Sequence record: OL615011 | Source: Shigella phage vB_SboS_Gloob | Direction: 5' to 3' (one strand) | DNA: 64,000 nt | Part shown: piece after piece, positions 1-64,000 of the stretch | How the letters are laid out: each line of letters opens with the position of its first letter | Numbering within the stretch: position 1 is the stretch's first letter | Position numbers and translations under genes: made by a program | The notes under the pieces: generated by a model | What the model was told of the DNA's origin: nothing | The model's input: the letters and a program-made list of their open reading frames with translations, nothing else | Databases searched by the model: none

Positions 1-2757
1 ATGAAAATGCGCAAGTCCGAGCACTTCATCCGCTCGTCGTCTTCCATTCAGGGGCAGGCGTTTAACGTCAAAATGAACGACAAGATGTTTGAGACTCTGT
101 TCTCATCATTGTATCGTTACAAAGAGGCTGCAGCCCTGCGTGAAACCACCTGTAACGCCATCGACTCCCATGGCATGCGTGATCGTATGCACCGCATGGT
201 AGCATCCCACTACGCGCCTCTCACTCCCCCTCCTGCCCGCCACAGCAAATATCTCGCGCCGAAGGGCACACGAGTTGTTGTGCATTTGCCTGATGACTTT
301 GAGCCATGGCTGGAAATCCGTGATTACGGTATCGGTCTGCCGCTTGAGAAGATCATCGGTGAAGCCATCCCAGCGCAGGAAGATGAGGTGCTGCTGGAAG
401 GCAACATGGTCGTGAAGGAAGACGAGATCCCCGATTCGGCCGAAGTCATCGGTATTCCAGGGTTCTACAATGGGTCTTTGGTGTTCCGTCGTGAAGACGG
501 CGAGATCATTCGCACGCCTGGATTGTACACCACCCTCTTCCACAGTACGAAGGAAGAAGATGATGATCAGATTGGGGCATTCGGTCTTGGCTCCAAATCA
601 CCATTTGCGGTATCGGATTCGTTCACTGTGGAAAGCCGCATGGACGGCAAACTCCATCGCTTCCTGATGTACCTGAATGCCAAGCGCATCCCAACGGTCG
701 ATCTGATCACCAAAGATCTTGAAACCCGTGATCCTAAGCCGGAAGACACCGATGAGTTCAACGGCATGACGGTGAAGATCCCGGTGAAGAACGCTCGTTT
801 CTCTGCATTCTCCGATGAACTGGTCCGTCTTGGTCGTGTTATGCGCCCTGAACAACGCCCAATTGTTGAGAACGCTTCATACCGCTTCAGCTGGGAAGAT
901 ATCAGTTATGATTTCAAGGTCAACAACACGTACATCCAGCCGAAAGGCCAGGGGAACACCCATTATGCTGTGATGGGCGGCGTGTCATACCCGATTGACC
1001 TGGACCAGCTGGACCCGGACACTGCTTCCATCATGAGCAAGTTCCCGTCGTCCTATACATTCTTTGAACTCGGCTCGCTGAACGTACCGCCGTCGCGTGA
1101 AGACCTGTCGTATGACGAATTCACGCGTGAGACGCTCTCTGAGGAGTTTAAGGGCACCGCCAATGCAATCTTGACAGAAAAGATGCGCGACCTGGAGTTG
1201 GCGTGTAAGCGTGGTCCTCTTGCCCTGTATATGGAGAAGGCAAGACTGAGCGAAATGTTCGGCAGCGGGTTCCGTAAGATGGTTGAAAAGGAATACCCGG
1301 CGGACAAGCGCTTCCATGATTCATATTACCGTTACCCGCTGCCTGTTGAGATTGATCGCGATTATGACCATACCGCGCCGTTCAATGAGCTGTCATCGCC
1401 GTTCTCTATGGAGATCTTCTATGGCTGGGGTGAGTCCAGTACCCTGACCATTTCAGAAATCCAGAAGTGGATTGATCGCGGACAGCATGTTACTGTGGTG
1501 ATCGAAGACAGTGTTCGTGCACGTAATCTGAAGATCAAGCAGCTGAAAGATACAGGGACGATGGTCATCGTGGCCAAGCCGAACACATCCTATGTCACCA
1601 AGCGCAACCAATCTAAGGACAACCCTGCGTTCAAGAATTCTCAGGCTCTCTATGATTTCTTTGAAACTTGGATCGGCAAAGAAGAAACGACGGTCGATTA
1701 TCTGTGCTTCGCTGACAAGTTCGTAGATTGGCTGAGTGCGGTGCTGGAGCCTGCTGAAGTTAAGTTCATGAACGAACTGACGTATGTCACGCCTCCGGTC
1801 ACCAAAGACCCTGGCCTGTTTCCGTTCACGTCCAGCAACTTCGACATAAAACAGTATGAAGAACTGACTGGTGAACAGATCTCGGATATTATCAACAAGG
1901 GCGAGCGCATCGTCTATATCGAAGTGTCTGGGCACGAGTGTATCCACCAAGTAATGGACAGAACGTTGACAGCTGCGGCGGCGCGGGGTATTCGTAAATC
2001 TCTGTATGAGCACGCAGTCAGTGTTGACGATGAAGGCAAGCCAGTGTATATCAGCGACATGCTGAACGTTCACAACAGGATCTTCCTGGCTCGCCGTAAA
2101 TCCGTGCCAATGATGAAGAAGTTCCCAGAAGTCTTCATCCCGATCGATGAAATCCTGAAGATCATGTTGGAAAACGTGAAGCCTATGATGGAGCGCGATA
2201 GCGCCAGGCGCATACTGGAATCATACCGCCGCATGCGCCTTGGGGCGGATCGATTAAAATACGGGAGCCGTCTGGTTCACCAGGCGTTTGGTGATGTTGA
2301 AGACGATCGTTATGGCAAATTGGTCAGCCGTTACAACAAGTTAATGAAAGTCGTGGACGATATCTTGGATGAGCAGACTGTACGTCATTACCAAAGCCTG
2401 GCGAAAGCCCCGGTTTCAATCAATGACAAGCGCCGCTTTAGCCATTTCCAGGACACAATACATTCTCTTAACGTGAATTTGTACGCCAACGAGCGTGACG
2501 AAAAGATCTTCCGTTCAGAACATCAGATGCTACAGATCTTTGGCTACGCTTCGGATGTGTTGCGGTCTCATGGATTTACACCGTTTGATATATCGAGGAC
2601 TCCGTCATTGAAAGCAAGGCGGGAAAACCGATTGACCATCGAGCGTCACCGTGTTATCCGGTTCTTGAAAGAGAATTACAAACCAAGCGCCCTGAACCCG
2701 ATTGAAAATTCTTCGGATTACTTGGACGTTATTTCAAATTCCATCATCAGGGCATAA
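1..2757 (+). CDS. rIIA: rIIA-like protein; begins at window edge, may be 5' truncated
   Basis: 918-aa ORF; N-terminal GHKL-ATPase-like motif ETTCNAIDSHG; directly followed by an rIIB homolog as in T4. Confidence 0.6.
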   Translation: MKMRKSEHFIRSSSSIQGQAFNVKMNDKMFETLFSSLYRYKEAAALRETTCNAIDSHGMRDRMHRMVASHYAPLTPPPARHSKYLAPKGTRVVVHLPDDFEPWLEIRDYGIGLPLEKIIGEAIPAQEDEVLLEGNMVVKEDEIPDSAEVIGIPGFYNGSLVFRREDGEIIRTPGLYTTLFHSTKEEDDDQIGAFGLGSKSPFAVSDSFTVESRMDGKLHRFLMYLNAKRIPTVDLITKDLETRDPKPEDTDEFNGMTVKIPVKNARFSAFSDELVRLGRVMRPEQRPIVENASYRFSWEDISYDFKVNNTYIQPKGQGNTHYAVMGGVSYPIDLDQLDPDTASIMSKFPSSYTFFELGSLNVPPSREDLSYDEFTRETLSEEFKGTANAILTEKMRDLELACKRGPLALYMEKARLSEMFGSGFRKMVEKEYPADKRFHDSYYRYPLPVEIDRDYDHTAPFNELSSPFSMEIFYGWGESSTLTISEIQKWIDRGQHVTVVIEDSVRARNLKIKQLKDTGTMVIVAKPNTSYVTKRNQSKDNPAFKNSQALYDFFETWIGKEETTVDYLCFADKFVDWLSAVLEPAEVKFMNELTYVTPPVTKDPGLFPFTSSNFDIKQYEELTGEQISDIINKGERIVYIEVSGHECIHQVMDRTLTAAAARGIRKSLYEHAVSVDDEGKPVYISDMLNVHNRIFLARRKSVPMMKKFPEVFIPIDEILKIMLENVKPMMERDSARRILESYRRMRLGADRLKYGSRLVHQAFGDVEDDRYGKLVSRYNKLMKVVDDILDEQTVRHYQSLAKAPVSINDKRRFSHFQDTIHSLNVNLYANERDEKIFRSEHQMLQIFGYASDVLRSHGFTPFDISRTPSLKARRENRLTIERHRVIRFLKENYKPSALNPIENSSDYLDVISNSIIRA

Positions 2758-2788
2758 TAGTCCTGTTAACCAACGTGGGAACTACAAG

Positions 2789-4351
2789 ATGAACAAGATT
2801 GACGAAAAGATCCTCAAGCATTTGAAGGCAGGCATGAGCCAGAGCGCAATTGCTACTCTGTTGGGCATACCCCGCTCGACTGTACAACGTGTTGCAGACA
2901 CGGAATTCGGTGTTAACCCGTTATCGCTGAAATCTCTGACCACTGAAGAGATTCAGCAGATTCAGGTGAAGAGCAAGGCTGGTGAAAGCAACCGCGCCCT
3001 GGCTGAGTTCTTTGCTGTAAGCGCCAAGACCATTGCTCGCGCTCTGCTGGTCCGGATTACTGAGGAGGAAAACAAGGTAACTGTGATCTCTCCTATCAAG
3101 CAGGAAGAGCAGGAAGTATTCGAAGTACAGCCTGGTGGAACAGCCAAAGACAAAGATGGCTCAGAATGGTATGTTGGGGCATATCTACCGAACCACAACA
3201 AGTATCTGTGTCTCACCAACGACGGTAATTTCACAGGGGCTTTCTTTGAAAAGTCTGAATTGACTCCTGTTGAAGGTGATAGTCGCGCTTTCGGTGTTGA
3301 AGCTATCGGCAAGATGGCAGAAATTTCTGTGGCGCTGTCAGAAGGTGCGGATAAAGTTCCGAGCAACGTTGAAATCAGCGTTGTGGTTGACGGGGAAACC
3401 TATCCTATTCGTGGATCCTTGGATGCCCGTCGTCGTGTTGGTTACTTCGATGCCATCCTCGGCCGCACCCTGCGCCTGGCTCTGTCTTCTGTAGAATTCA
3501 CCGTCGCTATCAAAGACGTTGAAGAAGTGGCTGGTGACAAGAAGACCAAGCAGGACTTCGGCGCGAAAGACCTGGACGTGTTCCTGAACGAACACCAGAT
3601 CCTGATTCTGCCTGACAGCGTTGTTATCGCGATTGATGGCAAGCCGGAAACGATCACCACTTCACATCCAGCATATGACCGCATCGTACAGGCGATCAAA
3701 GACAAAGATGTGAAGCTGGCATACTCGCTGATGCGCCCTCGTGATGCCATCGCGAAGTACGCTGAAGGTCTGGTAGACGTGTCTGACAACCGTGTCCGCT
3801 GGTCTGGCCATGACATCACAGGCACATCCATCGCCAAGCGCGTACTGGCGCTGATGCTGAAGGGTGACTTCCACAACCTGGACCGCATGGCGAAGTTTAT
3901 GGACAAAATGTTCCAGAACCCGTCGGCTGCTCTGGTTCAGTCTGGGCGCATCTATGAGTTCATGGCGTACTCCGACATCGAAATTGACGACGATGGTGAC
4001 ATCATCCTCTACAAATCGGTGCGCGGCAACTACATGGACAAGCACAGCAACACGATCAGCAACGCCCCAGGCACTATCGTGCGCATGGCTCGCTCATTCG
4101 TGAACGACAACAACTCCGACCTGTGTTCATACGGTCTGCATGTGTGCTCCCTGGCCTACCTGAAGGAGTGTTTCGGTTCTGTGGGACAGCGTGTCGTTCG
4201 CTGTAAGCTGAACCCGAAAGATATCGTGTCTATCACCAACGATTACGGCTCCAGTAAAATCCGCTGCTGTGAATACATGGTGTTGGATGATTACACGGCT
4301 GAGTACAACCGTCAGCACAAGTCTATTGACGTGACAGGTCTGTACAAGTAA
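2789..4351 (+). CDS. rIIB: rIIB-like protein
   Basis: C-terminal region (NAPGTIVRM...CSYGLHVCS...RCCEYMVLDDY) closely resembles T4 rIIB as recalled; N-terminal HTH-like segment; ATG at 2789 inside longer track ORF. Confidence 0.75.
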   Translation: MNKIDEKILKHLKAGMSQSAIATLLGIPRSTVQRVADTEFGVNPLSLKSLTTEEIQQIQVKSKAGESNRALAEFFAVSAKTIARALLVRITEEENKVTVISPIKQEEQEVFEVQPGGTAKDKDGSEWYVGAYLPNHNKYLCLTNDGNFTGAFFEKSELTPVEGDSRAFGVEAIGKMAEISVALSEGADKVPSNVEISVVVDGETYPIRGSLDARRRVGYFDAILGRTLRLALSSVEFTVAIKDVEEVAGDKKTKQDFGAKDLDVFLNEHQILILPDSVVIAIDGKPETITTSHPAYDRIVQAIKDKDVKLAYSLMRPRDAIAKYAEGLVDVSDNRVRWSGHDITGTSIAKRVLALMLKGDFHNLDRMAKFMDKMFQNPSAALVQSGRIYEFMAYSDIEIDDDGDIILYKSVRGNYMDKHSNTISNAPGTIVRMARSFVNDNNSDLCSYGLHVCSLAYLKECFGSVGQRVVRCKLNPKDIVSITNDYGSSKIRCCEYMVLDDYTAEYNRQHKSIDVTGLYK

Positions 4352-4365
4352 TCTTCAGTAAACCT

Positions 4366-4393
4366 ACAAGGGGGCTTCGGCCTCCTTTTCTTT
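4366..4393 (+). terminator. rho-independent terminator downstream of rIIB
   Basis: GC stem with ttcg tetraloop (aagggggcttcggcctcctt) followed by T-run. Confidence 0.6.
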
Positions 4394-4402
4394 GAGGTCG
4401 AT

Positions 4403-4708
4403 ATGTTAACCACTGATGTCTACTTCAAATATGCGCGACAGACGTATGGCTCGCATCGTGTGACAGACAAATTCTTGATAGACTCCTTCCAGTTTGAAGG
4501 GGAGATGAGGGAATACTCACACAAACAATTCCCACCCCGTGAAGTTCATGGTGACCAGTTCGTGAAATTGTTCTGTCGCTGCGGCGGTTGTGACTTCACA
4601 GATGATGGGTATGCAATGCACGTATACTGCTGCAATTGCTGTGGTAAATACATAACAGTCTATAGGAGAACCAATCATGGCGAAGAAACCCGAAACCAAG
4701 AAAGTTGA
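4403..4708 (+). CDS. hypothetical Cys-rich protein
   Basis: 101-aa ORF with CRCGGC...CCNCCG cysteine cluster; overlaps next gene start. Confidence 0.4.
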   Translation: MLTTDVYFKYARQTYGSHRVTDKFLIDSFQFEGEMREYSHKQFPPREVHGDQFVKLFCRCGGCDFTDDGYAMHVYCCNCCGKYITVYRRTNHGEETRNQES

Positions 4709-5102
4709 AACCGCAACTACAGCCCCCGTTGATGACATCCAGGCGAAGGAGGAAGGTGTGTTACCCACCTACCTGCAACGCGCTGTGGACAACATGCCTA
4801 CAGGCGGGGATGGAGGCGTCGTCTACGCTGGCGGGTACGGTTGGGTGTGCGAATACCGAGACGGCACCAAAGAACTCCTTCAGGAGCTTCCAGGGCTGGC
4901 GTCCACGCTGAAGCGTTATGGTCGCGACAAGTATGGCAAGCCGTTTGAGAAGGGCGCTGTCGTCTCCACCAACATTACAGCAGATACTCTGAACCTTCTG
5001 GGTGTGGACGACCTGAAGCTGCTGGCTGAACCTTTGGGTATCACAGTAGAAGATCGCATTACGTTGATTGCTCAACTGATCGAAAAATTGCAGATTAAAT
5101 AA
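4677..5102 (+). CDS. hypothetical protein
   Basis: 141-aa ORF preceded by AGGAGA ribosome-binding site. Confidence 0.6.
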   Translation: MAKKPETKKVETATTAPVDDIQAKEEGVLPTYLQRAVDNMPTGGDGGVVYAGGYGWVCEYRDGTKELLQELPGLASTLKRYGRDKYGKPFEKGAVVSTNITADTLNLLGVDDLKLLAEPLGITVEDRITLIAQLIEKLQIK

Positions 5103-5131
5103 AGCAGTGTACAACAGCTGAATTAATCTAT

Positions 5132-5524
5132 ATGGTTATCGTTGACGAAAGCAATCTGATAGAGTATGCCCTGAGGCATTACATTGTTGATTCTATCTCA
5201 CGGGATGAGTTGCTGACAGACATACAGCGAATTTCGCTAATTAACCAATCATTGAAGAGATTTGTGCCTGGCAAGAGTCCAAGGCTCATATTGAATCAGC
5301 TGATCACTCTCTTCAATACGTTCGAAGCAGAAGCAGTCTGTCGTATGCTTGTGTTGAAAACGGATAAGTCTCAGCTTCCGCGCCTCAAGGCTGCTTTGTT
5401 GACGTTAGGCGTATGGCGTGATGATTTATGTTCCGGTTCATACGAACCAGATAACGAGCTATTAATGGCTCTGAACAACGATTTGGGCGAGTGGAGGAAA
5501 CCATGCCAACAATCACTGTATTAG
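5132..5524 (+). CDS. hypothetical protein
   Basis: 130-aa ORF, no clear RBS. Confidence 0.4.
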   Translation: MVIVDESNLIEYALRHYIVDSISRDELLTDIQRISLINQSLKRFVPGKSPRLILNQLITLFNTFEAEAVCRMLVLKTDKSQLPRLKAALLTLGVWRDDLCSGSYEPDNELLMALNNDLGEWRKPCQQSLY

Positions 5525-6312
5525 TAGCACCGGAAGTTGTTCGCAACAAACCGGAAACCGAGCGTCTGCACACCGTGACAGGCACTGCCAAGGGTTGGGA
5601 AAAGACCAGTCTTAACCAAGACCCTGACGAGATCCTGACCGAGTGTAAAGGCCTGGATACACTTCTGACCAAGAGCAATCTGCAGGCTGATGGCGTGACC
5701 AAAGTTGATCCAACCAAGCCTATCGGCTTCGAGATCTCTTACGAAATCCACGACCCAAGCGCCGTGCTGACCACTGGCCTGACCATCACCCCTGCGACTG
5801 CTGGTGGTGAAGTCGGTCAGGTTGTTGAACTGCTGGCGACCGTCGCTCCGGCGAACGCGACCTACCAGGGTGTCAACTGGTACTCTGGTGACATCACCAA
5901 AGCTGTACACATCGGCGGTGGTAAATTCAAGCTGCTGGCTCCTGGTTCTGTGACTGTGTACGGTGTTACCATCGAAGGTGGCCACACTGACTCTACCGTC
6001 ATCACAGTGGCGGGTGCGCTGGCTCTGTCTACTGATCTGGCTGCTTCTCAGGATGTAACAGCAGGTGAAGACGCAACCTTCACCATCGCTGCTACAGGCG
6101 GCACTACCCCATACACATATGCTTGGTACTTCTCTGATGTCCCTGGTGGTGAAGGTGTGGTGATCGATGCTGGCGCTAACGCCACTGCTGCAACTGCGAG
6201 CCTGGTTATCACCGCAGTTGATGCCGCAGACGAGGGTGAGTACTGGTGTGTTGTTGAAGACGCCGATGGCCACTCTGTGACCTCTACCCGTTGTGAAATG
6301 GCTGTGGTCTAA
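5503..6312 (+). CDS. Ig-like domain protein (Big_2-like plus I-set-like), possible Hoc-like surface protein
   Basis: GGAGGAAACC RBS before ATG 5503; tandem Ig-like segments (YQGVNWYSGD...VTVYGVTIEGG; DATFTIAATGG...DEGEYWCVVEDADG). Confidence 0.6.
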   Translation: MPTITVLVAPEVVRNKPETERLHTVTGTAKGWEKTSLNQDPDEILTECKGLDTLLTKSNLQADGVTKVDPTKPIGFEISYEIHDPSAVLTTGLTITPATAGGEVGQVVELLATVAPANATYQGVNWYSGDITKAVHIGGGKFKLLAPGSVTVYGVTIEGGHTDSTVITVAGALALSTDLAASQDVTAGEDATFTIAATGGTTPYTYAWYFSDVPGGEGVVIDAGANATAATASLVITAVDAADEGEYWCVVEDADGHSVTSTRCEMAVV

Positions 6313-6314
6313 TC

Positions 6315-6545
6315 ATGAAGGGCTTCCAGGACTTTCTTGAAGACTCGGCAGCCCCTGGAACCACGACCGCCGATGTGGGGAAACCCGAAGGCGGTATGGT
6401 GAAAGAGCCTGTCAAGAAACCCAAGGATCTTGAGGAAGAACAAGAGCAGACCGACTTCCAAAAGATCTTTGGGAATATCTTCAAAGACCTCGACCTGAAG
6501 AATGCACGAAGGTGGAACTTCAGGACAGGCAAATATGAAGACTAA
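6315..6545 (+). CDS. small protein with capsid-targeting-sequence-like N-terminus (MKGFQDFLED)
   Basis: N-terminus matches the MKxFQDFLTE paralog family in this window and resembles T4 internal-protein CTS MKTYQEFIAE. Confidence 0.6.
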   Translation: MKGFQDFLEDSAAPGTTTADVGKPEGGMVKEPVKKPKDLEEEQEQTDFQKIFGNIFKDLDLKNARRWNFRTGKYED

Positions 6546-6570
6546 AAGAGGCTCCGGCCTCTTTTTCATT
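6546..6570 (+). terminator. rho-independent terminator
   Basis: agaggctccggcctct hairpin followed by TTTTT. Confidence 0.6.
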
Positions 6571-6633
6571 TCCAGCATTCGGTGTATAATGGACCCGTTC
6601 CCCATGAGCGGAACCTAACTGAGGATACACCAA

Positions 6634-7146
6634 ATGCAATCCATGATCAAACGTAAAGTAGAAATCTCCCTGAATGCCCATGTTGAAATGATCCAGCAGC
6701 TTGTGTCTGACGCATATGAGGTACAAAAGGATCGCCAATCGAAGGGAGGCGTGATGGACCCCACCTGTCCCGGAAACATACTACACTATCGCATGCTGCG
6801 CTGGACTGGGCATACGGCTGCTCTGAAGAAACTGCTTTCTAAAAGATTCCAGGCCGAAAACGATGCCTATGTGTTTGGCGTCTTCCATAATTCGCGTGAA
6901 CGCGATGCGCTCTTCTATCCTTCCCGCAACCCAAAGACAGGCGAAGAACTGCCTATCCCTGATGTCGACAAGGAAGAGAGCACGGCCACCATCGCCCATT
7001 TCATGGGCACGAATATCGATAAAGCAAACATCATCGTGTTCTCTGATACACTTCATGATCCGAAACGCTTGGCTGCCGCCCATGAAATGTTGCGCAATAG
7101 CCGCAGTGCTTTCACAAATTTGACTTTAGTAGTGTTTCTGGGCTAG
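6634..7146 (+). CDS. hypothetical protein
   Basis: 170-aa ORF; TATAAT-like box about 45 nt upstream. Confidence 0.55.
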   Translation: MQSMIKRKVEISLNAHVEMIQQLVSDAYEVQKDRQSKGGVMDPTCPGNILHYRMLRWTGHTAALKKLLSKRFQAENDAYVFGVFHNSRERDALFYPSRNPKTGEELPIPDVDKEESTATIAHFMGTNIDKANIIVFSDTLHDPKRLAAAHEMLRNSRSAFTNLTLVVFLG

Positions 7147-7195
7147 ATAGTTACAGGGGAGGAAACTCCCCTATTTCCCTAACAGGAGGCGCACA

Positions 7196-7393
7196 ATGTA
7201 CAAGTTCAGAATTAACAGAGAACGTAATTCGTTCAAGTTCGGTGTAGTCGCTGGAGTTTGTTTGTTCCTGGCGCTCGAAAGCGTTGTCAGCCTGCTTACA
7301 ACATCACAAATGCAGGTGACTCGTTACCTACTTGCCATTATATTTTCTGCTGTCGGTTTACTCTGCTCCTATTTGGGGTGTGTGAAGAAATAA
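7196..7393 (+). CDS. small membrane protein (two predicted TM helices)
   Basis: AGGAGG RBS; hydrophobic segments VVAGVCLFLALESVV and LLAIIFSAVGLLCSYL. Confidence 0.55.
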   Translation: MYKFRINRERNSFKFGVVAGVCLFLALESVVSLLTTSQMQVTRYLLAIIFSAVGLLCSYLGCVKK

Positions 7394-7435
7394 ACTGGCT
7401 GCACACAGCAATACTTTGATTTGAGAAACTACATC

Positions 7436-7924
7436 ATGATGCTGTTAATGAGCGTTCCACAGAACAAGATGACCCCTGAAACAGAGGGTAAGAATCACTT
7501 CAACATCTACAGCCAGAGCCAAACGGAACTCGGGCGCTTCCTCTCGCATTTTGCCCATCATCCAGTGACTACCTATGAGCACGGCGTGTTCAACTCCATG
7601 GAAGGCTACTGGTATTGGCTAAAGTACAGGGATGACAACCTGCGCTTGCTCGACGGCTACGAAGCCAAGCAATATGGGCAGGGGTTGGCGGCCACTCGCA
7701 TCGCTGTCCTTGATCCATCATCCGAAGAATTCAAGCGCGACATTCTGTTTGCCACCAGCATGAAACTCCAGACAATGCCCGACCTGCTGAAGATCAGATT
7801 GGCGTACAGTCGACTCCCTCTGATCCATGCATACGTTCGGAACGGGAAATATAGTTTTCAAAACTCTATGGACTTTATCATAGACCACATTAATCGTCTC
7901 CGCATACAAGGAACTTTGAAATGA
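7436..7924 (+). CDS. hypothetical protein
   Basis: first ATG of track ORF (track start is TTG); stop overlaps next gene start (ATGA). Confidence 0.5.
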   Translation: MMLLMSVPQNKMTPETEGKNHFNIYSQSQTELGRFLSHFAHHPVTTYEHGVFNSMEGYWYWLKYRDDNLRLLDGYEAKQYGQGLAATRIAVLDPSSEEFKRDILFATSMKLQTMPDLLKIRLAYSRLPLIHAYVRNGKYSFQNSMDFIIDHINRLRIQGTLK

Positions 7925-8502
7925 AATTTCTACATACCATCATTGGCACTTCTTACGATTGCACTGCTCATTGCCCTGACCGTTCGTCTGTGTTCGTCCT
8001 AGGTAAACTGGTAGAAGAATTGTGTGAGCTGTCTGATGTCTACAATGGCCTGGCGGCGTCGGAACCCCTGAACGGTGAAATCGCTGATGTTATCATCTCT
8101 GCGATTGATTTGCTATATGTCGTGGAGTTTAACCCTCACCAAATCAATGGTTGCATGAACAAGGAAGAAATGATCGATTCTGTTATCTTCCGTCTTGCAG
8201 AATTGGGGGCGACAGAATCAAAAGATGTGGAGAGCCACTGGTTCCATGTGGGTGATCTGAAACCGGAGAAGCATCTGGCGCTGGCCTTGCACTATCTAGG
8301 CAGAACAACCCGCCTTTTGAACCAACCATACCGTTCAGAAGACGATCTGGCGTACCTGGTGGACAGGATCATCACCTTCGCGGCCAAAATGGCTTGCGCT
8401 GTTGGCATCGTCAACTCTGTGTCTCAGTCGGACACGCGAGTGAAGGTGGAACACGCTATTGAACACAAAGTTGAAAAGTGGCGCACTAAATTTGGTCTAT
8501 AA
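7921..8502 (+). CDS. MazG-like nucleoside triphosphate pyrophosphohydrolase (putative)
   Basis: all-alpha MazG-like acidic motif LVEELCELSD...EIADVIISAIDL. Confidence 0.5.
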   Translation: MKFLHTIIGTSYDCTAHCPDRSSVFVLGKLVEELCELSDVYNGLAASEPLNGEIADVIISAIDLLYVVEFNPHQINGCMNKEEMIDSVIFRLAELGATESKDVESHWFHVGDLKPEKHLALALHYLGRTTRLLNQPYRSEDDLAYLVDRIITFAAKMACAVGIVNSVSQSDTRVKVEHAIEHKVEKWRTKFGL

Positions 8503-8551
8503 CCCAAGCCCATACATAATCTTGTGTGTTTACCATTGACGGGATAGACCG

Positions 8552-10465
8552 ATGTCTGATAAAATTGATATTGAACGCAAGTACAAGAAGCTCACGCACG
8601 TCGAGCATATCCTCCTTCGCCCAGAGCGTCATCTGGGCAGCATCCGTTCGTCTGTTGGTACGGTGTGGGTGTACGACCCAACCAAAGACCAAGTCATTTT
8701 CCGTGACAACTTTGAGTACTCCCCCGCCCTGATCAAACAGTTTGATGAAATCATCACCAACTGTGTTGACCACAGCAAGACGCCTGAGGGTAAATCCCTG
8801 ACGGAAATCACTGTCACGGTTTCCCCGATGAACGGTCAAATCATCGTTGCCGACAACGGGGGTATCCCTGTTGTGAAGCACGGTGTTACCAACGAGTGGT
8901 TGCCTGAGATGCTCTTCGGCTCCCTGTATGCAGGCAGCAACTTCAACGACGAAGACGAAGAGTACAACAACCAGAAGTCTGGTGGGCAGAATGGCGAAGG
9001 GGCTTCGCTCGTCAACGTGTTCTCAAAGTGGTTCCGTGTTGCTACCAGTGATGGCAAGAAGTCTTATGCCCAGCTGTTTGAAGACAACATGAGCAAGAAG
9101 TCTAATCCGGTCATCAGCAATACGCCGAAAGAGTTCGGCACCACCATCGCCTGGATTCCTGACTATGCTCGCCTGGGTGTCAAAGGGCTTGACCAGAACA
9201 ACCTGCTGATGATCTATCGCCGCGCGTTTGAAGTGGCTGCGTGTAACCCGCGCCTGAAGGTTGTGCTGAACGGGAAGCAAATCCGGATTGACCGCTTTGG
9301 TCACTTCGTTGATTACTTCCATGCTGGTTCCGCTGTTGATGAATCTGGTGAATGGTCGGTTGCTGTAGCCCCTTCATCCGGTACGTTCATGCACGCATCA
9401 TACGTGAACTCTATTGCCACCCACATCGGTGGTCCTCACGTTGATTATGTCGCCGACCAGATCGTGGCTGCGATTCGTCCTCAGCTGGTGAAGAAGTTCA
9501 AGACCGAGCTGAAACCTGCCATGATCAAGAACCACATGTCCTTGTTCATCGCCGCCGACATCAACAACCCGCGCTTTGACAGCCAGACCAAGGAGCGCAT
9601 GACCACTCCTGTAAGCCAGTTCGGTACGTCGTACAAACCGAGTGACAAACTCATCCGCAAGGCGCTTGAGTTCGTTATGGCTGGTCTGAGCAAAGAACTG
9701 GCTTCCCTGCGCAATGAGCAGGATGATGCTGAGTTTGAAAAGGCCAAGAAGGATATCAGCAAGCGGGATTATCGTGAGATTGAGAAGTATTACCCGGCGA
9801 CCGCCCGTGGTGACCGCAGCGGTTGCTCCCTGTTGCTGACAGAGGGTGATAGCGCCTCCAATCCTATCCTGAACGCCCGTGACACCAAAAAGATCGGATT
9901 GTTCCCGCTTCGTGGTAAGTTCATCAACTGCCTGAACGCCCCGCGCACAAAGGTGATGAACAATGAAGAGTTCAAGAACCTGTGTACGATTCACGGCGGC
10001 GCAGTGCCCGGTCAGCCACTTGACATCAGCCGCTACCCACAGACTGTTGTGGCTACCGATGCGGACGATGACGGCATTCACATCCGTGGGTTGTTGATCA
10101 CCCTGTATTGCACCTACTGGCCGGAGTACGTCCGTCAGGGCAGGCTGAAGCTCCTGCGCACCCCTTACATGCGTGTATGGTGTGGTAAGGTGATGCATGA
10201 GTTCATGAACAACGCCGAGTATGAGGAGTTCCTGAAGACGCCTGATGCCAAGAAGATCACGAAGAAGAAATATCTGAAAGGTCTTGGCGGTAACAGCACT
10301 GAAGACTTCAAACGTATTCTAAACAACCTGGATGCGTATACTACGACGGTCACGCTGGACGATGGCTACCAACAGTCACTGAAGAATGGCTTCGGTGATG
10401 AGGCCGCCGATTACCGCAAAACCTGGTTTAGCGATGTTTGCCTGTTTGAAACTGAGGATGAATAA
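8552..10465 (+). CDS. type II DNA topoisomerase large subunit (GyrB-like; ATPase plus TOPRIM fused, T4 gp39+gp60 equivalent)
   Basis: GHKL ATPase motifs (ITNCVDHS, DNGGIPV) and TOPRIM motif (LLLTEGDSA, DADDDGIHI) in one 637-aa ORF. Confidence 0.85.
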   Translation: MSDKIDIERKYKKLTHVEHILLRPERHLGSIRSSVGTVWVYDPTKDQVIFRDNFEYSPALIKQFDEIITNCVDHSKTPEGKSLTEITVTVSPMNGQIIVADNGGIPVVKHGVTNEWLPEMLFGSLYAGSNFNDEDEEYNNQKSGGQNGEGASLVNVFSKWFRVATSDGKKSYAQLFEDNMSKKSNPVISNTPKEFGTTIAWIPDYARLGVKGLDQNNLLMIYRRAFEVAACNPRLKVVLNGKQIRIDRFGHFVDYFHAGSAVDESGEWSVAVAPSSGTFMHASYVNSIATHIGGPHVDYVADQIVAAIRPQLVKKFKTELKPAMIKNHMSLFIAADINNPRFDSQTKERMTTPVSQFGTSYKPSDKLIRKALEFVMAGLSKELASLRNEQDDAEFEKAKKDISKRDYREIEKYYPATARGDRSGCSLLLTEGDSASNPILNARDTKKIGLFPLRGKFINCLNAPRTKVMNNEEFKNLCTIHGGAVPGQPLDISRYPQTVVATDADDDGIHIRGLLITLYCTYWPEYVRQGRLKLLRTPYMRVWCGKVMHEFMNNAEYEEFLKTPDAKKITKKKYLKGLGGNSTEDFKRILNNLDAYTTTVTLDDGYQQSLKNGFGDEAADYRKTWFSDVCLFETEDE

Positions 10466-10466
10466 G

Positions 10467-10913
10467 ATGGAATACCCGCTAACTCATCAAATGCAGCCAA
10501 CAAAAGACACGTGCATGTCAACGTGTCTGGCGATGTTGCTTGGTCGCCCGGTTGCTGAGGTTGCTGAAACATGGCATGAAAGTTTCGCAAATTGGGAAAC
10601 CACGATTGGTGACGTTCTTTGTATGGAAGGGGTTCCGTTCTTGTGTGGGAAGGGAGTCAACCAAACTGTCACCATCTATCATGATTATGTCTACCTTCTT
10701 TGCGTGCCAAGTCCAGCAACGCCAGGGATATTGCATCAGATCATTATGGATACCCGAGGCGACAAAGTTGTCATACATGACCCACTGAAGGGTACTGGCA
10801 AAAGATATTACACCCTAGATGAAGACGACAAATCTCCTCTGGCGGTAAAACTTGAAACTTGGATTGTAGACTACATTGTCGACCCGTATGAAGTGGGAGG
10901 TTATCGTGGGTAA
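10467..10913 (+). CDS. C39-like papain-fold cysteine peptidase domain protein (putative)
   Basis: HQMQPTKDTCMSTCLAMLLG resembles the Q...DCGxACLAM active-site region of C39 peptidases; later His residues (YHDYV, VVIHD); GAGGA RBS. Confidence 0.5.
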   Translation: MEYPLTHQMQPTKDTCMSTCLAMLLGRPVAEVAETWHESFANWETTIGDVLCMEGVPFLCGKGVNQTVTIYHDYVYLLCVPSPATPGILHQIIMDTRGDKVVIHDPLKGTGKRYYTLDEDDKSPLAVKLETWIVDYIVDPYEVGGYRG

Positions 10914-10914
10914 G

Positions 10915-12246
10915 ATGGTTGCCAAGAGCATTACTGTAACGGACTTTGTCAACACTGACCATAAGCAGTTTTCTGTGGTCAACAGCATCCGTCAAATCCC
11001 TCAGCTGATTGACAGCCTCAAGCCGAGCCAGCGCAAGATCCTTTTCGCTGCTCTTGAGTACAACAAGGAGGAGATCGTTGACCGCCTTGGTATGTTCGCC
11101 GCCGCCCGGACCAACTACAAGTCTGGTGGTGAGAACATGAGCGGCACTATCGTGAACATGGCTCAGGGGTTCCCAGGCACGAACAACATCCCGTACTTTG
11201 ACCGCGACGGCCAGTTTGGTTCTATCATGGGGCGCGACGCGTCGTCGGCACGTTACATTTCGGTGGCTGTATCTGATGTTATCCGCAAGATCTTCCGCAA
11301 GGAGGATGAGGGCATTTTAGAATACAATTACCTTGGTGAAGAAAGACTGGAGCCGAAGTTCTTCCTGCCCATCCTACCCATGTTCCTGGTGAATGGGATC
11401 AATGGTATCGGCACCGGATATTCCACCGACACCCCGTGTCATTGCGTTAAGTCCGTGCTCAGTGCCCTGAGAGCGCTTCTCCGTGGCGAAGACCCGAAAG
11501 ACTTAAAACCGTACTGGAACGGCTACAAAGGGGAGACAGGCTATACTGAGGAAGGAAGAGCATACAGTCGCGGCATCTTCCGTCGCGTCAATGCCACCAC
11601 CCTGCATATCACCGAAGTCCCAGTGGGTTGGTTCGCCAAGACCTATGAGACCAAGGTGTTGCTGCCTCTGTACAAGGCTGGTATCCTGACCGAGTACGCC
11701 AACGACACGACCGAAGATGGCTGGGATATCACGGTTGTATTCAAGCGGGGTGAACTCTCTAAGCTGAGTGATGAACAGGTTGAGCAGATGTTCAAGTTGT
11801 ACTCTGCTAACAAGCCTGTTTGGACAGCATGGGATGAAGACGGGGTAATCCATCGTTATGCGGGCTGGCAGGATATGTTGCTGCCGTTCTTCAATTATCG
11901 CCTGTCACGGTATGAAGACCGTCGCCAGTATCTGTTGAAGGACATGGCAGACAGGATCCGCAAGCTGGGTGACCGGGCGGTGTTCATTGAATGGGCGACG
12001 CGTGTTGATCTCCGCCAAAAGATTGACGTGCTGAAGTCTCTGTTCATGCAGGACTATCCGGACTTTGGCGGTGATCTTGACGAGTTGTTCAAGATGCCGC
12101 TGTCGTCTATTACTCTGGACGCCCGTGAGCGCCTACTCAAGCAGATTGAGAACCTTGAAGCACAACACAAGGAATTAAGTAAGAAAGAGGACATCGATCT
12201 TTACACTGAAGACCTTGATGACCTTGAAAAGGCTCTTGGCCTATAA
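10915..12246 (+). CDS. type II DNA topoisomerase medium subunit (GyrA-like, T4 gp52-like)
   Basis: N-terminal region (LKPSQRKILFAALEY...ARYISVAVS...LPMFLVNGINGIGTGYSTD) resembles T4 gp52; start taken as ATG after upstream stop. Confidence 0.8.
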   Translation: MVAKSITVTDFVNTDHKQFSVVNSIRQIPQLIDSLKPSQRKILFAALEYNKEEIVDRLGMFAAARTNYKSGGENMSGTIVNMAQGFPGTNNIPYFDRDGQFGSIMGRDASSARYISVAVSDVIRKIFRKEDEGILEYNYLGEERLEPKFFLPILPMFLVNGINGIGTGYSTDTPCHCVKSVLSALRALLRGEDPKDLKPYWNGYKGETGYTEEGRAYSRGIFRRVNATTLHITEVPVGWFAKTYETKVLLPLYKAGILTEYANDTTEDGWDITVVFKRGELSKLSDEQVEQMFKLYSANKPVWTAWDEDGVIHRYAGWQDMLLPFFNYRLSRYEDRRQYLLKDMADRIRKLGDRAVFIEWATRVDLRQKIDVLKSLFMQDYPDFGGDLDELFKMPLSSITLDARERLLKQIENLEAQHKELSKKEDIDLYTEDLDDLEKALGL

Positions 12247-12250
12247 CATC

Positions 12251-12268
12251 GGAGGGGTTCGCCCCTCC
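12251..12268 (+). terminator. GC-rich hairpin (possible terminator, no T-run)
   Basis: ggaggggttcgcccctcc with ttcg loop immediately after topoisomerase stop. Confidence 0.4.
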
Positions 12269-12288
12269 TCACCTGCGAGGGTTGTGCT

Positions 12289-12576
12289 ATGTTCTATCTC
12301 CGTTCTGCGGCACCTGTGGTATTCATCATTTTCCTATTTGATTTCCTGGTTCCTCGCTTTATCAAAGAAGAGGTGGCGTTTGGTCTCTATGGTGAGACGG
12401 AAGACCCAGAGGTCGATGAATATTACCCAATGTGCGCCCTGAAAGATATCGAGGAGGGGGAAGATGTTGCAATGGTCGGCACCATGCGTTCTTTCAACCT
12501 GTTTGGGCTTGCACTCTTTCCGAAACTGGTTGGTGAATTGCGCCCCTACGATCCTGATGCTACTGTAGAGGGTTGA
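12289..12576 (+). CDS. hypothetical protein
   Basis: 95-aa ORF, hydrophobic N-terminus. Confidence 0.45.
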   Translation: MFYLRSAAPVVFIIFLFDFLVPRFIKEEVAFGLYGETEDPEVDEYYPMCALKDIEEGEDVAMVGTMRSFNLFGLALFPKLVGELRPYDPDATVEG

Positions 12577-12578
12577 CC

Positions 12579-12890
12579 ATGTCACAGCTTCTGAGTCCTA
12601 AACTTCTGTCTATGGGTGATTCCCTGTATTTTCACTGCCCTGGATGTGGTATGCTTCACCCATATCGCGTAAAGGGTGATGCCCAAGGTCCGATGTGGTC
12701 GTGGAACAACAATGTTGTTGAGCCTACGTTCACGCCGAGCCTGCTGGTGAATGCATCTGATCCAGCATCACGTTGCCATCTGTTCCTGACCGACGGCAAA
12801 ATACAATTCCTCGGCGACTGTTTCCATGATCTGAAGAACCAGACAGTGGATATGGTCGACATCCCTGAACCTGAAATTTGGATTGAATAG
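12579..12890 (+). CDS. hypothetical zinc-binding protein
   Basis: GAGGG RBS; HCPGCG ... C ... CFHD cysteine/histidine pattern. Confidence 0.5.
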   Translation: MSQLLSPKLLSMGDSLYFHCPGCGMLHPYRVKGDAQGPMWSWNNNVVEPTFTPSLLVNASDPASRCHLFLTDGKIQFLGDCFHDLKNQTVDMVDIPEPEIWIE

Positions 12891-12893
12891 ATT

Positions 12894-13304
12894 ATGAAAT
12901 TACTCGGTTATTTTCGCGAACTCCCAACGGGCACTGAAGGCAAGTTGTTCTCACAGGTGAAAGGGAATGACATCGGTGATACGATGGTTCCTCTGTACAC
13001 CCGTGACCTTCCTGCCGAAGGTGCCTGGGAGCGCCGTGTGGTCGCTGCCGCCAACAAATATGGTGATGTGATTGTCGTTGCCGACCGTCACCATAGCAAA
13101 TTCATGAACAGTCAGCTCAAGATCCTGAAAGAGGCTGGTGTGATTAAATCCACCCATACCCGTGAACAGGGCTTTATCGACAATCAGGGCAACTTCCTCA
13201 CTCGTGAAGAGGCTTGCGTCGTAGCCCGTGAAGCCGGACAAATCAATCAAGTGCGCCTGAAGACAACCCCATTCCGTGAACTCTTTTCCGAAGACCTCTA
13301 TTGA
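12894..13304 (+). CDS. hypothetical protein
   Basis: 136-aa ORF starting 4 nt after upstream stop. Confidence 0.55.
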   Translation: MKLLGYFRELPTGTEGKLFSQVKGNDIGDTMVPLYTRDLPAEGAWERRVVAAANKYGDVIVVADRHHSKFMNSQLKILKEAGVIKSTHTREQGFIDNQGNFLTREEACVVAREAGQINQVRLKTTPFRELFSEDLY

Positions 13305-13309
13305 AGAAA

Positions 13310-13331
13310 AAGGCGGTATTATTACCGCCTT
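13310..13331. terminator. hairpin, possible terminator
   Basis: aaggcggtattattaccgcctt inverted repeat. Confidence 0.45.
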
Positions 13332-13354
13332 GACCCCTTGTTTGGTAAGACAAA

Positions 13355-13597
13355 ATGAACCCAGAATTTGAAAACCTGTTTGAGCGTTGCTTCGAGCCTG
13401 CGTCTGTTGCGGGTTACATGGACCGCCTCAGTAAAGAGATCATTGTCCGTCTGGCGGCGAAGGGTATCCATGTTGGTACGCTCGTGCGCAACGGTGACAA
13501 CTTCATCATACAGATGTCCGACTGTCGTCATCGTTCTGGCATCTTCTACGTTAAATGCATTGACAACAGCATTATTGAATGGAGACAGTACGCATGA
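13355..13597 (+). CDS. hypothetical protein
   Basis: 80-aa ORF; stop overlaps next start (ATGA). Confidence 0.5.
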   Translation: MNPEFENLFERCFEPASVAGYMDRLSKEIIVRLAAKGIHVGTLVRNGDNFIIQMSDCRHRSGIFYVKCIDNSIIEWRQYA

Positions 13598-14193
13598 CCA
13601 CATATGTAATCAACGGCGGTGATTTACTGAAAGCCGCCTGTAGTTTCAACCTGATCGACATCTTCGCCCATGGTGCCAACTGCTGGTCTACCATGGGTGC
13701 GGGTATTGCTCTGCATATCGGCAACATCTTCCCCGCCCTGCGTGAAGCCGATGCGAACGACCCTCGTGGTCCAGAGCAACGCCTGGGTGGCATGTCCTAT
13801 GCATTTGACCACAGCAAGGGCGTTTGGGGTGCGAACCTCTACACTCAGTTTTATCCAGGTCCGAATGCCCGCATGCCGTCTGTCATCAGTTCTGTTCAGA
13901 CCCTGTTTGAGCAGGTTCACGAAATTGTGGAAGCAACTAAAGACGAAACTGTCTATGTCGGCCTGCCTGCTATCGGCTGTGGTATTGGTGGTCTGAACCT
14001 CTACAGCGTAGTGCGCCATATTAACCGGATCGCTGAAAGCGTGTATGAAGAGACCCGCCGTCGTGTCGTCCCAGTCTTCTATATCAGGGAAGGAGACGGA
14101 TTCGATGATGACATGATGGAACTTTCTCATCTGGACGCAGAAGGTATCATGATTGTCAAAGATGAGCAAGAAATCATCGACGAGGAGGCGTGA
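13594..14193 (+). CDS. macro domain protein (ADP-ribose binding/hydrolase fold)
   Basis: INGGDLLKA...DIFAHGANCWSTMGAGIALHI matches macro-domain N-terminal signature; later GIGG motif. Confidence 0.65.
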   Translation: MTTYVINGGDLLKAACSFNLIDIFAHGANCWSTMGAGIALHIGNIFPALREADANDPRGPEQRLGGMSYAFDHSKGVWGANLYTQFYPGPNARMPSVISSVQTLFEQVHEIVEATKDETVYVGLPAIGCGIGGLNLYSVVRHINRIAESVYEETRRRVVPVFYIREGDGFDDDMMELSHLDAEGIMIVKDEQEIIDEEA

Positions 14194-14825
14194 TGTACAA
14201 GTCTAATTTCTTGGCTGTGGCTGATAGCGAGACTCTGGGGCGCTGGGATGATGCTGTGATGTTATCCTGGGCACAGACTATCGCTGATCTGACAAAGCGT
14301 TATACTCTTCAGCAGCTGGTTGAGGAGCGCACGACGTTCATCAAGCTGAATGTCAAAGAGCAGATCGAACTCGGTCGCGTGAAGGACCAGGGGACGGTAG
14401 AATGGTGGTTGGGGACGGGTAAACGTAACCCGTGTGATGCGGCTCGCGCCGTCAGTCTGTACCCGACTGAGCAGGACATCTCTATCTTCCAATTGGCAGA
14501 CGAAATCCGCAAGGGTTGTCATCGTCTTGGGGTAGACCCGCGCTCGGTTGACTGGTGTGACCGTAACTTGTTCGATCTGCGCAAGGCTCAGCACACCATT
14601 GAGGTGACGTGTAAGCAGGACTCCAACGAGCCATGGGATTACCACCACACCTTCGACATCGTGAGCTGGCTGAAGGGTGTCGGGCAACAGGATCGCTACG
14701 CTGGCATCAAGGCGTGGGAACTGGAAGGCATGGTCTATCATGATCCTCGTTATGACGCCGCGCTTGATTGGCTTCGCATTCAAAAGACTATGGAAGACCT
14801 GATGGGTCTGGAGGTGGTAGGATGA
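14190..14825 (+). CDS. dexA: DexA-like 3'-5' exonuclease (DEDD family)
   Basis: Exo I motif AVADSETLG; TVEWWLG and C-terminal region resemble T4 exonuclease A as recalled. Confidence 0.7.
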   Translation: MMYKSNFLAVADSETLGRWDDAVMLSWAQTIADLTKRYTLQQLVEERTTFIKLNVKEQIELGRVKDQGTVEWWLGTGKRNPCDAARAVSLYPTEQDISIFQLADEIRKGCHRLGVDPRSVDWCDRNLFDLRKAQHTIEVTCKQDSNEPWDYHHTFDIVSWLKGVGQQDRYAGIKAWELEGMVYHDPRYDAALDWLRIQKTMEDLMGLEVVG

Positions 14826-15127
14826 GCGCATTCTTCGAATTCGTCGGCGTCATAACAGTGACAGTATTCCTCGTGGTGACGTTGGGAGTTCTGTACTCCC
14901 TGTTTGTTCATCCAGCGTTCCAGGCCATCAGTATCATGCGCTGGATAACAGCTTGCTCCTTGTCGGTGGGTAACAAGCCGCCGACTCTGAAAGAGAGATG
15001 GAGTTTCTTCAAATGGGGATATGAAATCGGTGGTCCCAGAACAACCCGCTACTCTAACAACACCGGAGAATGGTGTGGGATAGGCCGATGGCAAGTATTC
15101 AAATCTGAAGAAGATGAAGCCCCGTGA
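14822..15127 (+). CDS. small membrane protein
   Basis: GGAGG RBS; TM helix VGVITVTVFLVVTLGVLYSLFV. Confidence 0.5.
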   Translation: MSAFFEFVGVITVTVFLVVTLGVLYSLFVHPAFQAISIMRWITACSLSVGNKPPTLKERWSFFKWGYEIGGPRTTRYSNNTGEWCGIGRWQVFKSEEDEAP

Positions 15128-15140
15128 GGGGCTTTTCTAT
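15118..15140 (+). terminator. rho-independent terminator
   Basis: gcccc-gtga-ggggc hairpin then TTTTCT; stop codon lies in the loop. Confidence 0.55.
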
Positions 15141-15169
15141 ATCCGGGATAGAGTATCATTGTTTCACCA

Positions 15170-15403
15170 ATGAATCCTCGGGAAACTGCTATGACTACAG
15201 CAAGAAGTTACAGAAAGAACTTCAACATCGAAGGGATTGAGTTCTACCACCATTACGCCCAGGACACCCATGGCACTGTATGCAACACATACATGCTTGA
15301 CGGTCGCCCTGTAGGTTCCGATGAGTTCTATCGTGTTTTGCGCGAGTCTACAGAAGAATCCCTGTCTTACATTATCAATGCCAACGGATTGATTAAACCA
15401 TGA
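15170..15403 (+). CDS. hypothetical protein
   Basis: 77-aa ORF; start uncertain. Confidence 0.4.
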   Translation: MNPRETAMTTARSYRKNFNIEGIEFYHHYAQDTHGTVCNTYMLDGRPVGSDEFYRVLRESTEESLSYIINANGLIKP

Positions 15404-16086
15404 TCAACGTATCAATAAACGACCGAGATTTCGTCCACGCTGTTATGACAAACAACAAAGACCCTCTTGCGTACAACGGGGAGAAGGTTACTCTGTTCTG
15501 GTCAGGCGGCGTGGACAGCACGTACATGCTATTCTGGCTGTTGGCTCACGGGTACGAAGTTCACACGATCTACTGCGAACTGGAGAACAACTCCTTCAAG
15601 GTGAAGCGTGAGAACTGGTCGCGCAAGAAGATCAGGGAATGGGTGACCACAAATTCGCCGAGGTTGAACACTCATTGGCATCACAGAGAAACCCCGATCA
15701 GCAAAATGAGCATCCAGTCTGGTGAGTTCCGGCCTTGTCTGGCTCAAGCCCCTGTGTGGTTGGTGAACACCCAATTCGCGGGTGGCCATTTTGATCGAGG
15801 ACTGCCAAGAACTTATGTGATGGCATACGTCAACGGAGACGACGCTCTACACTGGATCCCTGCCTTCAACAAGATCGTGGAGGGTTATAACATGTTGGCC
15901 AAAGACGGGCATGAGATCACCGTTCTCTTCCCTCTCGCCAGCATGAAGAAGACATGGTTCTACGAAGCCTTGTCGCCAATCTACGGGCTGATGACCTGGT
16001 GTGAATATCTCGTTCTGAAAAAGAACTGTGAATGCCCCGCTTGTGTCCGCCACCGTCATGAACTTTCCGTGTTTGAGGGGAAATAA
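15400..16086 (+). CDS. QueC-like PP-loop ATPase (7-cyano-7-deazaguanine synthase family)
   Basis: PP-loop SGGVDS with flanking LFWSGGVDSTYML...GYEVHTIY; C-terminal C-x8-C-x-C-x2-C-x-R cluster like the QueC zinc site. Confidence 0.65.
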   Translation: MINVSINDRDFVHAVMTNNKDPLAYNGEKVTLFWSGGVDSTYMLFWLLAHGYEVHTIYCELENNSFKVKRENWSRKKIREWVTTNSPRLNTHWHHRETPISKMSIQSGEFRPCLAQAPVWLVNTQFAGGHFDRGLPRTYVMAYVNGDDALHWIPAFNKIVEGYNMLAKDGHEITVLFPLASMKKTWFYEALSPIYGLMTWCEYLVLKKNCECPACVRHRHELSVFEGK

Positions 16087-16427
16087 TGAAACCGTCTGTT
16101 GTGGTGAACGACATCACTATGTTGATAAACCTCGTCAAGGATGTGTTTCCACAACAGGTGGATGTCGAGTATGTTGGGAAGAACGGGAAGTGCTATCAGG
16201 TTGCTCTGTTGTTGAAGCACGTGTACCCTCAAGCAGAGATCCATTACAGTCAGATTGAAGGTCATGTGTACACTCTGATTGATGGGAACTATTACGACAT
16301 CGACGGCATCCAATTCAGTGTCCCACCGGACACGTGTTTGCTCGAACACAATAGAGGCCACAAACCACATCGCTGGCATAAAGGATTTGTGAACGTACCG
16401 ATTTTAGAATGGTTGAGGAGACCATAA
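16086..16427 (+). CDS. hypothetical protein
   Basis: GAGGGG RBS; TAATG overlap with upstream stop. Confidence 0.55.
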
Positions 16428-17083
16428 TGGCAGGAATTGTGAAGTATCTGGGAGACACCCACCTTGGGCACAAGAAGATCTTCAAGCCCCGTGGGTTCGA
16501 CACACAGGAAGCCCACGACGCTGCGGTCATTGACAGTATCTTCCAGGGACTGAAGTCCCGAGACGTCCTTGAACTGGCAGGAGACATCTGCTTCATCGGG
16601 GCTGAGGGGTTCATTCGCCTGATGCGCGAGGGTGCCAAGCGGAACATTGATGAGTTCAAGCGCCGCCCGGTTCCCGATGATTGGCGTCCGAACTTTATCA
16701 TCAGGGTGGCGCAAGGCAACCATGACAGCTTCAAGATGCTGATGGCTCTGTATATCGACGGCTGGATTAGTTCCTTCGGTGCCATGTATGAGCGTGACAC
16801 TCCGGTCGGTCGTGTGTTGACCACTCACGTTCCTTATCAATTAGACCGCTGGGCGTATAATATCCATGGTCATCTTCACGGTGAAATGCGTGAAGAACGT
16901 GAATACCTGAACTGCAGCTGGGAACAATTCAAGCGCCCTGTGACATTGGCCGAGCTGCTCTATACCAATCTGGGGATTGAAATTTTCCTGGTCAGAAAGT
17001 GCCTTCTGAAGTGGAGAAGGTGGAGTTCACGGGTTATCGGGGAGGAGATCCCAACTTGCGTTTCTCCTCTCCTTGTATCGTGA
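16427..17083 (+). CDS. calcineurin-like metallophosphoesterase (putative)
   Basis: GDTHLGH and GNHD metal-binding motifs. Confidence 0.6.
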
Positions 17084-17285
17084 AAAGAACAGAAACGGGC
17101 TATTACGTCAGACCAATCGTATTGATGGGCAGCGTGATGACATTAAGAGCAACCGCCGACCATGTTTCTATACAAGGCAGCCCAGAGATTACATGTGGGA
17201 TAACCCACATGAACTGCAAGCCGATTATCCCGACATGGTTGATTATTGGTGTGCTTTCTGTTTTGGCTCTGAAAGGGGTATTGTT

Positions 17286-17624
17286 ATGAAAAAGCCGCGC
17301 ATCACAGGACACCAACTCTCGGTTCTCTACGGGATAGAGAACTTTGAGAAAGGTCATCGCCGTTATGGTGAACGGTACTTGCATCCCAAATCCTGGGCCA
17401 ATGACAAGGGCAACACCGTCTGGACGTTCCAGGTATGCCCGAACGCTGGTGGTTTCACCTCCGTCAAAGGCGATCCATGGGACACCCGCACAGGGGCTTC
17501 CCTGCTCGCCAAGGGGTTGATCGAACCAGCTGGCTCAATGGTTCATGACGGTTCGTACGTGAACTGGCCGAACACTGAGGTGACGTTCTACCGCCTGACT
17601 GAACTCGGTAAGTCTTATCTCTGA
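17286..17624 (+). CDS. hypothetical protein
   Basis: internal ATG (MKKPRITG) of 183-aa track ORF with AGGGG RBS; hairpin plus T-rich run downstream. Confidence 0.5.
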   Translation: MKKPRITGHQLSVLYGIENFEKGHRRYGERYLHPKSWANDKGNTVWTFQVCPNAGGFTSVKGDPWDTRTGASLLAKGLIEPAGSMVHDGSYVNWPNTEVTFYRLTELGKSYL

Positions 17625-17694
17625 ATAAAGATTCAGCGGTTATTGAAGAAGGGGGAGTATATACTTCCCCTTAGTTTATTAAGAGGAACCGGAA

Positions 17695-18036
17695 ATGACC
17701 CCATTAAAAGAAATGTATGAGCGCCTGGCTGAACTGCAGGCGAAGGAAAAGCGCTTCTCGGAAGAAGAGACAGAGCTGTCCGAGCTGAACACTTTGATCG
17801 CCACTCGCGAGAAGTACCTCCAGCGCTACATCAACCATCCTCCCCACATGGTGGAGCGTGTGTCTGAAGCGATCATGCCGTTTGCTGGGCGTGAGTTTAA
17901 TGAGCAAACTCGTGAAGAGATACTCAAAGTCATCGTAGCAGAAGTCCATTCCATGGTCTCCCTCGGCCAGATCTTTGGCCGCGCAGACCAGGAGGACATG
18001 ATCTTCCTTCTGAACAAGAATGTGGTGGTGAAATAA
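17695..18036 (+). CDS. hypothetical protein
   Basis: AAGAGGAA RBS; 113-aa ORF. Confidence 0.55.
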   Translation: MTPLKEMYERLAELQAKEKRFSEEETELSELNTLIATREKYLQRYINHPPHMVERVSEAIMPFAGREFNEQTREEILKVIVAEVHSMVSLGQIFGRADQEDMIFLLNKNVVVK

Positions 18037-18542
18037 TGTCCATCAAGCCCCGTATGATGTTTGCGCACATGCGCTCGGCTCATGCATATGCACTGTCCAG
18101 CTATGCTCGGCGCCTGAAGGTCGGCTGTGTTATCGTTGATGAACAGACCGACCAACCTGTTGCCATCGGTTGGAACGGGACTGCTCCTGGCGCTCCTAAT
18201 GTCTGTGAGCAGGAAGTAGACGGTGAGTTGGTATCAGTCGGGGTTGTCCACGCAGAAGAGAACGCTTTGATGCGCATCCCTGAAGCATTGGACAACCGCG
18301 TTGATCTGACGATGTTCGTCTCACACAGCCCATGCCCTGTTTGTACTCAGCTGATAATCAAAAGCTGCGCTATCAAGAAGGTCATCTACAATATACCGTA
18401 CCGAATCACAGACGGCATTATTGAAATGCTGGCTGCTGGAATTGAAGTATATCGCATGGTCGATCAGTATGCTGTAGTCCAGCATTCTGTGAAGAACGGC
18501 GAACTGGTATCCACCCCTGTTTTAGTGAACCCTGACAAGTAA
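18036..18542 (+). CDS. dCMP deaminase (cytidine/deoxycytidylate deaminase family)
   Basis: zinc-binding motifs HAEENAL and SPCPVC. Confidence 0.8.
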   Translation: MSIKPRMMFAHMRSAHAYALSSYARRLKVGCVIVDEQTDQPVAIGWNGTAPGAPNVCEQEVDGELVSVGVVHAEENALMRIPEALDNRVDLTMFVSHSPCPVCTQLIIKSCAIKKVIYNIPYRITDGIIEMLAAGIEVYRMVDQYAVVQHSVKNGELVSTPVLVNPDK

Positions 18543-18552
18543 GGAATTTATC

Positions 18553-18960
18553 ATGCGTTATGTAGATCGTATGCTCGGCAAAGACGAGCACGTTATTGCC
18601 TTCACCCGCCCGACCTGGTGGAGCGGCTTCTGGATGTATGTGTTGGTTGTGCTGCTGTTTGTGCCAACCTTCGGTGTCAGTCTGCTGTTCCTGATCCCGA
18701 CTGTACTGAACGTCCTGACCACTGAATTCGCTGTGACCAACAAGCGTGTCATCGTCAAACGTGGTTTCATCCGTCGTGATGCTGATGAGTTGCGCATCGG
18801 CAAGGTGGAAACAGTGAAGGTCGACCAGTCCATCACAGGTCGCATCCTGGGCTTCTCTACCATCAGTGTCATCGGTACGGGCGGCACTCGCCTGCTGGCC
18901 ACGGGTTGTGCTGGCGGCAATGCGTTCCGTCAGAAGATCTACGACCAGCTGGACGATTGA
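18553..18960 (+). CDS. membrane protein with bacterial PH-like domain
   Basis: two TM helices then bPH-like segment (FAVTNKRVIVKRGFIRR...KVETVKVDQS). Confidence 0.55.
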   Translation: MRYVDRMLGKDEHVIAFTRPTWWSGFWMYVLVVLLFVPTFGVSLLFLIPTVLNVLTTEFAVTNKRVIVKRGFIRRDADELRIGKVETVKVDQSITGRILGFSTISVIGTGGTRLLATGCAGGNAFRQKIYDQLDD

Positions 18961-19175
18961 TTGTGATCACTTCAGGCTACACCATCGACCTGTATTGTGA
19001 ATGCTCCGACTGCAAATCATGTAGTTGGGCTTGGGAAGAACACCACCCCAAATGCGGGTTCAAGCAGTACTCTGGTGAGACTTGGGGTGAGTGTGTCAAA
19101 CAGGCGCGAGCAGACGGCTGGCAAATCGGGCGTGACAGATATACCTGCTACGCCCCTGGCCACAAAAGAAGTTAA
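18957..19175 (+). CDS. small Cys-rich hypothetical protein (non-ATG start assumed)
   Basis: CECSDCKSC...C...C cysteine pattern; only TTG/GTG starts available after upstream stop. Confidence 0.3.
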   Translation: MIVITSGYTIDLYCECSDCKSCSWAWEEHHPKCGFKQYSGETWGECVKQARADGWQIGRDRYTCYAPGHKRS

Positions 19176-19786
19176 GGCAATAGAAGTCCATCATCCCGCT
19201 CCGTTGGGGCGGGTTTAATCTCCTTCCGCATCTGTTCCTTCAGCACCCTGACGCGTTCGGCTTGTCGGCGGTCTTGCATCTCCATATCCCGTTTCTTCTT
19301 CGACTTCAGCTCAAACTGTTTGCGCACATCCGGATCTTCACCTGGAACAAGATGCTCTTCAGTCCAGATAATGAACTTCCAGTTCTTCTTAGCACACAGC
19401 TCACGGGTGGCCTCCCACTTGGCAGAGTTGACCAGCCAGGTTCGCATCGCATTGTTGAATGTCGACTCCTTCATGTTCGGAGTCTTCTTCGGCTGCTTGA
19501 TCTGGTCTTTGGGCTTGATCTCAATGAGGGTGACCTGCAGTTCCTCTTGCCCTTCACGGCGCGTCCAGACCTTGAGGTCCATGAAGTAACGATGGGTGCG
19601 CCCGTCGACTGGGGAAATGTAAGGGATTACAGTCTCCTCGCTCGACCACTTCACTATCGCGGAGTTCATATCACAGAACTTGAAAGCCACCAACTCCAGC
19701 GAAGAGCGGAAGATGATGTTGTTCACATTCCCCTGATACTTCTTGGGATTAACCGGGGTATACTTCCCCTGAAGATAGTTGCTCAT
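19172..19786 (-). CDS. PD-(D/E)XK-like nuclease (putative) with basic coiled-coil tail
   Basis: YFMDLKVW ... TLIEIKPK fits D...E-x-K nuclease core; lysine/arginine-rich C-terminus. Confidence 0.5.
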   Translation of the reverse strand: MSNYLQGKYTPVNPKKYQGNVNNIIFRSSLELVAFKFCDMNSAIVKWSSEETVIPYISPVDGRTHRYFMDLKVWTRREGQEELQVTLIEIKPKDQIKQPKKTPNMKESTFNNAMRTWLVNSAKWEATRELCAKKNWKFIIWTEEHLVPGEDPDVRKQFELKSKKKRDMEMQDRRQAERVRVLKEQMRKEIKPAPTERDDGLLLP

Positions 19787-19836
19787 AATTTAGTCCTAAA
19801 TAGCCATAACACTCTATCTATTTAAGGGCTGAGACC

Positions 19837-20805
19837 ATGTCCGACTTCAAAAAGACAATCGATAAGATCAAAGTTCTGAACACGAAGGGATTGTCCCAGG
19901 CTCAGAAGCAATTGACTTATCCCCTGGACGTCACTGGGGGTAAGACCCTGGGACACTATGTCCTATTCAACATCAACCGCATCTCCGGTTCATCTTACGG
20001 TGACACGGCTACCCAGACTGTCGAGAACCCAATACAGAACCCTCTGGGGAATACTCCTGTGGTCTATGGGTCCAAGTCTGGTTCCATCACCAAATATGCA
20101 TGGGCGCGTCACGTTCGCTCGAACGAATCCATAGTCCTGTGTATGCCAGAGTCCATTACAACCAACTATGGCGTTGGCTGGAATGGCAGTGAGCTGGGGC
20201 TGGCTGGAATGGGGGCACAGTTCCTTTCCCGCGCCGCCCAAGACATGACTCAGTTTAAACTGGGTGATGCATTGAACGTCGGGAAGGAGATGGGGCGATT
20301 CGCTGCCACCAAGGCCATTCAGTCGGCCTCTGAGTCTATTCCGTTCCTGCCGACCATCAACGCCCATGACACCCTTGAGTTGTTCACAGGCACCATGACC
20401 AACCCGTATGTGGAGATGATCTTCCAGGGCGTCCGCAACCGTGAGATTCCATTTACATTCAAATTCACGCCGCGATCTCAGAAGGAAGCCAAGATGGTCC
20501 GCGAGATCATCCGTCTGTTCAAGATGCACATGTACCCTGAGTACAAGTACAACAAGAACTCCAGTGCCTTCTATCTGCATCCATCGACCTTTGATATCAC
20601 GTTCATGGTCAATGGTGAGCGTAACCAATGGCTCCACCGCATCTCCACCTGCGTGCTGTCCAACATGTTCGTCAACGAAACGCCGGACAGTTCATATGCA
20701 GTACACAAGGATGATGGGATCGTGTCTACACAGGTTGACATGACCTTCATCGAACTGGAGCCTCTGCATAAAGGGCGCTTTGAAACCGAAGGTGATAGCT
20801 TCTAA
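19837..20805 (+). CDS. putative tail/baseplate structural protein
   Basis: first gene of a plus-strand block ending in a tape-measure-like gene; no specific motif recognised. Confidence 0.5.
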   Translation: MSDFKKTIDKIKVLNTKGLSQAQKQLTYPLDVTGGKTLGHYVLFNINRISGSSYGDTATQTVENPIQNPLGNTPVVYGSKSGSITKYAWARHVRSNESIVLCMPESITTNYGVGWNGSELGLAGMGAQFLSRAAQDMTQFKLGDALNVGKEMGRFAATKAIQSASESIPFLPTINAHDTLELFTGTMTNPYVEMIFQGVRNREIPFTFKFTPRSQKEAKMVREIIRLFKMHMYPEYKYNKNSSAFYLHPSTFDITFMVNGERNQWLHRISTCVLSNMFVNETPDSSYAVHKDDGIVSTQVDMTFIELEPLHKGRFETEGDSF

Positions 20806-20816
20806 GAGAGGATGCC

Positions 20817-21371
20817 ATGAAATATTTTGAGAAGTTTCCCCTTGTTTGGCATCAATTGCAAGATGTCCAAGAGAATGATCAGGTGCTGTTACAGAACTTA
20901 ACGCGCCGGGTAATGATCTTACAGAAAATTAAGGACATCGAAGGGCTTCTCCTGCCGTATACGATCCAAGAGGGGGAAACCCCAAGGTCTTTCGCAGAAC
21001 GCGTTTACGGATCCTTCGAGTTGTTTTGGATACCTTGCCTGATAAACGGCATCATGGACATCAATAAAGACTGGCCGAAACCGGAACGTCGTATTGTTGA
21101 AGAACTGACTACAGACTATGGCATCGATGGTATGTGGGATACAGCCTATTATGTCGACCAGTTCAACAATGTGACTGACGCCCGTGCGATCAAATTTGCA
21201 TATAACCTGGACCTGGATGAGCCGTCCATAATTGCTAACTATGGTCTGACGGCAGTTTCATATCATGATGACGCAATCAGTAAGAACGAAGCCAAACGGA
21301 ACATCCAAGTACTCGACCCAGATTATGTGTCTTCGTTTGTCAATCAGCTGGAGCAGGAGTTGGCGAAATGA
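20817..21371 (+). CDS. putative baseplate/tail protein
   Basis: position within tail block; 184 aa. Confidence 0.5.
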   Translation: MKYFEKFPLVWHQLQDVQENDQVLLQNLTRRVMILQKIKDIEGLLLPYTIQEGETPRSFAERVYGSFELFWIPCLINGIMDINKDWPKPERRIVEELTTDYGIDGMWDTAYYVDQFNNVTDARAIKFAYNLDLDEPSIIANYGLTAVSYHDDAISKNEAKRNIQVLDPDYVSSFVNQLEQELAK

Positions 21372-22756
21372 TCGAAAACAGAGAGACCCAAGACGGTATT
21401 GTAACACCGTCAACAACATTTGACCTGAAGTATATGGCGATCCTCCCTCATACACCCCAGGGCGGAACACCAACGCCATATGACCTGACGGCGTTGTTTG
21501 AGGAGTTCAACGTCTTCCAGGATCTGGGTCTTGAAGGGAAGTCATCTCCATCGCTTACAGCCAATGTCTTGATAAAAGAGGGGTGGGACATTCTGGACAC
21601 AATGCCTATCTTGGGTGGTGAAGAAGTTGTGGTGTCATTCAAGAGTCCGGCGGCCTCGGATTACACAACCCTTTCTCTGCGCGTGGCTCGGGTAGGGCGC
21701 GTGGCCGATGAGTCCAACAGCTCGTCCAAGAAAGCATTCTGGTTGCACATGGTGACTACCGATGCCTACAAGGACAGCATGATCCGCTGCTCCCTCGGTC
21801 TTGACGGTTCGTACTCTGACATGGCAAAGGTAATCTTCAATCAGCTGGAGTCGCGCACCAAGTTCGAAGACATCGACCCGTCATATGGCATTCAAGAGCG
21901 ATTCGCCACCCCGCTCTGGCCTGTGCTGCGATCTATTGATTATATGGCGAGCCGTTCTTATGACGAATTGTTCATGCCATTCGTTTTCTATGAAGACTTC
22001 AATGGCTATCACTTCAAGAGCCTGACGACGTTGTTCAACCAGGGTAGCCAGTCATTGACGGCAGAAGAGAAGCAGGAACTGGCTCAGCAGAACAAGTTAT
22101 TCCGTGATCCTCAGGACGCGCCGCTCATGCAGGATAACAACTTCAACTCTGAGCGTTTCATGCGCACTATCATTAAGGCAGAGAAGAAGCTGGCGCGTGA
22201 CCAGTTCATGGCAAACTACCGTGATGTCCTAGCGGTGAATGAGCGCGTCTACGACTTTGAGACCAAGACAGTCACCCCAACACAGCGCATCTACACTGAG
22301 TGGTTTGCAGAGACGGCTCACCTTGACCCATTCCCGATGTTCTCAGATGAATTCGATCGTCAGAACGTCCGTTATATTGAAGCACAGCCAGACGGCGCGG
22401 AGCAGATTGATTATGCTCGTCGTGTTATCAACTTCAGTCTTGCCAGTACTGTGATGCGCGTGTTGCTCGTTGGTGATAACCGCCTGAACGTCGGCCAGGT
22501 ATTCTACATCGAAGACCAATCCAACCGTCCTAAGAAGAACGAAAACCTGGCAGAGTTAAGTAAGCTATCGACAGGCCACTATATCGTGACCAAAGTACGT
22601 CACAAGATTTCCCGCCTGACCAAAGATTATCAGTGCATCGCTGAGATTGCCAAGGACAGTTTGCTGGAGCAGGTGCTTCCACCTCAGACCAATCAGACAA
22701 CTGCTTCCACCACTACTCCTCAGGCGATTGAGAAAGGCCAAGCACAGAAGGTTTAA
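21368..22756 (+). CDS. putative baseplate hub/tail protein
   Basis: 462-aa ORF immediately upstream of tape-measure-like gene; start overlaps upstream stop. Confidence 0.5.
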   Translation: MIENRETQDGIVTPSTTFDLKYMAILPHTPQGGTPTPYDLTALFEEFNVFQDLGLEGKSSPSLTANVLIKEGWDILDTMPILGGEEVVVSFKSPAASDYTTLSLRVARVGRVADESNSSSKKAFWLHMVTTDAYKDSMIRCSLGLDGSYSDMAKVIFNQLESRTKFEDIDPSYGIQERFATPLWPVLRSIDYMASRSYDELFMPFVFYEDFNGYHFKSLTTLFNQGSQSLTAEEKQELAQQNKLFRDPQDAPLMQDNNFNSERFMRTIIKAEKKLARDQFMANYRDVLAVNERVYDFETKTVTPTQRIYTEWFAETAHLDPFPMFSDEFDRQNVRYIEAQPDGAEQIDYARRVINFSLASTVMRVLLVGDNRLNVGQVFYIEDQSNRPKKNENLAELSKLSTGHYIVTKVRHKISRLTKDYQCIAEIAKDSLLEQVLPPQTNQTTASTTTPQAIEKGQAQKV

Positions 22757-22767
22757 CGAGGTGACCC

Positions 22768-24714
22768 ATGGCACAGGAAGCAACGAACAATGATGTTGTC
22801 AAAGTTCTAGACAAGATCAAGGCGGAGATGATGCAGCGCAAACAACTCCGCGCTCAGAATGAAACCAACAAACAGCTTGACCGGATGAACAAGAATCTGG
22901 CCAAGCTGGAATCTGCTGCTAAACAGGACACCAAGGCCGAGTCCAAGCCATTTGAAATCCGCATCCCGACGGTCAATGAGATCGTCATGGGATTCGCTCG
23001 CATGTCTCCGATCTTCACCCGCGACTTCGGCGTATGGATGAAGGATACCGTCGATGTGGGCAACGAAGGCAATCGGGAACTGGAAAACATCGCAGGCAAA
23101 ATTGACCGCCTCGGTGAGATCACCCGCATGCCAACGGATGACACGTCCCTGGAGTATCTGAACCTCATCTCAGATCAGTTGAAGTCGGCCAATGATGACA
23201 GCCTCAAGCGCATGGACGAGCAGAGTGTGTCTCTGGTTCGTGTAGGATCATTCCTGAACATGATAGACGGAGTGATGATCGAGGTTCGTGATGATGTTGC
23301 TGAACTGAAAAAGAACTCCGATGACAGCCTTACTCGCTTGTCCAGCATTGAAGACAAGATTGGGCGCACGGGTGGTCATATCGTTGGAGCGCTGACACGC
23401 ATCTTTGATGAAGACCAGAAGTGGCGTGAGAAGGAAGAGATGCGCCGTGGGGAAACCGACAAAGAAACGGGTGGTCATCCTCAGGCGAGTTCTGTTATAC
23501 CCAAAGACGATGACCAGAAAGACGATTCCTCCGGTATCGGGGCGGCGGTGGCGGCCATGCTTGGCCTGAATGCACTGAAGGGATTCCTGCTCAAGCCATT
23601 CAAGATCATCGGTGGCGTTGTCGGGGCTTTCCTCGGTATGTTCTCCAAGCTGGGAGAAGGTATCACCAAACTTCTGGGTCCATTTGGGAAGGTGTTCAAG
23701 TTCCTGAAAGTCGGTCCACTGGCTCTCCTGTCTATGATCTGGGACTTCGGTAAAGGCTTCATTGATGCGAAGGAGATCCTGGGTAAAGGTGCTGTCACGA
23801 TAGTTGACCGGGTACGGGCGGGCATATCCGAGTTGGTCGGTGGCTTTGGTGATCTATTTGACTGGGTGTCCAAGATCTTTGGCTTCGATACAGAGGCGGG
23901 AGAAACCCTGCGCAAATACACCCTCATGCTCACTGAGGCTCCCGCTCGCTGGCTGAATGGTATTGTAGACTGGATTAGTAACGACTTGTTTGCAGGGATC
24001 GGGAGAGGGACGTCTCTTACGGATATCCCTGGCAAGCTGGCAGACAACCTTCAGTCGGAATTGATGAAGCTGGTCGACTGGATCACAGGTGGCATCAGTG
24101 GTGTTATCGACGAGGGCATGGGTGTCGCCAACAAGGTCATTGACGATATCAAGAAGGGTTTTGCCGAAAACGTGAAGAAGCCTTTCTTCAACATGCTGAA
24201 CGCTATCACCAACGCGATGTTCGATATCGTTGACAAATTCGTCAGTATCATCCCAGACGCTCTGGGTGGACAGGCTGCGAAGCAGAAGATGGATGAGGCT
24301 CGCCAGTCTATGCTGATTGGCACTGATGAGAATCCGTCTCCTAATACGACAGCGGCCTCGCAGCCACAGATGCCACCACAACCGAACATTGATCCACAAA
24401 CGCTGACTCCGATACCTTCTGGTGTGTCTTCAGATTACAAGAATGTGACTGATGACCGCACCTCTCAGCTGAAAGATGCATATGGGTCTATCGGTGGTGG
24501 TACTCTGGGTGGGGCTATGCCATCACAAGGGAGGGCGCTGTCTAATATTGAACAAGTGCAAGGCGGCTATTCACCGCCTCCAGCCAGCGTCGTAATGCCA
24601 GTGCAGCAGAATGTGGATGCTTCTAAGAAGATCAACACGACCAATAACTTCAACAGCTCATCCCTTGAGCCTGAGAACAAAACAGATAATTCCCGCATCC
24701 TGTGGGAATGGTAA
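22768..24714 (+). CDS. tail length tape measure / baseplate hub protein (T4 gp29-like)
   Basis: N-terminal coiled coil, central Gly-rich hydrophobic repeats (GIGAAVAAMLGLNALKGFLLKPFKIIGGVVGAFLGMF). Confidence 0.6.
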   Translation: MAQEATNNDVVKVLDKIKAEMMQRKQLRAQNETNKQLDRMNKNLAKLESAAKQDTKAESKPFEIRIPTVNEIVMGFARMSPIFTRDFGVWMKDTVDVGNEGNRELENIAGKIDRLGEITRMPTDDTSLEYLNLISDQLKSANDDSLKRMDEQSVSLVRVGSFLNMIDGVMIEVRDDVAELKKNSDDSLTRLSSIEDKIGRTGGHIVGALTRIFDEDQKWREKEEMRRGETDKETGGHPQASSVIPKDDDQKDDSSGIGAAVAAMLGLNALKGFLLKPFKIIGGVVGAFLGMFSKLGEGITKLLGPFGKVFKFLKVGPLALLSMIWDFGKGFIDAKEILGKGAVTIVDRVRAGISELVGGFGDLFDWVSKIFGFDTEAGETLRKYTLMLTEAPARWLNGIVDWISNDLFAGIGRGTSLTDIPGKLADNLQSELMKLVDWITGGISGVIDEGMGVANKVIDDIKKGFAENVKKPFFNMLNAITNAMFDIVDKFVSIIPDALGGQAAKQKMDEARQSMLIGTDENPSPNTTAASQPQMPPQPNIDPQTLTPIPSGVSSDYKNVTDDRTSQLKDAYGSIGGGTLGGAMPSQGRALSNIEQVQGGYSPPPASVVMPVQQNVDASKKINTTNNFNSSSLEPENKTDNSRILWEW

Positions 24715-25374
24715 TCAGATTCCGTGGGCTTGGATTAGCTCACGGAGTCTCTGTTTTGAATATGTTGTATCCTCATCCGGAACCACAGCATTCGCCTTCC
24801 TGAGCAGGAAAGCCTCAGAGTTCCAGTAGATGTCCTCTCGCAGTTGGGTGTCATACAGGTGGATGAACCCCACGATCTTGTTCAGACCAACCAGGAACCA
24901 CATCGGGAACCGCTTGGTGATGATGTCTGTCAGCAGCGCCGGGTGCCCCTGGCCTGTGCCCTTCACATAATCAATGAACGACAGGTTGCGCTCTTTGATG
25001 GCTGGGATCATCTCCCTCTCGAACTCCTCAAGGAAGTTGTACGTGAAGTTGTCGTACAGCTTGCGATATTCATCATAATTCGATTGCGCCTGGCGGGTAA
25101 GCAACGTGGTCACCCAGGTCTTCGGTGATTTGATGAAGTTGGCGATGATGTAGTTCTCTACCACTTCACCCTGAGATGTTTCGAACCGACGAGCCAGGCG
25201 AGCAAACTGTTTGCACACGGCTTCCTTCGCCAAGAAGGTTTCGAACTTGTAGTTCATCGGTCCATACAAACTGTAGTCGAAGTCCTTGGTGGTGAAGTGC
25301 AACTTAATCGCCATGAAGACACAATACACGTTGAACGCCCGTTCATATTCCATCTTCTGCCACTCTGTCAACAT
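24715..25374 (-). CDS. gp59-like helicase loading protein (putative)
   Basis: overall resemblance to T4 gp59 as recalled (aromatic/basic N-terminal region, SNYDEYRKLYDNFTYNFLEEF). Confidence 0.5.
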   Translation of the reverse strand: MLTEWQKMEYERAFNVYCVFMAIKLHFTTKDFDYSLYGPMNYKFETFLAKEAVCKQFARLARRFETSQGEVVENYIIANFIKSPKTWVTTLLTRQAQSNYDEYRKLYDNFTYNFLEEFEREMIPAIKERNLSFIDYVKGTGQGHPALLTDIITKRFPMWFLVGLNKIVGFIHLYDTQLREDIYWNSEAFLLRKANAVVPDEDTTYSKQRLRELIQAHGI

Positions 25375-25535
25375 TCGCGTTTCCTCGGGTTATTGGCGGC
25401 TCGGCGTTTTTGGTTTCTTGCCCTGCAGTATTCTTCAAATTCTGCTCGCAGACCTTTCAACTGAATGAACGCGTATGCATCGGCCAACATACGAACCAGT
25501 TTGCGAGGATTGTAAGGCTTGTCTTTGATCAACAT
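25368..25535 (-). CDS. small basic protein (55 aa), not in supplied ORF track
   Basis: ATG 25535 with AGAGGAA RBS; MLIKDKPYNPRKL...NQKRRAANNPRKREC; stop overlaps gp59-like start. Confidence 0.35.
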   Translation of the reverse strand: MLIKDKPYNPRKLVRMLADAYAFIQLKGLRAEFEEYCRARNQKRRAANNPRKREC

Positions 25536-25783
25536 TTGCGTTCCTCTTCTTTGACAAATTGCAACAACTCTTCCATCAGCCCTTTCTTCTTGACGAACTG
25601 TAACACCAGGATGAAGCGACGGAAGGAGCGGGGGACAACACGATAACCCTTCGCCCAGTGGTTCACAACATTAGAACAATCCAATAAACGAGCCAGCCCA
25701 GATTGTGACACACCCAGGCTCAGCAGAACCTTGTACATGTACTTCTTGTCATTTACCGGAAGCTCTTTCATTCTTAAACTCAT
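25529..25783 (-). CDS. putative HTH DNA-binding protein
   Basis: helix-turn-helix-like segment LGVSQSGLARLLDCSNVVNHWAKG. Confidence 0.45.
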   Translation of the reverse strand: MSLRMKELPVNDKKYMYKVLLSLGVSQSGLARLLDCSNVVNHWAKGYRVVPRSFRRFILVLQFVKKKGLMEELLQFVKEEERKC

Positions 25784-26006
25784 GGTATCTGTCCGCTAAT
25801 GTCTTGTAATGTTTGTCAGGATTATACTCCTGTTTGGAATAGTGAAGAGTAAGGGAAGCGCTCAGGCCGAGGATCATCACGGCGATGAGCACCTTGTGGT
25901 TATTGATCTCCGGAATAGCTATCCACACCAGCACCATCACAAGCGAGCTGACAACCAGGGACAGCAAGAACGTTAATGTACACACCAATGCGAATAGCTC
26001 GTCCAT
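25749..26006 (-). CDS. small membrane protein
   Basis: two hydrophobic helices (LVCTLTFLLSLVVSSLVMVLVWIAI; VLIAVMILGLSASL). Confidence 0.45.
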   Translation of the reverse strand: MDELFALVCTLTFLLSLVVSSLVMVLVWIAIPEINNHKVLIAVMILGLSASLTLHYSKQEYNPDKHYKTLADRYHEFKNERASGK

Positions 26007-26010
26007 CAGA

Positions 26011-26226
26011 TCACCCCTTCAGTTCGATTTTCAGGTCATCAACATAACAACCCGTCTCTGTGTCCCAGATCTCAATACTGAAATGCTGGGTCGCCACTTT
26101 TGGGGTAAATCCCCAGGCCTCTGCTTTCTCAAGAAAGGAGTTTTGGGCGTCCTCTGGCGTCCCGGACACGGATTGAACCTGTAGACCGTCACACCCATCA
26201 TGATACTGCAGCAAATACACTTTCAT
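26011..26226 (-). CDS. hypothetical protein
   Basis: 71-aa ORF directly downstream of ligase. Confidence 0.45.
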   Translation of the reverse strand: MKVYLLQYHDGCDGLQVQSVSGTPEDAQNSFLEKAEAWGFTPKVATQHFSIEIWDTETGCYVDDLKIELKG

Positions 26227-27650
26227 TATGCAGACTCCAGCAGGAATACAATGTTTTCGATGTATGCTTTCTGAATCGCATAGACTTCATCCAGCGTGTT
26301 GGCCACTTTCTTGTCGATACGAATTTCAGCAAGGCGAGGAAGGAACAGTGACTTCAGCGCATCATCCGTCTTATCCTGTACGCCATTGGAGAGCACTGCG
26401 GCAATCTTGCCAATGTAGTCGCCCTGGTTCTCCCACATACGGAGTCTCAGCTCATCTGAGATCCCTGAGACGCCAACAACAAGCAAGCCATCGGAAGTCT
26501 TACACAGCAGGGAGCCAAAGGTCTTGGCGTGTTTACCTTTCTTGTCCGCCTCGTTGAAGCCCACGATTTCAAGGTCACACTCCACTTCCATCTTCAGCTT
26601 CAGACCTTCCGAGGAAGTCCCGTCTTCCCACGGCATGTCAGCAGCCTTACAGATCGTGCCTTCTTCTTTACGAGCCAGCGCGTCTTTGAAGTGGTCGACA
26701 GCTTCGGCAAATGAGTGAACAACACGGGTTTCCTGAACCTGAACCAGCCCATCTTCTCCGTGGAACATTTGCATGATCATGTCGAAGCGGGTTTCATACG
26801 GCAGGTCTACGCGCTCGGCGTTGAACCACTTCTCATAAGGTACGACATCCCACACCCGGTAGATCACCTGATAACGATCTTCCAGGGGTTCGCCAGTCTG
26901 AATCACGCTGTTGAGTTTGCCGTTGCCGACAGCGCGAGGTAGGATAGAATTCGACTTGAGGTCAACAACGAGTAGTTCGCCATGGAACACGCTCTCACCA
27001 ATCCCCGTATCATAGATGATGTCCTTGAACACCAGTGACAGATTGTCAACCGAACCGCCTGCGATAAGGGAACCGGAGCGAGAGCGGATCTCAGGCTCTT
27101 TGTTGTAACGGCAGATGATATTGGCGAACATACCGTCTGACTTCAGCTGGCTGTAGACGCCGCGCTTGAAGTCCATCTTCTTCAGCAGGTCAATCGTCAT
27201 GTTGTCATAACGATGATACGGAAGGATGTTGATCAGGCGTCCAGTGCCTCCGGCGGTGTTGAATGCAGCGTTGATGCCCTTCTCAGCAATACCCGCCTTG
27301 ATATCACGGTCCAGGATCATCTGGATGAGTTCGTGGTATTGGGGATCCATCTTCAGGGCAACAGAGGCCAGCAGGGCATCAGCCTTTTGACCACCGACAA
27401 GGCGCTGCGCCATCTGGTCGAGGACGTCATAGACTTCGCTGATGTCATCAGTCTTCTCACGGACGAGCATGCGAGGATACGCGCTGAGCTTCAACTCAGT
27501 CCGATAGAACGACGTCATTGGGTCATAGACATACTGCAGGAAGTCTGCCAAGTCTGGGTTGTTCTTGAATGCTTCGGCCAGCACAGCTTTCTTCGCATTG
27601 CTGCCTTTGGTTTCGCGAAGTCGGTGAACTGTTTCGAGGATAGGGATCAT
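26226..27650 (-). CDS. ATP-dependent DNA ligase (T4 gp30-like)
   Basis: adenylation motif KSDG (LKSDGMF); N-terminal region resembles T4 DNA ligase as recalled; 474 aa. Confidence 0.8.
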   Translation of the reverse strand: MIPILETVHRLRETKGSNAKKAVLAEAFKNNPDLADFLQYVYDPMTSFYRTELKLSAYPRMLVREKTDDISEVYDVLDQMAQRLVGGQKADALLASVALKMDPQYHELIQMILDRDIKAGIAEKGINAAFNTAGGTGRLINILPYHRYDNMTIDLLKKMDFKRGVYSQLKSDGMFANIICRYNKEPEIRSRSGSLIAGGSVDNLSLVFKDIIYDTGIGESVFHGELLVVDLKSNSILPRAVGNGKLNSVIQTGEPLEDRYQVIYRVWDVVPYEKWFNAERVDLPYETRFDMIMQMFHGEDGLVQVQETRVVHSFAEAVDHFKDALARKEEGTICKAADMPWEDGTSSEGLKLKMEVECDLEIVGFNEADKKGKHAKTFGSLLCKTSDGLLVVGVSGISDELRLRMWENQGDYIGKIAAVLSNGVQDKTDDALKSLFLPRLAEIRIDKKVANTLDEVYAIQKAYIENIVFLLESA

Positions 27651-27705
27651 GTGGTGTCTCCAGGGTTATATGTGCTGCTATTATAACCCTGGGGACTTCA
27701 ATAGA

Positions 27706-27912
27706 TTATTGGCGGGTGCGGGATCTTGCCTGGCTGATAATGAGGTCAACATGCGGAAGTCGGTCCAATTCCCTTCGGCGCTTGCGTTCCTTACGCCATT
27801 CATGGAATTTTTCGTCTAACATTTCTGTGTTGATGATCGTTGCAATGATGCCAAATGCTCCAACAAAGGTCAAGATCATTTTGATCGAGTCCATCATGAA
27901 CCCTCCGCCCAA
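27706..27912 (-). CDS. small single-TM protein
   Basis: TM helix ILTFVGAFGIIATIINT followed by basic tail. Confidence 0.45.
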   Translation of the reverse strand: MGGGFMMDSIKMILTFVGAFGIIATIINTEMLDEKFHEWRKERKRRRELDRLPHVDLIISQARSRTRQ

Positions 27913-28427
27913 ACAAAGCCGTATTTGTTCAGTAGATCCACAGTTTCACCACGGGCGCGAGCCACGATAGATTCCACTGATTCTTCCACCTCGAGCGGCG
28001 GGCAACCAGCCTTTTCATATGTGTTAAGCAAGAGAGCAAGTTCTTTTACGAACCCTCTTTGTTCCTCTCTTCCAAAGAACCACATCCGCAGATCGTCACG
28101 TTCCCCATGCTTGTTCAGATAGAACATATTCGCGCACACGTAATCGTTTTTCTGAACAACGCCATTTATCTCCGGCCAATGCAACCCAGTCATCGCATAA
28201 TTGAAGAATTCCGAAGGGGTGACTTCGTCCGACACATAATACAAACGGAAGTCACCGCTGGGACCATGTTTGCAAATTCTATCCAGCATTATTTTGTGGA
28301 TGTCAACACGGTCTCGCGTCAAGACTTCCCGTTTCTCTAGTCGACCTCTCAGCCAAGCACTACCAATACACAAAAGAACGAAAGCAGTAGCACCAGTGAG
28401 TATGCCGAAAGAATCAAGATTGATCAT
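27894..28427 (-). CDS. N-terminally membrane-anchored protein
   Basis: TM helix FGILTGATAFVLLCIGSAWL then about 150-aa soluble domain. Confidence 0.5.
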   Translation of the reverse strand: MINLDSFGILTGATAFVLLCIGSAWLRGRLEKREVLTRDRVDIHKIMLDRICKHGPSGDFRLYYVSDEVTPSEFFNYAMTGLHWPEINGVVQKNDYVCANMFYLNKHGERDDLRMWFFGREEQRGFVKELALLLNTYEKAGCPPLEVEESVESIVARARGETVDLLNKYGFVWAEGS

Positions 28428-28469
28428 AAGATCCCCCGAAGTGATAGAGGGGCATAAGCCCCTCCGATG

Positions 28470-29078
28470 TTATTTGCTCAGGCTGGCGAGGTAGTTGTCG
28501 GCTTCGATAGACGACGGGCTGTTGGCGGAGTAGCTCGAATCAGCGATTTCGGTTTCGCGCAGGATGGCATCGATATCGATGGTGGTCATGCCAGCGGCAT
28601 AATCGATATCTTCAGGGAGCACCAGACCCAGGTCGTTCGTCTCTTTTTGAACACGAACCAGCTCGAGGTTGGACTTCACTTCGTCCAGTTTGTCACCCAG
28701 CTGGATGATCGCACCGTTCAGTTTGTCGCTGCTTGCTTCTATGTCCTTCACCTGAGCCAACAGGGCTTCGCCAATACGACGGCGATGCAGGACAATCAGG
28801 GCGTCGGCGCGGGTTGGTGTGACACCGCGAGCGATGGCGTCCTTCAGTACTTCTTCGCGCTTGGCAGCTTCACCCAGGTTCTGTTCTGCGGTCTTCTTCA
28901 GCTTGACGCCGTTGCGAACGTTGGCGACACGGGCTTCTTCCAGGCGGCGGATTTCATCAGACAGCTTACGGGCAGCCAGGTTCAGGCGCTTTTCGGTGCC
29001 GGTCAGTTTATCCAGACCCGTGGTGACGTTGGCTTCAACAGTGGTGAAGATGCGTTTCAGTAAGTTTTTCAGCGACAT
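28470..29078 (-). CDS. PspA/IM30-like coiled-coil protein (putative)
   Basis: N-terminal amphipathic segment MSLKNLLKRIFTTVEANVTTGLDKL resembles PspA N-terminus; long heptad-like coiled coil. Confidence 0.5.
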   Translation of the reverse strand: MSLKNLLKRIFTTVEANVTTGLDKLTGTEKRLNLAARKLSDEIRRLEEARVANVRNGVKLKKTAEQNLGEAAKREEVLKDAIARGVTPTRADALIVLHRRRIGEALLAQVKDIEASSDKLNGAIIQLGDKLDEVKSNLELVRVQKETNDLGLVLPEDIDYAAGMTTIDIDAILRETEIADSSYSANSPSSIEADNYLASLSK

Positions 29079-29093
29079 TAGTGTGATCCTCAG

Positions 29094-29435
29094 TTATTTC
29101 TTCGGGGGTTTAATTGAGGTGAAAGAATCCTTCCAACTCTTGAATTGTTCAACCAGAGCATCTTTACCCAGCTCGCCATTTGACACGCTGTGAACGTAGG
29201 CGAATGCCCCATAGCTGGATCCTGGCATAGCCTTACAGATGCGCAGACTGACCAAAGACTCGCCCACAGAAACAAGGTAATGATCGCGGCGATTGTCCAG
29301 GGCATAGTGGTTGTCATGAAACTTGTCGATAACAACACAGTTCTGAGGTTCGACGTCAATCGGTAGCCCGTTGGCTTCGGATCCACCGCGCCCAAGCACG
29401 CAGCCTGGGAATAATGTTTCTACGAGTGTGGTCAT
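29094..29435 (-). CDS. hypothetical protein
   Basis: 113-aa ORF; TATAAT-like box and AGAAGGA RBS upstream. Confidence 0.5.
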   Translation of the reverse strand: MTTLVETLFPGCVLGRGGSEANGLPIDVEPQNCVVIDKFHDNHYALDNRRDHYLVSVGESLVSLRICKAMPGSSYGAFAYVHSVSNGELGKDALVEQFKSWKDSFTSIKPPKK

Positions 29436-29489
29436 GGTCTGTTCCTTCTGTAAGTTCCCATGTATTATATGGGTGAATCGTTTAATGAA

Positions 29490-29840
29490 TTATTTGTTAT
29501 GAAATCCCAAAGCCTTGCGGACTTCTTCACGGTGTTTCTGCTCTTTCTGAGCCTCTGTGCGATTAATCCGGCGATTGTGATGTCGGACGAGAGCTTTGTA
29601 CACAGCCTTGGCTTCATGGTGAGGCAGGCAATCTGTGTGATAACCAATATCGACTGTGTAGCCTGAACAGCTGTTGACCGTGTAAGCATACACTTTGACG
29701 CCGTTATAGATCACAGCATCGATCCCAACCAGTCGCTCTCCGTTCCATTCAACGTCATCGGCGTCAATGGCATCGATTAGACAACGGATTTCGGCGCTCA
29801 GTGGTGGTATACAGAACAACCAGTTGATAAACTTGATCAT
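29490..29840 (-). CDS. hypothetical protein
   Basis: 116-aa ORF, basic C-terminus. Confidence 0.5.
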   Translation of the reverse strand: MIKFINWLFCIPPLSAEIRCLIDAIDADDVEWNGERLVGIDAVIYNGVKVYAYTVNSCSGYTVDIGYHTDCLPHHEAKAVYKALVRHHNRRINRTEAQKEQKHREEVRKALGFHNK

Positions 29841-29841
29841 G

Positions 29842-30057
29842 TCACTTCCTCATCAGTGAGAGCAGGTTGACCGCAGCCGGACGCGCATCAGGGGCGTAGA
29901 AGACGTCCTGAGAGTGCCTCTTACAGCACGGGCAATCCTTCGTGGCGATTACACAGGGAGCCTTGTCCACGGCAAATCCGGCGGCTTCGGCTTCCTTCAC
30001 GGTGGTGAATGGCAGGTAAGCACTTGTGCCCTGCCCTCCGCATGAACATTCCATCAA
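29842..30057 (-). CDS. small Cys-rich protein
   Basis: CSCGG ... C ... CPCC pattern. Confidence 0.45.
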   Translation of the reverse strand: MMECSCGGQGTSAYLPFTTVKEAEAAGFAVDKAPCVIATKDCPCCKRHSQDVFYAPDARPAAVNLLSLMRK

Positions 30058-30170
30058 CGTTTCCTCTTAAAGGGGATGATCAGAGCTATGATAACAAGCA
30101 TAGCTGTAATCACCCCGCATGCTATTAGACCAAAGGCGAACGACTTCAGAACAAACTCAATCAAATTCAT
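30057..30170 (-). CDS. very small membrane protein (37 aa), not in ORF track
   Basis: MNLIEFVLKSFAFGLIACGVITAMLVIIALIIPF; start overlaps upstream stop. Confidence 0.3.
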
Positions 30171-31372
30171 AACTTCCTCAATTTGGCTCTGGTGACCTGA
30201 GTTTGTTTAACGCCATTATACTCGGTCAGTTCTTTGACACGACCACGGATGATCATGTCGCCCTGCAGGAACTCGGTATCCATGTACGAGGTCTTCCAGG
30301 TAATTGTATTACCTTCTGCTGTTTTGAAAGTGAACAGGTAGCTGTCGCCGTATTCATTAGAGAAGAGGAAGGTACGCTTGTCAAACGTGACGCGGACTTC
30401 CAGCATTTCACCGACTTCTGCTACCCACTTGTTCTCCGTCTTGCGGTCGGTGCGAGGACGATGGATGTAATCGTAATACTTCTTGGCACCCCAACGGACT
30501 GTGTTGGAATCCTTAATGAGGTGATAGCCAGGTTCACACATGCGTTTCAAGCGAACATTGAATTCGTTGGATTCAGACAGCGCGCTGATGAAGAGCATCA
30601 TGTGGTACATTTCTGACTCGGCGTCTTCGCGATATTCACGAGCCTTAATCAGAAACATCTCGGCATCAGAACCCGCCTTTGGCTTCTGCCCAGCACGCAG
30701 GTAGCCCAGCACCTGGTCAAACAGTTCTGATTTGATGTCCACTCCAGCCAGCAGCACCTGGAAGCATGCACGCAAATAACCGTGGGTGTCCGCGAAGCGT
30801 TCATTCCGGACGCGATAGATCCCCTCTGGGTCGTCTTCATCCGGCATGAAGAATTCGGTGATGCCCAGATAGTAAGACATAATCGCATCAAGAGATTTCT
30901 GATGCGGTACGTAGTGATGCATGCAGGTGCTACCGATCAGCATCTGGGTGTGGGTCTGCTCATTCTCAATCACATATGTGTTCTTGCGATTGATGAGCAG
31001 ATTGCAGTGCTGGCACCAAGAAACGTTCTCCCCCTCGAAGCGACGGATGAAGTCGGCATTGATGTTGTCAGACAGTTTGTTCAGGATGACCTTTGGGTAT
31101 TCGTGATTGAACTGACCGATAATCTTCCATCCGCCGTAAGAAACTGGGCGGTCAATGCCTTCTCCTTCGAGGGTGACGGGTTTCCACCAGTGAGTAAGGA
31201 TCTCACCAGTGATGTCACGGGTGTGGGTCTTGAAGGGATCACCATAAGTCACAGTCGGGAACGGGACACCCAGCCTTTCGGCAGTGCGCTCGAGCTTCTT
31301 CAGCCGCTCAACGACCAGTTCTTCATTGTCGATCGGAATGTTGAATGTTTTGGCGTTCATTTCCAGCCTCAT
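30167..31372 (-). CDS. hypothetical protein with Cys/His cluster
   Basis: 401-aa ORF; WCQHC ... STCMHHY motif; AT-rich putative promoter upstream. Confidence 0.6.
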   Translation of the reverse strand: MRLEMNAKTFNIPIDNEELVVERLKKLERTAERLGVPFPTVTYGDPFKTHTRDITGEILTHWWKPVTLEGEGIDRPVSYGGWKIIGQFNHEYPKVILNKLSDNINADFIRRFEGENVSWCQHCNLLINRKNTYVIENEQTHTQMLIGSTCMHHYVPHQKSLDAIMSYYLGITEFFMPDEDDPEGIYRVRNERFADTHGYLRACFQVLLAGVDIKSELFDQVLGYLRAGQKPKAGSDAEMFLIKAREYREDAESEMYHMMLFISALSESNEFNVRLKRMCEPGYHLIKDSNTVRWGAKKYYDYIHRPRTDRKTENKWVAEVGEMLEVRVTFDKRTFLFSNEYGDSYLFTFKTAEGNTITWKTSYMDTEFLQGDMIIRGRVKELTEYNGVKQTQVTRAKLRKL

Positions 31373-31447
31373 GATTTAGTAACAACTCTTCAATAGAGAT
31401 TAAATATTAGGCGCTTTATTCTTGAAAGTAAAGTTATTGAAATTAAA

Positions 31448-31470
31448 AAGCCCAGTACTTGACTGGGCTT
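31448..31470 (-). terminator. rho-independent terminator (minus strand)
   Basis: aagcccagtacttgactgggctt hairpin; T-run on minus strand. Confidence 0.55.
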
Positions 31471-31487
31471 CTTGGTATTCGGTCCGT

Positions 31488-31808
31488 TTATTCTTCAGCA
31501 GAATCAACGTTCGGGTCACGATCCGGTTTAGCGTTCGGGAACAAGGATTCATAAAGATCCTGATACTTCTCGCTCGTTTCGATCGTTTTCTGGTAGGTGC
31601 CATTCGCGCGGTCAGACACAACCTTACGCAGGTCGCTGGCCTTAATGCCCGTGTCTTTCGCCAGCTCGGCCAGAGTCTCAGTAATGAAAGTCTGTTCCGA
31701 TTTGATGCGGACCTGGGCGGCGCGGCAGTTTTCAATCGCGCCCATCAGCTTGCGGCGAGACTCAGGATCAGACGGTAGTGCATAAAAGCCGATTTGTTCT
31801 ACAGACAT
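31488..31808 (-). CDS. hypothetical protein
   Basis: 106-aa ORF. Confidence 0.55.
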   Translation of the reverse strand: MSVEQIGFYALPSDPESRRKLMGAIENCRAAQVRIKSEQTFITETLAELAKDTGIKASDLRKVVSDRANGTYQKTIETSEKYQDLYESLFPNAKPDRDPNVDSAEE

Positions 31809-31823
31809 TTGTTGTTCCTCTTG

Positions 31824-32180
31824 TTAAGATCTCATGCCTTGTGGGATCAGATTAGCCCCACGGCGGCGTAAAAAGAAGTTTACGATGGAGTGATATTGGA
31901 ACTTCGGGATGATCTCTACACCGTCTTCCGTCGTATACCATTCCACTGTGTTGGTGCGCACTGGAAGGGGGAATGACGGCAGATCCAGCTGTACGAGTTC
32001 ACCCTCTTGGCAGATCATGCCGATGCCATATTCCTCCCAGATTTTACGATTGTCAAAGAACTCCAGAGTCTGCTCCGGACTCAGCTCAATCGCTTGTTTG
32101 GTGTGGCACACCTGTTTGGTGGCCTGCACCAGGCCAGCCATAAAATCATTGTGTAACATGATGTGCTCCTGGTTTAACAT
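31824..32180 (-). CDS. hypothetical protein
   Basis: 118-aa ORF. Confidence 0.5.
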   Translation of the reverse strand: MLNQEHIMLHNDFMAGLVQATKQVCHTKQAIELSPEQTLEFFDNRKIWEEYGIGMICQEGELVQLDLPSFPLPVRTNTVEWYTTEDGVEIIPKFQYHSIVNFFLRRRGANLIPQGMRS

Positions 32181-32221
32181 TCAGATCATAGAATTATACC
32201 CTATGACCCACTATATTGAAT

Positions 32222-33655
32222 TTAACCGAAATTCCAATTATTGACTGTTTGGGCTTTCTGCTCATCGCTCGCCGCCGAACCTGACTTGTTGAGGTCATGT
32301 TTGATGTGTACATTCTCAACATATTTGGCCTCAGCCTCAGTCAGGTCCTTCTTAACTTCATTCCAATCCAGGTCAAACAGGATCTGTTTGTCTTGGTCCA
32401 TACCAAACAGGAATGACTTCAGCTTTTGCTTGTTGGCATAACGGTTCTTGAGTATTGAGGCTCGGGCTTTCTTGACCGCCGCCAGTTCGTCAGGAGCATA
32501 GAATGCCATGATGAAGTCGGCCACCTTCGGGATACCGATAGCATCTGCCAGGTCACTGATTCCACCATCCGTGCTATTCTGATTCTCACGATTGAACTGC
32601 ATGCCAGTCCATACAGGGACATCAAACTCAAATCCCAGCGCACGAAACTCACGAGCCACAGACGTGTAATAGACGTTTGTGTTCTGCATCAGGTGGGCAG
32701 GCAGGCGCGAGGAAGCAGCTTCACCAAGGTAGTCAATGATGATGACGTCAGGGGCGCGGCCTGTTGCTTGGATGTACTCAAGGATGTCGCGGCGGAATAA
32801 ACCTGTGTGCCCAGCGCCGGACGGATATTCCTTGATGACGATATCACCCTTGGGTGCACCATCTTGGCGACTGCGGAGCTTCTCTATCGTGGCGATGTAC
32901 TCGTGCCTTGTGAGTTTCTCTAAAGACTCAAAGTCGCGACGCATGATACGGGCATCAAGACGGTGTCGCCAGACGTTCTCGGCCACTTCGAGGGTGAATA
33001 CAAAGACGTTCAGCCCCTGCTCCGAGTACCCTGCGGTCAGGTCAATCAGCGTTGTGGTCTTACCTGCGTTGATCGCGCCTGTTACGATGTTCAGTGTCTT
33101 CTTACCAACGCCGCCGCGCGTCGCCTTGTTGAAGATCTCAACCGCGAACGGGATCTTGGCCTCGTTGGAGTTCATATGGTCATACTGCTCTGCCGCCATC
33201 TCCCAATAGATGTGGCCGAGGTATGAATCAAACCGGATCGCCAGGGCTTCCTGCAACAGGGTCGGGATGTTGTTCATCTCGTCCTTGCGCTTCTCATCCC
33301 CATAGATGTTGACGGCGGTCTTGATTGCGTTATGTACAGCCTTTTGCCGCGCCCAGGTCTCTGTTTCCTTCGCCAGCCACTCTTCATTGAAGGTGTTGTC
33401 GTTGATGTTCTCCAGGGCAGATACCGCCTGGTCAAACACATATTCGTTCAGCTTTGTCCGTTCAAGAATGATAGACAGTGCTTCGATGGACGGACGGGCA
33501 TTGTACTCTGCGGCATAACTGTCAATCAGGCCAAAGATAACCTTTTCGCCTTCGTTGTCAAAATAATCGGCTTTCAGGTACGGCAGGATCTTTCTTTGAT
33601 AATCTTCATTGTAAATCAACTGTGAAAGCACGACAGATTCGAGTAACATTGGCAA
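32222..33655 (-). CDS. DnaB-family replicative DNA helicase (T4 gp41-like)
   Basis: Walker A GAINAGKTT, Walker B IIIDYLG, RecA-like core. Confidence 0.85.
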   Translation of the reverse strand: MPMLLESVVLSQLIYNEDYQRKILPYLKADYFDNEGEKVIFGLIDSYAAEYNARPSIEALSIILERTKLNEYVFDQAVSALENINDNTFNEEWLAKETETWARQKAVHNAIKTAVNIYGDEKRKDEMNNIPTLLQEALAIRFDSYLGHIYWEMAAEQYDHMNSNEAKIPFAVEIFNKATRGGVGKKTLNIVTGAINAGKTTTLIDLTAGYSEQGLNVFVFTLEVAENVWRHRLDARIMRRDFESLEKLTRHEYIATIEKLRSRQDGAPKGDIVIKEYPSGAGHTGLFRRDILEYIQATGRAPDVIIIDYLGEAASSRLPAHLMQNTNVYYTSVAREFRALGFEFDVPVWTGMQFNRENQNSTDGGISDLADAIGIPKVADFIMAFYAPDELAAVKKARASILKNRYANKQKLKSFLFGMDQDKQILFDLDWNEVKKDLTEAEAKYVENVHIKHDLNKSGSAASDEQKAQTVNNWNFG

Positions 33656-33985
33656 CTACCCCACCAAAAATTTATTGTATTCCTGAGCATTACGCTGCAT
33701 GAGGGTTACAAGGATATCCCCTGTCACCTCAGTGAACAAGTCATTTTCTTTCAAATTCACAAACATCAGACGTAATGGTTTCTTCAATATATCGGTCACG
33801 AAAGACAGGCGGGGTTCGCCGTCCACTTCGTTGATGGCAACCTTGCCGAACCGGAATTGAACGCCACGGAATTTGCCAGAAGTGATCTTGATGATCGCCA
33901 GCTGATCAGCACCAGGGTCGATGATTGTGTAGTTATTGGGGGAGTTGCCTCCCCCTCCGTTGTCACTCGGATGTGTTGATAACAT
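33656..33985 (-). CDS. hypothetical protein in the position of T4 gene 40
   Basis: located between helicase and UvsX as gene 40 is in T4; start overlaps UvsX stop by about 20 nt. Confidence 0.45.
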   Translation of the reverse strand: MLSTHPSDNGGGGNSPNNYTIIDPGADQLAIIKITSGKFRGVQFRFGKVAINEVDGEPRLSFVTDILKKPLRLMFVNLKENDLFTEVTGDILVTLMQRNAQEYNKFLVG

Positions 33986-35048
33986 GGTCCATCTGCTCCA
34001 GCATGTTCGCAGGCATAACAGTACCGTTAGAAACACCGAACATCTTCTTCACGTCATCGGCGAAGTCGACATTCTCCAGAAGCGGATACCAGAAATCATC
34101 ATCCATCTGACGCTTCTGATATTTCTTTTCCTTCTCAGGATCGAAGCCGCCCTTGGCTGTACGCACATACCAGCCGGAAGACGGCATATCAACGTAACCC
34201 AGAGCACGAGCGATCTCAAGCAGGCCGCTCCAGCGGTCAATGCCACCGTCGTACAGCACCGTCACAGGGAGCTTGGCTTTCTCTTTGACATGGCGACCTT
34301 TCATGATGCCGATATTGAAGTTCCAGCCCAACAGATCTTTGTCTTCCTTCACCTGAGAACGGGTGATGAACCAGATCAGGTTGGACGACAGGAAGCCCTG
34401 CTTGCCGCCTTTGATGTTAGGCTCGGCATACTGGTTGCCGATCTCGTCATAGTAGGAGTTGATCCACACCAGAACGAGTTCTTTGCTGTTGATTTCGGGA
34501 GTAATGACACGCCAGAAGCTGTTGAGAGCACGGGCGCGGGTCATATCCTGTGTATCTTTACCAGCGATGGCGTCTTCAACTTCTTTGGTAGACGGCAACT
34601 GGCTGATTGAGTCGATGAACACGATGACCTTGTCACCCTTCTTGACTTCCTGAAGGATTTGCAACAGGCGGATCTTGGTCTGCTCAACGTTGTCAATCGG
34701 CACGTACAGGACGCGATCCATGTCAATACCCATAGACGTCCAGTAATCGGCGTTGGCACCCTTTTCCGAGTCCGCAAAGACGCAAATAGCATCAGGGAAC
34801 TTGTCCATGTACGCCTTGACATCTACCAGACCGAACATCGTTTTGAAGGTACGGGAATCACCCACCATCATCTTGATACCGGAGATCAAGCCGCCGTCAA
34901 TACGCCCAGACCAGGCGATGTCAATCAGGGGAATACCAGTAGAACAGATGATAGACGGTTCCAGCGCGTCGGATTGGGACAGCACTGAAGCCTGGTCGTC
35001 ATGTTTCTTGGCAACCTTCAGCATGCGGTCCATTAATGAACTGGCCAT
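33963..35048 (-). CDS. uvsX: UvsX recombinase (RecA-like)
   Basis: strong resemblance to T4 UvsX as recalled (GGLISG, KSNFGL-like, VVFIDSISQL, TRAKAL-like, GGIDRWSGLL). Confidence 0.85.
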   Translation of the reverse strand: MASSLMDRMLKVAKKHDDQASVLSQSDALEPSIICSTGIPLIDIAWSGRIDGGLISGIKMMVGDSRTFKTMFGLVDVKAYMDKFPDAICVFADSEKGANADYWTSMGIDMDRVLYVPIDNVEQTKIRLLQILQEVKKGDKVIVFIDSISQLPSTKEVEDAIAGKDTQDMTRARALNSFWRVITPEINSKELVLVWINSYYDEIGNQYAEPNIKGGKQGFLSSNLIWFITRSQVKEDKDLLGWNFNIGIMKGRHVKEKAKLPVTVLYDGGIDRWSGLLEIARALGYVDMPSSGWYVRTAKGGFDPEKEKKYQKRQMDDDFWYPLLENVDFADDVKKMFGVSNGTVMPANMLEQMDHVINTSE

Positions 35049-35575
35049 TTCACTTCCTCTTTATTGTTGATCGTCGTTAATAATTCTACACCCATAACCT
35101 TCTGGGACAAAATGTTAACCGCCTCTTGGATGCTCTTCAGAGACATCATCTCAACAGGCGACGGTGCGTCATTATGTCGGTCGGTTAGGTACATATTGCG
35201 CAGATTGTTGTAGTTCGTGCGGTTGATGCACGCAGCGTTCAGCGCAATATTCAGGATATACATCATCTGTTCAATGGTTACATCCTTTGGCATGGCGTGG
35301 ATGTAATAGATCGAACCTTCGAAGTAGACGTCCACCAGTTCCTCTGGTATCTCGACGCCACCGCTGGCATACTCTTCGATCATCCTGAACAGAGACTCTG
35401 GTTGCTCGCTGGCGATCTTATGCGTGACAGTCGCCGAAAGACCATCACCCAGTTTAACAGGCCTGGTGTATTCAGTGATGAATACATTATGACCGCCGCC
35501 GATGATGTGCTCGGCGAAATTAGCGGATGCGTTCGCCGCGTTGTCTGCATGATATGAAACGACGACTGTAAACAT
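35033..35575 (-). CDS. hypothetical protein occupying the position held by beta-glucosyltransferase in T4
   Basis: first ATG (MFTVVV) of longer track ORF; lies between UvsX and gp56-like gene. Confidence 0.5.
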   Translation of the reverse strand: MFTVVVSYHADNAANASANFAEHIIGGGHNVFITEYTRPVKLGDGLSATVTHKIASEQPESLFRMIEEYASGGVEIPEELVDVYFEGSIYYIHAMPKDVTIEQMMYILNIALNAACINRTNYNNLRNMYLTDRHNDAPSPVEMMSLKSIQEAVNILSQKVMGVELLTTINNKEEVKWPVH

Positions 35576-36120
35576 TAGAACTCCAGGGTCAGAGGGGTTT
35601 CTGTGGACTTGTCGTAATCCGCGCCGCCAGCAGCACGCAGACGATTGCGATCGTTCTTGCGCTTGTGTGCCAGCATGTAGGTTTCGGCATCCAGTCCCAA
35701 ATAACCACAAGCATACGCAAGGAAAGCAGCCAGCACATTGCGCTCTGGATGAGACATAAAATGCGTGAACAGATTTGTCACATGGAGGAAATCTGGCTTT
35801 CTCTGAATAGGTTGGTCAGACACATAACCCGTCATGTCGTACATATCATGCGGCTCCGCTTCTTTTTGTATAACGGCACACAGCATGAAGTGGACGACAT
35901 CGACCAATTCGTAAACCGCATTGACTTGGTGCCATTGCTGGTCTTTACCATAGATCTTCCAGCTGGTCGAAACTTCGTCAAGGAACTCTGCCCACTCGCG
36001 GTAGATAGAGTTTACCACCGCGACTTCGGTCCAATGCTTCTGCCACTCTTCCCCAAAGTAGGCCACGTTGGTGGCCTTTTGGAGTTCGAGCAGGCTTTTG
36101 ATATGCCCTGCTGTGATCAT
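35575..36120 (-). CDS. gp56-like dNTP pyrophosphatase (dCTPase/dUTPase type, MazG-like)
   Basis: YELVDVVHFMLCAV resembles T4 gp56 region FELVDIFHFVLNMF as recalled. Confidence 0.6.
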   Translation of the reverse strand: MITAGHIKSLLELQKATNVAYFGEEWQKHWTEVAVVNSIYREWAEFLDEVSTSWKIYGKDQQWHQVNAVYELVDVVHFMLCAVIQKEAEPHDMYDMTGYVSDQPIQRKPDFLHVTNLFTHFMSHPERNVLAAFLAYACGYLGLDAETYMLAHKRKNDRNRLRAAGGADYDKSTETPLTLEF

Positions 36121-36686
36121 TTACGTTCTCCGTAGAATTTAACGAACGGTGCCCAACCATCAAATGGATTGAGGAATTCGTAGTCCACTTCCATCTTATC
36201 AATGAAAGCCTCTATATCGTCCTCTATGATACCAGCGCGGTCGGCCTTTGAAATGCGGGTGATAGGACATTTCGTACTCAGCGCCCACTCATATTCCTGA
36301 GGGGTGCGCAGATCGCTCACGATATAATGTACATGAGGGTTCTGCTCCACCAGAGGAAGCTGGAAGCGCTTGAAGAATGCCAGGAACAGATCAGGCTGTA
36401 CGTAACGCAAGCCCGTATCGCTGCCGAGATGAAGCCAGATCTGCCGTGGGGTTAAGCCCTTGGGGTTATCAGGGTGGATGTAAGGAACGTCCTTCACGGC
36501 ATCCTCTACCTCCGCTGGCAGCCACGGGTAAATGTAGTTGGCGACCCGGCGCAGTTCATCTGAGAACGAAAGGCGCTGGATATCCATATCACCCTGTAGA
36601 TGGTGATAGCTGATGAGGGACTCCAAACAGAAGTCCTTACCGGAGCGCTTGCGCCCCGTAAAGAATTCAAGGTTCGGGTACATCAT
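36117..36686 (-). CDS. gp1-like deoxynucleoside monophosphate kinase
   Basis: N-terminal P-loop FTGRKRSGKD matches T4 gp1 (LSGVKRSGKD) as recalled. Confidence 0.7.
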   Translation of the reverse strand: MMYPNLEFFTGRKRSGKDFCLESLISYHHLQGDMDIQRLSFSDELRRVANYIYPWLPAEVEDAVKDVPYIHPDNPKGLTPRQIWLHLGSDTGLRYVQPDLFLAFFKRFQLPLVEQNPHVHYIVSDLRTPQEYEWALSTKCPITRISKADRAGIIEDDIEAFIDKMEVDYEFLNPFDGWAPFVKFYGERK

Positions 36687-45665: not shown

Positions 45666-46173
45666 TACTTTTCTCCAGTTCATAATCGCGCTCCACAACA
45701 TATTGGTAGACACGCATCTTAATATAGTCGGCACCACCTGCTGAAGACAGCACCCTCCATCCACTACTAAGGACATTCATCTTATATTGACCAACACCCT
45801 CTTGAAAATAACTTTTAATCTGTTCCAGCTTTCGCCCACGATGATAATACGAGATGAGTTCACCGATAACAATACAATCGGGATAATGTTTGTCAAGGGT
45901 ATCAATATTTCGGTGGACGTAGACAGGCAACACGTCTTCATCGTCGATAGGGCTGTAGTACGGGTCTACGATGACCACCTGTAGATCATACGACAATAAA
46001 TCCTTGACGCCCATACGACAGAACTTATAATCTTCGTGCTTCATTGCCACCTGGAGGATATTCTCTTTCTTGGCATAATCGGTCAGGAAGATAAAGAAGT
46101 CTGTGTTGGGATCGGGATATTGTATAGACAGTTCTTTGCCTATTTCACTAAAACAAAATCCGCGCATTTTCAT
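45643..46173 (-). CDS. hypothetical protein
   Basis: 176-aa ORF; contains VVIVDPYYSP segment. Confidence 0.5.
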   Translation of the reverse strand: MKMRGFCFSEIGKELSIQYPDPNTDFFIFLTDYAKKENILQVAMKHEDYKFCRMGVKDLLSYDLQVVIVDPYYSPIDDEDVLPVYVHRNIDTLDKHYPDCIVIGELISYYHRGRKLEQIKSYFQEGVGQYKMNVLSSGWRVLSSAGGADYIKMRVYQYVVERDYELEKSNAKRKTR

Positions 46174-46216
46174 TCCTCGTTATAATTACTCTTACAATAT
46201 ACCGTGGAGATACATT

Positions 46217-47023
46217 ATGAATTTGCCATCATTGCCCAGAACAGAAAAGACATATAAAAGCGACTTTTGGCCTACTGTGATCAAATATCGCGCCTTTACT
46301 GCGGGGCAACAAACTTTATTACTTCAGGTGTCAGATCCGCAAACGCCGATTGAAGAACGCGCGGCCATGATGGAGAGCCTCTTCAGCGAGTGTGTAAATG
46401 CAGGTGCGCCTTTCAGCAAACTGCCAATCGGTGTTGTTGAGGAAGTGTTCATCCGTATGCGCATGATCGCCATCGGCGAATTGATGAAGATTCGCTACAA
46501 GTGCAATAATCAGGTTGAAGAAACGATCGATCTAGGGGATGGTCAAGAAAAGCGCCAGATGGTTCCCTGTGAGCAGGAACTGACTCTACCTATCCCGCTG
46601 AACAATGTAAAATGCATTGCTCAGGACGGCTTCCAGGAGACGTTTGACCTGCCGGGTGGCTATCACCTCAAGATGCGCCAACCTTCCTTCTCGGACGCTA
46701 CGGCGCTGTCTGATGCTGCAAGTGTTGAGATGATGCTGGCCACCTTTATCGACTGCCTGTACGATGATGACGGTCAGGTGTGGAAGGTTGAGAATCCTGA
46801 AGAAATCGGGATCACTCCGGAAGAGGCTACCGAGCGCCGCCGTGTGAAAGAAGCATTTGTTGAGTGGGTGAAGGATAACATCGAATCAGATGTCATCGAC
46901 AGCATTACGAAGAACTTCTTCCACAAAATACCGCGCATCCACTACAAGAGTTCAATCAAGTGTCCGAAGTGTGGTAAGGAACACAAGATCGAATTCAATA
47001 GCATTAATGAAATTTTCATCTAA
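46217..47023 (+). CDS. hypothetical protein with C-terminal zinc ribbon (possible baseplate assembly protein by position)
   Basis: ATG 46217 inside track ORF; C-terminal CPKCGKEH; terminator downstream. Confidence 0.55.
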   Translation: MNLPSLPRTEKTYKSDFWPTVIKYRAFTAGQQTLLLQVSDPQTPIEERAAMMESLFSECVNAGAPFSKLPIGVVEEVFIRMRMIAIGELMKIRYKCNNQVEETIDLGDGQEKRQMVPCEQELTLPIPLNNVKCIAQDGFQETFDLPGGYHLKMRQPSFSDATALSDAASVEMMLATFIDCLYDDDGQVWKVENPEEIGITPEEATERRRVKEAFVEWVKDNIESDVIDSITKNFFHKIPRIHYKSSIKCPKCGKEHKIEFNSINEIFI

Positions 47024-47171
47024 TGTTTGAAACTGATTTACTATCCTACTTCGTGATGTGTGATGAATTGAAGTTACACGGCTATAGCATATTTGAAATC
47101 AACGAGTCGATGCCGTGGCATCTTGACTTGTTAACCGAAGCCCTCAAGGTCAGGTTGTCTAAGAAACAGTA

Positions 47172-47195
47172 ATCCCGCTTCGGCGGGATTTTTAT
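47172..47195 (+). terminator. rho-independent terminator
   Basis: atcccgcttcggcgggat hairpin (ttcg loop) then TTTTTATT. Confidence 0.65.
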
Positions 47196-47533
47196 TGGCT
47201 TAACTGTAAAACAGGTTAACGCGTGCTCTCTTTACCTGAAATTGTTATAATGGGCCTGTTCCTGAGTCATTTGTTGGGGATCGTCTATTTTGAATCAGAT
47301 TGTCAGTAAAATACCATTTTTCAAGGAGTGTTCTGAGGTGTACAGTTATTGCCTCGCTCTTATGCCTCCATGGCATTGGAATGGTGCTGCCTGCATAAGG
47401 CGGTGTGATGAGCGAAGCGAATAGGATCGAATAACAAATAAAATGAACGGAAGCAGAGCTTCCTATAGTATATAAGGCAAAATCCGCTGCGCATAAATAC
47501 CTTCAAATCCTTGTTTGACAACCGGAATTCACT

Positions 47534-49141
47534 ATGTTAGACAATATGAGATGGTTTTATGGCACCGTTGAAGATGTCAACGATCCAGACCAAAACGGGC
47601 GCGTCGCCGTCCGCATCTATGGCGTCCACACTGATGACACCGTCCTCCTGCCTACGGATAAACTCCCATGGGCGAAGGTACTGATGCCTGCTTCAAACGC
47701 CTCCTCTGCTGGTTTAGGTTGGTCTCCAACGGGTATCATTCCCGGCACTGAGGTTATGGGGTTCGCCCTTGACGAAGCATACCAGAACCTGCGTATCACT
47801 TGGACTTGGCCTGGGGCAAATCCCACTGATGGGGCAGACACGAATCCACTGGCTCTCGGACAGGTCGTTCAATCGGTAGAACGTCAGGCGTACAACGCCG
47901 TCACTGACGTTCCTGTGAAACAAGAAGACGAACCACAACCAGATCCACAACCACCTGTTGGTGGGTATGATCCTGAAAAATGGATGACCATCGCTCGTGG
48001 TGAGCTGGGTGTCAAGGAGTACGCCGGAAAGTTCAACAACAACCCGCGCATTATAGAATATCACAAGACAACCTCCCTTGGTGCTTCTGAAGATGAAGTG
48101 TCGTGGTGTGCGGCGTTCGTGGGCTGGGTTATGTTGCAGGCTGGATACACGTCTACGCGCTCCGCTCTTGCCCGATCTTACCTTACATGGGGTAGTGCAC
48201 TGTCAGCACCACAATATGGTGCTATCGTAGTCTTCCGGCGCGGTAACAACCCTACATTTGGACACGTGGCGTTTGTACAGAAGTTCGATGCAAACTATGT
48301 CTGGTGTATCGGTGGCAACCAATCCGATTCAGTGAAGGTCAGCCGCTTCAGCCGTTCGTCAGTCCTGGGCTACCGCTGGCCTGGTCCTGCTAACACAGCC
48401 ACAGCCGCGCCTGCGCAGCAGAATGGTAAATGGTCAGAACCTATCCCAGATCGTACTCCAAAGGAACAACCGACTCCGGCTCCTACAGGGCGCGTCCAGG
48501 ATATTGATAACACGGGCGAAACTATGGTTCCGGCAGCGGGTGGCTCCAAGTACCCGTACAACAACGTCATGGCGTCCCGAGCAGGTCACATAATGGAGGT
48601 GGACGACACTCCTGGTGGTGAGCGTCTTCATTGGATGCACATGTCCGGCTCCTACAAACAGATGCTCCCGAACGGCGACGTCGTCAACAAGTCAGTGAAG
48701 GATCATTATGACCTGACCATGTTTGACAAGCGCTATTATGTCGGCGGGGACCACAACCTGACGGTCAAAGGAACTGAAGTTCAGCGCAAGACTGGTGAGG
48801 TCTATCACCTTCACTCCAACAACTACTCAAATGTGGTTGCTGGTACAGCGCTTATGAAGTTCAGCAACCTAGCAGAGATCCAAGCCCAGAATATCCTGCG
48901 CATCATCTGTGAGACTCTGGAAGTTGGTGGAACTCTCAAGGTGCCGAAGATCCTGGCCACTGAGATCATCGCCGACAAACTGTCGGTCGCTCAGACGATT
49001 GATGGCAACATCAAATATGCCGAGGGTGCAGGTCGTGCTTCTTCTCTGTCTGGTGCTACCCCTGCAACCCCATCGGGTCCAGGCGAGATAGATATTAAGG
49101 CAGAATTAAAAGACAATGGTGGTAATTTCGGCACCGAGTAA
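47534..49141 (+). CDS. baseplate central spike protein (gp5-like) with CHAP peptidase domain
   Basis: N-terminal OB-like region, central Cys/His CHAP-like motifs (SWCAAFVGWV ... GHVAFV), C-terminal beta-helix-like repeat region. Confidence 0.75.
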   Translation: MLDNMRWFYGTVEDVNDPDQNGRVAVRIYGVHTDDTVLLPTDKLPWAKVLMPASNASSAGLGWSPTGIIPGTEVMGFALDEAYQNLRITWTWPGANPTDGADTNPLALGQVVQSVERQAYNAVTDVPVKQEDEPQPDPQPPVGGYDPEKWMTIARGELGVKEYAGKFNNNPRIIEYHKTTSLGASEDEVSWCAAFVGWVMLQAGYTSTRSALARSYLTWGSALSAPQYGAIVVFRRGNNPTFGHVAFVQKFDANYVWCIGGNQSDSVKVSRFSRSSVLGYRWPGPANTATAAPAQQNGKWSEPIPDRTPKEQPTPAPTGRVQDIDNTGETMVPAAGGSKYPYNNVMASRAGHIMEVDDTPGGERLHWMHMSGSYKQMLPNGDVVNKSVKDHYDLTMFDKRYYVGGDHNLTVKGTEVQRKTGEVYHLHSNNYSNVVAGTALMKFSNLAEIQAQNILRIICETLEVGGTLKVPKILATEIIADKLSVAQTIDGNIKYAEGAGRASSLSGATPATPSGPGEIDIKAELKDNGGNFGTE

Positions 49142-49219
49142 AGTCTTGGTATAGTTTAGTGGCAGAGGGGCAGCACTTCCCTCTGCCCCTTCTAGTCATC
49201 CTGAGAGGGGGTCACGCAA

Positions 49220-49600
49220 ATGAAAGAGTACAAAGATGTCGATCTGAAGTTCGGCATGCACCCGGTGACCAAAGATGTCACCATGAAATCAGGCGTATAC
49301 GCTGTCTTGCAATCTGTGCGGAATATCGTCATGTCTTCAGTCGGGGACTGGCCCACTTATCCTGGGATCGGTGCAGGGTTGTATAATCTCCTTGGAGAGA
49401 ACACCACCCCAACGATTCAGGTAGATGTGAAGAACAAAGTTGAAGATGCTATTGCTCTGTATGAACCGCGAGCCGAGGTAGAAGAAGTCACGGTGAGTCT
49501 GTCAGAGGATTACCATTCTCTGGGCGTGACCATCACATTCTATGTGGTCAACAATCCAGATCCAATAACAGACACCGTGTGGTTGAAAAGGACGAATTAG
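49220..49600 (+). CDS. gp25-like baseplate wedge protein (GPW/gp25 family)
   Basis: resembles T4 gp25 as recalled (SVGDWPTYPGIGAGLYNLLGENTTP; YEPRAEVEEV; VVNNPDPIT). Confidence 0.75.
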   Translation: MKEYKDVDLKFGMHPVTKDVTMKSGVYAVLQSVRNIVMSSVGDWPTYPGIGAGLYNLLGENTTPTIQVDVKNKVEDAIALYEPRAEVEEVTVSLSEDYHSLGVTITFYVVNNPDPITDTVWLKRTN

Positions 49601-49947
49601 AATTTCGTCCTGAATGCCGGAGCCACGACTAACATGAAGTGGCTCAATAACCTGAACATCTCTTTACCGTTGAAGTGGTAGAGGATAATCATCGGTCTGA
49701 CATCAACTACCGAACCATCCAGCTTCTTGTTCAACACAAATCTGGAACCGACACTAACCTTCCCACGCTCTTCGTCTCCTGGTTTGTCGTAGACCACGCA
49801 ACTGGTGGCATAACCGATCTGAGATCCATCCTCAGACCGCAATGGTAGCATGTGCCCTTCAGACATCAGATGATGCAGGTTCTGGTATAAACCTTTGTCT
49901 GGTATGGGCACTGCCAGCTGCATGCTCAGCTCTTTGTAATCTTGCAT
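49597..49947 (-). CDS. hypothetical protein
   Basis: 116-aa ORF. Confidence 0.4.
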   Translation of the reverse strand: MQDYKELSMQLAVPIPDKGLYQNLHHLMSEGHMLPLRSEDGSQIGYATSCVVYDKPGDEERGKVSVGSRFVLNKKLDGSVVDVRPMIILYHFNGKEMFRLLSHFMLVVAPAFRTKF

Positions 49948-49952
49948 GGCGT

Positions 49953-50414
49953 CTACTCCGTCAGGGTGATCACAACCATATTTAAGACTGTGTCGATAGC
50001 TCGGGCTGTTTCCTCTTCATGGAGGGTTTCGGCGCGGAGGTGAACGTCTGTGATGAAATTGTCGATGTGCATTGACGTCAGGTACGGGCGGTGCTGGCTG
50101 ACCGGACGGTTGATCAGTACATAGTTACGCAGTGTGTTGAAGTCCTGCTGAGAGCACCCTGTGGTATCAATACGCAGGAAGCGTTCATTGTGGCTTGTCT
50201 TCAGTTCAGTTACTTTGCCGAGGTAGACCAGAGGTCCATTGCGACCGATACGGAACATAACATCAACAACAGACTTGAAGATTTCGCGTTCAATCAGTGC
50301 GGTGGGTGACCAGCAGATCTCTTCTTTGTCATCGGCGTACAGGGTGTCGATCACCAGAGGGAGTTGAATGTAACCGAAGTTGTGCAGTGGGTTGGTGAGT
50401 ACTTTGTTTGTCAT
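49953..50414 (-). CDS. hypothetical protein
   Basis: internal ATG (MTNKVLT) of track ORF. Confidence 0.5.
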   Translation of the reverse strand: MTNKVLTNPLHNFGYIQLPLVIDTLYADDKEEICWSPTALIEREIFKSVVDVMFRIGRNGPLVYLGKVTELKTSHNERFLRIDTTGCSQQDFNTLRNYVLINRPVSQHRPYLTSMHIDNFITDVHLRAETLHEEETARAIDTVLNMVVITLTE

Positions 50415-50490
50415 GATATAGTTCCCGCTTTCAATTTGTGGCGAATGCCAATGAATTACTGGGAAGTATAGGGGAGGGCGTTTCAAAAGT

Positions 50491-50513
50491 AAAGCCCCTC
50501 ATTGAGGGGCTTT
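50491..50513 (-). terminator. rho-independent terminator after glutaredoxin/nrd operon
   Basis: aaagcccctcattgaggggcttt hairpin; T-run on minus strand. Confidence 0.55.
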
Positions 50514-50519
50514 GGCTTG

Positions 50520-50744
50520 TCAGCGTTTGAGGCTGGCGGCGAGTCCACTAACGTCGGTCACGGTCTGGTCAGCGAGGACGATTACAGGCATCGACATGCG
50601 CTGTTTACCCGTCAACTTCTGAAGTTCTTCCAGCTGGTAGTCTTTGTCCAGCTTGAGGATCTTGTGTTCCAGCCCTTTCATCTTGCACAGATTTTCGGCT
50701 GTTACACACTGAGCGCAACCTTGTTTGGAATAGATCGTAATCAT
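50520..50744 (-). CDS. glutaredoxin/NrdH-like redoxin
   Basis: CAQC active-site motif in a 74-aa thioredoxin-fold-sized protein downstream of nrdB. Confidence 0.7.
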   Translation of the reverse strand: MITIYSKQGCAQCVTAENLCKMKGLEHKILKLDKDYQLEELQKLTGKQRMSMPVIVLADQTVTDVSGLAASLKR

Positions 50745-50753
50745 TTCTCACCT

Positions 50754-51857
50754 TTAAGCGAATTTGAGGCCGTCGGATACTGAACCAGTCAGTACACCCA
50801 TAAGATAATCAGGAGCTTCAGCTTCCTGCAACGCGTACTGCATTGTCTTATTATTTAGCCACTCGTTGATCCATGGCACTGGGCATTCCTTACGTGGTTC
50901 CCCAGGATACGGGTGTCCGATAGCGCCCATGCGGTGGGTGAGCAACCAGTCTACCATATGGTGTAGGATCTTCGCGTTCAGGCCAAGCATGGAGCCGTCC
51001 TGGAACAGATAGTCAGCCCATTGCTTCTCCTGATTGCCCACGTCCAAGAACATCTGGGTCATCTCACCGCGCAGTTCCTCACGGATGATTTCGAAGTCAG
51101 GGTCCATACCAGGCAGGCGGTTCAGCAGAGTCTGGGTCAGGATCAGGTGATCTTGCTCATCACGGGCGATCTGGCGAATGATTTTAGCATTGCCTTCCAT
51201 CTTCTTCTGGAACTGTGTGAACGCCCAAGAGCACGCAAAGGACACGTAGAAGCGGATGCCTTCCAGTGTGTTGGCAGCAAACAGAGCACGCCAGAATGCA
51301 CGTTTGGCATTCATCATGTCTTCACGGGTAAAGGCGCGACCAGCCATACGCATGCCACTGTAACGAACCATATCGTCATAGTGAGTACTAATCTGATGCG
51401 CGCAATCCACGATCTCTGCAACGTCCAACACGTGGTCAAATACGATACCAGGATCGTTCACAGTATTACGCAGGATGTGGGTGTAAGACAGAGAGTGGAT
51501 GGCCTCCTGGCGCGTCCATTCAAGGACAGCGAACTGCATTTCAGGGGTAGATGCCCATGGACCAAACGCTTCAAACGGAGCCGCACCCTGGATAGAATCC
51601 AGCATGGTCTGGCGCTTCAGGTTGCTCTCATAGATGCGCTTTTCAGCAGGTGTGAGGGTTGCATAGTCGGCCTTGTCCTTGGTGATGTCTACTTCTTCCG
51701 GACGCCAGAACTGACTGAGGCCTTTCTCATACCACTTCTGTACGAAAGGCCACGCCACAATATCATAGCGCTGGATGCTCACTGGGTCACCGAAGAACGG
51801 CAGACCAGTGTTGTTCGAGCTTGGGTCGAATACGGAGAATTGTTTCTGTTCGCTCAT
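50754..51857 (-). CDS. nrdB: ribonucleotide reductase class I beta subunit
   Basis: EAIHSLSY metal-site motif; internal ATG (MSEQKQF) taken as start. Confidence 0.85.
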   Translation of the reverse strand: MSEQKQFSVFDPSSNNTGLPFFGDPVSIQRYDIVAWPFVQKWYEKGLSQFWRPEEVDITKDKADYATLTPAEKRIYESNLKRQTMLDSIQGAAPFEAFGPWASTPEMQFAVLEWTRQEAIHSLSYTHILRNTVNDPGIVFDHVLDVAEIVDCAHQISTHYDDMVRYSGMRMAGRAFTREDMMNAKRAFWRALFAANTLEGIRFYVSFACSWAFTQFQKKMEGNAKIIRQIARDEQDHLILTQTLLNRLPGMDPDFEIIREELRGEMTQMFLDVGNQEKQWADYLFQDGSMLGLNAKILHHMVDWLLTHRMGAIGHPYPGEPRKECPVPWINEWLNNKTMQYALQEAEAPDYLMGVLTGSVSDGLKFA

Positions 51858-51858
51858 G

Positions 51859-52152
51859 TTATGCCTTGCCTTCGTGGAGTTTGATCTGTTCGGTGGTAAT
51901 GTAATTCTTGATGTTAGCAACAAAATCCCGGCGTTTGTCTTCAGGTAATTTGCTGAGGTCTAGAAGGAAGTGGGTACGGTTCACAGTGTCCATTGGATCC
52001 GTGTAGTTCAACGGGATAGCCGTGACTTCGCCGCCGTTGTGCCAAGCAGTGGCCACTTTCACGTTGCGCAGAACATTCTCCGCTTCCATTTTGCTGTTGT
52101 GTTCGAGCAAGATACCTGGTTGGCCAGGGACCAACAATAACGTCTGGAACAT
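51859..52152 (-). CDS. hypothetical protein between nrdA and nrdB
   Basis: 97-aa ORF tightly packed between the two subunit genes. Confidence 0.45.
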   Translation of the reverse strand: MFQTLLLVPGQPGILLEHNSKMEAENVLRNVKVATAWHNGGEVTAIPLNYTDPMDTVNRTHFLLDLSKLPEDKRRDFVANIKNYITTEQIKLHEGKA

Positions 52153-52222
52153 ATAGAACTCCTGATGAATAAGGGGTGATATCTCACCCCTGATGATATA
52201 ACGGTAGCAGGTTTAGACCAAC

Positions 52223-54502
52223 TCACACCACACAGGTGTCACAAACTTCTTCAGCCTGTTTCAGCTCTTCGTCTTCCTTGGCGTCCTTGTTCGTGTTGTA
52301 ATACAGAGTCTTGCCACCCCACATATAGAACGACAGGATATCCTGCATCATCTTAGCACGAGGGATCTTGCCGTCTGGGTACTTCTCTGGGTCATACCAC
52401 GTGTTGGTACTGATGGACTGGTCAACCCAGCGCTGGATGACAGCGGCGGTCTTCAGGTACTCGATGCAGTCCAGGTCCCACTTGAGGTCATACAGCGGTC
52501 CAAGGGTCTCTACATCCGGAACAACCTGCTTGTACGTGCCGTCCTTGCTGCCCTTAATGCTTACCAAGCCCTTCGGTGGCTCAATGCCGTTCGTTGCGTT
52601 GAGGACTTGTGAGGAGCTTTCGGTAGGGGCTACTGCCAGCAGGGTGGCATTGCGGATACCATAGGTCTTCAGGTCATCCTTCAGGTCATCCCAGTCCAGC
52701 CCATATGCCATGCCTTCCGGCTTCTTACCATTTGGCAGGATGTCAAGCGGAAGCGGCTGAAGATCGGCGGTGACCTGTCCCATACCATGGATAGTTCCGC
52801 GTTTACACGCCCCGAACTTCATAGCCAGACGGTTGGATGCCTTGACCAGATAGAAGTGAAGGTGTGCCATCCACGCATCCAGCATCTCGAGGCCAGCTGG
52901 TGAACCGTAGCCCGTGAAGTTCTTGGCCAGGAAGTGAGCCACGTTCACGATACCAACACCCAGAGGACGATAGTCTTCAACAGCCTTGCGAGCCTGAATC
53001 GCTGGATAGTCCTGATATTCAAGCAGCATGTCCAGCGCAGACACCAACACGAACGCCACGTCTTCCATTTCGGTCGGGTCTTCGAATGCTGTCAGGTTGA
53101 AGGAAGCCAAGGTGCACAGAGCCACGCGCCCGTTTTCATCGTTGTACTGCTCGAACTCACGGGTCGGCAGGGCGATTTCAAGACACAGGTTGGAGCTGTA
53201 GATGGTGTCGAGGTTGAATGGGCTGTATTCATTCATGTGATCGACAAATGCGATGTAGATGCGGCCTGTGTCTGAACGCTGGTCTAACAGCATCTGGAAC
53301 ACTTCTTCGGCCTGCAGCTTCTTAGAACGTACCAGGCCTGCATCGGCGGCCTTGATCATGTTCTCATACAGAGTACGGAACTTGTCAACGTCGGCGAAGT
53401 ATGCTTCGTACATTTCACGGTTGTCTTTCGGGTCGAACAGATACAGAGGCTGCTTGGCAACCAGGCGCTCAAACATCACGCGGTTGATCTGAATACCGTA
53501 GTCGATACGGCGTTCGCGGTTTTCTTCAGTGCCACGGTTATTCTTCAGTACAACGACGTCATCGAACTGGTAATGCCACAGAGGGATGTACGCTGTCGCC
53601 GCACCACCACGAATGCCGCCCTGGGAGCAAGACTTGAGCGCCCCAGTGAGATACTTGATGAATGGGATCAGGCCTGTGTGAACCATCTCTCCGCCGCGAA
53701 TAGGACTGCCAATCCCACGGATAGCCCCGACGTCAAAGCCGATACCCGCACGTTTGGACACATAGTCAACGATGGTCTTGGCCGTTGCGTTGATAGAGTC
53801 CAGGGTGTCACCAGTTTTGATCAGGACACAGGAACTGAACTGACGGGTAGGAGTACGAACACCTGCCATAATCGGGGTGGGAAGACTGAACTTGCCTGTG
53901 CTGGCATATTCATAGAACTTCTTCACCATCTCCAGGCGGCTGTCTTTGTCCCAGTTAGAGAACAACGCCATGGCGATTCCCATGTACATGACCTGTGGGG
54001 TTTCGTAGAAGATCTTGCTGTCTTTCTTGGAACGGTCGCGCAGCAGATACTTCTCTGTCAGCTGGCCCATGGCCGCCCACGTGAAGTTCTTATCGCGTTT
54101 GTGGTTAATGACATCGTTCAGCTCGTTGAACTCTTCTGTCGTGTAGAGATCAAGGAACTCACGATCATACACGCGCTGTTTGATGTTCTTGACGAAGATA
54201 TCCAGCAGGTGAGGCGGCTTGTACTGGCCATAGACAGCCTTGCGCAGATCATATGACTTCAGACGAGCAGCCACATACTGGTAATTGGGTTTGTCTACAG
54301 AGATCAGTGAAGCAGCAGCCTGGATGAGGATATCCTGAATGCGATCTGTTCTCATGTTGTCGGTGAACTGAATCTTCGATGCAGCGATCACCTCTGACAT
54401 TGATACACCAGTCAGGCCGTCACATGCGCGGTCTACGACTGCGTGTAGTTTCTCAATATCAAAGGGGACAGAAGATCCGTCCCGCTTAATGACGTTAATC
54501 AT
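52223..54502 (-). CDS. nrdA: ribonucleotide reductase class I alpha subunit
   Basis: ATP-cone N-terminus (VIKRDGSSVPFD), catalytic motif NLCLEIALPT, C-terminal Cys pair. Confidence 0.9.
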   Translation of the reverse strand: MINVIKRDGSSVPFDIEKLHAVVDRACDGLTGVSMSEVIAASKIQFTDNMRTDRIQDILIQAAASLISVDKPNYQYVAARLKSYDLRKAVYGQYKPPHLLDIFVKNIKQRVYDREFLDLYTTEEFNELNDVINHKRDKNFTWAAMGQLTEKYLLRDRSKKDSKIFYETPQVMYMGIAMALFSNWDKDSRLEMVKKFYEYASTGKFSLPTPIMAGVRTPTRQFSSCVLIKTGDTLDSINATAKTIVDYVSKRAGIGFDVGAIRGIGSPIRGGEMVHTGLIPFIKYLTGALKSCSQGGIRGGAATAYIPLWHYQFDDVVVLKNNRGTEENRERRIDYGIQINRVMFERLVAKQPLYLFDPKDNREMYEAYFADVDKFRTLYENMIKAADAGLVRSKKLQAEEVFQMLLDQRSDTGRIYIAFVDHMNEYSPFNLDTIYSSNLCLEIALPTREFEQYNDENGRVALCTLASFNLTAFEDPTEMEDVAFVLVSALDMLLEYQDYPAIQARKAVEDYRPLGVGIVNVAHFLAKNFTGYGSPAGLEMLDAWMAHLHFYLVKASNRLAMKFGACKRGTIHGMGQVTADLQPLPLDILPNGKKPEGMAYGLDWDDLKDDLKTYGIRNATLLAVAPTESSSQVLNATNGIEPPKGLVSIKGSKDGTYKQVVPDVETLGPLYDLKWDLDCIEYLKTAAVIQRWVDQSISTNTWYDPEKYPDGKIPRAKMMQDILSFYMWGGKTLYYNTNKDAKEDEELKQAEEVCDTCVV

Positions 54503-54587
54503 AGCGATCCTCGGTTTGTGTTATAAGCAGGTTTTATTATACGCCGCCCTCGTAGATTGAAGGCGGCGGGGAGTGTTGGTGAGTTAC

Positions 54588-55430
54588 TTAAATGTCGTAC
54601 AGATCGTTGACTTCCAGCATCAGGCGGGTGAAGTCGCCACGCCCGTTGCGGTCGGATTTATCGAACTCAATGATGCTGAACGGTTGAACCCAATCAGGGT
54701 ATTCATCACCGACGCCAACACCATCGATCTTCAGGGTTCCGGCCTCCAGCTTGGCGTTGAAATCGCGGAAGGATTGAACGTACTTTTCCAGGGCGCTATC
54801 ACGCAGGCGCTTGTTGGACTGTTTGATGTCACCGTTGACAAAGATGTAGGTTGAATCAGATGCGCGGGTCAGCAGGTTCTTCAGCTGCTCCATATCGCAT
54901 TCCTGCGCTTCTTCGATGATCAGGAAGGTGTCGTCAAAGGTCATACCCTTGATGGTCTCCAGATCCTGTATCTCGATGATCCGCTTCTCCCACAGATAGT
55001 TGAAGAAACCGTCGCTCCCTGTGTCGGTCTTCAGCACCTTCTTCAACGTCTGAATCAGGGGCATCAGGTATGGCATGAGCTTTTCGTACGTGTCGCCAGG
55101 ACGGAAGCCTGCTGTCTGGCCTGTTGGCAGCGGAGAGCGCGTGATGACAATCTTGCTGACAACTTTATCGATCAGGAGCTTGGCGGCGGCTGAGGCACCG
55201 CAGTACGATTTACCTGTACCAGCAGGACCGATTGCGATGGTGAGGTTTTCTTCAAGAGCAGATTGATATGCGAGGTTCTGATTCTCTGAGAGGCCATTGA
55301 ACGGAGCGATTCTGAAGTCACCTTTGGAGAACTTCATCCAGTCATCTTCTTTCTGAACAGTCTCCTTCTTACGTGCTGACTTGGTCTTGCCCGCTGGCTT
55401 CATACTTACAACTTTGGTGGCAGATTGCAT
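54588..55430 (-). CDS. PhoH-like ATPase
   Basis: Walker A GPAGTGKS and PhoH-like core; ATG with AGGAAGG RBS. Confidence 0.8.
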   Translation of the reverse strand: MQSATKVVSMKPAGKTKSARKKETVQKEDDWMKFSKGDFRIAPFNGLSENQNLAYQSALEENLTIAIGPAGTGKSYCGASAAAKLLIDKVVSKIVITRSPLPTGQTAGFRPGDTYEKLMPYLMPLIQTLKKVLKTDTGSDGFFNYLWEKRIIEIQDLETIKGMTFDDTFLIIEEAQECDMEQLKNLLTRASDSTYIFVNGDIKQSNKRLRDSALEKYVQSFRDFNAKLEAGTLKIDGVGVGDEYPDWVQPFSIIEFDKSDRNGRGDFTRLMLEVNDLYDI

Positions 55431-55513
55431 GGGAACCTTCCTATATCTCAGGGGTGTCATCACCTTTAATTAAGGCGACACACCCAGCATACCCGAGGGG
55501 TGGATAAAGAAAA

Positions 55514-55529
55514 AGGCCGTTTCCGGCCT
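55514..55529 (-). terminator. rho-independent terminator after endolysin gene
   Basis: aggccgtttccggcct hairpin; TTTCTTTAT on minus strand. Confidence 0.6.
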
Positions 55530-55534
55530 TTGAG

Positions 55535-56329
55535 TTAACTGAAACTCTTGTATGCAGCAGCGAGCTTCGTGTCGTACTGGTTCTTGGCATACGCCGGACC
55601 ATTATAGCGCCGCGCAAACTCAGCCCAGTTCTTGTCCTTCAGAGCCTGCCAGAGCTTGGCGTCGGCCTTGATGAACTTCACGAATGCCATCAGATGGGCG
55701 CGTTCGCCTGTCAAGAAGTCATTGAACATCTCCTTGGCGTTGGCGTACCCACAGACCTGGCAGTTGAAGCCCATGATCTGGAAGAGGCCGTATGAAGCGC
55801 TCTCGTACGCACAATCCTCATCGATGTTGATGGCCGCATGAAGTCTATCCAACTCTGCATCGCCGCCCGTGTACCCGCCTGCCACTGGACTGACAAGGGT
55901 TGGATACATCTGACCAGCAGCATTCGCCCGAGCCTGCCCGAACTTCGCCATCATCTTCTTGTACATGATGTGACGCTCAAACAACGTCTTGATCTTACCA
56001 GACTTGGTGAAGCCAGTGCCACGGGATTCAACCTGATTGACTGCCTTCACAGAGGCGAGGTCAACCCCCAGCTGGTTGGCTGCATCGATAAGGTCAGCCT
56101 CAGTCAGGTGATCCTGATGGGCGTCTCCGGCGTTGCGAATAGCATAGGAGGTCTTTGGACCCACAATACCATCAATGACAAGCCCCGCACCCGCCTGAAC
56201 GGATTTGACAGCGTTCTCTGTTGCCTTACCAAAGATGCCGTCAGCGACGAGGGTGAAGCCGATTTTGTTGAGGCTCTGCTGAAGTGCCTTCACTTCAGTG
56301 CCACGGTTGCCAAGTTTTAGAATGGCCAT
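55535..56329 (-). CDS. endolysin: N-terminal peptidoglycan-binding domain plus C-terminal muramidase-like domain
   Basis: PG_binding_1-like repeat (GTEVKALQQSLNKIGF...DGIFGKATENAV...DGIVGPKTSYAI); GGAGG RBS. Confidence 0.7.
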   Translation of the reverse strand: MAILKLGNRGTEVKALQQSLNKIGFTLVADGIFGKATENAVKSVQAGAGLVIDGIVGPKTSYAIRNAGDAHQDHLTEADLIDAANQLGVDLASVKAVNQVESRGTGFTKSGKIKTLFERHIMYKKMMAKFGQARANAAGQMYPTLVSPVAGGYTGGDAELDRLHAAINIDEDCAYESASYGLFQIMGFNCQVCGYANAKEMFNDFLTGERAHLMAFVKFIKADAKLWQALKDKNWAEFARRYNGPAYAKNQYDTKLAAAYKSFS

Positions 56330-56397
56330 AAGAAAATACCTCCGCAATGAATGCGAAGGTATTTAAAGTGAAAGTGAACTACTTGAGGGAGTGTGTA

Positions 56398-56733
56398 CTA
56401 CATTTCTTTGAGCAGCGTTGCCATAAATTCCACCTTCTTGCGCAAACTGATGTACGCTTCCGGAGCCGATTTGCCACGCCCTTCTAATGAATCCCACCCG
56501 ATGATTTTCGCCGACCAAAGTTTCTCATACTGATGGTAGGTCATCAAAAACGACTTACGACACATTTTGATGTCTGCGCCTTCTATGTTTCTGAGTATTT
56601 CCCAGTCCACCTGGCCCAAAGAAATTTTGAGTTCATACAGAGCCAATCTTGACAATTCCAAGTTATTCTTTGGAGTGCCTTCTGGTTTACCTGGCTCTGT
56701 TATGGCCAAAGCCTCTTGTTTTGTTAGTTTCAT
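56398..56733 (-). CDS. hypothetical protein
   Basis: 111-aa ORF. Confidence 0.45.
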   Translation of the reverse strand: MKLTKQEALAITEPGKPEGTPKNNLELSRLALYELKISLGQVDWEILRNIEGADIKMCRKSFLMTYHQYEKLWSAKIIGWDSLEGRGKSAPEAYISLRKKVEFMATLLKEM

Positions 56734-56918
56734 CTTGCTACCACCACTGGCATAACTTCTCTGAAGGACGTACGAACTTCGACGTCGTACCCGTATTTTT
56801 CAAGGACTGCCAGCATCGCCTGCTCGAGTTCCTCTTGGAACTGAGGGAAGACTTTGTTCGGAATGCGGTCGGCAACCCAGAGAGCGCCTGAAGAGGCTTG
56901 GATGACAGCGCGGGACAT
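56730..56918 (-). CDS. hypothetical protein
   Basis: 62-aa ORF overlapping downstream start. Confidence 0.4.
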   Translation of the reverse strand: MSRAVIQASSGALWVADRIPNKVFPQFQEELEQAMLAVLEKYGYDVEVRTSFREVMPVVVAR

Positions 56919-56972
56919 AATGGTCTCCTACCAAAAATCTGAATAAGGAGGGGAGTTTCCTCCCCCTTTCGA

Positions 56973-57461
56973 TTAAGCCAGTTTACCCACCAGGGTCTGA
57001 ACGTCTTTGGCGGTCAGTTTACCCATTTTGACGTACTGAGCTTTTGCTTCACCACCAGCCGCTTTCACGATGTCTTCGTTTGCGTAGCCTTTCTTAGGGA
57101 AGACCATCACAGAGAAGGAACCGTTGTTCAGCGGGTTCAGCTGGATGCGACCTTTACCAACTACGATGGTGCCGTAAGTTTCGGTATTCGCTTCGACGAC
57201 GTGGATGTCGTGACCCAGGTCTTTCAGCATGCCAACTTTGTCGGCAGTCTTAGCAACCACAGCTTTGTCAACCACAACCTGCTCTACCAGGGTGAAGCCG
57301 TTGGTCGCTTTTACTTTGCCGTTCAGCAGGTTCATGAAGGAAGTTTTACCACCAGTGAAGCCAGCTGCCTGAGCGATGCGGAACATTTCAACTTTAGCAA
57401 CTTCGGTGTTCAGTTCGAAAGAGATGGTGCCGTTGGTGATCAGAGTTTTGGTAGTAGCCAT
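56973..57461 (-). CDS. hypothetical protein (possibly abundant/structural)
   Basis: internal ATG (MATTKTL); long structured AT-rich leader upstream. Confidence 0.5.
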   Translation of the reverse strand: MATTKTLITNGTISFELNTEVAKVEMFRIAQAAGFTGGKTSFMNLLNGKVKATNGFTLVEQVVVDKAVVAKTADKVGMLKDLGHDIHVVEANTETYGTIVVGKGRIQLNPLNNGSFSVMVFPKKGYANEDIVKAAGGEAKAQYVKMGKLTAKDVQTLVGKLA

Positions 57462-57608
57462 GATGTAATTCCTCATAATGTAGTTGGTTCGTTTCACTTT
57501 TCATTCGGCGGTGTGTTGCCGCCCTATGTGAACTATAATAGTGCATCATTATTGAAGAGTAAAGTCTTTTTCAATAAATTTTTAAAATAATTTTGAAGTA
57601 TTTTAAAA

Positions 57609-57627
57609 GGCCTCATTCGACGAGGCC
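57609..57627 (-). terminator. rho-independent terminator
   Basis: ggcctcattcgacgaggcc hairpin; TTTTAAAAT on minus strand. Confidence 0.5.
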
Positions 57628-57656
57628 TGGAGGGAGGTGATGTGAAGTAAAAAGTT

Positions 57657-57863
57657 TTAGCTCGGGCGAACTCTTACAAACTCGCGAGCCAATTCGGCCT
57701 GCTCAGCACTGATGGGAACCCCATGGAAGTCCACCTGGCCATTCTTCCAGCCGTGGATGAAACTCGGGGACTCTTCCCCAGATAGGACATACCCCTCACG
57801 AGATTTCAAGTATCCCCGCACGATCTCCCCGTCGTCCAGTTTGTTCAGTTCTTCTAACGTCAT
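57657..57863 (-). CDS. hypothetical protein
   Basis: 68-aa ORF immediately downstream of primase. Confidence 0.45.
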   Translation of the reverse strand: MTLEELNKLDDGEIVRGYLKSREGYVLSGEESPSFIHGWKNGQVDFHGVPISAEQAELAREFVRVRPS

Positions 57864-58918
57864 TTCACTTTCCTCAGTTCAGCGAATTGCAATGAAGCAG
57901 CCATACCCTGGTAGACGTTCTTGGCGATCAGCTTCAGGAGGTCTTGTATCGGCATGTTGCCCTTTGACGGCATGACCATGTCGTTGATATCCTTCCACGG
58001 AACGTCCGGTGGGAACAGCACGACCTTGACACCTTTATCTATCATCTTCTGAATACCGTCACACACCTGCGGGTTCCGGTACTGATTATCAGGGATATAG
58101 ATGTCGCCCTTCACGCTCAACAAGTCGGCATCTGCTGACGCCATACAATTCGGCAGGAAGAGGCTATCAATCGGACCTTCCACCACCAGCTTGGTCTTGT
58201 GAATGTTCACCCGGTCTTCCCCATAGACTTTGGTGTCCTCGTCCTTGGGCTTGACTGTCGCGTATCGCAGGGTCGCGTTCTTGTCGAATGCACGCCCCTG
58301 AACGACCTTCATCCGCCCGTCTTGCGTCCAGAATGGAATCACCAGCCGTTCGTCATCAGGGATCTTCAGTTGCTTTTCGGGGTCTGTTTCAAACAGCTTC
58401 AGGTCTTCACGAAAGCGCTGTGTGTAGTACAGTAAGGACCAAGTGCTCTCCGGCAGCCCTCGCCACTGTACGTACTGTCGAGCCTTATGGTCAGGCGGTA
58501 GTAGATCAAGCCGGAGCATATTGCCGAGGAGGCTCTCGTCGCGTTTTGCCGCCACTGAGCCAATACGGGCGGTCTGTGTCAGCTTTGGCAACGGCTTCAG
58601 GGAAGGAAGTGGTCTGCCCGACGTATCACCCAGCAGGCGGAACTTCTCCATGTTGTACTCTGTTGAGAGGCGCTCATCGAACTTCTTCAGCCAGAACTCA
58701 AATGACCAGCCATTCATCTGGTTGCAGTTGTGGCACTTGAACCGGAAGCAGTCATGATCCCGATCATAGAAGAAGTATCCACGGCGCTTGTTAGCAGACT
58801 TCGTGGAGTCACCACACAGGGGACAACGGAAGTTTGCGACAGTACCAACGCGCTCCCACTTGAACTTGTCAAGGCGGGGCGACACGTTGTTGATAAATTG
58901 CTCGTCAAGAAATTTCAT
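57860..58918 (-). CDS. DNA primase (T4 gp61-like)
   Basis: N-terminal zinc ribbon (FRCPLCGDS...CHNCN) and TOPRIM (LVVEGPIDSLFL) resembling T4 gp61 as recalled. Confidence 0.8.
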   Translation of the reverse strand: MKFLDEQFINNVSPRLDKFKWERVGTVANFRCPLCGDSTKSANKRRGYFFYDRDHDCFRFKCHNCNQMNGWSFEFWLKKFDERLSTEYNMEKFRLLGDTSGRPLPSLKPLPKLTQTARIGSVAAKRDESLLGNMLRLDLLPPDHKARQYVQWRGLPESTWSLLYYTQRFREDLKLFETDPEKQLKIPDDERLVIPFWTQDGRMKVVQGRAFDKNATLRYATVKPKDEDTKVYGEDRVNIHKTKLVVEGPIDSLFLPNCMASADADLLSVKGDIYIPDNQYRNPQVCDGIQKMIDKGVKVVLFPPDVPWKDINDMVMPSKGNMPIQDLLKLIAKNVYQGMAASLQFAELRKVK

Positions 58919-59189
58919 TTATCCACCCGGTACGGAAAAGGATAGATTTATACTCTTCCACCATGTCCTGGTCGTAATCAGTTTGACGGGAATACGATTG
59001 GGCTTCAGCACAATCAGCGCCAAGTTCCACAGAAGCCATAGCGGCTTTCATGTTCAATTTATTTTTGTACTCAGAAACCATCCCATGTCTTTCCAAATAT
59101 TCACTTGCCTGGATAAATCGTTTTTCTCTGGCGAACATTAGACCATAGTTGATTTCTGAAAACTCTCTGTTGTATGCTTCTAATGACAT
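58905..59189 (-). CDS. hypothetical protein
   Basis: 94-aa ORF. Confidence 0.45.
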   Translation of the reverse strand: MSLEAYNREFSEINYGLMFAREKRFIQASEYLERHGMVSEYKNKLNMKAAMASVELGADCAEAQSYSRQTDYDQDMVEEYKSILFRTGWINEIS

Positions 59190-59198
59190 AATGACCTC

Positions 59199-59810
59199 TT
59201 AAATCGCTGGCCTCTGGAACACTTCGGTCACAGTATAGTCTACACCACGACTTTGAGCTATACACAGTTGGCGCCAAGCCCCATACAGGATATTCTGTTC
59301 CCCAGCCGTGTTGCGCTCAAAGTGGGCGAAGCCGTCCAGGAGATCCATGTAGCTGCGCATATGCCGGGTAACGGTTCTTCCTCTCTTGATCTGTTCATCA
59401 AGATACTTCTGATAATGCTCTGGTGATGACAATGAAGAGTACTGCATGTCTGGCACATGAACTGGCATCAGGGACTTGCGGGGTGTGAAGTAGAACAACC
59501 CCCACTTTGGTGGCAGGTCTTCAACCCTGATCACATCCTGAGGGCAGACATAAAAGCGGTATGCACCCATCCCTGTTGTGGGGTCCATCCGATGGGGCTT
59601 CTTCTTGTCGGTGAGGAAGTCGGCGCGGGACACCTTCACTTCCATCAGGACAGAGCACCCACCTGAACGAAACCCGATGGCATCAGGTGATTCTTTGTTG
59701 TCAAACGAATTTGGCTCGATGAAGACAGCGCCGCAGTTCATGCGACCGCGCAGGTAGTTGGCCGCGATCTCACATCCTTCACGATGTGTCGGGGTAAAGA
59801 TTTTGCTCAT
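59199..59810 (-). CDS. PD-(D/E)XK nuclease-like protein
   Basis: PDAIGF ... LMEVK core motif; AAGGA RBS before ATG. Confidence 0.5.
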   Translation of the reverse strand: MSKIFTPTHREGCEIAANYLRGRMNCGAVFIEPNSFDNKESPDAIGFRSGGCSVLMEVKVSRADFLTDKKKPHRMDPTTGMGAYRFYVCPQDVIRVEDLPPKWGLFYFTPRKSLMPVHVPDMQYSSLSSPEHYQKYLDEQIKRGRTVTRHMRSYMDLLDGFAHFERNTAGEQNILYGAWRQLCIAQSRGVDYTVTEVFQRPAI

Positions 59811-59867
59811 TGTCCTTTCCTTTCGGTGAATAATGAGCAAAATTATATGCCTTTATTTCGTATTGAC

Positions 59868-60221
59868 TTACGACAGCTGCTTCAGTTTGTAGATCGTCTG
59901 ATAGCACAGCGTCTTGATTTCATCAAGCGTGTTCTGAAGGTGGGAGTCGCACTGCCTGTAGATGCCATCGACGTCTATCACCACGCTGTTGACATAGGAG
60001 ATAGGGTCTGGGTTATAGAGCTTGATGTTCTCAAACGACGGAACGTACTGGCCACCCGCACCGATGTATGCTTCGGTAAACGTGTCCAGCAAGTCCTCCA
60101 GTTCCCCGTAGAACTCCCCGAGAGCTTTGTGCTTGGCGTAGGACGTTGTAACGAAGTGCAGGGCATGAGAGTGGGCTATAGCAAGCAGTCCACGGTTGAT
60201 GAAAATACTCGCGTTAACCAT
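59868..60221 (-). CDS. hypothetical protein
   Basis: 117-aa ORF. Confidence 0.45.
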   Translation of the reverse strand: MVNASIFINRGLLAIAHSHALHFVTTSYAKHKALGEFYGELEDLLDTFTEAYIGAGGQYVPSFENIKLYNPDPISYVNSVVIDVDGIYRQCDSHLQNTLDEIKTLCYQTIYKLKQLS

Positions 60222-60310
60222 GATTTGTTTCCTGTATTGTGAACCATCTAGTATTTAGTGTTAATGGGTCCATGAGGTACTATATAGAATAATATAACTG
60301 GAGAACGAAA

Positions 60311-60916
60311 ATGAAAACTTTTCAAGACTTTTTGACCGAAGCCGCGCCGCCGATGTCTGTTCATATCAAGGCAGACAAGATCGGCAAGTCCACCGAAGAC
60401 AATATCGGTACTTTCTTGCGAGTTAGTGTTAGTGGCGACAAAGCTACTTTTGAAACCCCAGACGGGCGCAAGATAATCCTGACCAATGCCAAAGACATCA
60501 TTTCCGCATCTGGCCTGAAAGATGGCCAGTTTGCCAGTGCCCAGATGATTGACAAGGTTGATACTGACACCGCTGTCAAGTACAACAAATCAGGCAAATA
60601 TATTGACTTGTTGGATGTCAAATCAGGTATGGGCAATTCCTTTATCTCCATTGACGGTAACAAGCAATGGAAAGAAATGACCGAAGGTGGTTGGTATGCG
60701 TATAAAGGCGGTCGCCCCGGCTTGGCTCGTTATAAGATCGCCATGGTTATGGGACCTCATGCGGGTATGCCATCTCCTGGGGAAGATATTGAATACGAGT
60801 TACCGAATGGCGGCAAAGAACGCGGAACCGTCATGAAACTGAATGGTGCATCCAAGCTGATGGACGTCAAAAACGAAAAAGGTAAGAAAGTACAAGTCAG
60901 TATGTATGTGAAATAA
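60311..60916 (+). CDS. internal-protein-like protein with CTS-like N-terminus (MKTFQDFLTE)
   Basis: N-terminal decapeptide nearly matches T4 capsid targeting sequence; L-x-E cleavage context. Confidence 0.6.
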   Translation: MKTFQDFLTEAAPPMSVHIKADKIGKSTEDNIGTFLRVSVSGDKATFETPDGRKIILTNAKDIISASGLKDGQFASAQMIDKVDTDTAVKYNKSGKYIDLLDVKSGMGNSFISIDGNKQWKEMTEGGWYAYKGGRPGLARYKIAMVMGPHAGMPSPGEDIEYELPNGGKERGTVMKLNGASKLMDVKNEKGKKVQVSMYVK

Positions 60917-60920
60917 CAAA

Positions 60921-60940
60921 AACCCCGCCGAAGCGGGGTT
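60921..60940. terminator. bidirectional terminator
   Basis: aaccccgccgaagcggggtt hairpin with A-run and T-run on either side, between convergent genes. Confidence 0.65.
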
Positions 60941-60944
60941 TCTT

Positions 60945-61427
60945 TTATGGCTTGACCAGAGTCATCTTGACGGTTTCACCCGTGTCGGTGTCTGTCAGGG
61001 TCATGACGTCTTGTGCGTTCACAGACTTCACTTTCCCTTGTCGCTTGTCGCCGTTGCGGTTGTAGTAGTCGATCAGTTCGCCTTTGGTTGGGCGGCCAAC
61101 ATCGGTGATGTCATACTGGCCGCGCTTCCCCAGCGCCCGGTGATCCACGCCTTCGGTCTTTAGATTCTTAACCCCCTCCAGGAATGCTTTGAGTAGATCG
61201 CCTGGGATAGGGGGCAGCTTCAGCTTCTCGGCCAATTCCTGTGGCTCACCTTTGATGGTCGAACCACTAGGGGACTTGTGCCCGTAGAACGTACCAGGAG
61301 TCTTGCCTTGATAGATTGAATAGCTCGGACCTTTGCTGTCGTACACAAGGGAACAAGTCCATTCAGTCTTGACTAAACGCCAACCAACTTGCTTGACCTC
61401 CGTTAGGAAGTCCTGGAACCCTTTCAT
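60945..61427 (-). CDS. internal-protein-like protein with CTS-like N-terminus (MKGFQDFLTE)
   Basis: same N-terminal motif as 60311 and 6315 genes; unrelated body. Confidence 0.6.
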   Translation of the reverse strand: MKGFQDFLTEVKQVGWRLVKTEWTCSLVYDSKGPSYSIYQGKTPGTFYGHKSPSGSTIKGEPQELAEKLKLPPIPGDLLKAFLEGVKNLKTEGVDHRALGKRGQYDITDVGRPTKGELIDYYNRNGDKRQGKVKSVNAQDVMTLTDTDTGETVKMTLVKP

Positions 61428-61435
61428 ACATCCCC

Positions 61436-62005
61436 CTAGACAGGCTTAACGCCGAGGAACTTGGCAATGTCAGCAGCCAGGTTTTTACCCTTGCTGATAT
61501 CCTGCTCCTTGCCGTTGCAGGTGACGATCACATACGGGTCATCTTCACCACCGAAGTTCACGGTGATCGCCTTGCCGATGCCAGGGATGCCAGAGTATTC
61601 GAACTCAGTGCGACCACTCTTGCGGGACTTGCCAACACCCAGTGCTTTACCGATCATCTTGTCCATGTTCGCCAGTTCCTGAGCATAGGCTTCGGTCACC
61701 TGGCCTTTGTCGGCAGACTTGCCAAAGAAGAATTCGAAGCCGTCATGGACAGCAACGACTTCCTGACCTTGGGAGATACCGTGAGTCTGGTCTGGGGTCA
61801 GCTTCACCTTGATGTTGTTGCCGTTGGTTAACTCCAGGTTGTAGACATCCGCCTGATTGTCAGGAGTGATCTGGGTCACGGTAGCACCGGAGCACCACTG
61901 AGTGCCGTCAGCTTGCTTGGTGATGGATACGCTTTTGCCCTGGACACCAGCATGGGTCTGAGGCTGAGCAGCTTGTTCTTTAAAGTATTGAAGGAACGGT
62001 TTCAT
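61436..62005 (-). CDS. internal-protein-like protein with divergent CTS-like N-terminus (MKPFLQYFKE)
   Basis: MK-x-F ... F-x-E pattern; TATAAATA box and GAGGAG RBS upstream. Confidence 0.55.
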   Translation of the reverse strand: MKPFLQYFKEQAAQPQTHAGVQGKSVSITKQADGTQWCSGATVTQITPDNQADVYNLELTNGNNIKVKLTPDQTHGISQGQEVVAVHDGFEFFFGKSADKGQVTEAYAQELANMDKMIGKALGVGKSRKSGRTEFEYSGIPGIGKAITVNFGGEDDPYVIVTCNGKEQDISKGKNLAADIAKFLGVKPV

Positions 62006-62030
62006 CTTGAATCTCCTCGGGGATTTCAGT

Positions 62031-62038
62031 TATTTATA
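62031..62038 (-). promoter_or_regulatory. T4-type late promoter box TATAAATA (minus strand)
   Basis: exact TATAAATA about 25 nt upstream of ATG at 62005. Confidence 0.45.
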
Positions 62039-62062
62039 AGCCCCCGAAGGGGCTTTAGATGA

Positions 62063-64000
62063 TCAGATCTTAATCTGCATGTTGCCGCCCAGGGACTGCT
62101 CATACTCACTGTATGCGCTCTCCCCGTCGTCTTTCGCCCACTGGTCAGACTGCTGGGCGCGAGCCAGAGTCATCAGGTTTGGTTCAGTCGGGTTGTAACC
62201 CTTGGACTTCGCATCCTGGTACAGAGTCTGCAGGTACTGGTTGGCGCGGTCAATCTGAGCTTTGAACTCGCGATATGCACCTTCAGTTGTATTGCGGCGG
62301 AAGGTGATATCCCAGTCCACGTTCAGAGTCTGACCATCACGGCTTGCATAGATCTGCCAATCCAGGTCGCGACCTTTTGGAGCGTTGTCGCGGATGGAAC
62401 CAGCGTATGTTGCAAGGTCAACACCAGTCTTCTTAGCAGTATCCGGTTCTTTATCCAGGCGTTCTGTTTCTTTGGACAGGATACCCAACATAAATTCATT
62501 GGTGCGGCGATCCGCCATGTCGTGCCCGCGCCAAAGGACTGAACCGTTGTTGTCAACAAAAATGTCGTCCAAAAATACTTGTTTCGGATTATGTGACGTG
62601 CTGTTCAGAGTTTGCATATTCCGAGATATCATTTCCATTTTAGAAGAAATTTCATCGATCACGGCCTGAACAATATCTTTCTTCAAAGGAAGTTCATATG
62701 TCTTCGGATTGTTCAACAGTCGCCCTTTCTGAGAGATCATCGGCGTGAACGCGACTTTTCCTTTGTCGTAGTAATAGGTCACATTCGTGGTCAATACAGC
62801 ACCATCATACTTCCCAGTTTTCGGGAAATTGACACCAGACCAAGTGATGGACATACCGTTGACAGTCTCACCAAACACCATGGCGTTGCGCGGCATCTTC
62901 AGGGTTCCAGAGTTGACCAGATCAGCGCCCTGGGCATTCAGGTCGATAGAACCATAGATGGTCCCGCTACGATCTTTCAGCATCAGGGTCTTGTCGCCCT
63001 TCTCTGGGATGATTTCCAGCAGGTGCTTGCCGCGCAGAGGCTCTTTGTTGAGTTCCAACAGAGCAGTGTTCCCTGGCTTCACACGATTCAGGACAGCGTC
63101 GGACACTTTCAGAGTCCAGTTTGCGGTTTCCACATAACCCCAGCCCTGAGAATGACGGATGGCCTTGATAGGGTATGGGGCACTCATTGGCACTGCGCTG
63201 ATTTCCCATTCGCCGCGATACTGATGTTCAGCGACGTATGTGATCGTTTCCATGATTTCGTTTGCCACCCGACGAGCATCGCCAGAGATGACACCAGGCT
63301 GAGTTTCGATTTCAGAGAACACGTTGTAGGTCAGATTCTTGCCATCGACTGAATCGAAGCTGACGATGATCACCAGACCACCTTTAGTTTGATAACGCGC
63401 CTGTCCGATCTTCTTAATGCTTTCCCCTGGGAGATAGCTTGCTTTCTGGTCAATGTTGGTATCAATGATACCCAGAACACGAGCGATGAAACCGCTGTCA
63501 CGCAATTGATCGATACTGGTTGCCCCGATTGTGGTGTTGGAGTCAGCTGGCGCGGTCTTCTGCTGAGAACCTTTCCAAAATTTTGTGGACGCCGTGGTGA
63601 AATCATTCAAGATACTGATAGGGACTTGCGGTAATTTCAACTGACGAGCAATGAAATCAGCACTTTGCCCACGCACAGATTTCTCATTCATGTATGCGCC
63701 AACATACACGCCTGGCTCATTGTAGTGGGGAGCGATATTTGCCGTGTTCATGCGGCCTCTCTCCTTACCAACCCATATCAACATGGGTTGATCCCCGTTT
63801 GAAGTTAATTTCCATCCGTTGGAATCATCAACAGAAGATGAAGCCCCCACATCTGGGGTATTGTCTTGAACCGGAACGTCACCGACCTTGTCTGGGTCAT
63901 CCCAGGTGATACCCTGCATCTTCGGACCGTCGAATACCTGAGCAGGATCTTTGCCCTTACGGACCAACCACACATAACCACGGTCGGGGACGGGCGCATA
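62063..64000 (-). CDS. large hypothetical protein, 5' end beyond window
   Basis: reading frame stays open to position 64000 (track start at 63973 is an internal GTG); more than 645 aa. Confidence 0.6.
   Translation of the reverse strand, partial: YAPVPDRGYVWLVRKGKDPAQVFDGPKMQGITWDDPDKVGDVPVQDNTPDVGASSSVDDSNGWKLTSNGDQPMLIWVGKERGRMNTANIAPHYNEPGVYVGAYMNEKSVRGQSADFIARQLKLPQVPISILNDFTTASTKFWKGSQQKTAPADSNTTIGATSIDQLRDSGFIARVLGIIDTNIDQKASYLPGESIKKIGQARYQTKGGLVIIVSFDSVDGKNLTYNVFSEIETQPGVISGDARRVANEIMETITYVAEHQYRGEWEISAVPMSAPYPIKAIRHSQGWGYVETANWTLKVSDAVLNRVKPGNTALLELNKEPLRGKHLLEIIPEKGDKTLMLKDRSGTIYGSIDLNAQGADLVNSGTLKMPRNAMVFGETVNGMSITWSGVNFPKTGKYDGAVLTTNVTYYYDKGKVAFTPMISQKGRLLNNPKTYELPLKKDIVQAVIDEISSKMEMISRNMQTLNSTSHNPKQVFLDDIFVDNNGSVLWRGHDMADRRTNEFMLGILSKETERLDKEPDTAKKTGVDLATYAGSIRDNAPKGRDLDWQIYASRDGQTLNVDWDITFRRNTTEGAYREFKAQIDRANQYLQTLYQDAKSKGYNPTEPNLMTLARAQQSDQWAKDDGESAYSEYEQSLGGNMQIKI

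Follow-up and report, generated by a model that had tools for sequence, protein, structure and literature searches.

Within the first 24.7 kb of a 64,000-nucleotide stretch of Shigella phage vB_SboS_Gloob (sequence record OL615011; hereafter the window, numbered from its first base, which is the first base of the rIIA start codon), a single gene runs against all of its neighbours, raising the question of whether it is an intruder or an ancestral part of the phage. The gene (19172–19786, minus strand; ATG at 19786–19784, TAA stop at 19174–19172) comprises 615 bp with its stop codon, the same length as the annotated gp4 genes of Ackermannviridae, and encodes a protein of 204 a.a. An initial annotation had described it as a nuclease-like gene and the only minus-strand gene between 1 and 24.7 kb, and had remarked that isolated genes of this kind in phages are often mobile or defence-related. 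We recovered the open reading frame with its ATG start, and its solitary orientation was borne out, the other minus-strand open reading frames in 1–24714 being shadows of longer plus-strand ones. In ChubbyThor phage (97% identical), the homologue is the sole minus-strand coding sequence among ~39 consecutive ones, in a run that begins upstream of rIIA and ends at the tape-measure gene, and it is likewise the only one over the compared stretch of Ag3 phage. The suggested origin did not survive: we judge, with a probability of about 0.93, that the gene is the Ackermannviridae orthologue of T4 gene 4, encoding the head completion nuclease (gp4), with the function carried over from T4. This identity is already known, as the gene is annotated in relatives and its T4 counterpart has been characterised.

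The window belongs to the Agtrevirus group within the Ackermannviridae, and the 6 kb around gp4 share 96–99% identity with the Salmonella phages P46FS4, SW16-7, and SKML-39 and the Shigella phages ChubbyThor, MK-13, and Ag3. The plus-strand genes that precede gp4 encode a dCMP deaminase, a bPH_2 membrane protein, and a small Cys-rich product, while those beyond it, arranged head-to-head with it, encode the baseplate tail tube cap gp48 (19837–20805, plus strand; PHROG 230, 4.4e-114; Pfam T4_tail_cap), the baseplate wedge protein gp53 (20817–21371, plus strand; PHROG 232, 4.5e-58; Pfam Phage_gp53), a hub/tail protein, and a tape-measure-like protein (all by Pfam and PHROG). The Cys-rich open reading frame (18963–19175, plus strand, 70 a.a; PHROG 926), treated here as context only, is convergent with gp4, and the two overlap at their 3′ ends, as the initial annotation had noted, by the four nucleotides TTAA (19172–19175), which hold both stop codons. 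Its start is probably the GTG at 18963, since Ag3 orf00035 is annotated in this way and the PHROG 926 match implies such a start. The Cys/His-rich product (CxCxxCxxC ... HH..C pattern), which is encoded at the same position in Ag3 and Menlow phages, gave no Pfam or NCBIfam match and is probably zinc-binding.

The 3′ end of gp4 also holds a terminator-like hairpin on the plus strand (19195–19213, T-rich tail to 19223; gp4 codons 192–198), which matches a rho-independent terminator annotated at the equivalent position in Ag3 and is a putative terminator of the plus-strand early/middle unit. The hairpin is imperfect and was seen by consensus scan; a search for inverted repeats at seed 7 in 19100–19900 returned none. 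On the minus strand, no matching terminator turned up for gp4, and its late transcription may therefore continue, antisense, into the Cys-rich open reading frame and the membrane-protein gene. Further into the early genes, P46FS4 phage carries an extra 402-bp open reading frame (ORF148, nt. 1207–1608) directly upstream of its dCMP deaminase gene, which has no counterpart in the window at about 17.7–18.0 kb. The small early genes are thus the variable part of the region. We considered this difference as a presence/absence event at the gp4 locus and rejected it, given that the extra early gene is unrelated to gp4.

The gp4 protein matched PHROG 218 ("head closure") at 8.3e-58 over profile positions 2–143 of 148, and residues 6–146 aligned with residues 4–142 of T4 gp4 (150 a.a) at 38% identity (BLASTP, 5e-31). 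Its only Pfam match was PF08722, the N-terminal domain of TnsA-like endonucleases (residues 41–143, nt. 19358–19666, minus strand; 1.1e-17, 64.7 bits against a gathering score of 26.5). Close homologues carry the UniRef name "Head completion nuclease", and "Gp4 head completion protein" is the existing annotation in Ag3, P46FS4, and ChubbyThor phages; the same gene appears as Ag3 orf00036 (YP_003358517), P46FS4 ORF145, ChubbyThor gp70, and core gene 12 of Vi01 phage. We noted no substantive difference between gp4 and these annotated Ackermannviridae proteins, with the relatives varying in nearby accessory genes only, namely homing endonucleases in Dickeya phages and the extra early gene of P46FS4. 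An NCBIfam scan of gp4 gave no match and is uninformative here, as its models are aimed at bacterial and archaeal genomes.

The nuclease core occupies residues 1–146 (19349–19786, minus strand). The initial annotation had recognised a PD-(D/E)XK-like core in two motifs, YFMDLKVW and LIEIKPK, and these supply three of the four candidate catalytic residues, D70 (19577–19579) in the first and E89 (19520–19522) and K91 (19514–19516) in the second; the fourth is E50 (19637–19639; all minus strand). The four residues form the E...D...ExK signature of the restriction-endonuclease fold, with the codons checked in the window sequence, and are invariant in an alignment of 27 homologues with identities down to 38%. 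An AlphaFold2 model built from this alignment (mean pLDDT 91.5) predicts an alpha-beta core, a long helix at residues 152–189, and a disordered stretch over the last 15 residues. Searched against the PDB with Foldseek, the model ranked Tn7 TnsA at the top (probability 1.00, E 8.4e-4), consistent with a restriction-endonuclease-like fold. The family profile retrieved nothing from PDB sequences at E ≤ 1, which indicates that a structure of the family has apparently not been deposited and that TnsA is too distant for HMMER. The HMM and structure searches proposed by the initial annotation thus both recovered a nuclease fold, and gp4 is a small single-domain PD-(D/E)XK nuclease of the TnsA-like subfamily.

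The likeness to TnsA (PDB 1F1Z and 1T0F) holds at the domain level only, covering the N-terminal catalytic domain (PF08722). The two proteins share 15% identity, and TnsA, at about 270 a.a, has a C-terminal domain that gp4 lacks. Near gp4, neither Pfam, PHROG, nor the ChubbyThor annotation indicated TnsB- or TnsC-like genes or a transposon context.

The likeness to T4 gp4 is closer. The four candidate residues align with E48, D68, E82, and K84 of T4 gp4, and the two proteins fall in the same PHROG and Pfam families. The T4 gene, too, lies head-to-head with a baseplate gene, the two being separated by about 50 nt in which late-promoter cores cross, and gp2, the partner of gp4 in T4 head completion, is also encoded in the window (DNA end protector; 40630–41334, minus strand; PHROG 429, 8e-68). 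The differences lie in the protein's C-terminus, where the window gp4 has a charged, helical extension of 58 a.a and a terminal LLP that T4 gp4 does not have, and in the gene order: T4 gene 4 heads a 4-2-3-1 unit facing gp53, whereas gp4 of the window is a one-gene unit facing gp48-gp53, with gp2 21 kb away. In T4 genetics, gene 4 has also been mapped as genes 50 and 65.

The family has been described by Iyer et al. as TnsA-like nucleases of the restriction-endonuclease fold (PMC7824862). As cited in PMC7824862, Benler et al. 2020 (Virology 543:7) reportedly showed that T4 gp4 has a non-specific DNase activity, which is needed for packaging/morphogenesis. In established T4 genetics, cited in PMC7824862 and PMC11895373, gene 4 mutants are blocked in head-tail joining. 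The gp4 of the phage P1 paper PMC9024508 is that of HK97 phage only and is unrelated. The published virion proteome of Sajous1 phage does not mention gp57, the gp4 homologue by a positional guess, in its main text.

A search by tblastn retrieved gp4 homologues in 2,544 phage records, spanning the Straboviridae, Kyanoviridae, and Ackermannviridae as well as Vibrio, Aeromonas, Acinetobacter, Campylobacter, Rhizobium, and Caulobacter phages, a number that places the open reading frame far beyond chance. Among enterobacterial Ackermannviridae, gp4 (at least 60% identity) was present in 278 records against 281 for gp48 (at least 80% identity), which is effectively one-to-one, and we noted no presence/absence variation of gp4 among relatives. 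In the closest records, the protein is 92–99.5% identical, with strand and position unchanged. The divergent junction between gp4 and gp48-gp53 is kept in Ag3, ChubbyThor, and P46FS4 phages, in the Klebsiella phage Menlow (Taipeivirus) and the Vibrio phage K356, and in the cyanophage S-MbCM6 (Kyanoviridae); in T4 phage, gene 4 lies opposite gene 53 with 47 nt between them. This divergent position is common to four phage families. Published core genomes concur, with gene 4 included in that of the T4-like phages (PMC2993671, Table 3) and a "putative head completion protein" in that of 150 enterobacterial Ackermannviridae (PMC10892097, Table 5). The gene order in the latter table, where a membrane-flanked domain protein is followed by the head completion protein and then the baseplate tail tube cap, matches that of the window.

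These comparisons bear directly on the explanations that the lone orientation first invites. An opposite-strand singleton among plus-strand genes with a nuclease fold could be a free-standing homing endonuclease, or another selfish mobile nuclease, inserted on the opposite strand, and T4-like and Ackermannviridae genomes are indeed rich in free-standing homing endonuclease genes, some of them near the gp4 locus. Such genes are recognised by their sporadic presence and a GIY-YIG, HNH, or LAGLIDADG domain, whereas gp4 sits at an unchanged position in essentially every relative (the 278 against 281 records above), is syntenic over four families, belongs to both published core genomes, and matched PF08722 only, with no match to any of those three domain types in Pfam. 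Its composition is also typical of the genome (GC 0.517 against 0.515 ± 0.018 in the other genes), with GC3 and the codon-adaptation index within about 1.5 standard deviations of those genes. A real insertion at the gp4 locus is seen in the Dickeya phage Ds3CZ, where a 738-bp homing endonuclease gene is present as a gene separate from gp4. On distribution, synteny, domains, and composition, a homing-endonuclease or mobile identity of gp4 is effectively ruled out, and the chance that we would give it is negligible. A nuclease that instead serves defence or counter-defence, for instance by degrading host or competitor DNA or excluding superinfecting phages, is scarcely credible. The PADLOC scan of gp4 matched none of 5,027 defence models at E ≤ 0.1, and with this empty result the defence identity was dropped; the fold matches to defence effectors reflect generic likeness to the restriction-endonuclease fold and lie far below TnsA. 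The gene also sits among late morphogenesis genes with a late-type promoter motif, and in its T4 orthologue the head-tail joining block known from T4 genetics (cited in PMC7824862 and PMC11895373) likewise speaks against this reading. Comparison of the locus among relatives, which the initial annotation had proposed as a check, found gp4 conserved in place in a family whose known role, on the T4 analogy, is head completion, a step of morphogenesis and not of replication. The conserved locus together with the known role refutes both the mobile and the defence-related reading.

The same nuclease fold could alternatively belong to a resolvase specific for DNA structure, with the branch-clearing role that gp49 (Endo VII) has in T4 packaging. 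T4 phage has both gp49 and gp4, and the phenotypes of their mutants are distinct. Another gene of the window (44532–45122, minus strand; PHROG 159, 1.9e-53), also with a late-type motif, codes for a RuvC-like Holliday junction resolvase. This enzyme covers branch clearing and so argues against gp4 as the packaging resolvase, as does the description of the T4 gp4 activity as a non-specific DNase (PMC7824862). We therefore hold a resolvase role to be very improbable and retain the head completion nuclease.

Mobile genes proper show, in this group of phages, the presence/absence variation that gp4 lacks. In Ds3CZ phage, the 738-bp homing endonuclease gene (nt. 2764–3501) separates gp48 from gp4 and is read in the gp4 direction, and a hypothetical open reading frame of 1,644 bp (nt. 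57–1700) separates gp48 from gp53; both insertions are missing from the window, and they indicate that the promoter junction was evidently a tolerated insertion site in Limestonevirus. Homing endonuclease genes of the HNH/MobE type occur in ChubbyThor (nt. 9957–10787 and 27371–28066) and Ag3 (nt. 11063–11690) phages, at sites preceding the gene for the large subunit of topoisomerase II and following that for the helicase loader, and are apparently absent from the matching positions of the window at about 8.5 kb and about 25.4 kb.

The spacer between gp4 and gp48 (19787–19836) measures 50 nt and contains two crossing late-promoter-like cores, a plus-strand TAAATAG (19797–19803) 34 nt before the gp48 ATG and a minus-strand TAAATAG (19824–19818) 32 nt before the gp4 ATG, together with a Shine-Dalgarno sequence for gp4 (AGGA, 19797–19794, minus strand). 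Its sequence in Ag3 and ChubbyThor phages is identical to that of the window. The spacer between T4 genes 4 and 53 carries the canonical late promoter TATAAATA on both strands, and the cyanophage spacer has a crossing pair as well. In Menlow and K356 phages, the core directed towards gp4 is degenerate (TAATTA), so the late-promoter assignment for gp4 is not uniform. Since a spacer with crossing TAAATA cores is common to T4 and the cyanophage, the minus-strand placement of gp4 reads as inherited with an ancestral junction of bidirectional late promoters, and from these sequence comparisons we take its orientation to be an ancient trait shared with T4 phage that bears no sign of insertion.

Across the whole window, the raw counts of CTAAATA, TAAATAG, and TATAAATA are not enriched, and a signal emerges only from a test of where the TAAATA core lies relative to start codons. 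TAAATA is rare, occurring 15 times on the two strands of the 64 kb, and 10 of the 15 copies sit 25–38 nt upstream of a start codon on the same strand, compared with a mean of 0.22 in this range under random placement, where 10 was reached in 0 of 2,000 trials. The copies include those at 4645, 5096, 19797, 19824, 41348, 41372, 45166, 47494, 49984, and 62036. The genes with an upstream copy include gp4, gp48, gp2, the gp54-like tail tube initiator gene (41388–42332, plus strand), and the RuvC-like resolvase gene, and TAAATA also lies ahead of two small open reading frames (4677 and 5132) just after rIIB. These motifs would act as late promoters, an interpretation drawn from their placement; a late-promoter transcription accessory protein is among the core-genome products of Ackermannviridae (PMC10892097, Table 5).

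The spacer between gp2 and the gp54-like gene (41335–41387) likewise has crossing cores, the plus strand carrying TATAAATA and the minus strand TTAAATAA, such that a head-completion gene faces a baseplate or tail gene across a compact, putative bidirectional late promoter twice in this genome (gp4/gp48 and gp2/gp54-like). A perfect 14-nt inverted repeat (GTAAATAGCCCATA / TATGGGCTATTTAC; arms 17 nt apart) occupies 45123–45167, in the gap that separates the RuvC-like resolvase gene from a gene of PHROG 3801 (45174–45776, minus strand). Each arm contains TAAATAG, the minus-strand copy lying 38 nt upstream of the resolvase ATG and the plus-strand copy directed antisense into the upstream gene, and the repeat shares the extended motif TAAATAGCC(C)ATAAC with the putative gp48 promoter (19797–19810). 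The repeat could form a hairpin, act as a bidirectional promoter, or do both.

These features suggest how gp4 may act in the life cycle. Its expression would fall late in infection and be driven by a late promoter of the T4 type, given the TAAATA core that precedes its ATG by 32 nt, with its promoter and that of gp48/gp53 presumably held within one bidirectional spacer of 50 nt. By analogy with T4, once the terminase has filled the head, gp4 would act at the portal on the packaged DNA, probably its end, working together with the DNA end protector gp2, after which the head would be competent for the neck proteins and the tail. Catalysis would proceed through E50, D70, E89, and K91 with a divalent metal, and the charged C-terminal helix probably has a role of its own, whether in binding DNA non-specifically, in self-association, or in portal docking. 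The homology, fold, conservation of catalytic residues, synteny, core-gene distribution, and promoter-motif placement of gp4 are direct results of the present comparison. Its nuclease activity and its requirement in morphogenesis are attributed from the T4 literature.

The only lineage-specific feature of gp4 is the C-terminal extension (residues 147–204, 58 a.a; 19175–19348, minus strand), which contains the predicted helix at residues 152–189 (19220–19333, minus strand; pLDDT about 88–96). The initial annotation had described this tail as highly basic, which fits the helix (net charge +6, pI 10.35, within a protein of pI 9.5) and not the extension as a whole, of which 50% is charged (K/R/D/E) with a net charge of only +3, so that highly charged is the better description. 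The extension is missing from T4, from cyanophages, and from most homologues, is found at full length only in enterobacterial Ackermannviridae, and is shorter in related Vibrio phages, with short Lys-rich tails in a few other lineages. It diverges faster than the core, with identities to Kuttervirus of 80–83% in the core and 64–66% in the tail, and to Vibrio phages of about 60% and about 13%, respectively. Its start, PGxDPxV(K/R), and the terminal LLP are kept in all aligned enterobacterial Ackermannviridae sequences, the LLP across five enterobacterial subclusters. As the extension has no T4 counterpart, the function of gp4 could differ in detail from that in T4. A speculative possibility, to which we give modest weight, is that the extension is a distinct functional module. 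As a docking peptide or a clamp on DNA, it could dimerise the nuclease or tether it to the portal or to the end of the packaged DNA.

For the reading of phage genomes, these results carry a correction, in that a lone nuclease gene on the opposite strand is by itself no sign of mobility or defence. The placed TAAATA cores offer a usable map of putative T4-type late promoters in this genome. The C-terminal helix may provide a handle on the docking site of the enzyme, an incremental question; if the extension is indeed such a module, Ackermannviridae would recruit or regulate the head completion nuclease differently from T4 phage. The orientation of gp4 itself appears to have been fixed by an ancient bidirectional late-promoter junction that extends from T4 phage to cyanophages to the Ackermannviridae.

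Follow-up and report, generated by a model that had tools for sequence, protein, structure and literature searches.

Several described systems have a PspA-type gene beside genes for small single-pass membrane proteins, i.e., PspB/PspC-PspA in Proteobacteria, LiaI-LiaH in Bacillus, and PspM-PspA in Mycobacterium, and the same arrangement is found in the phage cassette described here; by analogy, the cytoplasmic parts of such small membrane proteins could recruit the PspA-type protein. The pspFABCDE locus is encoded by E. coli K-12 and also by the enterobacterial hosts Shigella, Salmonella, and Klebsiella, and E. coli PspA acts both as an effector and as an anti-activator of PspF. A "phage-encoded PspA" belonging to phrog_1203 is known from the Kuttervirus SeF3a (Gp_125), for which PspA homology was reported from a pdb70 comparison together with an anti-Abi hypothesis (Gendre et al., 2022; PMC9409062). 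The accessible text of that paper treats a single gene peculiar to SeF3a among the authors' isolates, and a three-gene cassette, a link to T4 e.6, and deletion variants do not appear in it. Our literature search on the function of T4 e.6 and on phage-encoded PspA retrieved only Gendre et al. (2022) and a T4 omics supplement. The PspA assignment itself is thus not new, being already known from NCBI annotation and from Gendre et al. (2022); new here are the cassette architecture, the connection to T4 e.6, and the controls.

The window analyzed is the whole 64,000-nucleotide stretch of the Shigella phage vB_SboS_Gloob (OL615011), which is a ViI-like phage (Ackermannviridae). The three open reading frames (ORFs) that the earlier note had singled out were recovered as a co-directional set (Table 1), and since homologs of all three are kept in other phages they were considered real genes rather than chance ORFs. 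The cassette has the order PspA-like gene, hairpin, 177-aa membrane protein gene, and small transmembrane (TM) protein gene, is flanked by a p113 homolog and the DNA ligase gene, and lies in an early/middle block of DNA-replication genes (ligase, gp59, gp41, UvsX). A promoter-like conserved hairpin before the ligase gene was also considered as a repeated mobile regulatory cassette and was rejected, as it is present in a single copy in the window.

Table 1. Coordinates of the PspA-like gene, its neighbors, and the optional segment in the window.
Feature	Position	Strand	Description
PspA/IM30-like gene	28470-29078	minus	202 aa; T4 e.6 homolog; phrog_1203 member
GC-rich stem-loop	28447-28464	minus	GAGGGGC-UUAU-GCCCCUC, dG -20.5 kcal/mol, z -2.98
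177-aa membrane protein gene	27894-28427	minus	phrog_11433; N-terminal TM
62-aa single-pass membrane protein gene	27706-27894	minus	phrog_25181; ORF extends to TTG 27912
Optional cassette extent	27749-29086	none	1338-bp segment missing in sister phages

The 202-aa protein was matched by the Pfam model PF04012 (PspA_IM30) with an E-value of 1.4e-9 and 38.4 bits (gathering cut-off: 33.9 bits), residues 5-147 being aligned to profile positions 1-144. Other family members scored 35.1 bits (P0045) and 33.9 bits (P0027), and an E-value of 0.01 or better was reached singly by only 11 of 40 members. PF04012 was the best family for all five forward sequences searched (the window protein and four diverse members), always from profile position 1-3, and matched none of the five reversed-sequence controls at E<=1; the match is therefore not an artefact of coiled-coil composition. 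A phmmer search of the PDB with the single 202-aa sequence gave no matches and profiles were therefore needed. With the family profile A1 the best eight PDB matches were all Vipp1/PspA, in register from residue 1; with the broader profile A2 the E-values went down to 8.7e-6, so that significance grew with the family diversity added, and across the family profiles the best 8-9 PDB matches were Vipp1/PspA. E. coli PspA (4whe) was among the A2 matches (6.3e-4, query residues 1-146 on chain residues 1-147), and a comparison of the two by hhalign gave an E-value of 3.4e-5 and a probability of 72% at ~17% identity. The HMM searches against PspA/IM30/Vipp1 that had been proposed in the earlier note as a check on its PspA reading thus returned significant matches to these families, and the refuting outcome named there, a lack of such matches, did not arise. 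An exhaustive search for the family found only 43 cluster representatives, most of them ~200 aa long, and on this basis the family was read as standing apart, as its own lineage, from canonical bacterial PspA. One of the proteins retrieved (P0057, 3868 aa, whose 17 matches fall in family positions 143-190) is an adhesin with Ig/cadherin repeats, and its match was read as spurious.

The AF2 model of the 202-aa protein (pLDDT 80.9) contains two long helices, 3-83 and 90-149, which form a hairpin (pLDDT about 87-96), and the best five matches of this model in the PDB using Foldseek were all Vipp1 (probability 1.0, TM 0.50-0.57, E=6e-3 or weaker). These E-values are weak, and a helical hairpin is a common shape that many coiled coils match. 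As in PspA/IM30/Vipp1, an N-terminal amphipathic helix is followed by the alpha1-alpha2/3 hairpin, whose tip lies close to residue 85, and the length of 202 aa is similar to the 222 aa of PspA. The alpha0 helix, aligned residue for residue with that of E. coli PspA, has a hydrophobic moment of 0.48 compared to 0.49, a value of modest statistics (z=1.8, reached by 5.6% of shuffles). The PspA-like amphipathic N-terminus and long helical, coiled-coil region described in the earlier note are both borne out by this moment and by the modeled hairpin. The N-terminus of the phage protein is, however, net basic (family median net charge of +2 for residues 1-25), whereas that of E. coli PspA is acidic. 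Homology to PspA spans residues ~1-147 only; the C-terminal quarter, with its motifs LGLxLPEDIDY, VDVDAILRE, and DNYLASL, is family-specific and was not aligned to PspA alpha4/alpha5 by either HMMER or hhalign. In this quarter the conserved linker LGLxLPEDIDY, predicted to be flexible, precedes two short helices (169-177 and 190-201; pLDDT about 60-87) that are strongly conserved within the family, and the conserved DNYLASL motif stands at the end. The short helices after this flexible elbow may correspond to PspA alpha4/alpha5. The phage protein further differs from PspA in being encoded by lytic phages and outside a PspF/B/C context, and its oligomerization and membrane binding are putative.

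An unrelated helical protein, e.g., a virion or assembly factor matched through its coiled coil, might account for such similarities: Foldseek pairs a helical hairpin with many coiled coils, two Klebsiella phage records (XDRKpn-1 and UPM 2146) carry the label "tail completion protein", and the T4-type subfamily taken alone is not significant against PspA. We regard this as most improbable, because PF04012 was matched by forward and never by reversed sequences and always from the start of the profile, all of the best PDB profile matches were Vipp1/PspA with a significance that rose with family diversity, and the gene lies in an early block with its T4 counterpart made early to mid infection. 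We are therefore highly confident that the 202-aa protein, though distant, is a true homolog of PspA/IM30/Vipp1, i.e., a compact and deeply diverged phage-lineage member of this (bacterial ESCRT-III) superfamily.

The 202-aa protein was matched by phrog_1203 with an E-value of 3.3e-66 (residues 4-201), and hhalign gave E-values of 5.5e-40 over 197 columns for T4 e.6 and of 1.4e-37 between the subfamily profiles. The e.6 family (phrog_1203), one of conserved hypothetical proteins, is widespread in T4-type phages (Straboviridae) of many hosts. It shares with the window protein full-length homology, all motifs, an equal length, and a GC hairpin after the stop codon, and differs in being only 20-31% identical to it. 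T4-type members do not individually reach the Pfam PspA model, and a profile of T4-type members only fell short of significance against PspA/Vipp1 (E=0.064; 12.5% probability in hhalign), so that the link of the T4-type proteins to PspA is transitive. The T4-type e.6 homologs also differ in their context, which lacks the 177-aa and small-TM neighbors: in RB43 and Aes012 the neighbors of e.6 are unrelated and are not membrane proteins. T4 e.5, e.4, and e.3 were considered as diverged homologs of the 177-aa protein and were rejected on comparison.

The codon bias of the PspA-like gene is the strongest host-type bias in the neighborhood (CTG for 22 of 27 Leu, CGY for 15 of 15 Arg). The stem-loop lies directly 3' of its stop codon and about 20 nt upstream of the 177-aa start, and an equivalent hairpin is found 3' of the homologous gene in Vi01, K751, Ag3, T4, RB43 (with a T-run), and Aes012. 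It is probably a partial terminator or a stabilizer of the RNA 3' end, and may provide partial transcriptional insulation between the PspA-like and 177-aa genes.

A part in lysis timing had also been raised in the earlier note; in that case the PspA-like and TM proteins might act as an antiholin-like factor or a regulator of hole formation. Holin triggering is sensitive to membrane potential, and any protein that stabilizes the proton-motive force (PMF) would therefore shift lysis time indirectly; a small single-pass membrane protein is a typical kind of lysis regulator, and in T4 the distance between e.6 and the lysozyme gene e is about 2.3 kb. This interval holds five unrelated genes, however, and the cassette is placed between the DNA ligase gene and genes of replication/recombination, where it adjoins no gene for an endolysin, holin, or spanin. 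Isolates without the cassette are viable and must evidently still be able to lyse, and T4 e.6 is classed as early-RNA/middle-protein (PMC9697503 supplement) rather than late. Given this position and timing a lysis-timing role is not favored, and was considered very unlikely.

The 177-aa protein has a single hydrophobic segment (residues ~6-27, KD19 1.83), in agreement with the TM anchor described in the earlier note. This N-terminal anchor is variable and is followed by a basic stretch, from which the positive-inside rule predicts an N-out/C-in topology. For the remaining alpha/beta domain, predicted to be cytoplasmic, no recognizable fold was found, and the C-terminus of the family is invariant (ESIVARARGxxVDLLNKYGFxW). 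The small protein, described in the earlier note as a 68-aa single-TM protein, does have one TM segment (KD19 2.06), but a length of 62 aa is more likely: the start at ATG 27894 is preferred for its GGAGGG Shine-Dalgarno sequence 6 nt upstream, its overlap with the TGA of the 177-aa gene, the annotation of Ag3, and phrog_25181. Its basic tail, predicted to be cytoplasmic, ends in VDLIISQARSRTRQ, which is common to paralogous small TM ORFs at the same position. In size and in its predicted N-out topology the 62-aa protein presumably resembles PspB. Neither the 177-aa nor the 62-aa protein, however, has sequence or profile similarity to PspB or PspC, and searches against Pfam gave no similarity to these or to any other family.

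Since E. coli PspA doubles as an effector and as the anti-activator of PspF, the phage protein could also be a mimic that binds PspF, PspB/C, or host PspA and switches the phage-shock response off or on without repairing the membrane. The region conserved in the phage protein is alpha0-alpha3, and the hosts of these phages carry the psp genes. With its low identity to E. coli PspA the protein is neither a close mimic nor recently captured from a host, and the reading of the family as a separate lineage was also counted against this idea; from its very strong codon bias the gene looks more like one for an abundant structural protein than one for a stoichiometric regulator. The phage gene moreover travels with membrane protein genes of its own, and Pfam and NCBIfam searches of its neighbors gave no match to PspB, PspC, or PspF. 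Such regulatory mimicry was accordingly judged to be quite improbable.

The same order of PspA-like gene, hairpin, 177-aa-type gene, and small TM gene between the p113 homolog and ligase was found in Ag3, SKML-39, Vi01, and K751, and is identical in three genera (Agtrevirus, Kuttervirus, and Taipeivirus), with one to three small TM genes (~55 aa) per Ackermannviridae cassette. The Kuttervirus members of the family, the Vi01 protein among them, share about 80% identity with the window protein, and SeF3a also has a homolog of the 177-aa protein. The PspA-like gene was present at an identity of at least 60% in 85 phage records, and a 177-aa homolog was present in 85, the two being adjacent in all 11 records with both coordinates listed. 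The ligase region was matched by 266 records compared to the 85 with the cassette, i.e., the cassette is present in about a third of related genomes, and always with both larger genes. The segment is missing in the Agtreviruses ChubbyThor and SW16-7, which are ~97% identical elsewhere; they retain no more of the small TM gene than its final ~14 codons and are thus deletion derivatives, and an analogous absence was found in the Kutterviruses Sajous1, Maynard, and CBA120. Clean loss in near-identical phages indicates that the cassette is dispensable in nature. Between genera the PspA-like protein is 78-82% identical and the 177-aa protein only 26-31%, compared to 70-82% for the flanking genes. 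Conservation of the PspA-like protein (~80%) is at the level of DNA ligase, and by this sequence comparison purifying selection on it equals that on ligase.

The suggestion of the earlier note that the adjacent membrane proteins are partners is supported on the genomic side by gene order, co-occurrence, and co-loss, but T4-type e.6 homologs occur without such partners. Co-inheritance of neighbors within one indel cassette could also reflect physical linkage alone.

The distribution of the cassette bears on the proposal, made for the SeF3a homolog by Gendre et al. (2022; PMC9409062), as far as its accessible text goes, that such proteins serve in counter-defense. The cassette would then neutralize abortive-infection or other effectors that depolarize the inner membrane, with the membrane proteins tracking host-specific targets. 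Its patchy presence and clean natural deletions are those of an accessory element, and the divergence of the 177-aa protein between conserved flanking genes is a typical arms-race pattern. The PspA-like protein is, however, highly conserved and its family widespread in T4-type phages, which is more like a housekeeping-type function in infection; NCBIfam and PADLOC searches gave no match for any of the three cassette proteins, no known anti-defense family was matched, and no experimental link to a defense system was found. Counter-defense was therefore considered unlikely as the purpose of the cassette. The membrane-sealing mechanism would be the same as in our main explanation with a different selective purpose, and a phenotype would be predicted only on defense-carrying hosts.

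The most likely role of the cassette, which we infer from PspA family membership with its natural suggestion of membrane stabilization, is protection of the inner membrane and the PMF during infection. The 202-aa protein would be made in large amounts, early to mid infection, from the replication-gene block; the timing of T4 e.6, the position in this block, the codon bias, and the conserved 3' hairpin were counted for such expression. Its basic amphipathic N-terminal helix would bind the cytoplasmic face of the inner membrane, an affinity for which the moment and net charge of alpha0 were counted, and the alpha1-alpha3 hairpin would polymerize into a coat limiting proton leak. This coat could keep up the PMF through the latent period and so prevent premature holin firing or death by membrane damage, with superinfection and pore-forming abortive-infection effectors among the sources of damage. 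The co-inherited N-out/C-in membrane proteins (177 aa and one to three of ~55 aa) are probably anchors or regulators supplied by the phage, similar to PspB/C-PspA or LiaI-LiaH in logic and not in sequence. We give even chances to the combined explanation of PspA homology and inner-membrane protection; its mechanistic part, i.e., membrane binding, polymerization, partners, and physiology, is put forward tentatively, as somewhat less probable than that.

A broader and rather doubtful proposition is that the e.6/PspA-like proteins form a membrane-repair polymer of the ESCRT-III type adapted to phages and used early in infection by large lytic myoviruses, both T4-type and ViI-type, which would hold the host PMF against premature holin firing and pore-forming abortive infection and which in Ackermannviridae would be targeted to the membrane by fast-evolving single-pass proteins of a new fold. 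If true, this would give an orphan T4 gene a role, and phages would be shown to have a "phage shock protein" of their own. Through the full-length link to T4 e.6 the idea can be tested directly in the best genetic system there is, and natural sister phages with the cassette (e.g., MK-13 and P46FS4) and without it (e.g., ChubbyThor and SW16-7) are already at hand for comparison. Kuttervirus, Agtrevirus, and Taipeivirus are candidate genera for phage therapy, and the cassette may influence how well such phages perform on hosts that carry membrane-targeting defenses. PspA, Vipp1, and ESCRT-III are universal machinery of membrane repair and remodeling, and finding a version of it in phages would mean that large lytic phages take an active part in keeping the host membrane energized and do not depend on the stress response of the host alone.

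The 202-aa protein is PspA-like over roughly its first 147 residues. It was recognised by the Pfam model PspA_IM30 (PF04012; E=1.4e-9; 38.4 bits, where the gathering cut-off is 33.9), with profile positions 1-144 aligned with residues 5-147. A single-sequence search of the PDB gave no match. Using a profile of 21 Ackermannviridae sequences (A1) the top eight PDB matches were all Vipp1/PspA chains (best E=2.1e-3, chain 3-142 against query 6-144), and using a profile of 40 sequences from the entire family range (A2) the best E-value improved to 8.7e-6, with all of the top nine matches being Vipp1/PspA and E. coli PspA (4whe) matched at 6.3e-4 (query 1-146 on chain 1-147). Comparison of A2 with the E. 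coli PspA sequence from the MG1655 record using hhalign returned a probability of 72% (E=3.4e-5). A coiled-coil artefact, the last-ranked of the rival explanations, was effectively excluded by composition controls, in which PF04012 was found at E<=1 in none of five reversed family sequences and was the top family, from profile position 1-3, for all forward sequences. The earlier note's identification of a PspA-type protein was therefore correct, given the Pfam score above gathering and the Vipp1/PspA profile matches, but already known: homologues carry the NCBI name 'PspA/IM30 family protein' and precomputed Pfam matches exist. Two homologues are labelled 'tail completion protein' (PP792980.1 of XDRKpn-1 and UniProt A0A5Q2F7S5 of UPM 2146), for which no support was found and which is probably an annotation error.

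In the AF2 model (pLDDT 80.9) helices 3-83 and 90-149 form a hairpin, followed by a flexible stretch (150-168) and short helices at 169-177 and 190-201. The top five Foldseek matches of this model in the PDB were Vipp1 structures (probability 1.0, TM 0.50-0.57), at weak E-values (6e-3) and with generic coiled coils close behind. The N-terminal helix equals alpha0 of E. coli PspA in amphipathicity (hydrophobic moment 0.48 against 0.49); this helix is net basic in the phage protein and acidic in E. coli PspA. Family members share a strongly conserved C-terminal quarter (motifs LGLxLPEDIDY, VDVDAILRE, and DNYLASL), which gave no alignment to PspA with any method used.

In an exhaustive HMM search of 1.84 billion representatives no more than 43 clusters passed E<=1e-3, most of them near 200 aa in length, and we therefore read the family as a putative narrow lineage separate from canonical bacterial PspA. 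By tblastn it is present in 236 phage records, 85 at >=60% identity (Ackermannviridae) and 151 at 25-31% identity, the latter all Straboviridae (T4-type) among the matches listed; these carriers include RB43, the Karamvirus group, and T4-types of Aeromonas, Serratia, and Erwinia. The gene is named 'e.6' in the Ag3 annotation, and T4 e.6 (197 aa) aligned at full length with the family profile (E=5.5e-40), as did the Ackermannviridae and T4-type sub-profiles with each other at E=1.4e-37. The T4-type sub-profile alone was not significant against PspA/Vipp1 (E=0.064; hhalign probability 12.5%), with the alignment in register, and T4 e.6 had no PspA match in Pfam, so that on these sequence comparisons the membership of e.6 in the PspA superfamily is transitive, via the Ackermannviridae branch. 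More canonical superfamily members than the e.6 family are a 'PspA/IM30 family protein' of Acinetobacter phage vB_AbaM_ME3 and a 'Snf7 family protein' from a Megaviridae sample (BFVD A0A172Q0S7, A0A5J6VLN6); viral ESCRT-III/PspA genes are thus not limited to the e.6 family.

Coordinates of the features in the window and in related phage loci (L001, Ag3; L003, RB43; L004, Aes012; L008, T4)
Feature	Position	Strand	Description
PspA-like gene	window 28470-29078	-	202 aa, without hydrophobic segment; phrog_1203 (PHROGs: unknown function)
177-aa gene	window 27894-28427	-	one N-terminal hydrophobic segment, KD19 1.83; phrog_11433 (PHROGs 'membrane protein')
Small TM gene	window 27706-27912	-	68 aa from TTG; one hydrophobic segment, KD19 2.06; phrog_25181 (PHROGs 'membrane protein')
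Small TM ORF set	window 27706-27894; Ag3 4482-4980 (L001)		paralogous tiny ORFs
GC tetraloop hairpin	window 28447-28464		3' of PspA-like stop codon; dG -20.5, z -3.0
e.6 3' hairpin	T4 3271-3316 (L008)		AGGGGC-UUCG-GCCCCU
e.6-type 3' hairpin	RB43 4592-4632 (L003)		with T-run
e.6-type 3' hairpin	Aes012 4583-4637 (L004)		GC-rich tetraloop
TATAAT-hairpin element	window 27660-27704	-	CTATTGAAGTC..GGGTTATAATA
Antisense ORF	window 28467-29063	+	198 aa
113-aa gene	window 29092-29445		phrog_5022
401-aa gene	window 30167-31372		phrog_2319 (function unassigned in PHROGs)
MobE-type gene	Ag3 1503-2198 (L001)		absent at the corresponding window position, ~25375-25530
T4 e.4, e.3, e.2	T4 1653-2694 (L008)		KD19 2.74, 2.43, 1.96

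The three co-directional minus-strand ORFs were all found as the earlier note described them. For the small TM gene the most likely start is ATG 27894 (62 aa): GGAGGG precedes this codon by 6 nt, the codon overlaps the 177-aa gene's TGA, and it agrees with the phrog_25181 alignment as well as the Ag3 annotation. Agtrevirus phages (Ackermannviridae) match the region at 94-97% identity, namely Shigella phage Ag3, Salmonella phage SKML-39, P46FS4, and MK-13. The three genes belong to a long run of early/middle genes on the minus strand, which also includes those for the gp59 helicase loader, DNA ligase, gp41 primase-helicase, and UvsX. The antisense ORF covering nearly the entire PspA-like gene is read as a putative shadow ORF, attributable to the sense strand's strong GC3/codon bias. 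The conserved 401-aa protein had no Pfam match; its identity between Ackermannviridae genera is 62-70%, and the Ag3 annotation names KVP40.0369 of Vibrio phage KVP40 as similar. A MobE-type homing endonuclease adjoins the helicase-loader gene of Ag3 and is absent at that position from the window and SKML-39; SW16-7 has a putative homing endonuclease near the corresponding position.

Homologues of the 177-aa protein occur in exactly 85 phage records, all with enterobacterial hosts (Ackermannviridae-type), the same number as carry the PspA-like gene at >=60% identity. In 11/11 records with both coordinate sets listed, the two genes lie next to each other on one strand and keep a constant order. 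The order p113 homologue, PspA-like gene, GC hairpin, membrane protein, small TM ORF(s), ligase is common to Agtrevirus (window, Ag3, SKML-39), Kuttervirus (Vi01), and Taipeivirus (K751). Small TM ORFs were not found outside Agtrevirus by tblastn; those of different genera share position and a C-terminal motif (VDIIISQARSRTRQ, IDHIVSKARGRRK, TDLIVHNARKRRK, VDVLQIVDKARKRHGK, VDIDSIIKQARSRTRQ), which in the paralogous set is the basic D-(L/I)-I-(I/V)-S-x-A-R-x-R-x-(R/K). Ag3 and SKML-39 have three paralogues each between the 177-aa gene and ligase, and the window has one recombinant copy, in which the body of the first paralogue (orf47) is joined to the tail of the last (orf46), apparently through recombination between repeated 3' ends (window ~27740-27750). 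Since basic residues immediately follow the TM segment of the 177-aa and small TM proteins, both are predicted to be N-out/C-in; their soluble parts would then share the cytoplasm with the PspA-like protein. The proposal that the membrane proteins may be its partners has genomic support within one phage family. In T4, a TM-like segment is encoded by each of three genes 3' of e.6 and e.5 (e.4, e.3, and e.2), none of which showed similarity to the 177-aa protein.

ChubbyThor and SW16-7 (Agtrevirus) lack window 27749-29086, with both flanks about 97% identical to the window. Of the small TM gene they retain no more than the final ~14 codons, joined on just 3' of the p113 stop; these leftover codons identify them as deletion derivatives. 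The whole cassette is also absent from the Kutterviruses Sajous1 (flanks 93-99% identical to Vi01), Maynard, and CBA120, and the ligase region matches ~266 records against 85 with the module. The clean absences in both genera indicate that the cassette is dispensable and lost as a unit. Directly upstream of the PspA-like gene, the 113-aa gene is precisely missing from SKML-39, and Maynard lacks the p116 homologue too; this stretch is a hotspot for clean single-gene indels.

Comparison between genera gave 78-82% identity for the PspA-like protein, the level of DNA ligase (80-82%), and only 26-31% for the 177-aa protein. Host-type codon bias is by far the strongest locally in the PspA-like gene (Leu CTG 22/27, Arg CGY 15/15) and is lacking in the 177-aa gene (5/19 and 5/13). 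A GC tetraloop hairpin 3' of the e.6/PspA-like stop codon was found in every phage examined from two phage families (the window, Vi01, K751, Ag3, T4, RB43, Aes012), and appears to travel with the gene. Taken together, selection, codon bias, and hairpin suggest that the PspA-like protein may be abundant and the membrane proteins less so. The second of the rivals, a decoy role towards the host's Psp regulator, is disfavoured because the protein is ~17% identical to host PspA and because the codon bias implies abundance. Immediately 5' of the ligase start codon a TATAAT lies inside a 33-nt hairpin (CCAGGGTTATA...TATAACCCTGG), an element present once in the window and conserved among Agtrevirus and Kuttervirus phages both with and without the cassette; promoter of the phage and translational control element are candidate roles.

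T4 e.6 is classed as early-RNA/middle-protein, and its protein was thus detected in infected cells (supplement of PMC9697503). Of the two roles offered in the earlier note, membrane stabilisation is more plausible than lysis timing, a disfavoured reading (third among the rivals) against which the genomic position of the cassette and early expression argue. What is shown is homology, architecture, co-inheritance, and expression timing; the mechanism that we infer as best supported is a phage-lineage PspA/ESCRT-III-type protein that would coat the inner membrane and stabilise it through the latent period. The rival taken most seriously, a dedicated counter-defence role, would involve the same mechanism with a narrower purpose; Gendre et al. 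(2022; PMC9409062) identified the phrog_1203 protein of Kuttervirus SeF3a as a PspA homologue and hypothesised an anti-abortive-infection role. Experimental work on any member of the e.6/PspA-like family was not found in our literature search. New here are the explicit connection between T4 e.6 and the PspA superfamily and a conserved three-gene cassette, lost as a unit and containing a fast-evolving orphan membrane protein; in Ackermannviridae, the phage-encoded membrane proteins would serve as anchors or regulators of the PspA-like protein.

Follow-up and report, generated by a model that had tools for sequence, protein, structure and literature searches.

A conserved structured cassette between the baseplate genes gp26 and gp5 of Agtrevirus and related phages, and a candidate small RNA of the Ackermannviridae

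Introduction

Small RNAs with a known role in virulent phages are very few. In bacteriophage T4, the small stable RNAs (species 1 and 2, and RNAs C and D) are encoded within the tRNA cluster and arise by processing of a tRNA precursor. T4-type late promoters have the form TATAAATA, without a -35 box, and are read by gp55 and gp33 with the gp45 clamp. T4-type phages also carry promoter-early stem-loops (PeSLs), in which a stem-loop is joined to a sigma-70-type -10 box (PMC2839356, PMC4122927). PeSLs are repeated and similar in sequence, are found mostly in hyperplastic regions, have both -35 and -10 boxes, and flank ORFs.

The Ackermannviridae (ViI, CBA120, LIMEstone, Ag3 and relatives) are widely used in biocontrol and phage therapy. 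A literature search found no published transcript map, transcriptome or small RNA for the family. Shigella phage Ag3 encodes homologues of gp55, gp33 and gp45 (PMC3121705), with gp33 annotated at 43935-44180. Here, the interval between the baseplate genes gp26 and gp5 is analysed in an Ag3-like phage, Shigella phage vB_SboS_Gloob. Like PeSLs, this locus joins stem-loops to -10 boxes: a terminator is followed by a TATAAT box (P1), a hairpin (H4) is followed by TATAGT or TATAAT, the two elements bracket a small cassette, and the design is seen in many gaps of the genome. Unlike in PeSLs, however, the bracketed sequence is unique and sits between core baseplate genes. It contains no conserved ORF, conservation peaks in the insert itself, and -35 boxes are absent. 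The cassette may encode an RNA. As with the T4 small stable RNAs, the gene would be short, would specify a structured RNA other than a tRNA and would belong to a virulent myovirus related to T4; it would differ from them in having its own promoter-like box, no tRNA in the window and no Rfam family.

Results and Discussion

Layout of the gp26-gp5 interval

The sequence analysed is a stretch of 64,000 nucleotides (record OL615011), referred to here as the window. The 801 bases around the interval share 99.4-99.5% identity with Shigella phages Ag3 and MK-13 and Salmonella phage SKML-39, and 91.6% with the Dickeya phages of Limestonevirus. By sequence identity, the window is assigned to Agtrevirus (Shigella phage Ag3-like, Ackermannviridae; ViI-like). 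The interval is composite, consisting of a small gene, a terminator, a central cassette of ~200 bases and a late promoter. The features are as follows.

46217..47023, plus strand: gp26, baseplate hub gene (Pfam PF12322 T4_baseplate, E 7e-46; phrog_150)
47023..47172, plus strand: 49-codon gene, weakly gp51-like (phrog_9633, E 3e-39; phrog_634, E 4e-4)
47171..47198, plus strand: intrinsic terminator of the gp26/49-aa operon (stem, T run, compensatory changes)
47243..47251, plus strand: P1, extended -10 promoter-like box TGtTATAAT (TATAA core conserved; motif class enriched in gaps)
47258..47329, plus strand: 5' part of the putative RNA, A+T-rich (conserved in Aglimvirinae, partly in Miltonvirus)
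47330..47424, plus strand: conserved core of the putative RNA, 95 nt (H1, H2 and the motif GAGCGAAGCGAA at 47410-47421)
47362..47376, plus strand: hairpin H1, AUGCC-UCCAU-GGCAU (-6.3 kcal/mol, z -2.6)
47386..47404, plus strand: H2, 7-bp hairpin GCUGCCU-GCAUA-AGGCGGU (-10.9 kcal/mol; covariation)
47449..47463, plus strand: H4, GGAAGC-AGA-GCUUCC, putative 3' hairpin, terminator or stabiliser (-8.1 kcal/mol, z -3.1)
47464..47469, plus strand: P2, TATAGT directly after H4 (invariant CCTATA(A/G)TAT)
47492..47499, plus strand: T4-type late promoter for gp5, CATAAATA (invariance, position, prior annotation)
47534..49141, plus strand: gp5, baseplate hub/spike gene with a cell-wall hydrolase domain (flanking gene)

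The gp26 label is also carried by the Ag3 and LIMEstone1 annotations. An earlier note on this DNA, made from the letters and a list of ORFs, had described the 510 bp at 47024-47533 as free of ORFs. This does not hold for the first part, where a 49-codon ORF occupies 47023-47172, its ATG overlapping the gp26 stop (TAA, 47021-47023) as TAATG. The ORF is annotated in Ag3 (orf00083, with the remark 'no identifiable ribosome-binding site'), LIMEstone1 (ORF060), ChubbyThor, pSal-SNUABM-02 and CAU_YEP3. Its variable sites are distributed 10/5/20 over codon positions 1/2/3, the same pattern as in gp26 (43/32/95) and gp5 (32/17/95), and it is kept with synonymous changes in five genera. Because this codon-position bias resembles that of the flanking genes, the ORF is a real coding gene, and it may be translated by coupling to gp26.

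The place of the 49-codon gene directly after gp26 and its weak match to phrog_634 ('baseplate hub assembly catalyst'; E 4e-4, profile positions 60-107 of 121 only) recall gp51 of T4, whose gene 51 follows gene 26. The product differs from gp51, however, in having only 49 residues, in the partial and weak match, and in a start codon that is AUN in most genera; a Pfam search of the 49-aa ORF gave no match. A fusion protein of gp26 with the 49-aa product was considered and rejected, as protein databases show 49- and 51-aa clusters only. The sequence TTGACT, listed as a box in the earlier note, is found at 47123-47128 within this gene, where it coincides with conserved HLDL codons; no -10 box is present 17 nt downstream, and it is not a promoter.

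With the gene removed, the real spacer is 47196-47533, about 340-360 bp, and its counterpart before gp5 in Ag3 is 361 bp. That gap is the longest annotated intergenic gap in the first 64 kb of Ag3, so that the earlier description of the region as the longest non-coding stretch survives the correction. The G+C content of the spacer (0.41) is a local minimum, and ARAGORN finds no tRNA or tmRNA gene in the whole window.

Terminator and late promoter

The strong terminator that the earlier note put at 47172-47195 is real (47171-47195), although it lies 150 nt inside the region rather than at its start. The stem at 47171-47190, AATCCCGC-TTCG-GCGGGATT, has 8 bp, 5 of which are G-C, with a GNRA-like tetraloop region (TTCG) and the tail TTTTTATT, the T run extending to about 47195 (-13.1 kcal/mol, z -3.3 for the hairpin). 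The two arms show compensatory changes across genera (AATCCCGC/GCGGGATT, AACCCCGC/GCGGGGTT and AACCCCAC/GTGGGGTT), and the terminator is accepted as real because its stem evolves by compensation. A G+C-rich stem-loop, a U run and a position at the end of a transcription unit are all found at 47171-47198, as in intrinsic (Rho-independent) terminators, and the site was previously annotated in LIMEstone1 and Menlow. A search of the window for second copies found only a terminator-like 23-mer, at 60915-60937.

At the other end of the spacer, CATAAATA is invariant in 27 of 27 distinct sequences from five genera (Aglimvirinae, Kuttervirus, Taipeivirus, Miltonvirus and Erwinia phage Ea2809), and in all 27 it is located 35-41 nt upstream of the gp5 ATG. 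It agrees with the T4-type late promoter at 7 of 8 positions, in the lack of a -35 box and in its placement before a late structural gene, but its first base is C, not T. CATAAATA has a single copy in the window, as many as chance would give, and neither CATAAATA nor TGNTATAAT is commoner in the window than in shuffles; their weight lies in conservation and genome-wide position, not in frequency. All three copies of ATAAATA in the window are on the correct strand, 32-41 nt upstream of a gene start. In Ag3 (1-64.4 kb), 11 of the 16 copies of TAAATA are within the 2.95 kb of intergenic gaps, with 0.7 expected (15-fold enrichment). The site is annotated as a putative late promoter in the LIMEstone1 record and is named Porf084 in the Ag3 paper (PMC3121705). 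The late promoter of gp5, as judged from these motifs, is real but already known, and would drive gp5 late in infection from 47492-47499. Together with the small gene and the terminator, it is an ordinary, already known or annotated part of the interval.

TATAAT-type boxes of the spacer

P1 sits 50 nt after the terminator and combines TATAAT (47246-47251) with an upstream TG (47243-47244); a -35 box is missing, and a promoter scan does not call the site. Its TATAA core is kept in Aglimvirinae, Kuttervirus, Taipeivirus and Ea2809, and in several genera the box ends in C or A instead of T (TATAAC, TATAAA). Copies of this motif class are strongly concentrated between genes: 11 of the 24 TATAAT copies in Ag3 (1-64.4 kb) are in the 2.95 kb of intergenic gaps, where ~1.1 are expected (about 10-fold enrichment). 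Ten of these 11 face the downstream gene, mostly a gene of DNA metabolism (ligase, gp41, gp32, nrdA, primase), and many are inside or directly after G+C-rich hairpins, a combination seen in seven other gaps. P1 probably belongs to the early/middle promoter class of the phage, as a putative sigma-70-type extended -10 promoter, and if active would start transcription near 47258. Strong early promoters of the form TTTACW-N17-TAYWAT are present in other gaps and absent from this spacer, and a motif search for a promoter family with the context of P1 finds none.

P2 (TATAGT) reads TATAAT in Kuttervirus, Taipeivirus and Ea2809. H4 and P2, as a hairpin plus -10 box, have a composite terminator/promoter design, and the same design is found upstream of nrdA. 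Across the genome the hairpin-plus-TATAAT design recurs in elements that are dissimilar to one another in sequence and have no -35 boxes. The promoter-like boxes of the spacer are of two classes, the TATAAT type (47246-47251, and the hairpin plus TATAGT at 47449-47469) and the T4 late type (47492-47499).

The earlier note had proposed that the region may hold stacked promoters or a small RNA. The features on which it relied are largely there, namely the TATAAT-like box, the near-late box at about 47492 and several short inverted repeats (47362-47376, 47386-47404 and 47449-47463), and promoter-like boxes of two classes are present, with a conserved, structured, non-coding-looking island that fits a small RNA between the TATAAT box and the hairpin plus TATAGT. 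On the other side, one third of the region is a gene, the TTGACT box is inside it, the terminator and late promoter had been annotated or published before, and the small RNA is a matter of interpretation.

A conservation island in the spacer

Identity to Kuttervirus and Taipeivirus, in 50-nt bins, is 34-45% at 47250, 54-72% at 47300, 84-86% at 47350, 51-58% at 47400 and 58-64% at 47450, and the peak at 47350 equals the best-conserved coding bins. Between Agtrevirus and Limestonevirus the spacer is 94% identical, compared with a genome-wide identity of 69% (PMC3296691). The 5' part (47258-47329) shares the blocks ATTTGTTGGGGA, ATTTTGAA and AAAAACCATTTTTCA.GGAG with Miltonvirus and is diverged in Kuttervirus and Taipeivirus; AAGGAG is found within it at 47323-47328.

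A distant BLAST search with the spacer returned 271 phage records, mostly under Ackermannviridae hosts (about ten taxonomy lines examined), with Salmonella, Klebsiella, Escherichia, Dickeya, Shigella, Enterobacter, Serratia and Yersinia as hosts. The comparative analysis covered about 30 of the roughly 270 public Ackermannviridae spacers. A covariance model of the core (R1) has a single match in the window (117 bits), and a scan of viral contigs finds a core 20-mer once per genome in the same phages. The model has no match in Miltonvirus (MAM1, KNP4), Ea2809 or 45 distant environmental gp5 loci. In bacterial genomes the 20-mer gives chance matches in unrelated stretches, several of them being one conserved reading frame of Bacteroidota MAGs, and in metagenomes it gives chance matches on contigs that fit the model over the seeded motif only. 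No match to the element that would suggest host mimicry is found in E. coli genomes.

A covariance-model search for structured RNAs, suggested in the earlier note, yields no Rfam 15 family at the gathering threshold. With E up to 10 the scan gives sub-threshold matches only, none of them over the 47330-47424 core on the plus strand. The weak matches to isrB, rsmX and istR (E 0.28-1.4) are all due to the terminator hairpin at 47171-47193.

The cassette slot shows mosaic evolution. Miltonvirus keeps the 5' part and the GAGCGNAGCGAG motif without H1 and H2, and Ea2809 keeps the GAGCGNAGCGAG motif and H4-TATAAT.

Conserved hairpins

The plus-strand consensus fold contains H1, H2 and H4. In the 15 distinct sequences on which covariation was judged, H2 is 100% paired, and compensatory double changes affect two of its pairs in independent lineages (C-G to U-A in Taipeivirus, U-A to C-G in L004). 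All five pairs of H1 are invariant in the 15 sequences, and C-rich CCUCC spans its stem-loop boundary. As these pairs never vary, H1 is uninformative for or against structure. Over H1, its proposed extension and H2 combined, pairing reaches 98.4% of cells and drops to 20-50% once the partners are shifted by 1-3 columns. The covariation score of H1/H2 is reached by 0 of 500 shuffles, a control that relatedness can inflate; because of this, we lean mainly on the compensatory events, which are few and, for covariation support as a whole, span three to five clades.

In six sequences from four genera, H4 keeps six of six pairs; compensation is seen at two positions, and there are three extra pair types (GGAAGC/GCUUCC; GGAUGC/GCAUCC in Taipeivirus; GGCGGC/GCCGCC in Ea2809). 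The structures of the terminator, H2 and H4 are conserved. No U run follows H4 as in an intrinsic terminator, its tail being UAUAGUAU (plus-strand UAUAGUAUAU; UAUAAUAUUA in relatives), and a terminator scan reports the site on the minus strand only. Without a U tract, H4 may terminate poorly and let transcripts continue into gp5.

The folding energy of the core is modestly better than that of shuffles (z -2.1); over all of 47300-47480 there is no such advantage (z -0.7). An additional helix enclosing H1 and H2 was rejected: it is 80% paired with no covariation, and for its distal flanks the true partner gives no better pairing than the partners of other clades do. An A-rich (ARN-like) stretch is present at 47425-47447.

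A candidate small RNA gene

The central cassette, 47243-47469, may be a promoter-to-hairpin unit for an early/middle non-coding small RNA of ~200 nt on the plus strand. This is our favoured reading, tentatively held at somewhat under even confidence. In this scheme P1 would start a plus-strand RNA of ~200 nt near 47258, and its core at 47330-47424, with H1, H2 and the motif GAGCGNAGCGAR, would be the functional module, binding a protein or another RNA in trans. The RNA would end at H4 (47449-47463) or be stabilised by it, and the TATAGT directly after H4 may restart transcription. In favour of such a gene, the unit is bracketed by a strong terminator upstream and a hairpin downstream, and the element is single-copy. 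Against it, the H1/H2 core is missing in Miltonvirus and Ea2809. The candidate does not look like an Hfq-type small RNA, as H4 has no U tail and complement searches give no target above chance; complementarity to the GAGCGNAGCGAG motif likewise produces chance-level matches only.

A different reading, unlikely in our judgement, is that the spacer has no product and is a DNA-level stack of PeSL-like terminator/promoter elements, with the core as a site for protein binding or recombination through which early and late gp5 transcription would be adjusted relative to each other. The hairpin-plus-TATAAT design is found in at least eight other gaps of the genome, and PeSLs are themselves conserved composite terminator/promoter cassettes (PMC4122927). 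The covariation of H4 is Watson-Crick only, which fits either strand or DNA, and the GAGCGNAGCGAG motif, the sole block common to all five genera, looks like a direct repeat, AGCGA-AGCGA. H2 argues otherwise. Read on the minus strand, its wobble states (G·U/A-U, U·G, U-A/U·G) would become A·C mismatches, which favours the plus strand; only in a plus-strand RNA would such G·U pairs and the compensatory changes be of consequence. Additionally, the core is unique rather than a repeated cassette sequence, and ~190 nt are conserved between the promoter-like box and the hairpin, far above the 50-70 bp that a PeSL needs.

Coding potential bears on a third reading, in which the cassette encodes a micro-protein and not an RNA, either a 28-codon ORF (MYSYCLALMPPWHWNGAACIRRCDERSE) or a 20-codon version from ATG 47362 (MPPWHW(N/K)G...). 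Short ORFs do cross the core (44 aa from TTG 47290, 28 aa from GTG 47338, 20 aa from ATG 47362 and, on the minus strand, one of 43 aa annotated as ChubbyThor gp110). GTG 47338 is 9 nt after the Shine-Dalgarno sequence AAGGAG in Aglimvirinae, but this sequence is limited to Aglimvirinae and the GTG is CTG in Taipeivirus. From ATG 47362 the frame continues without a stop for 18-21 codons in Aglimvirinae, Kuttervirus and Taipeivirus, with two Kuttervirus indels that restore it; this ATG, however, has no Shine-Dalgarno sequence and is within the H1 stem. In favour of translation, the tail GAG CGN AGC GAR TRR (ERSE-stop) varies only synonymously or from stop to stop in Aglimvirinae, Miltonvirus and Ea2809 (TAG, with TAA in L094 and TGA in MAM1 and Ea2809). 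Ea2809 has two such mini-ORFs, which differ at every third position, and P1 in Ag3 is at the usual 30-45 nt from the TTG/SD-like site. Yet the C-terminal half is variable in length and sequence, and Taipeivirus lacks the ERSE-stop and has variable frames. In L004, non-conservative replacements (Cys to Arg, Arg to Gly) fall exactly at the compensated H2 pair.

The core as a whole has no coding signature. Its variable sites are 10/9/10 by codon position, so that third-position bias is lacking, with no periodicity in any frame of either strand, and one-base indels disrupt every frame. Searches of PHROG and Pfam with the core ORFs gave no match. A third-position bias, a kept frame and a start with a ribosome-binding site were not found together for any ORF of the core on either strand, ChubbyThor gp110 included. 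We consider a micro-protein in place of an RNA improbable, and a micro-peptide or dual-function gene is a minority rival. An N-terminal extension of gp5 from the ERSE frame, considered for Taipeivirus, was rejected on inconsistent frames.

It is about equally improbable that transcription from P1 yields a long 5' leader for an early/middle mRNA of gp5, with H1, H2 and H4 acting in cis (attenuation, processing or stability) and limiting the spike/hydrolase before late transcription. P1 does face gp5, the next gene downstream, H4 is without a U tract and likely to be read through, and the early-transcript hairpins of T4 genes e and soc are a parallel. A search for conserved pairing with the gp5 ribosome-binding site found none, however, the late promoter is downstream of all conserved structure, and relatives differ in the spacing and frame between the core and gp5. 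An R-loop-type replication origin like T4 oriF/oriG, where a middle promoter is followed by an A+T-rich unwinding stretch, is very improbable: a promoter-like box is indeed followed by A+T-rich sequence at 47262-47325, in the local minimum of G+C, but there is no site-specific turning point of GC skew, the conserved part is the structured core with 52% G+C and not the A+T-rich stretch, and hairpin covariation is unexpected for such an origin.

The H2 sequence CUGCC-loop-GGCGG resembles the repeat hairpin of type I-F CRISPR, CUGCC-GUAUA-GGCAG. Unlike RNA anti-CRISPRs (Racr), which are solitary CRISPR-repeat mimics, H2 differs in the flanking handles and has U·G where the repeat has U-A. Most hosts of the core-bearing phages (Salmonella, Klebsiella and Shigella) mainly carry type I-E. 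With the stem alone being similar, a type I-F repeat mimic was rejected and the resemblance is regarded as chance.

Distribution and function of the candidate RNA

Returning to the small RNA reading, conservation and a few compensatory changes make it plausible that the central cassette represents a new family of RNAs confined to Ackermannviridae. Going further, it is possible, though doubtful, that an early/middle small RNA gene not described before is common to the enterobacterial Ackermannviridae (Agtrevirus, Limestonevirus, Kuttervirus and Taipeivirus), inserted between two operons of late baseplate genes. Working in trans, its invariant core (H1 with the CCUCC loop edge, the UUGGAAKGG linker and H2) would affect a factor of the host or the phage, as a decoy, sponge or anti-defence RNA for instance, and the gene might have a dual function with the 18-28-codon ORF. 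Miltonvirus and Ea2809 would have a different insert in the slot. If true, phages infecting Salmonella, E. coli, Shigella, Klebsiella and Dickeya would share a small RNA acting as a new factor in regulation or host takeover. Neutral in appearance, the spacer would be a convenient place to examine before these genomes are engineered.

The comparison also leads to corrections of annotation. The 49-codon gene is unannotated in the Vi01, Menlow, PP35 and EspM4VN records that were inspected, the minus-strand ORF of ChubbyThor carries no coding signature, and the late promoter of gp5 is family-wide.

Translation start of the 49-codon gene

In every case in the alignment of relatives, the conserved 49-codon (gp51-like) gene opens with a codon that overlaps the gp26 stop. 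The start regions, given for the relatives in the coordinates of their own sequences, are:

window, 47021-47060
relatives L010 and L008, about 2050-2090
relative L096, 1494-1530
Erwinia phage Ea2809 (L097), 1578-1615

The first codon is ATG in the Aglimvirinae only; elsewhere it is ATT (Kuttervirus and Taipeivirus), ATC (Miltonvirus) or ATA (Ea2809), the overlap in these non-ATG relatives being TAATT, TGATC or TAATA. Even so, codons 2-11 show coding-type change, with synonymous CTA/CTC/TTA, TAC/TAT and TTC/TTT. Thus, as judged from the alignment, translation must begin at the overlap, either through reinitiation at an AUN codon other than AUG or through a -1 shift from gp26. RTT-TTC-ATY-stop is conserved at the gp26 end and is a candidate context for such a shift; the window has a TGA in the -1 frame 5 codons upstream. 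No annotation of the gene is given in the records of Vi01, Menlow, PP35 and EspM4VN.

The start of gp26 itself is annotated differently between records (window 46103-46217; Ag3 46551), giving 306 aa in ChubbyThor (a long GTG ORF), 268 aa in LIMEstone1 and others, and 218 aa in Ag3. The 268-aa version corresponds to ATG 46217 in the window, and a TATAAT-type box, GTTATAATTA, is found 33 nt upstream of this codon.

Small ORFs in the spacer

Small ORFs noted in the spacer before gp5:

Ea2809 (L097), 1831-1895, a tandem pair of mini-ORFs, MSIYERSE-stop and MRVVMVLSERSE-stop
window, 47245-47376, minus strand, 43-aa ORF (gp110 in the annotation of Shigella phage ChubbyThor), overlapping the conserved core

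Both Ea2809 mini-ORFs end in ERSE-stop, encoded as GAA CGA AGT GAA TAA versus GAG CGT AGC GAG TGA, so that every third position differs, as does the stop codon. This looks like a coding-type pattern, in a slot that otherwise appears non-coding. For the ChubbyThor gp110 ORF, the sites variable across relatives show no codon periodicity, indels disrupt the reading frame in Taipeivirus, and there is no matching family; the gene call is probably spurious.

Promoter-type and terminator elements elsewhere

Genome-wide in Ag3, TATAAT recurs ahead of DNA-metabolism genes, placed in the loop of a G+C-rich inverted repeat or immediately behind it, in gaps at 6546, 27523, 29627, 32351, 38592, 40767 (GATAAT in place of TATAAT), 43590, 54684 and 60402. 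TATAAT is enriched 10-fold and TAAATA 15-fold in Ag3 intergenic gaps. The design looks like a composite element of the PeSL type, and is not described for Ackermannviridae in the Ag3 (PMC3121705), LIMEstone1 (PMC3296691) or PeSL 2014 (PMC4122927) papers. Classical strong early promoters of T4 type, TTTAC(T/A)-N17-TA(T/A)(T/A)AT, are found in the three next-longest Ag3 intergenic gaps, of 127-195 bp:

Ag3 31552-31678; window, about 31360-31490
Ag3 39533-39708; window, about 39340-39510
Ag3 58334-58528; window, about 57500-57860

BLAST reports two places per record because of a near-copy of the gp26-operon terminator sequence CCCGCTTCGGCGGGATTTTTAT:

window, 60915-60937, minus strand, 21/23 bases identical

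Database records

Two records, OR844944.1 (Enterococcus phage Efm 3-10, 38.5 kb) and MN871475.1 (Pseudomonas phage Pa-sanjiao, 158 kb), carry Kuttervirus-like sequence at the gp26-gp5 locus (spacer match 72.5%, gp5 identity 87%), which suggests mislabelling or contamination.

Follow-up and report, generated by a model that had tools for sequence, protein, structure and literature searches.

Central spikes of the gp5 type are commonly recorded as lysozymes; does the one encoded at this locus attack the glycan strands of murein, or does it cut peptide bonds? The gp5-type central spike gene (47534-49141, + strand) is an open reading frame for 535 amino acids plus stop codon in the window, i.e. 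the whole stretch of 64,000 nucleotides that was analyzed. Its product matches PHROG 430, 'baseplate hub subunit and tail lysozyme', over the full length (E 1e-155). A preliminary description of the locus had read the same protein differently: an OB-like N-terminus, a central CHAP-like domain rather than a lysozyme, and a C-terminal repeat region.

The spike gene and its neighborhood

At the nucleotide level, the spike gene is 97.6% identical to its counterparts in the Salmonella phages SW16-7 and SP-9-14, 97.2% to that of SKML-39, and 95% to that of Shigella phage Ag3. SW16-7 and SKML-39 are classed in their records as Ackermannviridae, Aglimvirinae, genus Agtrevirus, and the window represents an Agtrevirus-like, ViI-like Ackermannviridae genome. 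Over its full length, the protein shares 87% identity with CBA120 orf092. According to a tblastn search, 278 phage records contain a protein that spans at least 80% of the spike query; the records with a spike gene include phages named for Salmonella, Klebsiella, Dickeya, Escherichia and Shigella.

The spike gene sits among baseplate genes, in the order gp26-like gene, 49-aa ORF, terminator-like hairpin, 360-bp gap, gene 5, and gp25-like gene. The upstream gp26-like baseplate hub subunit (46217-47023, + strand; Pfam T4_baseplate, E 9.6e-46; PHROG 150) has counterparts named T4-like gp26 in the records of SW16-7 and LIMEstone1. The 49-aa ORF (47023-47172, + strand) is conserved in the family and annotated in relatives (PHROG 9633, E 3e-39), with a weak likeness to gp51-type proteins (PHROG 634, 'baseplate hub assembly catalyst', E 4.4e-4). 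An intrinsic-terminator-like hairpin followed by a T-run (47171-47200, + strand), annotated as a terminator in LIMEstone1, closes the gp26-like unit. The T4-late-promoter-like element CATAAATA (47492-47499, + strand) is located 35 nt 5' of the spike start codon; it is unchanged in five relatives from several genera, and its counterpart in the LIMEstone1 record is named 'putative late promoter'. From this element, the spike gene is predicted to be expressed late. Downstream follows the gp25-like baseplate wedge subunit (49220-49600, + strand; Pfam GPW_gp25, E 6.6e-9; PHROGs 261 and 43). The LIMEstone1 orthologue of gp5 is flagged as 'confirmed structural protein' in its record.

A candidate for the gp27-like hub partner is encoded at a distance (21368-22756, + strand). 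Its product matches PHROG 350, 'tail protein', and is 94% identical to LIMEstone1 ORF026, which is annotated as 'putative baseplate hub subunit gp27; confirmed structural protein'. Because Pfam gave no match for the candidate, its identification as gp27 rests on this record annotation. Homologs of gp5.4 (PAAR) and gp5.1 were not found in the window by tblastn, which is a weak test.

A further block, at approximately 47318-47473 in the gap from the terminator to gene 5, is conserved across Ackermannviridae genera while its surroundings diverge: Limestonevirus shares it at about 95% identity, Kuttervirus at about 82%, and Taipeivirus at about 72-75%. The block appears to be conserved as nucleotides, because two compensating 1-nt indels relative to CBA120 shift the frame of its sole small ORF. 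RNAalifold, applied to five sequences, proposes three hairpins, two of them with one compensatory pair each, from a set too small to convince. The gap as a whole folds no better than shuffled sequence (z 0.26). Rfam searches of the entire window, and of the gap at permissive settings, returned only look-alikes of terminator hairpins, a search for tRNA genes found none, and no second copy of the block occurs in the window or in LIMEstone1 positions 1-43000.

Domain architecture of the spike protein

The N-terminal gp5 OB-fold domain comprises residues 1-95 (47534-47818, + strand). The OB-like region of the preliminary description is borne out here by a match to Pfam Gp5_OB (PF06714; residues 35-97, E 3.5e-13, 50.4 bits against a cutoff of 25) and by 42% identity between residues 3-94 and residues 6-102 of a T4-type gp5. 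In the full-length AlphaFold model, residues 1-95 are confident, beta-rich and OB-like. Linker 1 (residues 96-143; 47819-47962, + strand), rich in Pro, Val, Gln and Asp and with a pLDDT below 50, leads to the central CHAP/TIGR02594 (NlpC/P60-superfamily) cysteine peptidase domain (residues 144-287; 47963-48394, + strand), which is the other confident part of the full-length model. It is followed by linker 2 (residues 288-336; 48395-48541, + strand), rich in Pro, Thr and Ala and likewise with a pLDDT below 50. By position, linker 2 corresponds to the T4 gp5 linker with the S351/A352 maturation site, but the two linkers share no sequence similarity; a maturation cleavage in linker 2 may be supposed by analogy with T4.

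The proximal C-terminal region (residues 337-451; 48542-48886, + strand) shares homology with the beginning of the beta-helix in T4 gp5: a profile of 14 homologs aligns residues 338-451 with T4 gp5 385-498 (E 7.5e-19), and BLASTP aligns residues 339-435 with T4-type gp5 at 37% identity. The BLASTP homology to T4-type gp5 is restricted to both ends of the spike protein. For the distal C-terminal region (residues 452-535; 48887-49138, + strand), no relative outside the family was detected in PDB or Pfam. Residues 441-535 form the least conserved segment of the protein (57% mean pairwise identity), and some relatives, among them those from Serratia phage 3M and Erwinia phage phiEa2809, possess 70-80 additional C-terminal residues.

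The claim of a C-terminal repeat region holds only weakly. The region is homologous to the proximal gp5 beta-helix, but repeats are not evident: autocorrelation of the C-terminal part at lag 8 yields a z of 1.0, i.e. no 8-residue periodicity, whereas the T4-type gp5C control reaches 6.3, 6.2 and 5.5 at lags 8, 16 and 24. The only signal in the spike is a weak one at lag 24 (z 2.7-2.9). Furthermore, the protein matches neither Pfam Gp5_C (PF06715) nor Gp5_trimer_C (PF22178), the latter being matched weakly by two out of 14 relatives. Both linkers and the whole C-terminal part are not confident in the AlphaFold model, and nothing is claimed here on the fold of the needle; low confidence is expected in this region, because an intertwined trimer was modeled as a monomer from a shallow alignment. 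Foldseek links the whole chain of the full-length model to gp5 of T4 and of Klebsiella phage KP1, its N-terminus to IF1-type OB folds, and its center to NlpC/P60 and CHAP enzymes.

Identity of the central domain

The two CHAP-like Cys/His motifs on which the preliminary description relied are located at residues 190-199 (SWCAAFVGWV) and 243-248 (GHVAFV), and profile searches uphold its reading. Pfam CHAP (PF05257) covers residues 187-262 (E 8.6e-11, 42.6 bits against a cutoff of 26) and NCBIfam TIGR02594 residues 150-282 (E 5e-38, 130.3 bits against a cutoff of 70.55), both above the curated thresholds. NlpC/P60 itself (PF00877) is not among the spike matches at E<=1. Because this profile is unmatched, we file the protein under the NlpC-P60 superfamily and not under the PF00877 family, to whose type the nearest solved folds belong.

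Alternatively, the central domain could be a lysozyme or some other hydrolase of glycan strands, as the name 'tail lysozyme' implies. This name, which is present in most GenBank and RefSeq records as inherited annotation, is all that speaks for it. A Pfam scan that listed everything at E<=1 returned four families for the spike protein – Gp5_OB, CHAP, and, weakly, DUF2272 and Phage_base_V – and no lysozyme or glycosidase family. With the same Pfam library, the T4-type gp5 of RB14 matched Gp5_OB, Phage_lysozyme (PF00959), Gp5_C and Gp5_trimer_C; since this control does find Phage_lysozyme, the missing match in the spike is informative. The phage muramidase is a separate gene, namely the phage's own endolysin, a PG_binding_1 plus muramidase protein (55535-56329, minus strand), and the papain-like fold of the central domain (see below) also contradicts a glycosidase. 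We consider a glycan-cleaving center practically excluded and reject it as a candidate identity.

The central domain is thus best described as a predicted cysteine peptidase, whose catalytic residues can be assigned. The predicted nucleophile is Cys192 (codon 48107-48109, + strand), the predicted general base His244 (codon 48263-48265, + strand), and the predicted third polar residue Asn262 in a GGNQ motif (codon 48317-48319, + strand). All three are invariant in alignments of 44 and of 100 sequences, whose identity to the query goes down to 27-30% and which also contain bacterial proteins with TIGR02594 joined to PG_binding_1, LysM or GH108 modules. The complete set of invariant positions is G159, W191, C192, A193, F195, G220, G229, H244, G260, G261, N262 and Q263. 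A model of the isolated domain, based on the 100-sequence alignment, reaches a mean pLDDT of 90 and a pTM of 0.87. According to this model, the central domain is a papain-like alpha+beta fold, in which Cys192 opens the helix 192-202, His244 lies in the strand 243-251, and Asn262 follows the strand 255-260. A cysteine at the start of a helix and a histidine on the sheet are the usual arrangement in papain-like NlpC/P60 and CHAP enzymes.

Might the domain be a catalytically dead remnant, retained as a peptidoglycan-binding or structural module only? The spike of Vibrio phage YC lacks the domain, and so a spike can work without it. The conservation pattern contradicts the idea of a remnant: the Cys, the His and the Asn/Gln are invariant in 100 out of 100 sequences, and among 22 full-length homologs no segment is as well conserved as the peptidase domain, in which mean pairwise identity is 80% and 44% of the columns are invariant, as compared to 57-70% and 21-30% in the other segments. 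In addition, the TIGR02594 domain occurs as a free-standing endolysin module and as a predicted effector of type VI secretion (T6SS). The strong conservation argues for a selected enzyme that is predicted to be active, and we regard a dead remnant as very improbable. Taken together, the results support the identification of the central domain as a predicted CHAP/NlpC-P60-superfamily peptidoglycan peptidase of the TIGR02594 subfamily.

Structural neighbors and the scissile bond

A PDB sequence search with the protein and with the 100-sequence profile found no solved relative of the central domain; its sole match there is a C51 peptidase at E 0.28, and the remaining matches concern the gp5 flanks or the GH108 and PG_binding modules of the aligned bacterial proteins. 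A search of the literature and the PDB likewise found neither an enzymatic assay nor a structure of any orthologue of the spike enzyme from Ackermannviridae, and the matches to 'CHAP' in a review of this family proved to be the word 'chaperone'. At the level of the fold, the neighbors (similarity scores in brackets) include the NlpC/P60 endopeptidases Acd24020 (14.5), LytE (13.7), NlpC1 of T. vaginalis (13.5), SagA (13.0), CwlO (12.4) and MepS (12.1-12.4). Classical CHAP domains are represented by LysGH15 (10.5), PlyC (8.8) and Gsp amidase (7.9), tail-tip hydrolases by the diffocin baseplate hub-hydrolase (12.8), the tail-tip lysin of Staphylococcus phage Andhra (8.2) and the phi812 hub protein (8.0), and T6SS effectors by Tae3 (10.3) and Tse1 (8.8).

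What is more challenging is the prediction of the bond that is cut. CHAP/NlpC-P60 enzymes act as endopeptidases of the stem peptide, as (D,D) endopeptidases of the cross-link, or as MurNAc-L-Ala amidases, and specificity in this superfamily is not fixed by similarity of fold. The top fold neighbors are mostly D,L-endopeptidases, which cleave gamma-D-Glu-mDAP, or labeled as such, namely LytE, CwlO, a D,L-endopeptidase of T. thermophilus, and gamma-D-glutamyl-L-diamino acid endopeptidases. A gamma-D,L-glutamate specificity is also cited in PMC3184105. Both observations stand against the competing possibility that the domain is active as a D,D-endopeptidase on the mDAP-D-Ala cross-link, or else as a MurNAc-L-Ala amidase, which we judge unlikely, though far from negligible. 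Our best guess is that the gamma-D-Glu-mDAP bond of the stem peptide, rather than the cross-link, would be the target, and we give this guess a roughly even chance of being correct. The earlier statement that the spike cuts peptide cross-links therefore appears more specific than the evidence permits.

Proposed mode of action

Most probably, the spike is an orthologue of T4 gp5 that carries a predicted cysteine peptidase in place of the lysozyme and opens murein at entry. The organization of the T4 gp5 spike trimer is established from PDB 1K28 and from baseplate structures solved later. In analogy to T4, the needle at the end of the tail tube would consist of three spike chains. These would attach to the gp27-like hub by their N-terminal OB domains and wind around one another with their C-terminal parts, giving a beta-helical needle; the three enzyme domains would hang around it on the flexible Pro-rich linkers. 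Upon contraction of the sheath, the needle would cross the outer membrane, and the peptidase domains would reach the murein layer. There, with the predicted triad Cys192, His244 and Asn262, they would cut peptide bonds of the peptidoglycan and not the glycan – most likely the gamma-D-Glu-meso-DAP bond of the stem peptide – and may thus open the mesh locally for the tail tube.

The peptidase as a possible exchangeable cassette

The inserted part of the spike is delimited by comparison with gp5 from Vibrio phage YC (Ackermannviridae, Campanilevirus). In this protein of 354 aa, one block aligns to spike residues 1-118 at 46% identity and another to 338-498 at 39%, and only some 23 residues separate them; Gp5_OB is present and CHAP is absent. 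What is missing from YC gp5 is a linker-peptidase-linker cassette that corresponds to residues 119-337 (47888-48544, + strand). The slot therefore has three states: a lysozyme in T4-type phages, a TIGR02594 peptidase in enterobacterial Ackermannviridae, and nothing in YC. Because the YC spike does without the domain, the enzyme activity may be accessory and not essential.

Taken by itself, the TIGR02594 domain is present in 545 phage records, and in 263 of these identity is below 60%. The free-standing proteins that were checked are short and are found in non-structural contexts, e.g. ICP1 gp207 (PG_binding_1 plus CHAP) and PM1_012 of Pectobacterium phage. Members of the TIGR02594 family have been described as a predicted VgrG-linked T6SS effector (PMC13055248) and as a putative endolysin (PMC5418858). 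We tentatively propose, with more doubt than confidence, that the peptidase is an exchangeable cassette in the slot of the T4 lysozyme, drawn from the pool of endolysins and T6SS effectors and dispensable in some Ackermannviridae; that this would be the first gp5-type spike shown to cut the gamma-D-Glu-mDAP stem bond; and that its tip (residues 452-535) is non-canonical, without octapeptide repeats or an adjacent PAAR cap.

Comparison with known systems

The exchange of the enzyme in the spike is already known, as it was published for CBA120 in 2011 (PMC3184105), and the architecture is precomputed in public databases, where an NCBI model names the family. Since the domain swap was described as early as 2011, little is gained scientifically. 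The practical consequence concerns annotation: in about 280 Ackermannviridae records the usual product name, 'baseplate hub subunit and tail lysozyme', is incorrect as to the chemistry, and this name has also spread to free-standing TIGR02594 lysins of unrelated phages. The predicted spike enzyme faces the murein of Enterobacteriaceae and could be of interest to enzybiotic work. Furthermore, a lysozyme in T4, a peptidase here, and neither in YC amount to a clean experiment of nature, which bears on whether infection requires a wall hydrolase on the spike.

The closest systems are CBA120 orf092 and the 'Gp5-tail associated lysozyme' of Vi01, which share the three-part architecture, its boundaries and the gene neighborhood. 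Kutter et al. (2011, PMC3184105) described the CBA120 homolog of gp5 (537 aa) as a protein without the usual lysozyme, with T4 gp5 homology at residues 3-109 and 334-437 and, at residues 150-282, a putative CHAP domain that belongs to TIGR02594 (NlpC/P60 superfamily). According to the same study, the Vi01 orthologue was detected by virion proteomics. We see no difference of substance from these proteins; the spike described here is an Agtrevirus-type allele.

With T4 gp5 (PDB 1K28, 1WTH, 5IV5), the spike shares the OB domain, the insertion of an enzyme between this domain and the needle, the homologous proximal needle, and the role in the baseplate. This scaffold makes it a gp5 orthologue and not a 'tail lysozyme'. 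The differences begin with the enzyme, a GH24 lysozyme in T4 and a cysteine peptidase here. The VxGxxxxx periodicity and the Gp5_C and Gp5_trimer_C matches of T4 gp5 are missing, the distal 84 residues are unrelated, and T4 has gp5.4 (PAAR), for which no homolog is detectable in the window by tblastn. Finally, the entry and exit enzymes of T4 are related to each other (PMC3184105), whereas the spike enzyme here is unrelated to the phage's own endolysin.

Cysteine peptidases at the tail tip or hub are also found in contractile systems directed against Gram-positive bacteria, i.e. diffocin CD1368 (8V3W), the phi812 hub (9EUF, 9EUM) and Andhra gp10 (8EJ5). Their carriers are not of the gp5 type with OB domain and needle, and they meet a different wall chemistry in targets without an outer membrane. 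Among T6SS effectors of the TIGR02594/NlpC-P60 type, comparison is possible with the VgrG4-linked effector of Stenotrophomonas maltophilia (PMC13055248), Tae3 and Tse1; these are separate cargo with an immunity partner, whereas the peptidase of this phage is built into the spike polypeptide. The free-standing lysins ICP1 gp207, PM1_012 and ZC01_075 of Pseudomonas phage have the same catalytic domain (34-42% identical) in proteins of 158-238 aa that possess neither the gp5 OB domain nor a needle; they are probably endolysins mislabeled as 'baseplate hub subunit and tail lysozyme'.

Length variants of the spike

The length of the gp5-type spike encoded by gene 5 is not constant among related phages. 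Vibrio phage YC, also of the Ackermannviridae, has a gp5 of only 354 aa (NC_048709.1, 1501-2565), from which the entire cassette of linker, peptidase and linker (residues 119-337 of the window spike) is missing; its OB domain is joined almost directly to the needle. Some orthologous spikes reach 605-617 aa (P0014-P0020, P0022 and P0023; e.g. those of Serratia phage 3M and Erwinia phage phiEa2809). Past the GGNF motif, with which the window spike ends, these longer proteins carry a further 70-80 residues, in which a stretch rich in Ser, Thr and Ala accompanies a conserved terminal motif; this suggests an additional tip module.

Free-standing TIGR02594/CHAP proteins

The product name 'baseplate hub subunit and tail lysozyme' is also carried by short, free-standing TIGR02594/CHAP proteins in many phage records, and the domain search found ~43-kb phage genomes among the records so named. 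Two examples are gp207 of Vibrio phage ICP1, which also has a PG_binding_1 domain (2252-2968 of the examined record stretch), and PM1_012 of a Pectobacterium phage (2489-2965 of the examined record stretch); none of these short proteins contains the gp5 OB domain. The gene contexts of such short proteins are non-structural. They are more likely endolysins, and their 'tail lysozyme' name looks like an annotation transfer from ViI-like gp5.

The region upstream of gene 5

Directly 3' of the gp26-like gene lies a conserved ORF of 49 aa (47023-47172, plus strand). Its product weakly matches PHROG 634, the gp51-like 'baseplate hub assembly catalyst' (E 4.4e-4), so that the arrangement would parallel that of genes 26 and 51 in T4. 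The ORF is followed on the same strand by a strong terminator-like hairpin, AATCCCGCTTCGGCGGGATT, with a T-run (47171-47200), and a late-promoter-like site, CATAAATA, is located 35 nt 5' of gene 5 (47492-47499, plus strand). The LIMEstone1 record annotates a terminator and a putative late promoter at the corresponding positions. An extended -10-like element, TGTTATAAT (~47243-47251, plus strand), is largely conserved in CBA120, where its counterpart reads TGCTATAAC.

The 360-bp gap 5' of gene 5 also includes a non-coding block of ~150 nt (47318-47473, plus strand). Across Ackermannviridae genera its identity is ~95% in Limestonevirus, 82% in Kuttervirus and 72-75% in Taipeivirus; the intergenic DNA on either side diverges across the same genera. 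The sole small ORF in the block is scrambled by compensating 1-nt indels, and a 64-aa ORF is annotated at this site in the record of Klebsiella phage May. RNAalifold proposes three hairpins, two of which have one compensatory pair each in an alignment of only five sequences. The fold of the whole gap gives z = 0.26, and Rfam gave no match. A second blastn 'place' for the block is listed in ~120 records.

Segments that vary among relatives

The window has a segment of ~1.3 kb (27749-29086) that its closest relative, SW16-7, lacks. Of its two minus-strand ORFs, 27894-28427 encodes a 177-aa product with no family match, and 28470-29078 a protein of 202 aa that falls in the PspA/IM30 family (Pfam E 1.4e-9; PHROG 1203). 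The related phage SKML-39 possesses a homing endonuclease gene (8963-9763 of the examined record stretch; counterpart site at ~50490-50520 of the window), which has on one side the two small minus-strand ORFs located 3' of the gp25-like gene and on the other side the glutaredoxin/nrdB genes. Since this endonuclease is missing at that site in the window and SW16-7, and since LIMEstone1 has several (F-LimI to F-LimIV), these are variable insertions in the phage family.

Hub partner and endolysin

The gp27-like candidate (21368-22756, plus strand) has a LIMEstone1 counterpart that is annotated as gp27 and confirmed as a structural protein. Because the Pfam scan gave no match at E<=0.1 and the only PHROG match is a generic 'tail protein', the hub partner of the spike is not recognizable by standard profiles.

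Domain matches identify an endolysin with PG_binding_1 and N-acetylmuramidase (PF11860) domains (55535-56329, minus strand). From their domains, the exit enzyme is predicted to cut glycan and the entry enzyme, the spike, to cut peptide. In T4 the entry and exit enzymes are related, whereas the spike peptidase and the endolysin of this phage are unrelated.

Follow-up and report, generated by a model that had tools for sequence, protein, structure and literature searches.

Candidate internal head proteins of an Ackermannviridae phage marked by a T4-type N-terminal leader

Results

Organization of the gene cluster

The window analysed here is a stretch of 64,000 nucleotides from Shigella phage vB_SboS_Gloob (OL615011), an Agtrevirus phage that is 98.5% identical to Shigella phage MK-13 over the compared region. 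An earlier note, made from the sequence alone, had described three adjacent open reading frames (ORF1, ORF2 and ORF3) that begin with similar N-terminal leaders. Their coordinates, strands and quoted N-termini, MKTFQDFLTE, MKGFQDFLTE and MKPFLQYFKE, were all confirmed (Table 1). The count of three leader genes holds for ORF1 to ORF3, but the actual number in the cluster is four, since the large gene at the end of the window also bears a leader. The MK-13 version of this large protein has 681 aa and the N-terminus MSKPNFLQFMQEKDQLDE/AFNS, where the slash, here and below, marks a cut; its leader ends in L-D-E/AFNS with the predicted cut after E19.

ORF2 starts 8 nt past the ORF3 stop codon, and the two genes are therefore probably co-transcribed. 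The exact late-promoter-like box that the note had seen upstream of the third gene is indeed present as TATAAATA, which has two copies in the window as compared with 0.48 expected. Phage LIMEstone1 has a matching box in a matching context, and its annotation there is that of a putative late promoter. ORF1 is without the TAAATA late box, and a conserved upstream element, CACTATATAG, resembles a putative middle promoter.

Table 1. Features of the leader-gene cluster and its borders
Feature	Coordinates	Strand	Description
Dps/ferritin-like protein (DUF5856)	59868..60221	-	virion-associated, without leader; bounds the cluster
ORF1	60311..60916	+	201 aa, leader MKTFQDFLTE/A; accessory gene, strand opposite to the rest of the cluster
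ORF1 leader, predicted CTS	60311..60340	+	10 codons, predicted cut after L-T-E
ORF1 module B	60764..60904	+	residues 152-198; predicted small SH3/Tudor-like beta-barrel, common to ORF2
GC-rich hairpin	60918..60943		between convergent ORF1 and ORF2; terminator-like on both strands
ORF2	60945..61427	-	160 aa; leader MKGFQDFLTE, module A and module B
ORF2 module B	60948..61148	-	residues 94-160; core of phrog_5709
ORF2 module A	61176..61385	-	residues 15-84; motif ...ELAxKLKLPPIPxDLLKAF
ORF2 leader	61398..61427	-	10 codons
ORF3	61436..62005	-	189 aa; leader MKPFLQYFKE, conserved N-domain and C-terminal module C1
V103-T104-E105 codons, candidate second protease site	61691..61699	-	junction where C-terminal modules swap
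ORF3 leader	61976..62005	-	10 codons
Late-promoter-like box TATAAATA	62031..62038	-	26 nt upstream of the ORF3 ATG
Large virion protein, C-terminal 645 codons	62063..64000	-	start beyond the window end

Comparison of the leaders with the T4 capsid targeting sequence

The capsid targeting sequence (CTS) of the T4 internal proteins, which the earlier note had given as MKTYQEFIAE, was re-derived from the T4 ipII and ipIII DNA and found to be correct; T4 IPI starts with MKTFKEF...ITE/A. Identity to the T4 CTS is 6/10 for ORF1, 5/10 for ORF2 and 3/10 for ORF3, so that "near-copies" suits the leaders of ORF1 and ORF2 and is a loose term for that of ORF3. Even so, positions 4 and 7 are aromatic, position 8 is hydrophobic and position 10 is Glu in all three leaders. 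Mapping of the CTS in T4 (Y4 and F7 of IPIII) has assigned positions 4 and 7 to targeting and positions 8 and 10 to processing. The targeting positions are occupied by F4 and F7 in ORF1 and ORF2 and by F4 and Y7 in ORF3. A gp21-type processing site, L/I-x-E followed by a small residue, is found as L8-T-E10/A in ORF1 and L8-T-E10/V in ORF2. The corresponding F8-K-E10/Q of ORF3 fits L/I-x-E approximately; given this F8, the F, L, M or Y found at position 8 throughout the ORF3 family and the invariant E10, we count it as an approximate match. The coincidence of the four conserved positions with those mapped functionally in T4 supports the CTS reading.

A motif scan of all ATG-initiated ORFs of at least 50 aa in the window returned ORF1, ORF2 and ORF3 as the sole matches. 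With a motif that was set post hoc on data already seen, the composition of the sequence predicts about 0.0003 such starts per window, and three leader starts were reached in 0 of 2000 shuffles with this post hoc motif. A leader-like ORF at 12894-13304 (MKLLGYFRE) is a probable chance match: the Glu is not in register, the surrounding genes are early genes and no family match was found. In MK-13, a census with a looser pattern gave clear matches on five annotated genes, of which four belong to the cluster and the fifth is a small gene in the tRNA region; the remaining matches were an ORF of 136 aa that is doubtful and starts that are short or internal.

ORF1 and ORF2 are identical at 9 of their first 11 residues, and six of these nine residues are encoded by different codons. 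Conservation is therefore on the peptide rather than on the RNA, and on the synonymous differences we reject a DNA-level effect, such as a recent duplication or an RNA element, as the source of the shared leader. At the protein level the leader is conserved between distant genera, being found on proteins of the variable slot, the one that holds ORF2 here, in Kuttervirus, Limestonevirus, Agtrevirus, Taipeivirus-like and Miltonvirus phages. The invariant leader residues are M1, K2, F4, L8, E10 and A11 in the ORF1 family alignment and M1, F4 and E10 in the ORF3 family. The entire ORF1 protein contains one L/I-x-E site, located at the leader end, and the predicted structure shows the ORF1 leader as a short low-confidence helix preceding the first strand.

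Head-assembly genes and virion proteins

The head module lies outside the window, and the head genes were read in MK-13. The prohead protease belongs to Peptidase_S77 (E=2e-30) and is 38% identical to T4 gp21, the scaffold is of the gp22 type (T4_CASP, E=5e-44) and the capsid protein matches Gp23 (E=5e-124). The scaffold itself has the N-terminus MKPELQKLFE. T4 gp23 is cut at FLTE/A, the tetrapeptide that closes the leaders of ORF1 and ORF2. [quoted passage not shown] A search of the PDB returned no structure for any cluster protein or any Ackermannviridae capsid.

Virion proteomes of LIMEstone1 and Sajous1 were used, with their proteins assigned to gene families by sequence; the data thus concern orthologues rather than Gloob itself, and they report presence in the particle rather than position in the head. 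In LIMEstone1 (Table 2 of that study), the ORF3 orthologue ORF080 is a confirmed structural protein, and the large-protein orthologues ORF081 and ORF082 were detected with 23 and 4 unique peptides, respectively. In CsCl-purified Sajous1 virions, the large protein gp214, the ORF3 orthologue gp215 and the short ORF2 orthologue gp216 (79 aa, leader plus module B) yielded 196, 32 and 20 spectra, respectively. Both phages are without an ORF1 gene, and the Dps-like neighbour was found in the virions of both. Diagnostic leader-cleavage peptides had no match in the searched paper texts, and the cluster proteins do not occur in the examined part of Sajous1 Table S3.

The predicted mature forms of ORF1 and ORF2 have masses of 20.7 kDa and 16.6 kDa, each with a pI of 9.3, and that of ORF3 is mildly acidic with a pI of 5.9. 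The pI values of the T4 internal proteins are 9.0-9.65, as compared with 9.3 for mature ORF1 and ORF2.

Modular composition of the protein bodies

The statement in the earlier note that the bodies behind the leader are without similarity turned out to be wrong. ORF1 and ORF2 have a C-terminal module of ~48 aa in common (module B; 29% identity, E=8e-5), and residues 15-83 of ORF2, in module A, show homology to the ORF3 orthologue of CBA120 in its C-terminal half (orf109, residues 108-178; 41% identity, E=6e-8). An HMM of module A found matches in large proteins with E values of 2e-5 to 7e-7, and some proteins consist of the leader and module A alone. The large protein has conserved N- and C-terminal domains and a mosaic middle that contains module A. 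The bodies are thus mosaics built from a small set of rare modules, which are exchanged between leader-bearing genes and are found within the large protein as well; they are related because they are made of shuffled modules. In the ORF3 family, E105 is invariant and is followed by C1, module A, module B or nothing. Residues 96-103 form a disordered linker in the predicted structure, directly ahead of a helix at 105-122, and we infer a protease cut after V-T-E105.

The families differ in distribution. ORF3 belongs to phrog_4048 (E=1e-120), its family was found in 276 phage records, and both this family and that of the large protein are conserved across essentially all Ackermannviridae. ORF1 homologues amount to 5 clusters among 5.8 billion proteins; the gene is carried by 12 distinct phage genomes, each time within or adjoining the leader-gene cluster.

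Pfam searches gave sub-threshold matches for ORF1 and ORF3, the latter to TOBE (E=0.036), and none for ORF2. In PHROGs, ORF2 and ORF3 fall in families without known function and ORF1 had no match. A fold search with the models of ORF1 and ORF3 returned generic small barrels or alpha+beta sandwiches only; by its modelled SH3/Tudor-like barrel, module B could bind nucleic acid or peptide. Similarity to T4 IPI*, the GmrSD inhibitor, is confined to the leader, with no Pfam or PHROG link and no fold match for the ORF1 and ORF3 models. For the large protein, the Pfam search found neither an ADP-ribosyltransferase (ART) domain nor any other Pfam domain. An Alt-like N-domain in this protein was ruled out (BLASTP E of at least 0.8, hhalign probability 0.4%).

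Discussion

We propose that the products of the cluster genes are internal proteins of the head of this Ackermannviridae phage, loaded by a T4-type N-terminal CTS, and we put the probability of this reading at about 0.7. Leaders beyond chance, T4-like head genes and orthologues in virions together make head packaging with leader removal well supported, although indirectly. The targeting idea of the earlier note has thus gained a protease, a scaffold and a capsid protein in MK-13, conserved positions that are those mapped in T4, and virion orthologues of two of the ORFs and of the large protein. Injection into the host and an anti-restriction role are suggested by analogy with T4. None of the papers searched links a CTS or internal proteins with Ackermannviridae; the proposed system is of a known kind and apparently has no earlier description in this family.

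How would such a leader work? During assembly, its aromatic residues 4 and 7 would bind it to the scaffolding core, and a cut by the prohead protease after hydrophobic-x-Glu would follow. In ORF1 to ORF3 this cut is predicted after E10, in the large protein after L-D-E19. The predicted mature N-termini are AAPPMSVHIK for ORF1, VKQVGWR for ORF2, QAAQPQTHAGVQGK for ORF3 and AFNSAPYELTMGK for the large protein; the predicted cut junctions in Sajous1 are E/QAQQPQTHGGIQGK and E/AKVDHR. A cut after V-T-E105 would yield a second ORF3 product starting with AYAQELANMDK. The mature proteins would remain with the DNA inside the head and, on a weaker inference, might exit with it at infection as the T4 internal proteins and Alt do. 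The cargo would be combinatorial, each leader being joined to a single small module or to two of them (from among A, B, C1 and the N-domain). ORF3 and the large protein, which occur family-wide, may have a role in organising the head or the DNA. ORF1, which is sporadic, and the variable slot with ORF2 have the look of accessory cargo that can be exchanged.

The same leader could also target the prohead on behalf of core, scaffold or DNA-organising parts rather than host-directed effectors, and such parts may or may not exit the capsid. We regard this as a possible reading, though not the preferred one. It would account for the conservation of ORF3 and the large protein over essentially all Ackermannviridae, for the abundance of the latter, one of the most plentiful proteins of the virion (196 spectra; 23 unique peptides), and for the absence of an effector-like fold among the ORF1 and ORF3 models, and T4 IPIII mutants do show assembly defects. 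However, the variable slot, the sporadic occurrence of ORF1 (12 genomes) and the large protein with its mosaic middle show turnover as expected of conflict genes rather than of a structural core, and a core role for ORF3 and the large protein could go together with an effector role for the accessory genes. It is improbable, in our estimate, that the shared N-terminus is unrelated to capsid targeting, serving translation initiation or expression or forming an amphipathic helix of a generic kind, with virion entry achieved otherwise. AAA as the second codon commonly enhances expression and could be read in this way, leader cleavage is a prediction, and the Dps-like neighbour is in the virion without a leader. 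Against this, the ORF1 and ORF2 leader is conserved as a peptide across codon differences at six of nine shared residues, the conserved positions 4, 7, 8 and 10 with the small residue that follows reproduce the T4 functional map, and the clear matches in MK-13 are the four cluster genes and the one small tRNA-region gene.

From low-confidence Phyre2 matches, the Sajous1 authors proposed that gp214-217 form a tail-associated "Ferrojan horse" operon for iron piracy, with tail completion, molybdate-binding, helicase and ferritin functions. The adjoining Dps/ferritin-like gene and the TOBE match of ORF3 (E=0.036) point in that direction, but the match is below threshold, the fold search with ORF3 was non-specific and the Phyre2 confidences are 27-63%, ferritin excepted. 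The abstract of the Sajous1 paper reports no dependence on the iron-uptake pathway in the single host tested. Since the proposal also leaves the T4-type leader and protease motif on three of the four genes unexplained, we consider it very unlikely.

If the cluster genes do encode CTS-loaded internal head proteins, the leader assigns them to the head interior and predicts their exact mature N-termini. Phages of the Ackermannviridae (ViI, CBA120, LIMEstone, Ag3 and relatives) are in wide use for biocontrol and therapy and have about half of their genes unannotated, and for this recurring cluster of abundant "unknown structural proteins" the speculative iron piracy has been the only prior functional proposal. 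ORF1 and the variable slot can be nominated as candidate injected host-takeover or counter-defence proteins, and the 10-residue tag is suggested for loading foreign proteins into Ackermannviridae heads, as has been done in T4. CTS-based packaging would be extended past Straboviridae, with domain cassettes shuffled behind a constant leader. A bolder version, which we offer as a speculation with the odds against it, has A, B, C1 and the N-domain recombined behind one T4-type leader and in a large polyvalent protein; protease sites at some of the junctions (e.g. V-T-E105/A) would free several polypeptides per gene, which would reach the host together with the 5-NeOmdU-modified DNA and form a counter-defence arsenal that evolves fast.

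The T4 internal proteins are the closest known counterpart. Both groups have a leader of 10-19 aa that opens with MK-x-aromatic and goes on with a second aromatic residue at position 7, a hydrophobic one at 8 and Glu at 10, Ala being the usual next residue, and both come from phages that encode a gp22 scaffold and a protease of the gp21 family. Like ORF1 and ORF2, the T4 proteins are small and basic, and in both groups the leader is constant and the bodies differ from one related phage to the next. The genes lie dispersed or are accessory, and T4 ipI and the fifth leader gene of MK-13 are both located beside tRNAs. In contrast, the bodies have no sequence or fold in common with IPI, IPII and IPIII, and the phage is classed in another family, Ackermannviridae. 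The T4 bodies are unrelated to one another, whereas the Ackermannviridae cargo consists of recurrent shuffled modules. ORF3 departs further with its F8 and acidic mature form, and cleavage and ejection are predicted here. T4 Alt, an ADP-ribosyltransferase that is packaged in the head and cut by gp21 at both ends, is of a size with the large neighbour (~680 aa) and likewise has a short propeptide ending in hydrophobic-x-Glu (MELITELFDE/D as compared with MSKPNFLQFMQEKDQLDE/A). The large protein, however, has no significant similarity to Alt and no ART domain, and it is far more abundant in virions than Alt with its ~40 copies.

Many head-internal proteins of the giant phages phiKZ and SPN3US carry N-terminal propeptides that target them, and paralogous or modular families are common among them. 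The propeptides of their head ejection proteins are cut by a gp21-like protease at a short Glu-ending motif, as proposed here, but they are long and diverse as compared with the 10-residue T4-like tag. An inner body or protein bolus occurs in giant-phage capsids; none is known for Ackermannviridae. The last parallel is with the polyvalent proteins reportedly described by Iyer, Burroughs and Aravind in 2017, multi-domain virion-delivered proteins of phages and conjugative elements. Although the enzymatic domains typical of them were not detected in the large protein, it resembles them in being built of small modules between conserved ends, modules that also occur as stand-alone genes.

Leaders of the cluster proteins compared with T4

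The three adjacent genes with a T4-like N-terminal leader (ORF1, ORF2 and ORF3) described in the earlier note were all found in the window sequence with the positions and N-termini claimed. The T4 capsid targeting sequence (CTS), the N-terminal peptide for prohead entry that is then removed by the gp21-type protease, is MKTYQEFIAE, as the note had it. Re-derivation from T4 DNA gave MKTYQEFIAE|A for IPII and IPIII, MKTFKEFTSTTTPVSTITE|A for IPI and MELITELFDE|D for Alt, with the gp23 cut at ...GSFLTE|AEIGG. In the proposed alignment to the IPII/III CTS, ORF1, ORF2 and ORF3 are identical at 6/10, 5/10 and 3/10 positions. Only these three match the leader motif among 264 window ATG ORFs of at least 50 aa (0.0003 expected from composition; three matches in 0/2000 shuffles), the motif having been built post hoc from the leaders themselves.

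In the T4 CTS, residues 4 and 7 serve targeting, residues 8 and 10 serve processing, and Asp at residue 10 blocks cleavage (review PMC9026906). M1, K2, F4, L8, E10 and A11 are invariant in the ORF1 family, as are M1, F4 and E10 in the ORF3 family; judged by the T4 functional map, the conserved positions appear to be the informative ones. Over their first 11 residues the ORF1 and ORF2 leaders agree at 9, and 6 of these 9 have different codons; selection therefore acts on the peptide, and neither an RNA element nor recent duplication of the DNA accounts for the likeness. Predicted mature ORF1 and ORF2 (pI 9.3) are basic like the T4 internal proteins (9.0-9.65), unlike predicted mature ORF3 (5.9). 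Elsewhere in the window, among early or replication genes, a 136-aa ORF has a leader-like start with Glu one position out of register; its Pfam search gave no match, and the start is probably a chance match.

Features of the cluster and related loci (window coordinates unless stated)
Feature	Position	Strand	Details
136-aa ORF	12894-13304	+	start MKLLGYFRE
Dps/ferritin-like gene	59868-60221	-	Pfam DUF5856, E=9e-30
Divergent intergenic region	60222-60310		Dps-like gene (-): CTAAATAC late-type box; ORF1 (+): different conserved CACTATATAG
ORF1	60311-60916	+	201 aa, start MKTFQDFLTE
ORF1 residues 126-137	60686-60721		invariant GGWY...GGRPG
GC-rich hairpin	60918-60943		between convergent ORF1 and ORF2; terminator-like, both strands
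ORF2	60945-61427	-	160 aa, start MKGFQDFLTE
ORF3	61436-62005	-	189 aa, start MKPFLQYFKE
Exact TATAAATA box	62031-62038	-	26 nt upstream of ORF3
GC-rich stem-loop AAGCCCCTTCGGGGGCTT	62040-62058	-	abuts TATAAATA box; between large gene and ORF3
Large gene	62063 to beyond window end	-	681 aa in MK-13, start MSKPNFLQFMQEKDQLDE|AFNS
65-aa gene (MK-13, NC_049455)	60512-60709	-	between tRNA-Asn and tRNA-Ser; outside window

A fourth leader-bearing gene, encoding what we call the large protein, adjoins ORF3, and the cluster thus comprises four such genes rather than the three first reported. The first ten residues of the large protein differ between genera (MAIPSFLNFLEE, MSTPNFLDFMKE, MNITPFNTFLES), and a site [LIV]-x-E|AFN[ST] near residue 19-23, resembling the 19-residue propeptide of T4 IPI, is kept in nearly all homologues, distant ones included (MLTE|AFNS, LLTE|AFNT, LVTE|AFNS), the Miltonvirus protein (V-I-S-E|AFNS) being the exception. 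Sequence comparison found no likeness of its N-domain to Alt. A census of the genome of Shigella phage MK-13 (Ackermannviridae, Agtrevirus), 98.5% identical in this region, placed the leader on the four adjacent cluster genes and on a 65-aa gene whose product starts MKTFGDFIAE, matching the T4 CTS at 7/10 positions. This gene sits among tRNA genes, as T4 ipI adjoins the T4 tRNA cluster; its body matches no Pfam family, and none of the cluster proteins is detectably related to it.

Between window 62063-64000 (-) and MK-13 (7268-9313 of its locus, L002) the large gene has flanks ~98.5% identical and a wholly different centre that is like phage P46FS4's, which points to a recent mosaic exchange within a single gene. 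In LIMEstone1 (6348-7944 of locus L001) ORF081 and ORF082 are annotated as an overlapping pair where other phages have a single large gene; the C-terminal third of ORF082 diverges as a frameshift would give, suggesting an error of sequencing or annotation, or else a gene that is truly split.

Flanking DNA

Parts of the region recur in ~270 Ackermannviridae genomes. Only 8 nt separate the ORF3 stop from the ORF2 start. The late-promoter-like box claimed upstream of ORF3 is indeed present and exact, TATAAATA occurring twice in the window against 0.48 expected. Upstream of LIMEstone1 ORF078, a late-type box lies within a hairpin loop (ATCCCCC-TAAATAC-AGGGGGAT); this pair and the box and stem-loop of the window recall the PeSLs (promoter/stem-loop composites) through which modules of T4-like phages have been proposed to be shuffled. 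ORF1 has no TAAATA late box upstream, and its conserved CACTATATAG is similar to a LIMEstone1 'putative middle promoter'. The different upstream elements suggest that ORF1 and the Dps-like gene may differ in the timing of their expression. In T4, too, the IP genes are active before the late phase, so the missing late box, though a caveat, is still compatible with packaging of ORF1.

Presence in virions and head machinery

Published mass spectrometry bears on the presence of orthologues in the virion, as distinct from head location. ESI-MS/MS of LIMEstone1 confirmed the ORF3 orthologue (ORF080), the large protein (as ORF081, with 23 unique peptides and 55% coverage, and ORF082, with 4 and 20%) and the adjacent Dps-like protein (ORF078). 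CsCl-purified Sajous1 gave 196, 32, 20 and 10 spectra for gp214, gp215, gp216 and gp217, which the locus sequence identifies as the large protein, the ORF3 orthologue, a short form of ORF2 (MKGFPDFLKE plus module B) and the Dps-like protein. The last (MVNASIFINRG... in the window) has no CTS-like leader and is a virion component in both phages despite this.

For Sajous1, low-confidence Phyre2 matches led the authors to suggest a 'Ferrojan horse' operon of the tail, but according to their abstract no dependence on that iron-uptake pathway was seen in the one host tested. MK-13, the closest genome, encodes T4-type head-processing machinery: a prohead protease of the Peptidase_S77 family (E=2e-30) with 38% identity to T4 gp21, a scaffold matching T4_CASP that begins MKPELQKLFE|G, and a capsid protein of the Gp23 family with 36% identity to gp23. 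With the T4-like conserved positions and the orthologues in virions, this gives capsid targeting of the leader-bearing proteins good indirect support, and we put its overall probability at about 0.7, with ORF2, ORF3 and the large protein above this value and ORF1 below it.

Bodies as shuffled modules

The accompanying claim that the bodies show no obvious similarity did not stand: ORF1 and ORF2 have in common a C-terminal module B of ~48 aa (E=8e-5), the core of phrog_5709, with an SH3/Tudor-like barrel fold by predicted model and fold search. ORF2 consists of leader, module A (...ELAxKLKLPPIPxDLLKAF) and module B; in LIMEstone1, FEC14, P46FS4, 3HA11 and Sajous1 its slot holds leader and B only (79 aa). 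In CBA120-type phages, module A takes the place of the C-terminal half of the ORF3 family (41% identity, E=6e-8). It also lies within large proteins (HMM E 2e-5 to 7e-7), whose variants have a mosaic middle with A and/or B in one or two copies. The conserved N-domain of the ORF3 family ends at an invariant V-T-E105, after which comes module C1 (the window type), A, B or nothing. One relative has leader, C1 and B and lacks the N-domain; others have leader and A, alone or with another tail. A disordered linker immediately precedes V-T-E105 in the ORF3 model, where a second protease site is plausible.

These modules are rare: when 1.84 billion representative proteins were searched exhaustively with HMMs, just 17 matched at E <=0.001. 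For ORF1, a set of 5.8 billion proteins contains five clusters of homologues, and the gene occurs in 12 distinct phage genomes of several genera, always on the opposite strand and within or beside the cluster. Its residues 126-137 lie in the linker, modelled with low confidence, that precedes module B; distantly related module-B proteins of other phage-like origin (P0054, P0055) carry a Gly-rich GSGNFGHxGRPGxxGGS upstream of module B, with GRPG in common.

Possible function and relation to known systems

Pfam, PHROG, fold and PDB searches found no resemblance to a known effector or solved structure for the ORF1 and ORF3 bodies or the large protein, the proposed fold search of the ORF1 and ORF3 models giving no effector-like match; sequence comparison found no known effector resemblance for ORF2. 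An injected anti-restriction role may be proposed by analogy with T4. Ackermannviridae DNA carries 5-NeOmdU, and injected inhibitors of modification-dependent nucleases are thus a reasonable, if unsupported, guess. The literature searched showed no link of Ackermannviridae to CTS or internal proteins. CTS-targeted internal head proteins are a known kind, here probably met in Ackermannviridae; the added feature, judging from the sequences, is a cargo combinatorially assembled from a few rare cassettes.
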